In this document: piece by piece, positions 1 through 20,000 of the stretch
Numbering within the stretch: position 1 is the first letter of the stretch
Layout: each line of letters begins with the position of its first letter
Virus record (IMG/VR): IMGVR_UViG_3300008261_000059
Coordinates: 57,720-77,719 of that record
DNA: 20,000 nucleotides
Origin: an uncultured virus (IMG/VR IMGVR_UViG_3300008261_000059)
Taxonomy: Duplodnaviria; Heunggongvirae; Uroviricota; Caudoviricetes
Direction: 5' to 3' (one strand)
The notes under the pieces: generated by a model
What the model saw: the letters and a program-made list of their open reading frames with translations, nothing else
Databases searched by the model: none
What the model was told of the DNA's origin: nothing
Program-made: the position numbers and the translations under genes

Positions 1-91
1 GATTGTAATGTTTCATCCCTTGAGTGCAAACAAGTTCAAGAACATCAAAGTTCTTTTGACAATAACCGTAGGTGTCAAGTTTAAGCATCAT
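1..91 (-). CDS. hypothetical protein, truncated by window edge (MMLKLDTYGYCQKNFDVL...)
   Basis: ATG overlaps the TGA of the upstream ORF; frame open to position 1. Confidence 0.55.
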   Translation of the reverse strand, partial: MMLKLDTYGYCQKNFDVLELVCTQGMKHYN

Positions 92-321
92 CAATAAGAC
101 TCGATTTCGGCAAGTTTCTTTTGTTGACGCAGTTCTTTTACAATCATTTGGAGTTCAGAAATGTCTTCATTCAGAATAGTAAGGTCATCATACATCATTT
201 CTGCTTGATAAGCACTCCTGCACTTTTTGTATTGCTTGGAAAGTTTATCGAACTTTTTCTTTGCTTCCTTGAGGTCTTTTTCATACTCGGGAAGTGTTTT
301 TTCGAATTGTTGATAATTCAT
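91..321 (-). CDS. hypothetical coiled-coil protein
   Basis: 76 aa ORF with ATGA coupling to the upstream ORF; helical K/E-rich sequence. Confidence 0.75.
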   Translation of the reverse strand: MNYQQFEKTLPEYEKDLKEAKKKFDKLSKQYKKCRSAYQAEMMYDDLTILNEDISELQMIVKELRQQKKLAEIESY

Positions 322-443
322 TTGAGATAAGGACTAGACCAGTAAGAACGAAAAACGGAATAAACGATAACAACAGTGCTGATAACACCAACCAAACCGA
401 TAAAGGTAATGGCATCACTTGTAACTGCGTAAGTTTCGGGCAT
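318..443 (-). CDS. small single-TM protein (MPETYAVTSDAITFIGLVGVISTVVIVYSVFRSYWSSPYLK)
   Basis: Manually translated 41 aa ORF with GAGGT RBS, directly downstream of promoter copy 1. Confidence 0.7.
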   Translation of the reverse strand: MPETYAVTSDAITFIGLVGVISTVVIVYSVFRSYWSSPYLK

Positions 444-466
444 AACCTCGACTTGTTTACCTTGTA

Positions 467-525
467 ATCATAGCACCTTTGAGGTGCGGAATCAAGTGAA
501 AATGGACAGTCCAAAAACCGTCCAT
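467..525 (-). promoter_or_regulatory. repeated putative early promoter, copy 1
   Basis: TATGAT at 467-472; palindromic box ATGGACAGT-N6-ACCGTCCAT at 502-525; 29-nt spacer. Confidence 0.75.
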
Positions 526-545
526 CGTTATACATATGTATTCAA

Positions 546-836
546 TCAACCAACCACTTTTTGGTAGGTAATCCGAATATCTTGTGCGAAATCATCTCGT
601 TTCTGTTGCGTAGTAAGGTTTGCAACTACGAATCGAATAGTTGCATAAACACCCACAACTTGCATCAGGGAATTGAAAACAGGGATGCTATCAACAATCT
701 CTACAAGTCCATGAAGAAGAACTTGAGAGACAATAACTACAGCAAAGATGCCAGCAGTCAGTCCAACTTTCTTTAGCACATCATCAGTCACATTTTCAGT
801 GTAGAAGTCTTTAACAGTGGAAAAATCAAATTGCAT
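546..836 (-). CDS. CAAD-domain / CURT1 (CurT)-like thylakoid membrane protein
   Basis: Two hydrophobic helices joined by VDSIPVFNSLMQVVG, then RFVVANL..QQKRDDF..I...YQKVVG; matches the CAAD pattern (AIdsiPll..lleLVG..WFvyrnL...R..l....vlG). Confidence 0.75.
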   Translation of the reverse strand: MQFDFSTVKDFYTENVTDDVLKKVGLTAGIFAVVIVSQVLLHGLVEIVDSIPVFNSLMQVVGVYATIRFVVANLTTQQKRDDFAQDIRITYQKVVG

Positions 837-852
837 TGTTTTGGAAAATAAA

Positions 853-1020
853 TTACTTGTCAAAAATTTCTAGGAACTTATCAATCTCTTCAATCTTTGC
901 AGTATAGTCTGCAACTAGGTCTGCGTGGGGATAATTATAGTATTCTGGTCGTTTCATGCAATCGAGCAAATGTTGCTTAACTGCCTTTCTGATTTCACAT
1001 TCAATTTGTATTCCAGACAT
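853..1020 (-). CDS. hypothetical protein (55 aa, MSGIQIECEIRKAVKQ...)
   Basis: Manually translated; abuts the stop codon of the upstream ORF. Confidence 0.65.
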   Translation of the reverse strand: MSGIQIECEIRKAVKQHLLDCMKRPEYYNYPHADLVADYTAKIEEIDKFLEIFDK

Positions 1021-1326
1021 TTATTCTTCAGTAGGTACTGGTGGAGGAGGAGGTACTGGGGCAATAGGTTTTTGAACAACTACTGGTTTTTGTTCAATCT
1101 GAGTAGGTGCTACCTGATTGTTGGGAACTACAATTTCCGAAGTTTCAGCAGGAGCAGGGATTGATGTTTGTTCAATTTTCTGTTCAAGTTGCTCAATCTT
1201 TTGGTCCAGAACACTTGGAGGAACTTCCGAATTTGATTGTGCTAATTTCCAACCAGCAGTCGCAGCACCAAAAATACTAGCAAGTGCTGCAACTACAGAA
1301 ATAGTAGATTGAAACTTACTCACCAT
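1021..1326 (-). CDS. membrane-anchored protein with coiled coil and Pro-rich tail
   Basis: N-terminal hydrophobic helix; PVPPPPPVP C-terminus. Confidence 0.7.
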   Translation of the reverse strand: MVSKFQSTISVVAALASIFGAATAGWKLAQSNSEVPPSVLDQKIEQLEQKIEQTSIPAPAETSEIVVPNNQVAPTQIEQKPVVVQKPIAPVPPPPPVPTEE

Positions 1327-1583
1327 TCACCTCGTTGAATCAGAATCTTTTTGATTTCGTTAAAAATAAACTTCTTAAGTTTTGCATCATCAGTTGCTAC
1401 ATAAGCACTATGTAAACGATGCAGGTACTCCTCTTGAGTGCTGAGTTTGACTACCTTTACATTAGTCACACCAAGGTCACGCATCGGAGAACCTGCTTTT
1501 ACTTTAGCACGTCCGAAGTTTCCAGATACAACACCTTGAGTGCGGAGTTTGGGTTTGATTTTGGAGAGATTTGAGTCCGTCAT
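1320..1583 (-). CDS. basic hypothetical phage protein
   Basis: 87 aa ORF directly downstream of promoter copy 2. Confidence 0.75.
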   Translation of the reverse strand: MTDSNLSKIKPKLRTQGVVSGNFGRAKVKAGSPMRDLGVTNVKVVKLSTQEEYLHRLHSAYVATDDAKLKKFIFNEIKKILIQRGEW

Positions 1584-1605
1584 TACCCTTTTTGAGGATG
1601 CTCTT

Positions 1606-1663
1606 ATTATAGGGCAAAACCGACCCCGTGGGAGGGGTGCTGTGCCAGTTCCATAAGTGTCAG
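1606..1663 (-). promoter_or_regulatory. repeated putative early promoter, copy 2
   Basis: TATAAT at 1606-1611; TGTGCCAGTTccatAAGTGTCAG from 1641. Confidence 0.8.
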
Positions 1664-1827
1664 TCGGTGGTCAAATGACGGTACTGTAATTTATCCATAT
1701 AATGATAAATTGTATTATCATTATAAAACTCATAGAACCTTTGTGGGTTCCTTTCTCTCATCTTTGTCAACATATTCACCCATTGATAATCACAATCAAT
1801 TTCATATCCAATGTGTCTCTCATTCAT
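1660..1827 (-). CDS. hypothetical protein (55 aa, MNERHIGYEIDCDYQW...)
   Basis: Manually translated; coupled to the upstream ORF. Confidence 0.6.
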   Translation of the reverse strand: MNERHIGYEIDCDYQWVNMLTKMRERNPQRFYEFYNDNTIYHYMDKLQYRHLTTD

Positions 1828-1920
1828 TTTTATTTCTCTCGTCTAGATAATCAAATAATGGTGAATACAGAACAAAAAAGAACCAAGCAAAAGAAGCAGA
1901 GATGATTAGAAGGTAAATCA

Positions 1921-2100
1921 TCACCAAGGACCAACGTTTTTATAATACTCTGGATTTTCTGCTTTCATCATCTTCAGCAGGACACGATTTAGAAAAGGAT
2001 AATGTGGTTCCCAAACTGAGAGTGAACCTGCATCTGCACAAGACCGAATTGCCTTATATGCGGAATCATATTCTTCTTGAGTCAGTTCAATGCTAATCAT
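1921..2100 (-). CDS. hypothetical protein (59 aa, MISIELTQEEYDSAYKAIR...)
   Basis: Manually translated; ATGA overlap with the upstream ORF. Confidence 0.65.
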   Translation of the reverse strand: MISIELTQEEYDSAYKAIRSCADAGSLSVWEPHYPFLNRVLLKMMKAENPEYYKNVGPW

Positions 2101-2249
2101 CGTTTCAACAAAGCAAGTTGACGTTCAAACTCAAACTTCATTGGAAGAAGATGAGATACAAAAAAATGCTCGTATTCATTTCCTTCAACAATCTTTGATA
2201 GATTGTTAATCTGAATAAGAGCAAGATTGAACTTAATTTGTTTATCCAT
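2097..2249 (-). CDS. hypothetical protein (50 aa, MDKQIKFNLALIQINNL...)
   Basis: Manually translated; first ORF after promoter copy 3. Confidence 0.65.
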   Translation of the reverse strand: MDKQIKFNLALIQINNLSKIVEGNEYEHFFVSHLLPMKFEFERQLALLKR

Positions 2250-2271
2250 TAGTGAGTTGTTTCATACCCCT

Positions 2272-2329
2272 ATTATAGGGCATCCAAGTCCCCACCGTGC
2301 CTATCAGTGGACAGTTCAAATGCTGGTTC
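2272..2329 (-). promoter_or_regulatory. repeated putative early promoter, copy 3 (inside the 3' end of a CDS)
   Basis: TATAAT at 2272-2277; GTGGACAGTT from 2307. Confidence 0.75.
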
Positions 2330-2479
2330 AACATACCCAATCTTTACATCTGCAAAGAAATTGTTTAGGATTTCATCGCAGAGTTGGTATTTCCTACTAC
2401 TCAATGAAACAGAGTTCATCTGATATTGACGCACTGCATCATAGATTACTTTTTTGTGTTCTTTAGAGAGTTCATTCAT
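2273..2479 (-). CDS. hypothetical protein, paralog of 2476-2637
   Basis: MNELSKEHKKVIYDAVRQYQ... resembles the neighbouring ORF. Confidence 0.7.
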   Translation of the reverse strand: MNELSKEHKKVIYDAVRQYQMNSVSLSSRKYQLCDEILNNFFADVKIGYVEPAFELSTDRHGGDLDAL

Positions 2480-2637
2480 CGCACTTGCTCTTTTCGTTGT
2501 GTATAAGTCAAATCAAACAAAGTAGTCAGAATATCAACACAATCATTATATAATTGTATGTCTTGAATGTTATTATGTTGATATTTGCGAACAGCAGCAA
2601 CAACTATTTCCAATTGTTCTTTACTGAGATTGTTCAT
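2476..2637 (-). CDS. hypothetical protein (53 aa, MNNLSKEQLEIVVAAVRKYQ...)
   Basis: Manually translated; ATGA coupling. Confidence 0.7.
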   Translation of the reverse strand: MNNLSKEQLEIVVAAVRKYQHNNIQDIQLYNDCVDILTTLFDLTYTQRKEQVR

Positions 2638-2776
2638 TTTTCAGTTTATCAAGATGGTCGGTAATTGCTTTAGTAAAATCTTCTTCAGTCCAATCATTTA
2701 AGATACTTTCAGTTGGGTCATTCTCATCCCAACTGATTGTAAATGTTCCATCATCTTCTTCTTTACATTCAATCAT
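2621..2776 (-). CDS. acidic hypothetical protein (51 aa, MIECKEEDDGTFTISWDENDP...)
   Basis: Manually translated; overlaps both neighbours. Confidence 0.65.
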   Translation of the reverse strand: MIECKEEDDGTFTISWDENDPTESILNDWTEEDFTKAITDHLDKLKNEQSQ

Positions 2777-2987
2777 TTTCTGTCTCCCAAGGTGCTTTAC
2801 GATTCATAATCTCTCTAAATCTTTCTACTGCTTTTGGGTCTGGTGGTTTATTGATTGCTTCTACAAGAGCATCATATGCTTCTTTGCTTACATACATCTT
2901 TTGTGGTTTCATACCAAGATGCTTGAGACACTTTCGTTCGTATCTCCACTCTTTATACCTATACCACAATGACCATAGAAAATTCAT
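2769..2987 (-). CDS. hypothetical protein
   Basis: 72 aa ORF, coupled. Confidence 0.65.
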   Translation of the reverse strand: MNFLWSLWYRYKEWRYERKCLKHLGMKPQKMYVSKEAYDALVEAINKPPDPKAVERFREIMNRKAPWETEND

Positions 2988-3199
2988 CTTTTAAGTACCT
3001 CAGAATAATATGGGTCTCTTCCTGATAGATTATATGGGTCAAAACCTGGTTGAGACATTATATATTCATCTGTCATTTGCATAAATCCACTTGATAGTTC
3101 TTCAAAAAACATAAGTCTATCAATATTATCATCCAAATTCAAACGAGCGTCAATACAATTCTTCCAAGACCAATAGATATCATCAATCCACTGTTTCAT
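2984..3199 (-). CDS. hypothetical protein
   Basis: ORF track entry with start refined to MKQWIDD. Confidence 0.6.
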   Translation of the reverse strand: MKQWIDDIYWSWKNCIDARLNLDDNIDRLMFFEELSSGFMQMTDEYIMSQPGFDPYNLSGRDPYYSEVLKR

Positions 3200-3368
3200 C
3201 TGAGTAATTAACATAGAGATTGTCACCACCAATGTTTAGATGAAAAATTTGCCCGTTGTTGAGATAGATTCCCAACCATACCGCACGACCTTCTTCCATT
3301 GTTTCATAATGGACCATCTTCACATCTTCCAGAACAATCTCATCTGGATTCTTTACAAAACGACTCAT
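3183..3368 (-). CDS. hypothetical protein
   Basis: 61 aa ORF with ATGA coupling. Confidence 0.65.
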   Translation of the reverse strand: MSRFVKNPDEIVLEDVKMVHYETMEEGRAVWLGIYLNNGQIFHLNIGGDNLYVNYSDETVD

Positions 3369-3661
3369 CGCATTACCTCTGTTGCACTTGCATCACCGTA
3401 GTTCAGATAACCAAAACGTTCCATAACATAACCCTCAAAGTCAGTAGCATCAGATTCGGCAACATAATGCCCACCATTGTTATCACTCTCAGTATAGTTT
3501 CCAAGATAGTCATTGAAAACCATAAAGATTGCTGCTGCCTTTGCCCTTTCAGCATCGGTAGTAATCACGAGAGGATAAGTAATAATCTTTGTGATACACT
3601 CAAACAGTTCTTCACGAGTGTAAGAAAATGCTTTTGCTTCTGGATTAAGGTCGTAAGTCAT
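3365..3661 (-). CDS. hypothetical protein
   Basis: Start refined to MTYDLNP. Confidence 0.7.
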   Translation of the reverse strand: MTYDLNPEAKAFSYTREELFECITKIITYPLVITTDAERAKAAAIFMVFNDYLGNYTESDNNGGHYVAESDATDFEGYVMERFGYLNYGDASATEVMR

Positions 3662-3785
3662 CAGGATACAAGAACGAGGATTAGAACAATAACAAAACCC
3701 CAAGGAATATTCAAACTAATGACTTCTCCCTTGTCGTTTCTGTCGGCATATGGAACAAAAAACTTGATAATATCAAGTGTGTTCA

Positions 3786-4025
3786 TCAACCAACTCCATA
3801 TGCTTCAAGAATCCCACGAGCAAGAGCAATTGCCAAATCCTTCTGTGCGATACTCATATCTTCACGAGCACCACCAGAACAAGAAGTAATGAAAATACCA
3901 GCATTATCTACCGTGAGTTCTACTCGTTCAGTTTCATTCTCATCAGCAGGATTAGTCCAAGTAAAGACATCAATCTTACTGCGGAGCACATCAGTTCCAG
4001 GCAGTAAAGTGTAGAAGTTAGACAT
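3786..4025 (-). CDS. hypothetical protein
   Basis: 79 aa; first ORF after promoter copy 4. Confidence 0.7.
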   Translation of the reverse strand: MSNFYTLLPGTDVLRSKIDVFTWTNPADENETERVELTVDNAGIFITSCSGGAREDMSIAQKDLAIALARGILEAYGVG

Positions 4026-4048
4026 TAGAGTTCTGTGTGTATGAGTGT

Positions 4049-4107
4049 ATTATAAGGCATCAAGGTCGGTTCTGGTGTGTCCTTGTGACGGTTGTTCAGG
4101 TGTCACA
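4049..4107 (-). promoter_or_regulatory. repeated putative early promoter, copy 4 (inside the 3' end of a CDS)
   Basis: TATAAT at 4049-4054; TGTGACGGTTgttcAGGTGTCACA from 4084. Confidence 0.8.
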
Positions 4108-4406
4108 AGACTTCTCAACACCTTACGAAGAAACTGAATAGAACCATAAAACTCTTGACCATCTTGCCCACCAATCACAATCCAATCAACCTCTTCTAAT
4201 GCAAGTCGGATTTTCTCATTTGTGGTGAGTTCCTCAAATGATTTCTTTGCAAGTTCCTCTCTTTCTTTCCATTCAATAGCAGCAAGTTGTTGTAGAGCAT
4301 CACCATTTTCATCCATCAGTTTTTCTACTGCTTCCCATGCTTTGTTTTCTGCTTCTCTTTGAGCAGCAATCTCAAGCATTTCTTCGTGTGTAGGATGGTC
4401 AGTCAT
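4050..4406 (-). CDS. hypothetical protein
   Basis: Start refined to MTDHPTHEE. Confidence 0.7.
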   Translation of the reverse strand: MTDHPTHEEMLEIAAQREAENKAWEAVEKLMDENGDALQQLAAIEWKEREELAKKSFEELTTNEKIRLALEEVDWIVIGGQDGQEFYGSIQFLRKVLRSLVTPEQPSQGHTRTDLDAL

Positions 4407-4587
4407 TTTGTTCTGCCTCGTATGATTGTTGAAATTCAAGTTGTCGTTCAAGTGCTTCAATACGATTTGTAAGGTCAGTCAATACAGAAATCAGAGAACG
4501 ATAATCAATCGTTTCAGTATCATTTCCATACTCCATATCTGTGTAATTGGAATAAAGGAGTTGGTTTGCCATATCGTTGCTATTCAT
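4399..4587 (-). CDS. hypothetical protein
   Basis: Start refined to MNSNDMAN. Confidence 0.6.
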   Translation of the reverse strand: MNSNDMANQLLYSNYTDMEYGNDTETIDYRSLISVLTDLTNRIEALERQLEFQQSYEAEQND

Positions 4588-4843
4588 TATAAAATACGAA
4601 TCCAGTTGCTGTCTGTTCATCGTAGTAATAATACTCTTGAAAGACTCCATTTGTAAAGTCTTCAAGTGTTTCTAATTCATCACTACCTGTTGAGTGATAG
4701 CAGTCTTCTACAAAGTTTTCAAATGACCCAACAGGACCACAGAACCTATCGGGAAACTTTTCTATGCTTTTATCAGGGAACAGTTCATAGTATGTGTCTA
4801 ATACTTCCTGCCCGTATTCTTCTAGGATTTCTTCAAGAGTCAT
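4580..4843 (-). CDS. acidic protein, possibly ArdA-like (antirestriction) C-terminal domain
   Basis: Very acidic; FPDRFCGPVGSFENFVEDCY...YYYY...GFVF resembles the ArdA F..xY.G..dS.edFaee...G.VF pattern. Confidence 0.45.
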   Translation of the reverse strand: MTLEEILEEYGQEVLDTYYELFPDKSIEKFPDRFCGPVGSFENFVEDCYHSTGSDELETLEDFTNGVFQEYYYYDEQTATGFVFYNE

Positions 4844-5034
4844 ACATTCCACTCTCTTGCTTCCCAATCCATCAGACACATATTAGTTTGTTGCTTGTCT
4901 GTGTAGTTATCATAAGCATATTGTCGGCACTCTTCTTCTGTGCCCTCAAATAGCATTTCATAAAGTTTATGGTCTCCATCATAGGTAAACTTATAAAGTC
5001 CCCACTCATCATAGCAGTCAGGAAAGAAAGGCAT
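4840..5034 (-). CDS. hypothetical protein
   Basis: 64 aa ORF, coupled. Confidence 0.65.
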   Translation of the reverse strand: MPFFPDCYDEWGLYKFTYDGDHKLYEMLFEGTEEECRQYAYDNYTDKQQTNMCLMDWEAREWNV

Positions 5035-5279
5035 TAGAGTTCCTCCACCTCCAATTCAACAGCAAGGTTCAGTATAGCATCCTTTACCCAGTTCTGTCCT
5101 TTGATGAAATAATGTTTTTCCATACTCAACTCTCGCTCAGGGTCTGGTTCAATATTGAGACCTTCTACTGCTTCACGAAGAGCAGCAGCAACGGCAGAAT
5201 TATCATAATAATATGGACCTGGACCCAACTTACTATAATACTCATTCATTACTTGTTGTGCTCTGGTTTTTCTACTCAT
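5034..5279 (-). CDS. hypothetical protein (RAQ..MNE paralog family)
   Basis: 81 aa; similar to 6127-6354 and 11518-11709. Confidence 0.7.
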   Translation of the reverse strand: MSRKTRAQQVMNEYYSKLGPGPYYYDNSAVAAALREAVEGLNIEPDPERELSMEKHYFIKGQNWVKDAILNLAVELEVEEL

Positions 5280-6127
5280 CGTAGTTTCTCCCTAATCATT
5301 CGGATACACTGATTCCATTTATAACTGTTAGTGTCGTGTTCTGTTGGCAACCACAAACTAATTTCATCTACCAAAGTCTCAATAGAAGTTTCCATATCCC
5401 AATCACTATGAGTTGTGAATACATCTTCCCACCAATCATAAATCAAATCAGTAAGATTTTGTGGTTTATTTTTTTCTCTCCATTCTTTGATAAGGTCAAG
5501 AGAGTTCTTGAAGTTCTTATCATTATCTTCCTCATCAATCAGTTTTTGAGTTTCTTTCCAGTTTTCTGTTTGTTGTGCTTTTATAAATGCCTCCCTCATT
5601 CCTTTTTCGGTTTCTTCAGGTGTTTGTGGTTTCAACCAATCTAATGGGTCTGTATCTGGATGTTCTTCACACCACTTCACACTCTCCTTCACAACTCTTT
5701 CTACATCCTTATGAAGTCGTTCTCCCCGTTCTTGTGCGGTTTCTTGATACTCTCCTACCTTATAATCTTTCTGTGCGGACTTATATCCATTCGCAAAGTG
5801 CATCCAAGTTGAACTTTTACGAATAGGGTCAGTATCTGGATAATAGGTATAAAGTCTCTTGAATGCTTCTTCTACTGGTGATTTTGTTTTTTCCAGTTCC
5901 TCCAAGAATGAGAGTTTGGATTGAAGCACTTTGATTTGTGCTTTTACTTCTTCAATTTCAGTCATAGGAGTTTCGTATTGTACGGGTTCGTCAGTCATTT
6001 TAACTTCCTTTACAGCATTATCTACAAGTTGTTGTGCTATTCTAGCACATTCTTCTTGTTCTTTCTTTCCAAGAGGTCCATAAACTTGTTCCATTAGTTG
6101 TTGAAAATCCTTTTCAATACCAAACAT
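5276..6127 (-). CDS. hypothetical protein, 283 aa, coiled-coil rich
   Basis: Longest ORF in the window; coupled at both ends. Confidence 0.8.
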   Translation of the reverse strand: MFGIEKDFQQLMEQVYGPLGKKEQEECARIAQQLVDNAVKEVKMTDEPVQYETPMTEIEEVKAQIKVLQSKLSFLEELEKTKSPVEEAFKRLYTYYPDTDPIRKSSTWMHFANGYKSAQKDYKVGEYQETAQERGERLHKDVERVVKESVKWCEEHPDTDPLDWLKPQTPEETEKGMREAFIKAQQTENWKETQKLIDEEDNDKNFKNSLDLIKEWREKNKPQNLTDLIYDWWEDVFTTHSDWDMETSIETLVDEISLWLPTEHDTNSYKWNQCIRMIREKLR

Positions 6128-6354
6128 TACAGGTTCTCCAATTCATCACATACATCAAGTATAGCACGAGCATCAAGCAGGAAATCCTCACCTTCAAGGC
6201 AGTTATAGTATTGGAGTTCAAATACTAACTCACGAAGAACATTAGCAACCGCATCATTATTGAGTTTTTGGATGATAAAATCCCGTCTTTCATTTGCGAA
6301 AGTAGAATAAAATTCATTCATAACTGCTTGTGCTACTTCTTTTTTGTCAGTCAT
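6127..6354 (-). CDS. hypothetical protein (RAQ..MNE paralog family)
   Basis: 75 aa, coupled. Confidence 0.7.
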   Translation of the reverse strand: MTDKKEVAQAVMNEFYSTFANERRDFIIQKLNNDAVANVLRELVFELQYYNCLEGEDFLLDARAILDVCDELENL

Positions 6355-6575
6355 AAGTTCTCCAATTCATCGTGCCAAGGGTAATAATAATCTACCTCAA
6401 TACATTCTAAAAGTGTGCGGGCAAACATAATCTCACCATAATCAGAACCATCTTCAAAAATATCCCAGTTATGGTGTGGATATTCATAATCTGGATTTAG
6501 ATTATAACAAGTTGGTTGTTCTGCGTAATTTTTGAGAACTTTGATGAGATGTGCGAATTTTTCGGTGTCAGTCAT
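6351..6575 (-). CDS. hypothetical protein
   Basis: Start refined to MTDTEKF. Confidence 0.7.
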   Translation of the reverse strand: MTDTEKFAHLIKVLKNYAEQPTCYNLNPDYEYPHHNWDIFEDGSDYGEIMFARTLLECIEVDYYYPWHDELENL

Positions 6576-6753
6576 AATCAACCTCCTCAAATCCACCAAT
6601 ACCAATATCTACAAAGGTAGAACCATCAACATCCTCAAAGAGTTGGAAATCAAAATCACCTTCATAGAAGTGATATTTGTGTCCATCAGTAATCCTTACT
6701 TCTTGGTCAAGTGGAAACTCTTTGAGTTTTTCAATAAATTCAGCAACAGTCAT
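6568..6753 (-). CDS. acidic hypothetical protein (MTVAEFIEKLKEFPLDQEV...)
   Basis: 61 aa; the MTV.ELI..L..FP.D.EV start is common in small phage proteins. Confidence 0.7.
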   Translation of the reverse strand: MTVAEFIEKLKEFPLDQEVRITDGHKYHFYEGDFDFQLFEDVDGSTFVDIGIGGFEEVDYD

Positions 6754-6923
6754 AATCTTACTTCTTTGAGTTTGTTAATCAATTCAGGCAACCAAAATTT
6801 ATCAATAGAGAGAATGTAATCACTTTCAGCATCATTAGGTTCTCCTAACCACACTTCAACAAAGTGCTCTTTACTAACAATATGAAATGGATTTTCTTTT
6901 AGTTTGGATTTGTTTTTAGTCAT
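6750..6923 (-). CDS. hypothetical protein
   Basis: Start refined to MTKNKSK. Confidence 0.6.
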   Translation of the reverse strand: MTKNKSKLKENPFHIVSKEHFVEVWLGEPNDAESDYILSIDKFWLPELINKLKEVRL

Positions 6924-7179
6924 TTTCCCATCCATCAAAGTATTCAGTAAAAAATCCAAATGCGAAACTAAATCTCTGTTGTTGAATATCTACACTCACA
7001 AGAGAACTACCAAAGAAAGAAAACAAGATGTTGATGCCACCAGAAGAATGAACGATACAACCAGGATTTGTACAATTCACCCATAGTAGTGCTCGGTTTT
7101 TGATGATACCAAACTGCCAAGTGTGGTCTACTACTTCACCATCATCATAAGTTTGTTTGGAATGCTCGTAGAGTTTCAT
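6916..7179 (-). CDS. hypothetical beta-rich protein (MKL.. paralog family)
   Basis: Weak similarity to 11950-12213 and 13470-13712. Confidence 0.6.
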   Translation of the reverse strand: MKLYEHSKQTYDDGEVVDHTWQFGIIKNRALLWVNCTNPGCIVHSSGGINILFSFFGSSLVSVDIQQQRFSFAFGFFTEYFDGWEND

Positions 7180-7454
7180 CAATAAGTCCAAGGAAGAGTT
7201 TTCAGTTCATCATCAGTAAATTGAACTCCATCATCAAGTCGTGCTTCGTTCTTATACAAATACCACTGCTTGAAGTTAGTAATATGTCCTCGCAAATCAC
7301 CATCCTCATCTACAAAATACACAAGGACATCACAATACTTGCTTCTGTCCCAAGTGAGAATAGTGCATTTACGAATGGGTGCCTTTTCAAATTCAGTATC
7401 ACCAAGTTTTCCAATAGGATAATCAGTGTAGGCATCAAGCATTTGAGGTGTCAT
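7179..7454 (-). CDS. hypothetical phage protein (AYTDYPI..LGD motif)
   Basis: 91 aa ORF, coupled. Confidence 0.75.
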   Translation of the reverse strand: MTPQMLDAYTDYPIGKLGDTEFEKAPIRKCTILTWDRSKYCDVLVYFVDEDGDLRGHITNFKQWYLYKNEARLDDGVQFTDDELKTLPWTY

Positions 7455-7596
7455 TTCAGTTCATCAACAAATTTGTTATACATCCAAGAGATTATGAGTG
7501 CCTGTCCCCAAGTAAGAGGAAAGAAAGACACAAGTGCCCAACCCATCAATCCCACAAAAATATAAAATCCAATTGCTTCCCCAATCTCGTGTTTAG

Positions 7597-7740
7597 TCAT
7601 TTCAATGCGTTTTGTCCGATTGTGTGTTGAACCACTCTCACTGCCATACGAAAGTTTCCAAAGTCCATAGTTTCATCATCCTCACAGAAGTCCTCAAAAA
7701 TCTTTTTGATTTGTTCGTCAGTGATTTGTGGGTCAATCAT
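7597..7740 (-). CDS. hypothetical protein
   Basis: Start refined to MIDPQIT, directly downstream of promoter copy 5. Confidence 0.65.
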   Translation of the reverse strand: MIDPQITDEQIKKIFEDFCEDDETMDFGNFRMAVRVVQHTIGQNALK

Positions 7741-7761
7741 CGGTTGGTTGCTTATGAGAGT

Positions 7762-7819
7762 ATTATAAGGCATCACAGGGGGCTTTGGAGTGTCCTTGTG
7801 CCAGTTCTTCAAGTGTCCT
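7762..7819 (-). promoter_or_regulatory. repeated putative early promoter, copy 5
   Basis: TATAAT at 7762-7767; TGTGCCAGTTcttcAAGTGTCCT from 7797. Confidence 0.85.
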
Positions 7820-8241
7820 TATGGAATAATCCAATCATAACCATCAGGAGTTTCTACACTCTCATATCCATCATACTCATCAATACGATAAGGACCATCA
7901 ACTTCCTTAATAGCAAGGTTAGCATATTCAGCATTTGCCTTGTCTTTCAGTTCTAATACAACTTGAACCAAAGCAGGGTCGTGACGGACAACATTACCAT
8001 AATACCAAGATTGTGCCGAATATGCTTTATTATAAGCAGTTAGTTCATCTTTACTCATAGTAAGGATTTCTTTTGTGGTTTGTGGTTTCAGTCGTTCTTC
8101 AGGTGGAACTAACCAAACTTTAAATCCCCACTCACTATCTTCAATCCAAACTTGTTGTCCTTTGATGTCCCAGTATCGTTGGACTGCTTCTTTAGAAAGA
8201 CCAAACCCACCGTAGCAGGCATTATAAACAACTTTAGTCAT
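7819..8241 (-). CDS. conserved phage hypothetical protein (N.CYGGFGLS...RHDP..VQVV..L...IDEYDG.ES)
   Basis: 140 aa; recognisable widespread phage family of unknown function. Confidence 0.8.
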   Translation of the reverse strand: MTKVVYNACYGGFGLSKEAVQRYWDIKGQQVWIEDSEWGFKVWLVPPEERLKPQTTKEILTMSKDELTAYNKAYSAQSWYYGNVVRHDPALVQVVLELKDKANAEYANLAIKEVDGPYRIDEYDGYESVETPDGYDWIIP

Positions 8242-8264
8242 TAGGTGTCTGTGTGTATGAGAGT

Positions 8265-8322
8265 ATTATAAGGCAAAACCACCTCCTTGTGGGAAGTGGT
8301 GTGCCAGTTCTTCAAGTGTACA
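8265..8322 (-). promoter_or_regulatory. repeated putative early promoter, copy 6 (hairpin in spacer)
   Basis: TATAAT at 8265-8270; TGTGCCAGTTcttcAAGTGTAC from 8300. Confidence 0.85.
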
Positions 8323-8653
8323 CCTGAACCTCAAAGGTGTATGATTTTCTGAAATGTTCCATATTCATATGCATACTCACAACTTTTGCATCACCTTTTT
8401 GAACTTTACCAGCAACCTCCAAAAAAGCATCTTCTGTTGGTTCATAAGATGTGAATGTTCGTGAAGGATTTACTGCTGTAATACCAGTATTTGAAGTTGC
8501 TACTGATTGAGGAGGTGCATAAGGAAAATTAGTATTTTGTAGATACTTATTCAGAATATCACTCTGTTCTTGTGATAATTTTACAAGTTCTGCTTTTGGT
8601 TCTTCTTTCTTCCCGTAAAGTTCTTCATATTTTGCGATGAGAGGATTAGTCAT
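8312..8653 (-). CDS. hypothetical protein
   Basis: 113 aa ORF. Confidence 0.75.
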   Translation of the reverse strand: MTNPLIAKYEELYGKKEEPKAELVKLSQEQSDILNKYLQNTNFPYAPPQSVATSNTGITAVNPSRTFTSYEPTEDAFLEVAGKVQKGDAKVVSMHMNMEHFRKSYTFEVQVYT

Positions 8654-8804
8654 ATCTAATTTTCTTTGGATTGTTTTTTGTTCCGCATACAGGGCATTTT
8701 ACACCATCACGCACCAGTTGTCTATCACAAGAATTACACCAGAACAAACCATACTTTGCTTGTTTGGATTTTTCACGATTTCTTGGTTGGTAGTCCTCAT
8801 CCAT
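8646..8804 (-). CDS. small zinc-ribbon protein
   Basis: CNSC...CPVC motif pair; start refined to MDEDYQ. Confidence 0.7.
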   Translation of the reverse strand: MDEDYQPRNREKSKQAKYGLFWCNSCDRQLVRDGVKCPVCGTKNNPKKIRYD

Positions 8805-9447
8805 CTTTCCACCCAAAATCAAAGAAGATTTTAGCACACTTCCGCACCAACCAATTTGGTTTCACCTGTAACCAGATTTGAATGTTTGGTTTTACATCCC
8901 AATACCCAACACCCATAGAAGTAGATTTGATTACAAAGTTAGAAGTCACATAATTATTCACACCCAATCCAGTAGTAACATAGGTAAGTTTTTGTGGGAA
9001 ACTTCCGTGCTCCTTAGCATACTCAAAGTCCTGAATAATTCTATCAAACTTATTTTCGTAGTTTCTCTCCGCAGTTAGTTTAGAGGCATAAAAGTTTCTC
9101 TTCGTTTTCTCAATCAGTTTATCAATCTTCTCATCAAACTCTTGTGAGATTTCATCCAGAGTTTTAGGTTGCTCTGGAATATCCAAATATGGTTTGACTA
9201 TATCAAAATACTCAAACTCTTCTGTGAAATAAAAAGCACCAAAGAAATACGACCAAATGCGTTGAGGTGCTTTCGCAAGTTTCTCTGGATTGAGTTTATA
9301 CCCTGATGGTCCTATTTTTAGTGGTGGAGTTGTATAAGGATACGGCAGATTATCCCCAGAAGGTTTTACTGGTTGTCCTATGTTATTTTCCCAAGTATCA
9401 ACATCCCAAGGAGATGAGATATTCTTTTCAGGTTTCCAATCAGTCAT
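8797..9447 (-). CDS. hypothetical protein, 216 aa
   Basis: Long ORF, coupled at both ends. Confidence 0.8.
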   Translation of the reverse strand: MTDWKPEKNISSPWDVDTWENNIGQPVKPSGDNLPYPYTTPPLKIGPSGYKLNPEKLAKAPQRIWSYFFGAFYFTEEFEYFDIVKPYLDIPEQPKTLDEISQEFDEKIDKLIEKTKRNFYASKLTAERNYENKFDRIIQDFEYAKEHGSFPQKLTYVTTGLGVNNYVTSNFVIKSTSMGVGYWDVKPNIQIWLQVKPNWLVRKCAKIFFDFGWKDG

Positions 9448-9665
9448 TTCGTTCCAGGTGCGTATAAGTGTGGATAATTGTCTGGTTCTTTGTTTCGTAT
9501 TCCAGTATCAAAGAGTTTTTTCAGTTCATTATACACCAAAATCAAATCCCTATCAACAGACAAATGACCGACATCTTTTGCCCCCCGCAGAAATTCATAG
9601 AGTTCTTTTGCTTGTTGCTCTGTGAGTGTGAGTTTATACTGCTTTTCAATTTCAATCATTTTCAA
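9444..9665 (-). CDS. hypothetical protein
   Basis: About 70 aa ORF, coupled. Confidence 0.65.
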   Translation of the reverse strand: MKMIEIEKQYKLTLTEQQAKELYEFLRGAKDVGHLSVDRDLILVYNELKKLFDTGIRNKEPDNYPHLYAPGTK

Positions 9666-9866
9666 TCACTCCACATAATGATATACAGGTTCGTTGTATT
9701 TTCTCAGTAGTCGTATTGCTTCTTGTGCTTCTTGAAGAGTTTGGAATGTATCATCTGAGTAGGGATAATACTTTTTTTCAGTAAGATGATAATATTGAAT
9801 ATAAAAATAAGGTTTCAAAGTTTTCAAATTGAGGTCTTCTACAATTCGGTAATCATAAACTTTCAT
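9666..9866 (-). CDS. hypothetical protein
   Basis: 66 aa ORF, coupled. Confidence 0.7.
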   Translation of the reverse strand: MKVYDYRIVEDLNLKTLKPYFYIQYYHLTEKKYYPYSDDTFQTLQEAQEAIRLLRKYNEPVYHYVE

Positions 9867-10078
9867 TATTTCCGTGCCTCAAAAAGTTTTCCGTCCATCC
9901 CACATTCATAATACTTTCGCACATGATCACAATACTTACCATTATTTCTTCCAGTCACAACATTTTCAGTCACAAGAGGATGAAGGCATAAGTCAAATGT
10001 GTCTCCAAATCCAGTAATACGAGCACCCCAATCTCTTTTGTAATGCTTACAATCCTTACAGAGATTTATGTCGGTCAT
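9866..10078 (-). CDS. Cys-rich putative metal-binding protein
   Basis: CKDCKHY...CLHP...CDHVR...CGMDGKLFE. Confidence 0.7.
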   Translation of the reverse strand: MTDINLCKDCKHYKRDWGARITGFGDTFDLCLHPLVTENVVTGRNNGKYCDHVRKYYECGMDGKLFEARK

Positions 10079-10398
10079 CAGGCAACACTCCAATAACCAT
10101 CAGAATTAAATTCAATACTTTCAGAACCATCGTAATCTGTAATAAGGAATTGAGTTCCAGGATAAACCCACTCTACTCGTAGTTGGTCGGCACCTCCACA
10201 ATAGACATATTCACCAGGAAAAACTGATTTCACATACTCTTCAATTTTGTCTTGTTGGTTGAATTCTACAAGGTCAACAAGTTTCTCATCGTGAAGAAGA
10301 AACTCACGATACTTATCACCATTCCAAGTGCTCCATCCTGCTCCATAACCAGGAGAGTACAGAACAGCAACTTTTCCGTCACGAATACATTTAGTCAT
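10078..10398 (-). CDS. conserved phage hypothetical protein (KVAVLYSPGYGAGWSTWN...DYDGSESI)
   Basis: 106 aa; recognisable widespread phage family, possibly distantly related to 7819-8241. Confidence 0.8.
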   Translation of the reverse strand: MTKCIRDGKVAVLYSPGYGAGWSTWNGDKYREFLLHDEKLVDLVEFNQQDKIEEYVKSVFPGEYVYCGGADQLRVEWVYPGTQFLITDYDGSESIEFNSDGYWSVA

Positions 10399-10619
10399 TT
10401 CTGATAATCCTCAAAATTAGGAACAGAACCGCATACTTTCTCTATCTCGTAGATAGACCTTTTGCTATCACTGCGACAATCCATATTCTTTGCGTATGCT
10501 TGTTGATACATCACACGAACTTGTTGTGCATCCCAGTAATTCATACCAATAACACCTCCAAAGAGACTCAAAATACCAATAACCAATACACTAAAAACAA
10601 TTGCGTCTTTGTTATCCAT
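10395..10619 (-). CDS. membrane-anchored hypothetical protein
   Basis: Start refined to MDNKDAIV; one TM helix. Confidence 0.65.
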   Translation of the reverse strand: MDNKDAIVFSVLVIGILSLFGGVIGMNYWDAQQVRVMYQQAYAKNMDCRSDSKRSIYEIEKVCGSVPNFEDYQK

Positions 10620-10882
10620 CAGTCCTCCACAATCAAGCAATAACGGCACTGGAAAATAAAGTTTTCTTTTTGCCAAGTTTTCTTCACACCATTCTCCTCC
10701 CAAGAATACACAACTTCAATCCAAGGGTCTGTGTCTCCATAAGAATTGAGACCTTCAACGGTCACATAACCTTTGGAACCATCTGCTCGTGCCCAACGAG
10801 AACCAACTTGGATTTCGTGTGCCTTGAAGATGTGACGGACAACTGCTCTGCGTCCATCTATGATTTCAGTTTCGTAGTCCAT
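10619..10882 (-). CDS. hypothetical protein
   Basis: 87 aa; first ORF after promoter copy 7. Confidence 0.75.
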   Translation of the reverse strand: MDYETEIIDGRRAVVRHIFKAHEIQVGSRWARADGSKGYVTVEGLNSYGDTDPWIEVVYSWEENGVKKTWQKENFIFQCRYCLIVED

Positions 10883-10904
10883 CGGTTTGGTTGCTTATGA
10901 GGTT

Positions 10905-10962
10905 ATTATAGACCAATAGGAGACCTTGTGGAGGTCTCCTGTGCCAGTTCTTCAAGTGTCCT
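10905..10962 (-). promoter_or_regulatory. repeated putative early promoter, copy 7 (perfect hairpin in spacer)
   Basis: TATAAT at 10905-10910; AGGAGACCT-tgtgg-AGGTCTCCT; TGTGCCAGTTcttcAAGTGTCCT from 10940. Confidence 0.85.
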
Positions 10963-11147
10963 CAAATGTCATACGGCATTTGAGGGTCTTTAGTCCATAG
11001 TTTAGAATACACTAACCACTTCTCTTGTTTGTCATCCATTTCAGCAGTCCAGTGATACCCATTCACATCAATAGCATCAAGGTAATGAATACCTTTGCGG
11101 TCATCAATAGTTCGGGTGATAGTTACAAACTTTACTTTTTCAACCAT
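10962..11147 (-). CDS. hypothetical protein
   Basis: Start refined to MVEKVKF. Confidence 0.7.
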   Translation of the reverse strand: MVEKVKFVTITRTIDDRKGIHYLDAIDVNGYHWTAEMDDKQEKWLVYSKLWTKDPQMPYDI

Positions 11148-11227
11148 AATTAAGATTTCCTGTTGCGAACATAATGAAAATAATGATAAAGAAAATTCCA
11201 AGTCCTACTGGAAGTGAATAATCTGGG

Positions 11228-11521
11228 TCAGTCATCACTCACAACTTCAAATGTAGGATTTCCATTAGTATCAAACTCAACAGCAAGATTTACTGTATAA
11301 CCACCAGAAATCTTCCAAGTAGCATCTTTATATTCTTGTGTTTCTTTCTCTGGATACTTTGCTTGATAATAACCATCTACAAGTTCATTAGCATCAACAT
11401 CTCCAAGAAAGTGAAGATTGATAAACTTTCGCAATCTCACCTCATCATCTGTGGAAAGATGAATGGTTACAGGAACAACAAACTTGTTCTCTGGTCCAAA
11501 TAGTTCATCAAGGTCAGTCAT
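11228..11521 (-). CDS. hypothetical protein
   Basis: 97 aa ORF, coupled. Confidence 0.7.
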   Translation of the reverse strand: MTDLDELFGPENKFVVPVTIHLSTDDEVRLRKFINLHFLGDVDANELVDGYYQAKYPEKETQEYKDATWKISGGYTVNLAVEFDTNGNPTFEVVSDD

Positions 11522-11709
11522 AGTGCTTCTACCTCATTGGCAAGTTCATACAATACATCAACAGGATTTTGAAGTTCTCCCCAATCAGTGCAAAGTCGTG
11601 CTGCTGCTTCGTTTAGGATAAAAGCAATCAGTTTCTTGCGGTCATCCTTCTGTGGTCGCAGTGTGAGTTCCATAGAAGCATCTAGGAGTTTTTGTGCTCT
11701 TTTAGTCAT
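11518..11709 (-). CDS. hypothetical protein (RAQ paralog family)
   Basis: 63 aa ORF. Confidence 0.7.
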   Translation of the reverse strand: MTKRAQKLLDASMELTLRPQKDDRKKLIAFILNEAAARLCTDWGELQNPVDVLYELANEVEAL

Positions 11710-11953
11710 CGTTTACATCCCAGTCCCACCAGTCAATAAAAACATCTTCAAATCGTTGAATATCAGTATTATCCATAGGAGAACCATTACCTCCTACCTC
11801 ATAAAAGATAGAATCAAATAATTCAGTAAGCATCATACTTTCAAATGCTTCTTGTGTTGGTTCCACATCCGAGTTCAAGAACATATCAGTTGTGGGAGCA
11901 ACTGTAATAGTTTTGCTATAGGTAATTGTGATTGCTTTGAGTGGGACGTTCAT
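11702..11953 (-). CDS. acidic hypothetical protein
   Basis: 83 aa ORF, coupled. Confidence 0.7.
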   Translation of the reverse strand: MNVPLKAITITYSKTITVAPTTDMFLNSDVEPTQEAFESMMLTELFDSIFYEVGGNGSPMDNTDIQRFEDVFIDWWDWDVNDD

Positions 11954-12213
11954 TTGTTTTTCCGATACCAGTCAAGATTGCGTGGAAGTGAAGTCATTAG
12001 GTCAAAATCAAATTGAAATCGTTTGTATCGGATGAAGAATCCAAACAACTGACGAGTGCCAATAGTCAACAAAATTTCTGGGATAATTTCATCTGCTCCA
12101 TAGTCATCCCACTGCACTGTAATATCAAGCAGAGCAAACTTGGAAGATTTGAGAACTTGAAAGAACCATTCCTTTCCATAGTCCTCGTAAGTTTCATAAT
12201 CAAAGAGTTTCAT
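11950..12213 (-). CDS. hypothetical beta-rich protein (MKL.D...DYG.E family)
   Basis: Similar to 13470-13712. Confidence 0.7.
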   Translation of the reverse strand: MKLFDYETYEDYGKEWFFQVLKSSKFALLDITVQWDDYGADEIIPEILLTIGTRQLFGFFIRYKRFQFDFDLMTSLPRNLDWYRKNK

Positions 12214-12652
12214 CAATCCTCTCCATTTTAGCAAGTGGTTGGTCTCCCCATTTCATAGGGTCATCATAGCATACTTGCATCATCTCGGGCCATTTGCGTG
12301 GAGAATCTTCACTCTCAATCAAACCATTCTCCACTGCCTGCTCCCAAGCAAGTTTATGCCGAATAACCTGATGAATGTCATAAAGAACTCCATTGTTCTT
12401 TGGAAGGTCTGGATGCCCAACACCCAATGAACTTCCATACCCATCAATTCCATCAATCATATGGTGAGCAAGAATCTTGCCGATGGTGCGTCTATCTGCG
12501 TGAAGTTGCTCGTAATCGGTTGGTCTTTTGAGAGGCAACCAATCCACAATTTCTTCCCACTGTCCCAACTCAACTCTTTGAAGTAAATCACAAGCAAAAG
12601 AAATTGCCAATGCTTGTTCTTTTGTAATTGTGAGATTATAAACTTTAGTCAT
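12200..12652 (-). CDS. hypothetical protein, 150 aa
   Basis: Long ORF after promoter copy 8. Confidence 0.8.
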   Translation of the reverse strand: MTKVYNLTITKEQALAISFACDLLQRVELGQWEEIVDWLPLKRPTDYEQLHADRRTIGKILAHHMIDGIDGYGSSLGVGHPDLPKNNGVLYDIHQVIRHKLAWEQAVENGLIESEDSPRKWPEMMQVCYDDPMKWGDQPLAKMERIDETL

Positions 12653-12803
12653 CTCTAAGTCTCACTCGGGGTTGAATGTCGTTGAACTCATCATACAGCA
12701 TCCTGGCAAAGAGCAGGTGGGGTCTTGTGCCAGTTTCCAAACTGGTGCTCGTTGCGACCGTCCACATTATATCAAGTTCAATTTTCGGTGGTAGTGGTTT
12801 CAT
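12645..12803 (-). CDS. hypothetical protein (52 aa, MKPLPPKIELDIMWTVATSTSLETGTRPH...)
   Basis: Manually translated; coupled at both ends; reads through promoter copy 8. Confidence 0.55.
   Translation of the reverse strand: MKPLPPKIELDIMWTVATSTSLETGTRPHLLFARMLYDEFNDIQPRVRLRDD
12690..12748 (-). promoter_or_regulatory. repeated putative early promoter, copy 8 (intragenic)
   Basis: TATGAT at 12690-12695; TGTGCCAGTTtccaAACTGGTGC from 12726 (spacer 30 nt). Confidence 0.65.
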
Positions 12804-12964
12804 TTGTATTCCTGCTTAGGACAAGATGTATAAAATACTCCTTCAATATAACAAGACTTTCCTGGTTCATAGTATTGCATTTTAGGTGGTTCATAGTTTC
12901 TTTCACACACAAACCAACCATCTAAACACATCATCAATATGCCATTAATTATAGTTAAATTCAT
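12800..12964 (-). CDS. small Cys-containing protein (54 aa, MNLTIINGILMMCLDGWFVC...)
   Basis: Manually translated; coupled. Confidence 0.55.
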   Translation of the reverse strand: MNLTIINGILMMCLDGWFVCERNYEPPKMQYYEPGKSCYIEGVFYTSCPKQEYK

Positions 12965-13191
12965 TACTCAGCATACCCAGAATAATTACTAGCACTATTT
13001 GCCGATGAACTTTTCATATCCCAAACGTCTTTGCTTAAAGATTGAACTGCAGACATCACATTACTATCAATAGAACTTACCTTATATTGAAGTTCTATCA
13101 TTTGACGGTAAAGATTCAAACACATAAACATATTCAATAGAATACTACCACCAAGAGTATATTTGATAATGTTTTTTTGCTTTTCAGTCAT
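12964..13191 (-). CDS. membrane-anchored hypothetical protein
   Basis: 75 aa with an N-terminal TM helix. Confidence 0.65.
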   Translation of the reverse strand: MTEKQKNIIKYTLGGSILLNMFMCLNLYRQMIELQYKVSSIDSNVMSAVQSLSKDVWDMKSSSANSASNYSGYAE

Positions 13192-13278
13192 TGTCTTTAA
13201 GTGAGTAAATAAAAATCCATAACCAGATGTACATTACAACAAATATAATGATTCCTACGTCTATGGGAGAAAATGTCA

Positions 13279-13470
13279 TTAGGTTAAATGCTTAGGTTTA
13301 TCTGAATCAAACTGACACCACTTTGCACCTTTCATATTCAAGCACATTAAAAGTGTTTGATGCTCTCCATCATATCTTTGCCAGTCTTGTGCAAGTTTGG
13401 CAGCATATCGTCTTTGATATGCACAGCACCAAACATTATAGTATATTTTTGCCTTTTCTGAAAGTTTCAT
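13279..13470 (-). CDS. hypothetical protein
   Basis: 63 aa ORF, coupled. Confidence 0.7.
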   Translation of the reverse strand: MKLSEKAKIYYNVWCCAYQRRYAAKLAQDWQRYDGEHQTLLMCLNMKGAKWCQFDSDKPKHLT

Positions 13471-13712
13471 CAGTCGTCATACTTAGAGGGCCAATTATAT
13501 CCAGCAACATCAAAATCTAGACCAAACTTGTATACCCAGAGAATAACAGAAAGAAGTCGTCCACATCCAGAAGAAACTTGAATATAAGGCCAACCAGCAT
13601 AGTCATTCCAATTCAAAGAGACTTGAAGAAATGACCGATTCTTTCCTTTCAGAAAACAAAAATAATATTCGTGTCCAAAGTCTTGGATATATTTAAAGTC
13701 TAGAAGTTTCAT
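13470..13712 (-). CDS. hypothetical beta-rich protein (MKL.D...DFG.E family)
   Basis: 80 aa; similar to 11950-12213. Confidence 0.7.
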   Translation of the reverse strand: MKLLDFKYIQDFGHEYYFCFLKGKNRSFLQVSLNWNDYAGWPYIQVSSGCGRLLSVILWVYKFGLDFDVAGYNWPSKYDD

Positions 13713-13951
13713 TTCTTCTCTTCAGGTTTGGGTTGTGGTTGAGTCTGAGGTTTTGGTGGAGCATAAGGAACTCTACCAGTTTCATTATACATCAAAATAT
13801 CGTATTTGAACTTACACTCATGTGGTTTTTGATTGCACAATTTGAGTGTATTGTTTGTCGTACTTTCTGTACTAACAACTCCACCGATACTAAATCCAAT
13901 CATTCCCATAATTATAAGAAGTGGATAAGCAACAAGAGGTTTAATAAACAT
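13709..13951 (-). CDS. membrane-anchored protein with a Cys pair
   Basis: Start refined to MFIKPL; TM helix, then LCNQKPHECKFKY. Confidence 0.65.
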   Translation of the reverse strand: MFIKPLVAYPLLIIMGMIGFSIGGVVSTESTTNNTLKLCNQKPHECKFKYDILMYNETGRVPYAPPKPQTQPQPKPEEKK

Positions 13952-13956
13952 AATAA

Positions 13957-14340
13957 TCAATCCCAAGAAACATTTTGAAGTAAGAACCCAGGCATCACAT
14001 AAGTCCATGCACCAGATTCTTGATTACCACCAACTTTATATTCCCACTTATACTCATATTTGTTATGACTATCCCATGTCATATATCCTTTCTCTTTATC
14101 AAATCGACCTTTAATGGTCAACCCAAACTTATTGGAAAAGATGTTGCGGGTGCGAAGAGCACCACCAGTTTCACGAGTTTCTACAACTTTACAGGTATCA
14201 GGATAAGTCTGAAGTCCTGCCTCCAAAACACATGGAGTTTCATATACAAAAGGACGATACACCTTCGGTTTAGGTGGTACTGTCTGTGCAAATGTTGGCA
14301 CAGACATAAAAACTACAAGAAGAGCAAAAAAATGTTTCAT
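13957..14340 (-). CDS. putative exported protein
   Basis: Signal-peptide-like MKHFFALLVVFMSVPTFA-Q. Confidence 0.7.
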   Translation of the reverse strand: MKHFFALLVVFMSVPTFAQTVPPKPKVYRPFVYETPCVLEAGLQTYPDTCKVVETRETGGALRTRNIFSNKFGLTIKGRFDKEKGYMTWDSHNKYEYKWEYKVGGNQESGAWTYVMPGFLLQNVSWD

Positions 14341-14537
14341 TTAATAATTTTCCAGTTACTATCTTCAGTTTTGTTTACTGTAAACTTATACTTACCGTTT
14401 ACAGAGGTCAAAAATAGCACATTTTCTCTTTCAATGTCAACATAACAACTGTGCAAGTTGTCCATTTCGGTATTAAACCTCAGTTGAGCAATACTAGAAG
14501 TTGGTTGAACACAAACAAATTTTCTTTTAGTTGTCAT
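14337..14537 (-). CDS. hypothetical cyanophage protein
   Basis: 66 aa ORF, coupled. Confidence 0.7.
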   Translation of the reverse strand: MTTKRKFVCVQPTSSIAQLRFNTEMDNLHSCYVDIERENVLFLTSVNGKYKFTVNKTEDSNWKIIK

Positions 14538-14548
14538 GATTTAATTAC

Positions 14549-15247
14549 TTAGAAATTGTAGTTTTGGCACCTAATACAAGGTGGGGGATAATTACTCTTT
14601 AAGTGAGTAACAAAAAAAACTTGAGTCAATCTAAAATCTTCATTTTTCATCAAAAAACCAGAATGTCTATGCCAATAGGAACCACTATACATAATCATTC
14701 TGTTGTAGACATTCTTAAATTCTACAGTCTTATGAAATTTTAAATTGTGCTTTGATTTGATTTTAGCATATTCATCTGGAGGCAATCCTTTTTTGTTATA
14801 AAAATTATTTCTTACACTCCAGTCAATTTCATTTTCATCAATATCATCTGCTTCATATATCGAAGTTCCAGAATCTAAACTTGGATTTGGATTTAAATAG
14901 ATAACTCCTGCAAAAATTGTATTATCGTCAACATGTGTCCATCCAGAGTTTACTTCATTTGAATCTTCAATTGAAGATTCAAATGGATAAATTTTTTGAA
15001 AATAAGATTGAACTTTCCAATCCAAATAATTTGAATTAAAATCAAAAAACAAAGAAAAGACCTTATTGCATAAAACATCAAAAAGATGGGGTGATATTTT
15101 ATGAACTAGTTGACTTCTTTCTCCTGGATAATTTCCATCCTCTTTCTTTGAATAGTCTAAAGATAAAGCAAAGTCTCTAATTTTATCTGGGTCAGAGTAA
15201 AAATCATCAACACATGTTATTGGAAATAAATTTTTACTCGTAATCAT
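14549..15247 (-). CDS. DUF6445-type 2OG-Fe(II) oxygenase-like protein
   Basis: DDFYSDPD.IR.FAL, YPG.RS, H.D (THVD), AGVIYLNP, GT..Y, NVYNR..Y...H, RLTQVFF motifs. Confidence 0.75.
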   Translation of the reverse strand: MITSKNLFPITCVDDFYSDPDKIRDFALSLDYSKKEDGNYPGERSQLVHKISPHLFDVLCNKVFSLFFDFNSNYLDWKVQSYFQKIYPFESSIEDSNEVNSGWTHVDDNTIFAGVIYLNPNPSLDSGTSIYEADDIDENEIDWSVRNNFYNKKGLPPDEYAKIKSKHNLKFHKTVEFKNVYNRMIMYSGSYWHRHSGFLMKNEDFRLTQVFFVTHLKSNYPPPCIRCQNYNF

Positions 15248-15416
15248 CTTGTTCGTATGGTTCTTCTAATAGATAAAATTTTTCTTCTTTATTATAGACT
15301 AAAATGTTACTTTGATTTTTAGGAGTGTACCAATCTTTAATCTGACTGTAATAAAAGTCAATCACTTGGTTGTGAGTTAATTCTTTTGCCCAATTTTCAG
15401 ACATCATCAACATCAC
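15234..15416 (-). CDS. hypothetical protein
   Basis: About 57-60 aa ORF filling the gap between two genes. Confidence 0.55.
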   Translation of the reverse strand: MMLMMSENWAKELTHNQVIDFYYSQIKDWYTPKNQSNILVYNKEEKFYLLEEPYEQDDYE

Positions 15417-15820
15417 TTATTCATTTGAAGTGTAGGAACAGGCATACCACCTTCAGTTGGAACATAAATGGTCACATTACCATTCTTGGCACCATCTTCG
15501 ATACCAGTGATATACAGATACTGAAGATACTCACGGTTGTCCTTCAGTGAATCACCGATGATTTGGTTTGCCTTAGCAACACCAGTAGCACGGATGATTT
15601 CAGCATCGGCAAGTTGTTGAGCACTATCTTTCTTTGCTTGTGCTTCCAGAACTGCTACCTGACGAGTATACTCTGCTTTCTGAAGTTCTGCTTTACCAGC
15701 AAGAGATTGTTGCCACACATTATATTGTGGACCACCAATAAAGATGAGACCACCAATTACAATCACACCAACAGAAATAGCAACGATAGCAGGGTCAATA
15801 AATCCGTTTTGTTGTTTCAT
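15413..15820 (-). CDS. SPFH/band-7-like membrane protein
   Basis: N-terminal TM helix; AxA-rich coil AEIIRATGVAKANQIIGDSL..YLQYL..; TIYVPTE tail. Confidence 0.7.
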   Translation of the reverse strand: MKQQNGFIDPAIVAISVGVIVIGGLIFIGGPQYNVWQQSLAGKAELQKAEYTRQVAVLEAQAKKDSAQQLADAEIIRATGVAKANQIIGDSLKDNREYLQYLYITGIEDGAKNGNVTIYVPTEGGMPVPTLQMNK

Positions 15821-15935
15821 TTGTCATTCTCCAGAGTAGATTCAAGAAGTTCGTCCATAATACGACGAGCACGATAATTTAAGATAATATCCATTACACA
15901 ATAACCAAAAGCAAATCCTGCCATAAGTGTAGTAA

Positions 15936-16127
15936 TCATTTCGAAGAACCTCCAGTGGGTTTGAAAATAAGATTAGCAAGAAATACGATAGCAAGATTTT
16001 GCCAGATGGTCAATGAAACATTAAACCAAGACAAAATCAATCCAAGCAGTGCTGCTTCAAAAAATAGAGCAGCAACAGCAAGAACAATTACACCAAAGGT
16101 GAGACCAAGAGCAGTAGAAGTTTTCAT
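15936..16127 (-). CDS. small two-TM membrane protein
   Basis: 63 aa, almost entirely hydrophobic. Confidence 0.7.
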   Translation of the reverse strand: MKTSTALGLTFGVIVLAVAALFFEAALLGLILSWFNVSLTIWQNLAIVFLANLIFKPTGGSSK

Positions 16128-16130
16128 AAA

Positions 16131-16541
16131 TCAGACGTGAAGAGCAGTAGAGGGGATTTCAATAATTTCTGGAAGTTTTTGTTCATAACAATTCATAGTA
16201 TAGCACACCCACTCACCATTGCGATTGAAGAGGTATGCGTATTCCTCACCATCAGACAAATACTCTGTCAGAGTCTCATCGTGCCGTGGAGGACAATCTT
16301 GACCACGTTGAGAGTAGTATTGAGGACCATATTCTTGTGCTTTAGTCTCACTATTCCAACGGTCTTCAGTCCAGCAGGAACTCATGTCACCACCATCAAT
16401 CAACTCAGCAACTTTCTCCCGAGTGTTGTAGTGAGTGTTGAGAATGCGACCCAACCATTCGGGATAACCATCCCAGTGGTGATACACAGAAAGCACAGAA
16501 CCGTTCTTGAGTTCGATGCCGATACGTGAACGAGTAGACAT
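16131..16541 (-). CDS. conserved phage hypothetical protein (MSTRSRIG...VY.HWDGYP..LG..L..HY...EYAYLF)
   Basis: Recognisable widespread motif family of unknown function. Confidence 0.85.
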   Translation of the reverse strand: MSTRSRIGIELKNGSVLSVYHHWDGYPEWLGRILNTHYNTREKVAELIDGGDMSSCWTEDRWNSETKAQEYGPQYYSQRGQDCPPRHDETLTEYLSDGEEYAYLFNRNGEWVCYTMNCYEQKLPEIIEIPSTALHV

Positions 16542-16554
16542 AATAAATTAAAAA

Positions 16555-16692
16555 TCAGATTTCAGGGTCATCAACACCAAACCAGTCATCTTCGGCAACT
16601 GGTTCTTCAGTAAAAATATCTTCTAAATCTTCGTAAATATCAAAGTTGTCGAGTTCTTCAATTTGCGATTCGTCAAGAAAAATCCGAGTCAT
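16555..16692 (-). CDS. extremely acidic 45 aa protein
   Basis: Manually translated; GAGGT RBS; first ORF after promoter copy 9. Confidence 0.65.
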   Translation of the reverse strand: MTRIFLDESQIEELDNFDIYEDLEDIFTEEPVAEDDWFGVDDPEI

Positions 16693-16714
16693 GCACCTCT
16701 TTGATTACCTAGTA

Positions 16715-16772
16715 ATCATAGCACGACTCGGACTGGGTTGGGGACTTCAGTGGACGGTTGCCCGACTGTCCT
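16715..16772 (-). promoter_or_regulatory. repeated putative early promoter, copy 9
   Basis: TATGAT at 16715-16720; GTGGACGGTTgcccGACTGTCCT from 16750. Confidence 0.75.
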
Positions 16773-17020
16773 CAGTATTTTTTTGTTTTCTTTGATACTG
16801 GTCTTTCGTGAATTGTTCCTTCCTGAACAAGACCATCACCATCTCTGTCTCTAGCATTTGGATTGAAAATTTCATTTTCTTCCACAACTGCTTCTGGTGC
16901 AGAGAGTTCCGTAACTTCAACTACAGGTGCAGATACCTCTACTGATTCTGCTACTGGTGCAGGAGCAAAAACTTCTTCTGCTGGTTGATTTTCTTGGAAT
17001 AAATCAGTAAATCTTCCCAT
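16772..17020 (-). CDS. acidic low-complexity protein with a DxDxDG loop
   Basis: 82 aa; NPNARDRDGDGLVQEGT motif; upstream AATAAATA late-promoter-like box. Confidence 0.7.
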   Translation of the reverse strand: MGRFTDLFQENQPAEEVFAPAPVAESVEVSAPVVEVTELSAPEAVVEENEIFNPNARDRDGDGLVQEGTIHERPVSKKTKKY

Positions 17021-17036
17021 TGTTTTAATTCGAATT

Positions 17037-17162
17037 TTAATTATTTATTTTTTTACTAATCACTTCTTCTTTGGGTCCATCAATATGATAAACAACATGT
17101 AAACTTTCCCATGTCACAATAGAAACAACACTAGAAAGAATTGCAATGATAACAAATTTCAT
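17037..17162 (-). CDS. small membrane peptide (41 aa, MKFVIIAILSSVVSIVTWESLHVVYH...)
   Basis: Manually translated; GAGGT RBS. Confidence 0.55.
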   Translation of the reverse strand: MKFVIIAILSSVVSIVTWESLHVVYHIDGPKEEVISKKINN

Positions 17163-17170
17163 AATTTACC

Positions 17171-17335
17171 TCAGTGATTGTGACAAACTCCATCTTGGTG
17201 GCAGTGTGCTTGATTTGCATTCATATGGAAGGTCCCATGATAAAAACCAAATCCAATGAAAGCAGTCGATGCGGAGACTACTGCTGCAACAAAGAAAGGA
17301 GCAATATTGTTTACAGTTAATGTGAGTGACTTCAT
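17171..17335 (-). CDS. small TM protein with a His/Cys-rich C-terminus
   Basis: Start refined to MKSLTLT, downstream of the late promoter; ends HCHQDGVCHNH. Confidence 0.7.
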   Translation of the reverse strand: MKSLTLTVNNIAPFFVAAVVSASTAFIGFGFYHGTFHMNANQAHCHQDGVCHNH

Positions 17336-17363
17336 GAACTTTCTAAAATGAATAATTCTTGAG

Positions 17364-17371
17364 TATTTATA
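17364..17371 (-). promoter_or_regulatory. T4-type late promoter TATAAATA
   Basis: Exact gp55 consensus about 30 nt upstream of an ATG. Confidence 0.7.
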
Positions 17372-17395
17372 AAATAAAAGGGGCATTGCACCCCT
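17372..17395 (-). terminator. intrinsic terminator of the tmRNA gene
   Basis: AGGGGT-gcaat-GCCCCT hairpin followed by a T-rich tail. Confidence 0.75.
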
Positions 17396-17633
17396 ATGTA
17401 AGTTTTGGGTAAGAAGGAAACTTATAACCCCCTCCACTCATTTAGAGTCAAACTGCAACAGGTGCAGACTGACGAGTGAACTTGACGATTTTATTCGCTG
17501 CGTTTGTTTGTTTGTTTGTCCCGTCAACAGATAAGACCTTTATGCCCCGTCGAAACCAGTACATCCCCCTGAAATGGAGATGTGGGGAATCGAACCCCAG
17601 TCCGAAACATCAGAATTCCCATCCTCTTGAACA
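17396..17633 (-). ncRNA. ssrA: circularly permuted two-piece tmRNA (cyanobacterial type)
   Basis: Acceptor piece ...GGACTGGGGTTCGATTCCCCACATCTCCA (ends 17575) precedes coding piece GGGGATGTACTGGTTTCGACGGGG (starts 17568); 7-bp acceptor stem with G3:U70; tag ORF 17448-17501 AANKIVKFTRQSAPVAV*. Confidence 0.93.
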
Positions 17634-17639
17634 CTTTAT

Positions 17640-17668
17640 ATATTACTCTTTTTCTTTCAAATAGTCAA
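17640..17668 (-). promoter_or_regulatory. sigma70-type promoter for the tmRNA
   Basis: TTGACT-17 nt-TAATAT, overlapping the def stop codon. Confidence 0.55.
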
Positions 17669-18083
17669 CAAATAAAACTCCATCTAAATGGTCAATCTCA
17701 TGTTGAACAATTCTCGACAATAAACCATCTACTTTTTCGAAGATTGGTTTTCCCTTTGCGTTTCTATATTTAATCTTTATTGATTCTGGTCTTTTCACAT
17801 TATCAAAAACACCAGGAACACTTAGACATCCTTCTTCAAAATTAACAAGGGTATCACTTTTCCATACTATTTCTGGATTGATTAAAATCCAGTCTTTTCC
17901 TTTATTATCAACAATTATAATTCTTTTACTTACACCAACTTGAGGAGCAGCAATACCAATACCATTTTTCTCTCTCATGGTCTTTGCCATATTAAAACAA
18001 AGATACCTTATGGTATCATCAATATTTGCTACTCTTTTTGCTTTTTCTCTTAAAACCTTTGACCCAATCGTTTGAAGTTCCAT
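17643..18083 (-). CDS. def: peptide deformylase
   Basis: GIGIAAPQVG, EGCLS and QHEIDHLDG motifs; short C-terminus typical of cyanophage PDFs. Confidence 0.96.
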   Translation of the reverse strand: MELQTIGSKVLREKAKRVANIDDTIRYLCFNMAKTMREKNGIGIAAPQVGVSKRIIIVDNKGKDWILINPEIVWKSDTLVNFEEGCLSVPGVFDNVKRPESIKIKYRNAKGKPIFEKVDGLLSRIVQHEIDHLDGVLFVDYLKEKE

Positions 18084-18105
18084 ACTTCCCTACGCAATTG
18101 GTTAA

Positions 18106-18178
18106 TGGAGAATAGGAGACTCGAACTCCTGACCTTGGCCTTGCAAAGACCCTGCTCTACCAACTGAGCTAATTCCCC
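18106..18178 (-). tRNA. tRNA-Ala(TGC)
   Basis: Cloverleaf, GGGGAAT/ATTCTCC stem with G3:U70, anticodon TGC. Confidence 0.93.
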
Positions 18179-18210
18179 GTTTTTTTTTTTATTTAGGATA
18201 AAAATCCTAA

Positions 18211-18292
18211 TATCGATGAGAGGACTTGAACCTCCACGAATTACTTCACTGGAACCTAAACCCAGCGCGTCTACCAATTCCGCCACATCGAC
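18211..18292 (-). tRNA. tRNA-Leu(TAG)
   Basis: Cloverleaf with long variable arm, anticodon TAG. Confidence 0.93.
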
Positions 18293-18295
18293 AAA

Positions 18296-18421
18296 GAAAA
18301 CACCAGACCTTATTCTTCCTGTTCTCAGGAACCACCAGGTAATGGGCAGGGAGACCTTGCAAGGATTTGTACCCCCGAAGTTTGTCCAGCATTTTCAGTT
18401 TGGAAGACCTAGGACTTCCAA
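18296..18421 (-). ncRNA. structured intergenic RNA candidate (possibly manA-motif-like)
   Basis: GC-richer spacer with hairpins TTGGAAG/CTTCCAA and TTCCTG-agaa-CAGGAA, a CCTTGCAAGG palindrome and CTTCGG; family assignment is from memory and unverified. Confidence 0.45.
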
Positions 18422-18493
18422 CTCCCCCACCTCGATTCGAACGAGGAACCTTAGAGTTAACAGCTCTCTGCTCTGCCGTTGAGCTATAGGGGA
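18422..18493 (-). tRNA. tRNA-Asn(GTT)
   Basis: Cloverleaf, anticodon GTT. Confidence 0.92.
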
Positions 18494-18499
18494 ATAAAA

Positions 18500-18667
18500 T
18501 TAACTTTCCTTAGAAAGCATATATTCAACAGTGTTTGCAATGTCATTCATTGCAACTCGTAAATCTGGTTGTTGACCAGTTTCCTGCTTAACGATTGGTC
18601 GGGAATCATCAGTTAATGACCACCTCCACTGACCCATATCTTTACAGTACCAGAGATTTATTTTCAT
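18500..18667 (-). CDS. hypothetical protein (55 aa, MKINLWYCKDMGQWRWSLTDD...)
   Basis: Manually translated; ATGA overlap with the oxygenase. Confidence 0.7.
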   Translation of the reverse strand: MKINLWYCKDMGQWRWSLTDDSRPIVKQETGQQPDLRVAMNDIANTVEYMLSKES

Positions 18668-19275
18668 TTGTTAGAAATATAATCATAATGTGGATGAATA
18701 TGCATAAACATTGTAATTGAGTATCTACCCAATTTTTGATTTAAATACTTTTCATCCATTTTTACTTCAGTAACAGAATGTTTTGCCCAAGAAGGAAACA
18801 TCAACATTGAGTTATTTTGTACTTCAAATGTTTTTCCAATATCATTAAGAATGAGGTCTCCCCCATCAAAATGCTTTGGTTCTTTGAAAAACCAAAATAA
18901 CACTGTTACTGATGCAGAATCAGTATGTGGTTCATAACAATCTGCATTTTCATAATAAGATAATAATGTTTTAGAGTAATTTGTATTTAGCACTGCTCTA
19001 TTTGAATAGTGCAATTGACTATAATCTAATATATAATTATCTAAAACTTTTCTAGTTAATCTCCATAAAGATGTTTTATGTGGATTTGTGTAAAAATCAC
19101 TCACCCAAACACCTTTATTCTTCTTCTTGAAAGAACCATTTTTTTCTGCTGAACCAGTTACTTCTGGACCCTCAAGAATTAATGGATTATTTAAAAAGTT
19201 TAACTCATCAAAAATCAAATCCAATTCGGATTGACTGAAACAATTTTCTTTATAAAGATAGTGAATTGTGTCCAT
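18664..19275 (-). CDS. 2OG-Fe(II) oxygenase (prolyl-4-hydroxylase-like)
   Basis: HTD, F.GGDL, MFPS..KHSVT.V and RYSI motifs; start refined to MDTIHY because the longer frame overlaps tRNA-Pro. Confidence 0.88.
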   Translation of the reverse strand: MDTIHYLYKENCFSQSELDLIFDELNFLNNPLILEGPEVTGSAEKNGSFKKKNKGVWVSDFYTNPHKTSLWRLTRKVLDNYILDYSQLHYSNRAVLNTNYSKTLLSYYENADCYEPHTDSASVTVLFWFFKEPKHFDGGDLILNDIGKTFEVQNNSMLMFPSWAKHSVTEVKMDEKYLNQKLGRYSITMFMHIHPHYDYISNK

Positions 19276-19300
19276 ATAATTAAAAGAAAATTGTTTCAAG

Positions 19301-19374
19301 TCGGGATGATAGGATTCGAACCTACGACCCTCTGTTCCCAAAACAGATGCGCTACCAAGCTGCGCTACATCCCG
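19301..19374 (-). tRNA. tRNA-Pro(TGG)
   Basis: Cloverleaf, anticodon TGG. Confidence 0.95.
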
Positions 19375-19405
19375 AGTTTGTTTAACAATATATGTATATT
19401 GTTAA

Positions 19406-19477
19406 TGGGAAATACTGGATTCGAACCAGTGACTTACCACTTGTAAGGAGGCCACTCTACCACTGAGTTAATTTCCC
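19406..19477 (-). tRNA. tRNA-Val(TAC)
   Basis: Cloverleaf, anticodon TAC; weak anticodon stem. Confidence 0.88.
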
Positions 19478-19552
19478 TGGAGCGAAAGACGAGATTCGAA
19501 CTCGCAACAACCTGCTTGGAAGGCAGGGACTCTACCGTTGAGTTACTTTCGC
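19478..19552 (-). tRNA. tRNA-Gly(TCC)
   Basis: Cloverleaf, anticodon TCC, encoded CCA. Confidence 0.94.
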
Positions 19553-19603
19553 AAATGTTGAGGAATTTCTTCCTCAACTCACTTCCTTCACACGGACTAA
19601 AGA

Positions 19604-19632
19604 AGTGTAAGACAGAATTGAAATTCTGTCAA
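19604..19632 (-). promoter_or_regulatory. sigma70-type promoter inside the tRNA array
   Basis: TTGACA-17 nt-TACACT, overlapped by the inverted repeat GACAGAATT-ga-AATTCTGTC. Confidence 0.7.
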
Positions 19633-19705
19633 GCCCACGGTCGGACTTGAACCGACGACCTACGGTTTACAAAACCGTTGCTCTATCCAGCTGAGCTACG
19701 GAGGC
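19632..19705 (-). tRNA. tRNA-Thr(TGT)
   Basis: Cloverleaf, anticodon TGT. Confidence 0.94.
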
Positions 19706-19725
19706 ATTTTGCTCACAAGGAGCAA

Positions 19726-19810
19726 CGGAAAGGGTGGGATTCGAACCCACGGATGCTTTCACATCGCTAGTTTTCAAGACTAGAGCCTTCAACCACTCGA
19801 CCACCTTTCC
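19726..19810 (-). tRNA. tRNA-Ser(TGA)
   Basis: Cloverleaf with long variable arm, anticodon TGA. Confidence 0.94.
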
Positions 19811-19819
19811 AATATAACA

Positions 19820-19848
19820 ATCATACTATATGTAGCATAGATTGTCAA
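19820..19848 (-). promoter_or_regulatory. sigma70-type promoter inside the tRNA array
   Basis: TTGACA-17 nt-TATGAT just upstream of tRNA-Ser. Confidence 0.75.
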
Positions 19849-19849
19849 G

Positions 19850-19923
19850 CGTTCTCTGGAGGATTTGAACCTCCGACTTCTTGGTTCGTAGCCAAGCACT
19901 CTATTCCACTGAGTTAAGAGAAC
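19850..19923 (-). tRNA. tRNA-Arg(ACG)
   Basis: Cloverleaf, anticodon ACG. Confidence 0.94.
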
Positions 19924-19926
19924 AAG

Positions 19927-19998
19927 CACAGGATAGAGGACTTGAACCTCTACTAAAAGTTTTGGAGACTCTCGTGCTACCAATTACACCAATCCTGC
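19927..19998 (-). tRNA. tRNA-Trp(CCA)
   Basis: Cloverleaf, anticodon CCA. Confidence 0.9.
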
Positions 19999-20000
19999 TT

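Follow-up and report, generated by a model that had tools for sequence, protein, structure and literature searches.

Here, we describe a phage gene whose product, 96 residues long and stand-alone, belongs to the CAAD/CurT/CURT1 family. Its carrier is a T4-like cyanomyovirus of the Kyanoviridae type, which is uncultured and comes from freshwater. The gene lies in the stretch of DNA analysed here (henceforth, the window), which is the final 20 kb of a 77.7-kb IMG/VR record with a CheckV completeness of 37%. The gene is real and retained, its reading frame is preserved beyond chance, and it is an auxiliary, host-derived gene in that it resides in a phage genome, has a host homologue and is kept under selection. 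What is new here is a known family with a new carrier and a consistent truncation. By analogy with other members of the family, we favour the reading, to which we give a probability of roughly 55%, that the phage CAAD protein is a minimal hairpin that would insert into the thylakoid membrane, mix with or replace the host CAAD protein, and alter or hold the organisation of the thylakoids.

The reading frame lies on the minus strand; it starts with an ATG at 836 and ends with a TGA at 546-548 (Table 1). Because the homologues are mostly 96 aa in length and begin with MQF, this ATG is the likely start; an alternative TTG at 863 would give a longer frame, which would overlap the upstream ORF. The sequence strings singled out in the first-pass annotation, which had been made from the letters of the DNA, are all present in the product (VDSIPVF at residues 48-54, VVGVYATIRFVVANL at 60-74, QQKRDD at 77-82 and a C-terminal VVG), and the 96-aa protein stands alone as stated there, with no enzyme attached.

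Table 1. Features in and around the phage CAAD gene (positions in the window; residue numbers for the protein)
Feature	Position	Strand	Evidence or remark
Promoter-like site: TTGATT, 17-nt spacer, TATGAT	467..495	-	Consensus match only
Conserved stem-loop, 20 nt beyond the stop codon of the CAAD gene	502..525	-	Pairs (alignment columns 23-48) kept in 6/6 sequences
Phage CAAD gene	546..836	-	ORF call, PF14159, AlphaFold2, hydropathy, dN/dS, RNA-library contigs
Predicted layout of the CAAD protein			Short N-terminus, residues 1-22; TM1, ~24-46; loop VDSIP; TM2, ~54-72; C-terminal soluble helix, 77-95
ORF of 55 aa, immediately upstream of the CAAD gene	853..1020	-	Present in 4/7 related viral loci
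101-aa ORF, hydrophobic N-terminus and Pro-rich tail	1021..1326	-	Only in the window and in an identical locus (L100)
87-aa ORF, first gene after the cassette	1320..1583	-	Conserved in 7/7 related loci
Nearest upstream copy of the cassette	1605..1660	-	No other copy between it and the CAAD gene

The presence of a CAAD domain, which the first-pass annotation had proposed, was borne out by profile comparisons. The protein matches PF14159 with an E value of 1.9e-14 and a score of 53.7 bits versus a gathering cut-off of 30.7, and the match spans residues 23-96, corresponding to positions 12-85 of the 85 positions in the profile; a six-frame search of the genome repeated the match at 52.8 bits. Using hhalign, we found that a profile of the phage family (A2) matches a profile of 17 picocyanobacterial CAAD proteins (A4) with a probability of 98.8% (E 8.7e-17, 29% identity) and a profile of 13 proteins of other cyanobacteria (A5) with a probability of 96.2% (E 2.6e-9, 22% identity), while the two cellular groups match each other with a probability of 96.7% (E 4.1e-10). 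The 13 proteins in A5, among which there is no labelled CurT sequence, carry a motif based on which we take them to be CurT-like. Because the matches cover the full domain and the Pro, Gly and Arg positions described below are invariant, the matches to PF14159 and between the profiles are unlikely to be compositional.

The predicted structure points in the same direction. TM1 is strongly hydrophobic, with Kyte-Doolittle means over 19 residues of 1.7-2.3; TM2, which contains R68, is moderately hydrophobic, and all of its 19-residue windows are below the threshold of 1.6. An AlphaFold2 model of middling confidence (mean pLDDT 75, pTM 0.39, from a 64-sequence alignment) has predicted helices at residues 5-15, 18-50, 52-73 and 77-95, of which the second and third are broken at P52 and would form a hairpin with a short loop. 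Thus, the two TM helices with a short loop that had been seen in the sequence are supported by hydropathy, clearly for TM1 and moderately for TM2, and by the hairpin of the model. The better-predicted part is the C-terminal helix (pLDDT 82-90 over residues 61-96), while the helix at 5-15 is predicted with a pLDDT of 47-56 only. Two long hydrophobic helices followed by a C-terminal helix have also been predicted for CurT homologues (PMC12462475 and PMC9950537). P52 in the loop, G62 in TM2 and R80 after TM2 are invariant in an alignment of 14 phage and host sequences, in 64 sequences of the phage family and in the host alignments; R80, which is the Arg of QQKRDD, is the residue that had been annotated as an Arg at a conserved position. 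A Foldseek search with the model against BFVD gave no match at E ≤0.001 (three rows, E 7.7-9.5), the same search against the PDB gave 0 rows, and a profile search of PDB sequences gave nothing at E ≤1. This lack of likeness to PDB entries and viral models fits with the statement, in the review PMC9950537, that CURT1 structures have not yet been solved.

The N-terminal part of the protein differs from that of the host proteins. The probable amphipathic N-terminal helix of the first-pass annotation was not recovered: the best hydrophobic moment over 14 residues within residues 1-24 is 0.34, a value that was reached by 1300 of 2000 shuffled sequences. The corresponding moment of the Synechococcus WH7803 protein is 0.66 and was reached by 9 of 2000 shuffles, and the median moments are 0.38 in the phage family, 0.58 in the picocyanobacterial proteins and 0.67 in the proteins of other cyanobacteria. 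The stretch ahead of TM1 is also shorter, with a median of 25 residues in the phage family versus 63 and 67 residues in the two groups of hosts. At the other end, the C-terminal helix has a median moment of 0.57 in the phage family versus 0.41-0.50 in the hosts, and the charged C-terminal tail (residues 73-96) includes 4 Lys and Arg and 3 Asp and Glu residues. Of the CAAD/CurT/CURT1 layout that had been suggested, the hairpin, the core residues and the C-terminal helix are therefore present, whereas the N-terminus has a moment at the level of shuffled sequences. Because an N-terminal amphipathic helix is not detectable, a CurT-like function in membrane curvature is less certain than membership in the family.

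The CAAD gene is phage-encoded, as had been supposed, and contiguous with phage structural genes on the 77.7-kb record. Outside the window, the record encodes a T4-type baseplate wedge, a tail fibre, SpeD, a helicase, a Dam-type methylase and an HNH endonuclease; the window encodes a peptide deformylase, a 2OG-Fe(II) oxygenase and a DUF6445 protein together with 10 tRNAs and a permuted tmRNA of the cyanobacterial type (RF01851, 133 bits). The gp6 protein shows 60.7-63.1% identity to its counterparts in the Synechococcus phages S-SCSM2R, Sf-FS3 and S-SSM7, which have genomes of 216-244 kb, and a 247-kb relative with a rated completeness of 100% has a CAAD gene that is 80% identical together with two Photo_RC genes, psbA and psbD. 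DNA that is near-identical to the window is present in freshwater and lake metagenomes (DNA studies P1, P7 and P8; RNA studies P9 and P10), as counted among holders other than those flagged as possible sources. The CAAD gene itself is located in an accessory region of small genes, apart from the late genes.

In this region, the position of the CAAD gene is kept in all seven related viral contigs. The flanks are conserved, while the two ORFs immediately upstream are variable, that at 853-1020 being absent in three and that at 1021-1326 in six of the seven loci; hence, there is no conserved partner gene, and the ORF at 853-1020 has no family matches. We identified 82 homologous clusters (at 90% identity; E 5e-51 to 6e-24), which are 64-95% identical to the phage protein, all match PF14159 and nearly all have a length of 96 aa. 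Pairwise dN/dS values of 0.07-0.27 (15 pairs from 6 sequences) demonstrate purifying selection. In a second kyanovirus lineage, four contigs contain a 97-aa copy that is 47% identical and matches PF14159 at 57.2 bits; this copy adjoins a Dam methylase gene in a different neighbourhood, with Kyano_Gp96 on one of the contigs. These 7 + 4 loci were found among 2.9 million IMG/VR contigs, and tblastn searches of 50,697 INPHARED records of cultured phages gave no homologue, neither with the phage protein (P0001, E ≤1e-3) nor with a divergent one (P0086, E ≤1e-2). Because the gene is rare in IMG/VR and absent from the records of cultured phages, it is dispensable for most cyanomyoviruses. PHROG has no fitting family: the best match of the phage protein is phrog_2169 ("membrane protein") at E 0.014, and 12 relatives gave scattered weak matches, including phrog_33969 three times (E 0.0017-0.027). 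Consistent with its absence from cultured phages and PHROGs, the gene is, as the first-pass annotation stated, not one of the classic photosynthesis genes of cyanophages.

To place the phage protein among its cellular relatives, we combined sequence searches with phylogeny. A HMMER search of 1.84 billion representatives gave, outside the query's own 50% cluster, 10 matches at E ≤0.001, of which six are short (94-108 aa, 36-48% identical) and four long (111-136 aa, ~30% identical). The long type (P0092) is encoded on picocyanobacterial chromosomes and was found at 53 loci, which belong to Synechococcus (including WH7803), Cyanobium and Prochlorococcus. CAAD genes number two in WH7803, two in a Cyanobium genome and one in a Prochlorococcus genome, and the family is present in 34 of 101 sampled genomes of the phylum. 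This sample also includes fused forms, in open frames of ~1000-1200 aa and with lower model scores; the trees were calculated from the other forms. For the careful tree, 46 of 114 rows were chosen to span the clades, setting aside one protein with an end branch of 3.5 (unk_P0093) and 67 near-duplicate or redundant rows. In this tree, a branch (98/93) separates the 13 phage rows from all others, 17 P0092-type rows form another group (92/91), and the two together are split at 99/96 from the other cyanobacterial CAAD proteins and a second picocyanobacterial paralogue. A quick tree of all 114 rows agrees with this result. The kinship with host CurT that had been put forward is therefore upheld in part: the phage protein has CAAD kin, but it groups with a picocyanobacteria-specific paralogue (99/96) and not with the CurT-like branch, and the tree, in which branches are long and no labelled CurT is included, does not place the phage protein as an orthologue of the characterised CurT/CURT1 branch.

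The phage clade is nested in no host clade and its branch is long (1.57 changes per column), arguing for either an old capture or fast divergence. As judged from the tree, the phage form is not a recent capture but branches deeply, as the sister of one of the two picocyanobacterial CAAD paralogues; because long branches meet at this point, part of this grouping could be artefactual. A pattern search for the phage-type gene in 185,579 species genomes yielded 0 relatives among 511 candidate stretches. In the reverse direction, the host-type profiles A4 and A5 detected no relative in viral contigs among 92 and 149 candidate stretches, respectively, and a search of viral contigs with the protein P0085 also detected none. 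The neighbours of the CAAD gene in WH7803 (genes for a cobalamin adenosyltransferase, ThiF, a JAB domain protein, a fructosamine kinase and an amine oxidase) give no hint as to its function.

The CAAD gene is probably expressed. Contigs from RNA libraries (4 runs from 2 studies of lakes) cover the gene at 520-811, 374-783, 586-779 and 680-831 without differences; because such libraries may contain DNA, this cover is no proof of transcription, and the parts of positions 1-2000 that single RNA runs leave uncovered (e.g., 403-536 in runs X15 and X18) carry no meaning. The window contains six copies of a minus-strand cassette, which consists of a conserved box, a dyad and then TATAAT. Cassettes of this kind may be early promoters. 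The copy nearest to the CAAD gene on its upstream side is the probable promoter of a unit comprising the ORFs at 1320-1583, 1021-1326 and 853-1020 and the CAAD gene, the junctions between which are short or overlapping, and we read the CAAD gene, partly by inference, as the last of these four genes. The stem-loop just downstream of the CAAD gene, in which the pairing is kept despite one compensatory double change (GC to CG) and several GU/AU changes, is probably where this transcription unit ends; because a T-run is present in the window sequence only, it is not a canonical terminator. The promoter-like site that follows, which has a conserved dyad (GCACC...GGTGC, 473-487) inside its spacer, would start the next unit rather than the CAAD gene. 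The depth of the RNA-library contigs is higher from ~400 downward; with a single depth value for each contig, this hint is a weak one. A scan of positions 1-2500 for promoters and terminators gave 5 and 3 sites versus 6.4 and 1.7 expected from shuffled sequences, i.e., no enrichment. When positions 318-548 were folded as RNA, the z-score was -1.0, and 31 of 200 shuffled sequences folded equally well or better. We also considered an 84-aa ORF at 281-535 as a partner membrane protein; this candidate was rejected based on a stop codon in a related locus (L105), a dN/dS of 0.48 and the overlap of its 5' part with the hairpin and the promoter-like site.

In our preferred model, the CAAD gene would be transcribed last in a unit of small genes in the accessory region. 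The protein would then enter the internal (thylakoid) membrane of the host as a two-helix hairpin with both termini in the cytoplasm, and it would act via the conserved core of this hairpin, i.e., the loop Pro, the TM2 Gly, the post-TM2 Arg and the C-terminal helix. In CurT/CURT1, the corresponding part is considered to act as a wedge in the membrane and to mediate oligomerisation. In the membrane, the phage protein would probably mix with the host CAAD protein or take its place, free of regulation by the N-terminal extension, and the organisation of the thylakoids would be changed or held during infection, beside the activities of the phage psbA and psbD. The first-pass annotation had proposed that the phage could remodel the thylakoids or that its protein could act on host CurT in a dominant-negative manner. 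Because an extension of ~40 residues is lost and there is no measurable amphipathic helix, we suggest that the phage CAAD protein is most likely a minimal, unregulated version. We infer its localisation, oligomerisation and effect on the membrane from its membership in the family.

Several other explanations have to be weighed against this model. The protein could be a membrane anchor or adaptor only, the hairpin of which would place short cytoplasmic helices on the thylakoid and recruit or sequester another protein, of phage or host, without any shaping of the membrane. We consider this unlikely: while the Pfam family is defined on the anchor domain of synthetases, the amphipathic helix that may aid curvature is not detectable, and the C-terminal helix is the better-predicted part and has a moment above that of the hosts, a stand-alone protein would offer no more than ~22 and 24 cytoplasmic residues, and no partner gene travels with it, as evidenced by the variable upstream ORFs in the seven loci and by the different neighbourhood in the second lineage. 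An interference with host division, by which the phage copy would arrest or uncouple division early in infection, is in our view improbable. According to PMC12462475, curT mutants have division defects, there is a functional link to SepF and FtsZ, and Synechocystis CurT disturbs division in E. coli; moreover, the neighbours of the phage gene are small accessory genes, ahead of which lies a repeated promoter cassette. However, the sequence has no pointers to a contact with FtsZ or SepF, and the region that differs most from the hosts, the N-terminal one, is the part that is missing.

A generic membrane role at the plasma membrane, as a two-TM holin or antiholin or in superinfection exclusion of the T4 Imm type, appears more improbable still. 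With its 96 aa, two TM helices and charged C-terminal tail, the protein recalls class II holins and T4 Imm, and we know of no holins that have been identified in T4-like cyanophages. Yet, there is no PHROG or Pfam match to a lysis or exclusion family, given that the best match is to phrog_2169 and that the matches of the 12 relatives are inconsistent; almost all cyanomyoviruses lack the gene, which would not be the case for an essential lysis gene; it lies in the accessory region among small ORFs of unknown function instead of among late genes; and it has specific homology to a thylakoid family of the host and is under purifying selection. As for a non-viral origin, i.e., a gene of the host that entered the contig through chimerism or mis-binning, CAAD is otherwise cyanobacterial and plastid and, as described, found in one third of the sampled genomes of the phylum. 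This explanation is refuted by the contiguity with phage structural genes on the 77.7-kb record, by a gene order that is repeated on 7 other viral contigs, including the 247-kb one that is rated complete, by the lack of close relatives in the 185,579 species genomes and by flanking genes that match phage families.

A bolder form of the minimal-hairpin model, which we put forward as tentative and rather doubtful, is that the phage CAAD protein represents the first virus-borne factor for thylakoid architecture, present in two lineages, the hairpin of which would co-assemble with host CAAD and re-set the thylakoids, and possibly the link between thylakoids and division, in favour of phage production. 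To our knowledge, the photosynthesis genes described in cyanophages encode parts of electron transport, and none of them acts on thylakoid architecture. A CAAD protein made by the phage would therefore add membrane organisation to the host processes that are seized by cyanophages, and it suggests an undescribed viral route to act on host thylakoids. A full-text literature search found no paper that links CAAD, CurT or CURT1 with cyanophages; in the ESM Atlas, two clusters (81 and 87 members) with mostly viral taxa are automatically named as CAAD-containing. Because the ESM Atlas names the clusters in this way, the CAAD call already exists in automated annotation but was not found in print. Our findings also bear on the cellular proteins. 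Whether the curvature induced by CURT1 originates from the hairpin or from the N-terminal amphipathic helix is unresolved according to the review PMC9950537; a conserved natural truncation that retains the hairpin without a measurable amphipathic helix bears on this question, and, if the bolder form of our model is correct, such a "hairpin-only" variant would settle which of the two bends the membrane. Finally, picocyanobacteria including Prochlorococcus have one or two CAAD genes, whereas CAAD is described as lacking or doubtful in these organisms in PMC9950537 and PMC6395441.

Among known systems, the P0092-type CAAD proteins of picocyanobacteria, e.g., the product of the 124-aa gene of WH7803 (locus L026), are the nearest cellular kin of the phage protein, with ~30% identity and an hhalign match over phage residues 19-96. 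Like the phage protein, they are stand-alone and have a two-TM hairpin, an NLTT..KR motif after TM2 and a C-terminal ...G. In contrast to the 96 aa of the phage protein, the host proteins that we examined have lengths of 121-182 aa, their acidic, Ser/Thr-rich N-terminal extension (~40 residues) and amphipathic helix (moment 0.54-0.66) are missing or degraded in the phage form, and their TM2 motif GQWSW is replaced by ATIRF. CurT (slr0483 in Synechocystis, Synpcc7942_1832 in S. elongatus) and CURT1A-D of plants and algae, which are the proteins of thylakoid curvature, share PF14159 and the same predicted plan of two TM helices and a C-terminal helix; for CurT homologues, PMC12462475 describes a predicted N-terminal amphipathic helix, two TM helices and, at the C-terminus, a soluble helix. 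The phage protein differs from the CurT-like proteins by its low identity (22%), its N-terminus of 25 versus ~67 residues, the lack of a detectable amphipathic helix, its position on another branch of the tree and its being encoded by a virus. The CAAD domains of aminoacyl-tRNA synthetases, which are built into or attached to ValRS, LeuRS and others as thylakoid anchors, match the same Pfam model; however, the phage protein has no attached enzyme. Likewise host-derived are psbA, psbD, hli, petE and petF, which are carried by cyanomyoviruses and encode components of the thylakoid membrane. While psbA, psbD and the others provide parts for electron transport or light harvesting and are widespread in cultured phages, CAAD, with 0 of 50,697 records, is a gene of the membrane-architecture type.

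Downstream of the CAAD gene, the DNA at window positions 321 to 445 (minus strand) is almost unchanged across five related phages, with dS values of 0.06 to 0.11, whereas the genes on either side reach 0.6 to 0.8. This stretch is crossed by two overlapping frames, each of which encodes a small single-TM peptide, and the depth of the RNA-library contigs peaks here and further downstream. Candidate readings are that the stretch may be dual coding or that it may be an RNA element. We also considered the 84-aa ORF that adjoins the CAAD gene (281 to 535, minus strand). This ORF carries a stop codon in locus L105, its dN/dS is 0.48, and a conserved hairpin lies in its 5' third together with a promoter-like site. 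Its sole family match is a weak one to PspC-TM (E = 0.0016). As called, ORF 281-535 is probably no gene. On the other side of the CAAD gene, a 101-aa ORF was found nowhere but in the window phage and in contig L100, which is identical.

Features of the window and their coordinates
Feature	Position	Strand	Remarks
41-aa ORF	318-443	-	single-TM; GAGG precedes ATG
44-aa internal reading of frame 281-535	overlapping 321-445	-	single-TM; overlaps frame of 41-aa ORF
101-aa ORF	1021-1326	-	hydrophobic N-terminus, Pro/Val/Gln-rich tail; inserted two genes upstream of CAAD gene
Cassette copies	1605-1660, 4040-4104, 7753-7817, 8256-8320, 10896-10960, 12716-12744	-	box + dyad + TATAAT
DUF6445 (phrog_1644)	14549-15247	-	accessory gene
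'Protease' (phrog_11227)	15413-15820	-	accessory gene
tmRNA	17380-17664	-	permuted, two-piece
Peptide deformylase	17643-18083	-	accessory gene; Pfam E = 1.3e-49
Ten tRNA genes, clustered	18106-19998	-	Ala, Leu, Asn, Pro, Val, Gly, Thr, Ser, Arg, Trp
2OG-Fe(II) oxygenase	18664-19341	-	accessory gene

A cassette is repeated six times in the window and consists, on the coding strand, of the conserved box CACTTGAAGAACTGGCAC, followed by a variable GC-rich dyad of ~24 nt and TATAAT. A group of small genes follows directly after each copy. The box lies too far from the −10 element to serve as a −35 element.

The phage encodes a tmRNA of the cyanobacterial type, which scores 133.2 bits against Rfam family RF01851, whose gathering score is 70, and 87.9 bits against RF04321, and for which ARAGORN gives the tag peptide AANKIVKFTRQSAPVAV. 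Two mechanically called ORFs (17171-17437 and 17476-17664) overlap it. The tRNA genes are overlapped by ORFs 18050-18286 and 19789-19983 and by the TTG start (19341) of the 2OG-Fe(II) oxygenase ORF; these two ORFs and this start are probably mis-calls.

In an exhaustive search of representatives with the phage CAAD protein, the best match listed had an E value of 5e-21, although 82 close homologues are known; the matches listed apparently lack the representative of the 50% cluster to which the query itself belongs. Picocyanobacteria have one or two CAAD genes each, all of which score over the Pfam cut-off, as in Synechococcus WH7803 (L026/L068 and L065), Prochlorococcus (L066), and Cyanobium (L067 and L069). 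In two metagenome-assembled genomes labelled Klebsiella and Sphingobacterium (L041 and L050), a CAAD gene typical of picocyanobacteria also occurs, on contigs that are most likely mis-binned. A passage of a review states that a CURT1 homologue is absent from Prochlorococcus and S. elongatus (PMC9950537), and another article considers the picocyanobacterial matches doubtful (PMC6395441). The second picocyanobacterial paralogue, called at lengths of 184 and 260 aa, clusters, on long branches, with CurT-like proteins of other cyanobacteria.

Follow-up and report, generated by a model that had tools for sequence, protein, structure and literature searches.

tmRNA is the RNA that frees stalled ribosomes. 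In bacteria whose tmRNA gene is circularly permuted, the precursor is cut into two pieces; the primary papers on this cutting are said to be those of Keiler et al. 2000 and Gaudin et al. 2002, and the structure of the host tmRNA has reportedly been probed experimentally in the work of Gaudin et al. 2002 and of Sharkady & Williams 2004. The locus described here lies in the terminal 20 kb (20,000 nucleotides, further on the window) of a 77,719-bp IMG/VR virus record with a CheckV completeness of 37%. With the two-piece tmRNAs of Prochlorococcus, marine and freshwater Synechococcus and Cyanobium (Rfam RF01851) it shares the permuted order, the acceptor stem, the G3:U70 pair and A73, and also the T-arm, the P2 helix, a short spacer, the absence of an encoded CCA, the tag core AN[K/N]IV-F-R, a 3' hairpin with a pseudoknot and a terminal hairpin. 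It differs from these host RNAs in scoring 133 and not about 300 bits against the family model, in being devoid of the leader hairpin and of the hairpin after P2, in having a sigma70-like candidate promoter of its own, in a tag that ends in VAV and not in the -AA of 100 host loci (among the matches listed), and in belonging to a phage genome in which, on a 37%-complete contig, smpB is absent.

Cyanophage permuted tmRNAs are already in print, though merely as table rows. Table S1 of Buchholz et al. 2022 (PMC9004378) gives them for S-CAM1, S-CAM3, S-CRM01, S-SSM7, S-SSM6a, S-CBWM1 and AG-345-P14, and the same paper counts 402 genomes with a tmRNA among 18,146 phage genomes, 133 of the tmRNAs being unique, 53 of these 133 two-piece, and 50 of the 53 coming from marine or aquatic phages. 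The novelty of a two-piece tmRNA in a phage was overrated in the first-pass annotation, since that table includes cyanomyovirus cases. The window gene belongs to the same class by the test used there (an ARAGORN 'permuted' call on a phage genome of aquatic source); it matches the cyanomyovirus genes both in its own type and in the type of phage that carries it and falls with them into one phage-side lineage on our tree, and S-CAM1, S-CAM3 and AG-345-P14 have the same promoter layout. Its tag is AANKIVKFTRQSAPVAV, whereas the cyanomyovirus isolates have ANTSDSAANNIVAFSRSTVAA, ANNVVKFRRTAVTSLVAAL and longer forms; it follows a peptide deformylase gene and not a tRNA, and it comes from freshwater metagenomes.

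Methylophilales phage Melnitz and the pelagimyophages likewise encode a permuted tmRNA behind an early-type promoter, and for Melnitz its proposed roles are sustaining the hijacked translation machinery or tagging of proteins for recycling (Buchholz et al. 2022, PMC9004378). Their tmRNAs belong to the alphaproteobacterial type and may come with a glutamine riboswitch, whereas an Rfam scan of the window gave no riboswitch at the gathering score. A glutamine riboswitch is also entered for AG-345-P14 in Table S1 of that paper; in our searches it stayed below the gathering score both in the 3.3-kb AG-345-P14 locus and in the window. The phage tmRNAs in the accessible text of Hudson et al. 2014 are only those of mycobacteriophages and Bacillus phage G. 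The Bxz1-group mycobacteriophages and phage G resemble the present case in a phage-borne ssrA with no smpB reported beside it, but their tmRNAs are one-piece, in standard order and from other host phyla, and the RNA of mycobacteriophage DS6A is a tRNA-like domain with no tag frame. A tmRNA was sought in one cyanophage genome paper and was absent from its phage, and one text supplement of the tmRNA database paper (PMC11915505) makes no mention of cyanophages. Within the searchable papers (most subscription journals are outside this scope) we found no discussion of the structure, phylogeny or tags of cyanophage tmRNAs, nor of a departure of phage tag endings from those of the hosts. The window gene is a new example of the printed kind, with a tag that ends unlike every sampled host tag (among the matches listed), and this phage-specific ending is the less ordinary point of the locus.

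The gene and its parts

ARAGORN calls a permuted tmRNA ('tmRNA*') at 17357-17664 on the minus strand. The Rfam model cyano_tmRNA (RF01851) matches at full length (model positions 1-288) with 133.2 bits against a gathering score of 70 (E 1.8e-36), and tmRNA_permuted (RF04321) matches over model positions 1-213 with 87.9 bits against 47. Both programs had been proposed as checks by the first-pass annotation and both agree with its reading of a permuted tmRNA. There is one tmRNA copy on the contig, and the locus is supported as an intact, phage-encoded, circularly permuted tmRNA of the picocyanobacterial type. Its features are the following.

17663..17668, minus strand: -35-like hexamer TTGACT from a consensus scan, inside the 3' end of the peptide deformylase ORF
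17640..17645, minus strand: -10-like hexamer TAATAT, overlapping the deformylase stop codon (17645-17643)
17575..17633, minus strand: predicted acceptor piece, with the P2 5' strand 17624-17603, T-arm 17599-17583, 3' acceptor strand 17582-17576 and A73 at 17575
17569..17574, minus strand: intervening spacer TTTCAG, a candidate for removal that lies after the acceptor piece and before G1 of the coding piece
17380..17568, minus strand: predicted coding piece, with the 5' acceptor strand 17568-17562, TGGTTTCGAC and the P2 3' strand 17549-17529, the remainder holding the tag ORF, the 3' hairpin with pseudoknot and the terminator (from the Rfam alignment and covariation)
17448..17501, minus strand: tag frame GCA GCG AAT ... 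GTT GCA GTT TGA, read by ARAGORN as AANKIVKFTRQSAPVAV and stop
17399..17435, minus strand: 3' hairpin and candidate pseudoknot, stem 17435-17428 : 17418-17412
17370..17395, minus strand: intrinsic-terminator-like hairpin AGGGGTG CAA TGCCCCT (17395-17379) followed by TTTTATTTT, corresponding to the terminal hairpin of the Rfam model

Along the minus strand from 17664 to 17370 one meets the T-arm GGGG TTCGATT CCCC, then CATCTCC-A, TTTCAG, GGGGATG and the conserved TGGTTTCGAC. The circular permutation consists in the 3' acceptor strand (17582-17576) lying upstream of the 5' strand (17568-17562) with the 6-nt spacer between them. The two strands form seven standard pairs with G3:U70 at 17566:17578, and together with the discriminator A73 (17575) this 7-bp stem completes the alanine identity set. 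CCA is not encoded, because A73 is followed by TTT, and it is absent from the gene in the eight aligned host genes too. P2 has 15 pairs, of which 6 are G-U. The spacer is 5-6 nt long in 12 phage-type loci and 5-30 nt in the 100 host loci (among the matches listed), where 6 nt is the commonest length (50 loci). The architecture drawn in the first-pass annotation was recovered throughout, namely the T-arm and 3' acceptor half (17599-17576) ahead of the 5' half, the seven-pair stem with its G:U, the long GU-rich P2, the tag ORF (17501-17448), the candidate promoter (17668-17640) and the terminator (17395-17379), with A73 and G1 (17568) mapping to the same positions. Judged from its letters, the gene is shown to carry the sequence and predicted structure features of a picocyanobacterial permuted tmRNA.

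Conservation of the structure

An alignment (A1) of 13 distinct copies from phages and 8 diverse ones from hosts gave, with RNAalifold, a consensus structure of 41 pairs. Over the 21 copies standard pairs make up 94.9% of cells against 84.0% in shuffles, both-side changes are found in 19 pairs against 11.8, and in both measures 0 of 500 shuffles was as high; when the partner is slid by 1-3 columns, pairing falls to 46-52%. G3:U70 is present in 21 of 21 aligned copies, and both-side changes affect 7 of the 15 P2 pairs (helices 1-3). When the 13 phage copies are taken alone, standard pairs fill 91/91 cells of the acceptor stem, 65/65 of the T-arm and 180/194 of P2, with both-side changes in 8 of 15 P2 pairs and 3 of 5 T-arm pairs. 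The predicted tmRNA structure is shown by these counts to be maintained by compensatory change within the phage-only lineage. Folding of the precursor as a single sequence recovered the T-arm and acceptor stem and not P2, with a z of -1.41, no better than shuffles, and, this fold being uninformative, we relied on covariation.

The candidate pseudoknot pairs the loop UAAGUUU (17424-17418) with AAACUUA (17405-17399), about 13 nt downstream. In the window it has 7 bp, which was equalled in 10 of 1000 shuffles, and all 8 hosts and 8 of the 13 phage copies have a loop-downstream pairing of at least 5 bp at the same site and in different letters. It was scored per sequence; MAFFT places phage and host rows one column off at the 3' pseudoknot. 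What speaks for the pseudoknot is this one site that would pair through differing letters, a single 5-bp match being weak alone. The hairpin that follows P2 in hosts is missing in 11 of the 13 phage copies, and the host leader hairpin is missing from the phage copies. According to this comparison, the predicted tRNA-like domain, P2 and, in the lineage of the window, the 3' pseudoknot are being maintained, which argues that this is unlike a decaying captured gene.

Relatives and origin

A blastn search of GenBank phages found the homologous stretch in 17 records, of S-CAM1 (7), S-CAM3 (4), S-CRM01 (2), S-SSM7 (2), S-SSM6a (1) and AG-345-P14 (1), with an identity of 70.7-72.5% over about 60% of the query for S-CAM1, S-CAM3 and AG-345-P14. 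The annotation beneath the 17 matches is 'none', 'hypothetical protein' or 'record has no annotation', and no tmRNA label stands under the homologous stretch in any of them, in agreement with the first-pass view that ORF callers miss this gene. The search for homologs suggested there was extended beyond GenBank by pattern scans for the permuted tRNA-like domain, which matched 18 and then at least 119 viral contigs, at least 120 genome contigs, and 26 metagenome contigs with the phage-clade form. ARAGORN found at least 209 permuted tmRNAs with a picocyanobacterial-type tag, 100 from hosts and 109 phage-type (among the matches listed), the phage-type set being the window, viral contigs, isolate phages and 26 metagenome loci, the latter assigned by domain sequence only. 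Since some loci are one contig present in two collections, we relied on counts of distinct tags.

The cyano_tmRNA model gives 74-159 bits to 13 phage loci and 298-323 bits to three host copies. The first of two trees has 120 rows and takes permuted tmRNAs of betaproteobacteria as its outgroup. In it, 16 of the 17 phage rows cluster separately from all 100 host rows (among the matches listed), and the long-branched phage row L009 stands at the base of the hosts. For a larger tree, 78 and 95 distinct genes were reduced on the basis of k-mer similarity, which left 75 phage-type and 66 host rows besides 3 outgroup rows, with the window represented by its identical copy L017. Here the host rows come out as a single group (support 85/96; recovered in 85% of the bootstrap trees) and none of the 75 phage-type rows lies inside the group of 66 host rows (among the matches listed); when all phage rows are constrained to one clade, the tree gains 26 log-likelihood units over that of the free search, with a p-AU of 0.74. 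As no phage copy is nested among hosts and one clade is not rejected, we see here an old phage lineage and not a recent capture, and the trees are consistent with one old acquisition after which the gene may have spread from phage to phage; given the long branches, the point at which the phage group is rooted is insecure. The derivation from a host that the first-pass annotation had put forward therefore stands in a deep sense only; as a recent capture it fails, given 74-159 against 298-323 bits and 0 of 75 phage-type rows nested in 66 hosts. The nearest relatives of the window are uncultured contigs with tags AANKIVKFTR[Q/H]SAPVAV, and the sister group of those contigs has tags AN[K/N]IVAFTRQTALV (support 100/96).

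Genomic setting

Nearly all ORFs of the window are on the minus strand, as are the two upstream features that adjoin the tmRNA gene.

17643..18083, minus strand: peptide deformylase gene directly upstream (PF01327, E 1.3e-49; phrog_2890)
18106..19998, minus strand: array of 10 tRNA genes upstream (ARAGORN, Rfam tRNA), extending to the contig end

A 2OG-Fe(II) oxygenase gene lies between tRNAs on the upstream side, the downstream neighbours belong to the phage families phrog_1987, phrog_11227 and phrog_1644, and PHROG or Pfam phage families flank the tmRNA gene on either side. Among the 108 other phage-type loci (among the matches listed), 8 have the deformylase next to the tmRNA and 65 have a tRNA within the flanks. 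Megablast of the window matched 116 phage records, 86 of the 116 being Synechococcus phages, with S-PM2 as the best match (84.8% identity over 13% of the window). The source is an uncultured freshwater T4-like cyanophage. Gp23 (PF07068) gave no match on the contig, but as the control was without matches as well, this absence carries no weight.

SmpB (PF01668) is absent from the 77.7-kb, 37%-complete contig, and it is found in 0 of 5 further genomes, namely four complete tmRNA-bearing cyanomyovirus genomes and a second virus contig, G001; the control search was positive in 10 of 14 genomes. The smpB that the first-pass annotation proposed to look for elsewhere in the genome did not turn up on this partial contig, and, with SmpB absent from it and from the 5 further genomes, that of the host would have to be used.

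The promoter-like site sits within the last codons of the deformylase gene and is of sigma70 type, TTGACT, 17 nt and TAATAT at 17668-17640 on the minus strand. The pattern TTGAC[T/A], 17 nt, TA[A/C]TAT recurs at a fixed upstream distance in 9 of 17 phage loci (the window, L017, L001, L010, L015, S-CAM1, S-CAM3, AG-345-P14 and L005) with a variable spacer sequence, and in these 9 of 17 it takes the place of the host leader hairpin; in five of the remaining loci of this comparison a tRNA gene directly precedes the tmRNA. From these positions the transcript is inferred to start near 17633. A promoter of the host housekeeping type suggests early transcription by the host polymerase.

The tag and its ending

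Like the picocyanobacterial type, the tag frame has an Ala start, a stop codon and a non-polar C-terminus, and the N-terminal core AN[K/N]IV-F-R is common to phage and host tags. ARAGORN takes GCA (17501) as the resume codon, and alignment with hosts points to the next codon, GCG, giving the tag ANKIVKFTRQSAPVAV, so the predicted length is 17 or 16 residues according to which Ala codon resumes.

The window tag ends in VAV, unlike the host -AA, which is a regularity of the host sample and outside the Rfam definition. Among the matches listed, the 100 host loci carry 13 distinct tags, all ending in -AA, with ANKIVSFSRQTAPVAA in 54 loci, while the 109 phage-type loci carry 45 distinct tags. Of the latter (again among the matches listed), 22 tags (58 loci) have Val as the last residue, another 22 (49 loci) have Ala and 1 has Leu; the ending -AA occurs in 12 of the 45, and the last two residues of all 45 fit [A/T/L/P][A/V/L]. 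Over the lineages VAV is written with GTT, GTG, GTA or GTC, then GCA, GCT or GCC, then GTT, and within the window's own tag type the Ala codon of VAV is GCA in 3 loci and GCT in 2. On the tree, the minimum number of changes is 7 for 'ends in Val' and 6 for 'ends in -AA', and every one of them falls among phage rows; Val endings occur within both large phage clades, and the earliest-branching rows of both have host-like ...PVAA or ...LVAA tags. The ending is thus constrained, in that it stays non-polar and outlasts synonymous change, and this constraint is unlike that of the host.

In E. coli, the determinant recognised by ClpX is the last residues of the tag. For a cyanobacterium we can refer to Synechocystis, where EYFP with ssrA-type tags accumulated in the order untagged > ASV > AAV > LVA, so that Val-ended tags still destabilise there, but less (Huang et al. 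2010), with tags derived from E. coli and a host that is a distant cyanobacterium. By analogy, products tagged with VAV would probably still be marked through a non-polar C-terminus, but handled differently and degraded more slowly.

Proposed function and alternative readings

We propose that the locus is a functional two-piece tmRNA (ssrA) gene, the ribosome-rescue RNA of an uncultured freshwater T4-like cyanophage, and would give this reading, drawn from comparison of genomes, a probability of roughly 80%. Using the promoter that overlaps the 3' end of the deformylase gene, host RNA polymerase would produce a single precursor, some 250 nt long, that begins at about 17633 and runs to the terminator. 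The 6-nt spacer would be excised by tRNA-processing enzymes of the host, with an RNase P cut at G1 (17568), and the 3' end would be trimmed to A73 (17575) before CCA is added; the permuted gene order makes such cleavage logically required for a working acceptor stem. The two RNAs would be held together by the acceptor stem and the 15-bp P2 helix, charged by host AlaRS via G3:U70 and A73, and delivered by host SmpB to ribosomes stalled on broken mRNAs, presumably abundant during the degradation of host RNA by the phage. Translation would resume on the tag frame and the ribosome would be released at the TGA stop of the tag. The phage would probably gain a larger pool of free ribosomes, which is consistent with the adjoining tRNA array and deformylase gene. 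The roles published as proposals for the Melnitz tmRNA are the same.

It may be asked whether the gene is host DNA on a phage contig, brought there by an assembly chimera, by recent capture or as the attachment-site remnant of a temperate element integrating into ssrA, the more so as tmRNA genes are frequent integration sites with fragments in prophages (Buchholz et al. 2022, PMC9004378; Hudson et al. 2014). We consider this highly implausible, because the gene is complete and not a fragment (Rfam model 1-288), is distant from every sampled host copy and has phage genes on both flanks, while integrase (PF00589) has no match on the contig in a search positive in 14 of 14 control genomes. The same junctions are, moreover, present in 16 public runs in which half or more of the sampled words occur and in G001, a contig of 83,217 bases from another assembly which is 100% identical over window positions 10001-20000 bar an 86-bp gap; this identity across the locus means that the contig is not a chimera. 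The host/phage chimera that the first-pass annotation had kept in mind was not encountered, and a host-DNA origin is refuted for practical purposes by the flanks, G001 and the missing integrase. A quite unlikely possibility, in our estimate, is that the RNA acts mainly as a decoy which sequesters host SmpB or competes with host tmRNA, lowering tagging and degradation, with the tag frame of minor use. It draws on the fact that the tRNA-like domain is the best-kept part of the phage tmRNA and the tag its most variable part, and on the DS6A RNA, a tRNA-like domain only, which was described as resembling a strong tmRNA inhibitor (Hudson et al. 2014). Against it, the tag core is common to hosts, all 45 distinct tags (among the matches listed) keep the ending [A/T/L/P][A/V/L] with VAV surviving synonymous codon change, and the tag frame is open in 109 of 109 phage-type loci (among the matches listed), a count that is partly circular because ARAGORN calls require a tag frame.

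If the gene is a functional rescue RNA, its tag ending may have one of two meanings. The departure of the C-terminus from the host consensus could reflect a relaxed rather than altered function: degradation of tagged products would be irrelevant to a lytic phage, and the C-terminus would drift without adaptive value. The diversity of tags, 45 distinct in 109 phage loci against 13 in 100 host loci (among the matches listed), and an ending that changed at least 6-7 times on the tree would fit this, but the drift is bounded, as nothing but A, V or L stands in the last place (22, 22 and 1 of the 45 tags, among the matches listed), Val-Ala-Val is written with varied codons, and Val endings arose in both large phage clades; we find such drift unlikely. 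The other meaning is an adaptive re-tuning of degradation, which, within the functional-rescue reading, we put forward tentatively and at less than even odds. In its wider form the suggestion, to which we would likewise give about one chance in three, is that cyanophage tmRNAs are a phage-only lineage that has repeatedly swapped the -AA degron for Val and so re-tuned a quality-control signal. If this is true, stalled ribosomes would be freed while the breakdown of tagged products is slowed or re-routed, and truncated proteins of the phage could be spared or the Clp proteases of the host kept unsaturated. The departure of the phage tags raises the question of whether ribosome rescue is wanted here without the host's usual degradation of the rescued products.

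For annotation, the gain is a real, probably expressed RNA gene that was missed in the contig and whose homologues are unlabelled in the GenBank records of related phages, and with it a freshwater lineage joins the marine cases listed so far. That the tmRNA gene shares its strand and neighbourhood with a peptide deformylase gene and a tRNA array may also be informative as to how lytic phages manage captured translation machinery.

Traces in public sequencing runs

RNA-library contigs from 4 runs of 2 studies match the locus with 0 differences, at 16752-17549, 17388-17603, 16988-17515 and 17324-17481; they show neither strand nor RNA ends, with DNA carry-over possible, and give the functional reading weak support. 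They cover the coding piece, and two of them extend past the terminator into the downstream genes. Over 17604-18101 there are no RNA-library contigs, a gap to which no meaning attaches. In four metatranscriptome runs (two studies), 35-57% of the sampled words of the tmRNA stretch are present. Public runs yielded the tmRNA stretch in 20 rows, drawn from 13 studies, whose labels are without exception freshwater, lake (water) or aquatic.

Genomic context of the permuted tmRNA gene

Upstream of the two-piece tmRNA gene lies a block of translation-related genes, all encoded on a single strand, and a listed ORF on the same strand overlaps the gene itself:

17643-19998, minus strand: block of ten genes for tRNAs, one for a 2OG-Fe(II) oxygenase and one for a peptide deformylase, followed by the tmRNA gene
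17171-17437, minus strand: listed 88-aa ORF, whose GTG start codon falls within the tmRNA gene, in its 3' part

The promoter hexamers of the tmRNA gene are located within the final deformylase codons and across the deformylase stop codon, and a peptide deformylase gene adjoins the tmRNA gene also in 8 of the 108 other phage-type loci (viral contigs, isolate phages and metagenome loci). In the frame of the 88-aa ORF there is an ATG at 17335, beyond the terminator; with a start there, the product would be small and hydrophobic (about 54 aa), and we consider this ATG the more likely true start rather than the GTG.

In the same window, the 86 bases at 10647-10732 are missing from the otherwise 100% identical virus contig G001. 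They fall within the minus-strand ORFs 10619-10882 and 10395-10703 and, as 86 is not divisible by three, the frame is shifted in one of the two assemblies.

Structure and tags of phage tmRNAs

According to our alignment of 13 distinct phage and 8 diverse host tmRNA copies, the hairpin just 3' of P2, the helix joining the two pieces, is present in all eight hosts and missing from 11 of the 13 phage copies (alignment columns 171-180; about 17521 in the window). The leader hairpin of the hosts (columns 26-44; about 17645-17626 in the window) is missing from the phage copies as well, many of which have a promoter in its place. One large phage clade (L142, L143 and many further loci) possesses tags lengthened by a second AAN[K/N]IV motif, which comes after a 6-residue leader, as in AKTDTPAANNIVAFTRIAELATV and AKSSDTAANNIVAFSRILTREFARTDELVTA, and these tags end in -TV, -TA or -PA.

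Permuted tmRNAs of other types were also found on viral contigs (L002, L016, L004, L011, L003, L006, L013 and at least 36 further loci), with tags such as ANDERFALAA (of the Rhodocyclaceae type), ANDSSYLKVA and AKPNGFALPLAA, and long ones such as ANADTFDFTAMSFTGNTV...; phage two-piece tmRNAs therefore reach well past cyanophages.

On a genome contig (L085) titled as a Sphingobacterium thalpophilum MAG, there is a tmRNA of the picocyanobacterial type (tag ANNIVRFSRQTAPVAA), which was placed with Synechococcus/Cyanobium on the tree; this MAG bin probably contains a cyanobacterial contig. In Synechococcus phage S-CAM1 (L139), a wcaG RNA motif (RF01761; 68-164, minus strand; 83.5 bits vs 42) is found about 2.4 kb away from the tmRNA gene.

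Follow-up and report, generated by a model that had tools for sequence, protein, structure and literature searches.

Valine-ended tmRNA tags in uncultured cyanophages: a possibly retuned degradation signal

A two-piece tmRNA beside phage translation genes

The window, by which we mean the whole 20-kb stretch of DNA analyzed here, forms the last 20 kb of a 77.7-kb virus record that is rated 37% complete; its G+C content is 37%. Ten tRNA genes (18106..19998, minus strand; ARAGORN, Rfam) lie upstream of a tmRNA gene, in an array interrupted by an ORF with 2OG-Fe(II) oxygenase matches (18664-19341; PHROGs, Pfam), and a peptide deformylase gene (17643..18083, minus strand; Pfam PF01327, 168 bits; phrog_2890) stands directly upstream of the tmRNA. 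The tRNA array, the deformylase, and the tmRNA share one strand, with the deformylase between the other two, and look like a compact translation module. Further ORFs in the window match cyanomyovirus families, including "minor coat protein" (PHROGs), and the coat-like protein shares 32–44% identity with Prochlorococcus and Synechococcus myoviruses. The stretch is present in DNA runs labeled freshwater or lake metagenome from several studies, and four metatranscriptome runs (two studies) contain part of its words. Given the protein and tmRNA matches and the freshwater and lake runs, we take the record to be an uncultured freshwater T4-like cyanophage with a tRNA–deformylase–tmRNA module. The tmRNA itself is part of a virus record, has phage genes as neighbors, and differs from the host copy, as expected of a phage-encoded gene. 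When three RNA runs and one DNA run were compared with the window, short tRNA-like pieces (18102-18178) and one DNA contig (17604-17945) fitted, none of them over the tag. Elsewhere in the window, a 135-residue ORF (15413-15820, minus strand) matches a PHROG "protease" (E 1.8e-52) and, more weakly, a PHROG "lipoprotein"; it has no Pfam match and no link to the tag.

How is the tmRNA gene organized? ARAGORN calls a permuted (i.e., two-piece) tmRNA at 17357-17664 on the minus strand, with the tag AANKIVKFTRQSAPVAV. The Rfam match (17380-17664) spans the full cyano_tmRNA model RF01851 (1-288) with 133.2 bits and E 1.8e-36, where the gathering score is 70, and the tmRNA_permuted model RF04321 scores 87.9 bits against a gathering score of 47; both place the match far above chance. 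The permuted order is present, with the acceptor 3' half first, then a spacer, and then the 5' strand and the coding part (ARAGORN, Rfam alignment). The acceptor piece (17575..17632, minus strand, 5' limit approximate; Rfam alignment) holds the T arm, the 3' strand of the acceptor stem, and a discriminator A at 17575. It is followed by a six-base spacer (17569..17574, minus strand), which in the Rfam alignment is the loop between the two acceptor-stem strands, and by the coding piece (17372..17568, minus strand; ARAGORN, Rfam), which runs from the 5' acceptor-stem strand through the upstream single strand and the tag frame to the downstream helices, up to the terminator. By analogy with the host two-piece tmRNA, the spacer would be removed on maturation; its length differs from copy to copy. 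In the Rfam alignment the acceptor stem has seven pairs, none of them non-standard, and the T arm is intact; the third pair, read from the same alignment, keeps the G3.U70 wobble that is the alanine identity mark. A weak sigma-70-like promoter candidate (TTGACT, 17-base spacer, TAATAT; 17640..17668, minus strand; 9/12 matches in a consensus scan) lies inside the 3' end of the deformylase gene, with a predicted precursor start near 17633, and a similar AT-rich box also precedes other phage tmRNA copies. At the other end, the final helix of the Rfam model (17395-17379) forms, with a T run, an intrinsic-terminator-like hairpin (17369..17395, minus strand; terminator scan). At Rfam gathering scores, the window has no riboswitch match.

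Picocyanobacterial two-piece tmRNA (RF01851; Prochlorococcus, marine and freshwater Synechococcus, Cyanobium, and Vulcanococcus) has the same permuted order, T arm, G.U-wobble stem, 16-residue tag frame, and stop hairpin, and 12 of 16 positions agree between the window's tag and that of Prochlorococcus (ANKIVSFSRQTAPVAA). The window differs from this host RNA in the Val end of its tag, in a compensatory pair in the acceptor stem that leaves the G.U wobble in place, in a promoter-like AT-rich stretch that stands for the 5' helix, and in its Rfam score (133 vs. ~300 bits), a difference due for the most part to this helix. Phage copies more generally lack the first helix of the host model and have an AT-rich promoter-like box there instead (17630-17664, minus strand, in the window; loci L001, L008, and L010).

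Phage-borne two-piece tmRNAs that adjoin tRNA genes and have the same tag front motif are likewise found in the cultured cyanomyoviruses S-CAM1, S-CAM3, S-SSM7/S-SSM6a, S-CRM01, and Sf-FS3 and in the single-cell-associated virus AG-345-P14. When the window's tmRNA is compared with the phage collection at the DNA level, S-CAM1 (72.5% over 87% of the gene), S-CAM3, AG-345-P14, S-CRM01, and S-SSM7 match best. The tags of these phages, however, end in -VAA, -VTA, -AAL, or -ATA, none of them in Val, and several have a front extension of 6–7 residues that the window lacks. Table S1 of Buchholz et al. 2022, which has no tag column, gives the tmRNAs of S-CAM1 and S-SSM7 as "Permuted" (PMC9004378). In its accessible text, the same 2022 survey reports tmRNA genes in 402 of 18,146 phage genomes, with 53 of 133 unique ones being two-piece and mostly aquatic (PMC9004378), whereas a 2014 census, as far as its text was available, had phage tmRNAs only in mycobacteriophages and Bacillus phage G (PMC4131195). 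The OM43 phage Melnitz and the pelagimyophages are also lytic aquatic myophages with complete permuted tmRNAs, but in the available text these are of the alphaproteobacterial type, some accompanied by a riboswitch for glutamine; they have been proposed either to maintain the translation machinery that the phage hijacks or to tag host proteins (PMC9004378). The sections available of a paper on huge phages mention tmRNA and SmpB in general terms only (PMC7162821). Phage-encoded two-piece tmRNA is thus already known. The end of the tag is not a topic in the accessible part of the 2022 survey (PMC9004378), and a full-text search, with most subscription journals outside its scope, returned nothing on cyanophage tmRNA tag ends; we found no published description of a Val-ended cyanophage tag.

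Tag ends in picocyanobacteria and their phages

Read on the minus strand from 17501 down to 17448, the tag codons are GCA GCG AAT AAA ATC GTC AAG TTC ACT CGT CAG TCT GCA CCT GTT GCA GTT TGA, i.e., 17 codons and a stop. The tag and its -VAV end had been proposed in the initial annotation and are exact on direct reading, with ARAGORN giving the same peptide; the (CAAA)4 run that it placed before the tag lies at 17503-17518 (minus strand), directly before two Ala codons. These two codons are both candidates for the resume codon. Tag homology points to the second (GCG), which aligns with the host resume codon in the Rfam alignment and yields a tag of 16 residues, and upstream context points to the first (GCA), with an identical ...CAAAC standing before GCA in loci L011, L016, and L019. 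The choice between them leaves the C-terminus of the tag unaffected.

The frame has an Ala start, the motif A-N-N/K-I-V-x-F-x-R, and an in-frame stop, but it ends in Pro-Val-Ala-Val, not in the host-type Pro-Val-Ala-Ala. Because every host checked ends in -AA, we class the window's tmRNA as a phage variant, separate from the host form. Its last sense codon is GTT (17451..17453, minus strand) where the hosts checked have GCT or GCC; the stop TGA (17448-17450, minus strand) is followed two codons later by a second in-frame stop, TAA (17442..17444, minus strand). In E. coli, the ClpX-type ssrA degron consists of a C-terminal hydrophobic residue and then Ala-Ala with a free carboxylate. With its Val-Ala-Val end, the window's tag falls outside this E. 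coli definition of a ClpXP-type degron.

How do the hosts end their tags? A pattern scan of a genome collection provided a host set of at least 120 loci, 119 of them with a permuted tmRNA call; four calls (three non-cyanobacterial tags and one spurious extra call) stand outside the host count. Among the matches listed, all 115 cyano-type host tags end in -AA and none in Val, and 113 of the 115 are complete, yielding 108 distinct sequences and 12 distinct tags. Host tags among the matches listed are always 16 residues long and always stopped by TGA, the commonest being ANKIVSFSRQTAPVAA, ANNIVRFSRQAAPVAA, and ANNIVRFSRQTAPVAA. This sample is dominated by Prochlorococcus. For the Cyanobium family, a search with the Rfam model matched 131 of 151 genomes, and the loci read from it end in -VAA in 33 of 33 cases (three being genomes already in the first host set). 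Host-clade tags ending in -AV, against which the initial annotation had cautioned, are therefore absent from both sets (0/115 among the matches listed and 0/33).

Three host genomes have a second tmRNA-like match. One of these genomes (G017; contig C8, L376 3688-3982) contains a decayed second tmRNA of 168 bits, 3 kb downstream of the intact gene (298 bits), which is probably the relic of an element inserted at the tmRNA gene. In the other two, the second matches are weaker and partial (94 and 66 bits) and have no cyano-type tag call. We rejected all three as phage-type Val-ended copies, the first being a decayed host duplicate and the others partial.

Phage tags were gathered from six cultured or named phages, 12 viral-contig loci found with a strict pattern, and at least 119 loci found with a looser one; those of the last group among the matches listed have a permuted call in 110 cases and none in nine. 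After removal of duplicates, the viral cyano-type tmRNAs among the matches listed comprise 59 distinct sequences and 35 distinct core tags. Counted by sequence, the last residue among these matches is Ala in 33, Val in 25, and Leu in one; counted by tag, it is Ala in 17, Val in 17, and Leu in one. The last two residues of the 35 tags among the matches listed are TA (nine), AA (seven), AV (seven), TV (six), LV (four), AL (one), and PA (one), so that the -AA of the hosts is kept in just 7/35. Val is encoded by GTT in 19, GTA in five, and GTC in one of the 25 Val-ended sequences among the matches listed. The two positions follow different rules: in the 59 viral sequences among the matches listed, Thr is second-last in 27 and never last, and Val is last in 25 and never second-last, with each of these residues one transition away from Ala. 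Tag length among the matches listed is also free in phages, from 14 to 24 residues against the fixed 16 of the hosts. By contrast with the end, the front of the tag is held constant. Core-tag positions 1, 2, 5, 7, and 9 (Ala, Asn, Val, Phe, and Arg) are invariant in 59/59 viral sequences among the matches listed, even though, in the same matches, Arg9 is written as CGC (32), CGT (17), AGG (nine), or AGA (one) and Val5 with all four of its codons. Invariant residues despite synonymous codon change indicate protein-level purifying selection on the front motif in phages.

Metagenomes were scanned with a window-type 29-base stretch, which gave 84 loci, 39 of them with complete permuted calls. These reduce to 33 distinct sequences, of which 18 end in Val, 13 in Ala, and one in Thr, the last being a dubious call (VKKLN...). 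The dubious call was excluded from the counts, as were the 45 remaining loci (contig ends, one-piece tmRNAs of unrelated bacteria in which the 29-base stretch also occurs, permuted calls running off the locus, and loci without a call). In 28 further metagenome sequences the sole last residue other than Ala, Val, or Leu is the Thr of L266; in this relative, the first tag stop is lost and the tag continues for two residues to the second stop. No cultured phage with a Val-ended tag is among the matches listed; outside these there are six records, one of them at least 99% identical to L147.

Six distinct sequences share the window's tag type (...SAPVAV, where one position is either Gln or His); they are 91–93% identical to the window and in 6/6 cases end in GTT TGA; in addition, the viral contig L018 has a tmRNA identical to the window's. 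A sequencing error would not explain this Val end, given the identical tmRNA in L018 and five more distinct sequences with GTT TGA. Conservation of the terminal Val among phage copies, a check that the initial annotation had proposed, thus holds within the window's own tag type, and beyond it the residue recurs in at least four lineages and with three Val codons.

Is Val an inherited state or scattered noise? We built unrooted trees from the RNA columns outside the tag frame. In a quick tree of 167 rows, all 108 hosts among the matches listed fall on one side of a branch with support 99, and the last residue needs eight changes among phages; strong branches force at least three of these, and the mean after shuffling is ~20. 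In a more careful tree of 105 rows (59 viral sequences, 28 from metagenomes, and 18 hosts, i.e., every sixth host sequence), the hosts lie on one side of a 100/99 branch, and the Val-ended group needs seven changes (bootstrap range 6–8, at least four forced) against a shuffled mean of 31.5. Host contamination of the viral contigs was considered and rejected, as all 59 viral and 28 metagenome sequences lie across the 100/99 branch from the hosts. Val ends have been gained or lost several times in phages and never in the sampled hosts; taking the hosts as outgroup to these unrooted trees, Ala is the likely starting state. Clades in the quick tree hold their state: one is Val-ended in 9/9 sequences, and the S-CAM-type and S-SSM7-type clades are all Ala-ended. 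One sister pair differs at the last residue alone (...RTAVAA vs. ...RTAVAV). A warning in the initial annotation was that -AA ends in related phages would be a sign of drift or sequencing error. Such relatives do exist, namely the S-CAM1/S-CAM3 type (...STVAA) and L017, the nearest differently tagged relative of the window in the quick tree, which also ends in -AA; the conclusion of drift or error does not follow from them, since they form separate stable clades.

Could the Val end still be an error in one contig, or the gene a decaying copy of host origin? The Rfam score of 133 bits, well under the ~300 bits of host genes, would fit a dead gene, as would the precedent of a decayed second copy in a host genome. 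The low score is, however, largely due to a helix that phage copies have replaced, and the gene has compensatory stem pairs, an intact frame, a promoter-like site, and a terminator. An identical tmRNA in a second viral contig, five more distinct sequences with the same end, and the presence of the locus in DNA runs of several studies speak against an artifact. We regard this explanation as exceedingly improbable and close to refuted. What the initial annotation had seen as a possible retuned degron therefore stands in part: the Val end is real, conserved, recurrent, and phage-specific, found in 0/115 host tags among the matches listed, 0/33 in the Cyanobium family, and 17/35 viral tags among the matches listed. 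The part that concerns its effect is taken up below.

What the valine end may do

Neither RNA structure nor base composition readily accounts for the window's Val codon. The stop hairpin, which holds the last codons and the stop of the tag (17447..17473, minus strand; RNAfold on the local stretch), has 5+5 pairs and a 1x1 internal loop, a shape that it shares with the Prochlorococcus hairpin. In both, the loop holds the last codon's second base, which is thus unpaired, and the base is unpaired in 85 of the 108 host sequences among the matches listed, so a C-to-U change would be structurally neutral here, and we rejected structure as the cause of the window's Val. A U at this base could even form a pair with the facing A in the Prochlorococcus hairpin but never occurs there, a sign that cells select for Ala at the level of the peptide. 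The base is paired with G in many other phage copies, as C-G in 29 of 33 Ala-ended and U-G in 8 of 25 Val-ended sequences among the matches listed. Structure may permit only C or U at this base in those lineages, and hence only Ala or Val even without selection on the peptide; RNA pairing may thus be a partial factor there. AT mutation pressure is unsupported as a driver, as the terminal Ala codon of phage tags is GCC in 31/33 cases among the matches listed, despite the 37% G+C of the window.

The explanation that we favor is of a functional phage tmRNA that uses host factors. We searched the window fragment, which at 37% completeness cannot show absence, and four complete genomes (S-CAM1, S-CAM3, S-CRM01, and S-SSM7) for SmpB, ClpP, ClpS, and SspB and found none, which argues that the phage tmRNA must rely on the host for such factors. 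In the infected cell, the two-piece RNA would be charged with alanine by the host AlaRS and would work with host SmpB; ribosomes stalled on broken messages would be freed, and the stalled chain would receive the tag (A)ANKIVKFTRQSAPVAV. The front of this tag would still be recognized as a peptide, and its C-terminal element would follow a phage rule (Ala, Thr, or Leu second-last and Ala or Val last) in place of the hosts' fixed Pro-Val-Ala-Ala. Ribosome rescue would be the phage's need, and the Val end would be kept as a weaker ClpXP-type degron, with tagged products probably cleared more slowly than those that bear the host tag, possibly to the phage's advantage. Taken as a whole, this explanation has, in our judgment, an even chance of being right. 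A second suggestion of the initial annotation, that the phage RNA is a nuclease-resistant substitute for the host tmRNA, drew no support from any analysis made.

Why might a Val end weaken the degron? Engineered ssrA variants (AAV and ASV), made for tuning half-lives, share with the window a C-terminal Val on a ClpXP-type tag; the original half-life paper for such variants is said to be that of Andersen and colleagues from 1998. In Synechocystis carrying engineered tags, EYFP fell in the order untagged, ASV, AAV, LVA according to the accessible part of one study (PMC2860132), and the available text of a review calls the AAV tag slower than the native tag in E. coli (PMC9382460). By analogy, these published data suggest that a Val-ended tag would be degraded more weakly. 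The engineered tags are, however, artificial, are built on an E. coli backbone, and differ at up to three residues and not in the last one alone, and so they are no clean Ala-to-Val test for a cyanobacterial tag. For ...PVAV vs. ...PVAA, such comparisons would fix neither the size nor even the direction of any effect on proteolysis. Val keeps the end of the tag hydrophobic, so ClpX might accept it about as well.

A serious rival is that selection on the degron is relaxed and the last residue flips, nearly neutrally, from Ala to Val and back. Here the phage would need rescue alone, the last codon would flip between GCN and GTN because RNA pairing and a hydrophobic end permit just those, and Val would have no adaptive meaning. 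The near-equal use of the two residues among phage copies (17/35 tags each, among the matches listed), some seven switches, and a sister pair that differs solely at the last residue are what such flipping predicts, and the distal half of the tag and its length are free in phages (14–24 residues vs. 16 in hosts). Pairing at the base in question as C-G or U-G in many phage copies would supply the restriction. In bacteria, tagging-defective tmRNA variants still support several tmRNA-dependent functions, which would make a phage content with rescue easier to imagine. Yet the peptide is not irrelevant, given protein-level selection on its front, and the states are stable within clades (6/6 Val in the window's type, 9/9 Val in another clade, and Ala throughout the clades of S-CAM and S-SSM7 type). 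Pairing sets no restriction in the window, whose hairpin leaves the base unpaired; Thr, although a single transition away and frequent at the preceding position, is never last among the matches listed; and the adjoining silent site shows no AT drift, being GCC in 31/33 cases among the matches listed. On balance we consider relaxed selection somewhat unlikely, though still a serious alternative.

Could the tag instead be read by something other than ClpX? A Val end, with Thr or Leu as neighbors in other tags, might direct chains to a different reader (another AAA+ protease, FtsH, or a C-terminal processing protease), or undegraded chains might occupy the host's tag reader. A retained front motif with an altered end is the arrangement required for such re-routing or titration, the final two residues follow a position-specific rule that resembles a recognition code, and the SspB Pfam model has no match in Synechococcus elongatus (control set), so that the front motif may be read by something other than SspB in cyanobacteria. 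Against this, nothing points to another reader: no phage protease or adaptor of the families searched was found in the window fragment or the four complete genomes, and the "protease" ORF of the window has neither a Pfam match nor a connection with the tag. Re-routing or titration is improbable in our assessment.

Beyond the single tag, the wider pattern of note is that in cyanophages the host tag keeps its front and has its final two residues rewritten. A broader formulation, which we offer as a doubtful conjecture drawn from sequence comparison, is that cyanophages as a group have kept the front motif and replaced the Ala-Ala end (Val last or Thr second-last) repeatedly and independently, such that rescue would proceed with the tagged chains spared, diverted, or occupying the tag reader. 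If so, this would amount to an undescribed viral retuning of trans-translation. The tmRNA tag is a textbook case of a fixed degradation signal; the hosts checked always have Ala-Ala, and phages drop it repeatedly and in a patterned way. Should the Val end alter the fate of tagged proteins, phages would be tuning host proteolysis and ribosome rescue separately, a possibility that bears on the reprogramming of infected picocyanobacteria, which are major primary producers, and that would offer natural graded degradation tags for cyanobacterial engineering. Should the end prove neutral in phages, the contrast with the hosts would be a clean natural experiment, showing that the degron is important for cells and that phages need rescue alone.

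The stretch ahead of the motif also varies among phages. Many cyanophage tags have an extension of 6–7 residues (e.g., ANTSDSA... and AKTDTPA...) ahead of the conserved motif (viral-contig loci L001, L002, L005, L017, and L142-L257), and the window's double Ala may be a remnant of such a front extension. Tags of the S-SSM7 type run for 24 residues from the motif onward and contain a charged insert. The CAAA tract before the resume codon varies in length within the stretch that sets the reading frame, with four copies in the window and three in the five others of its tag type.
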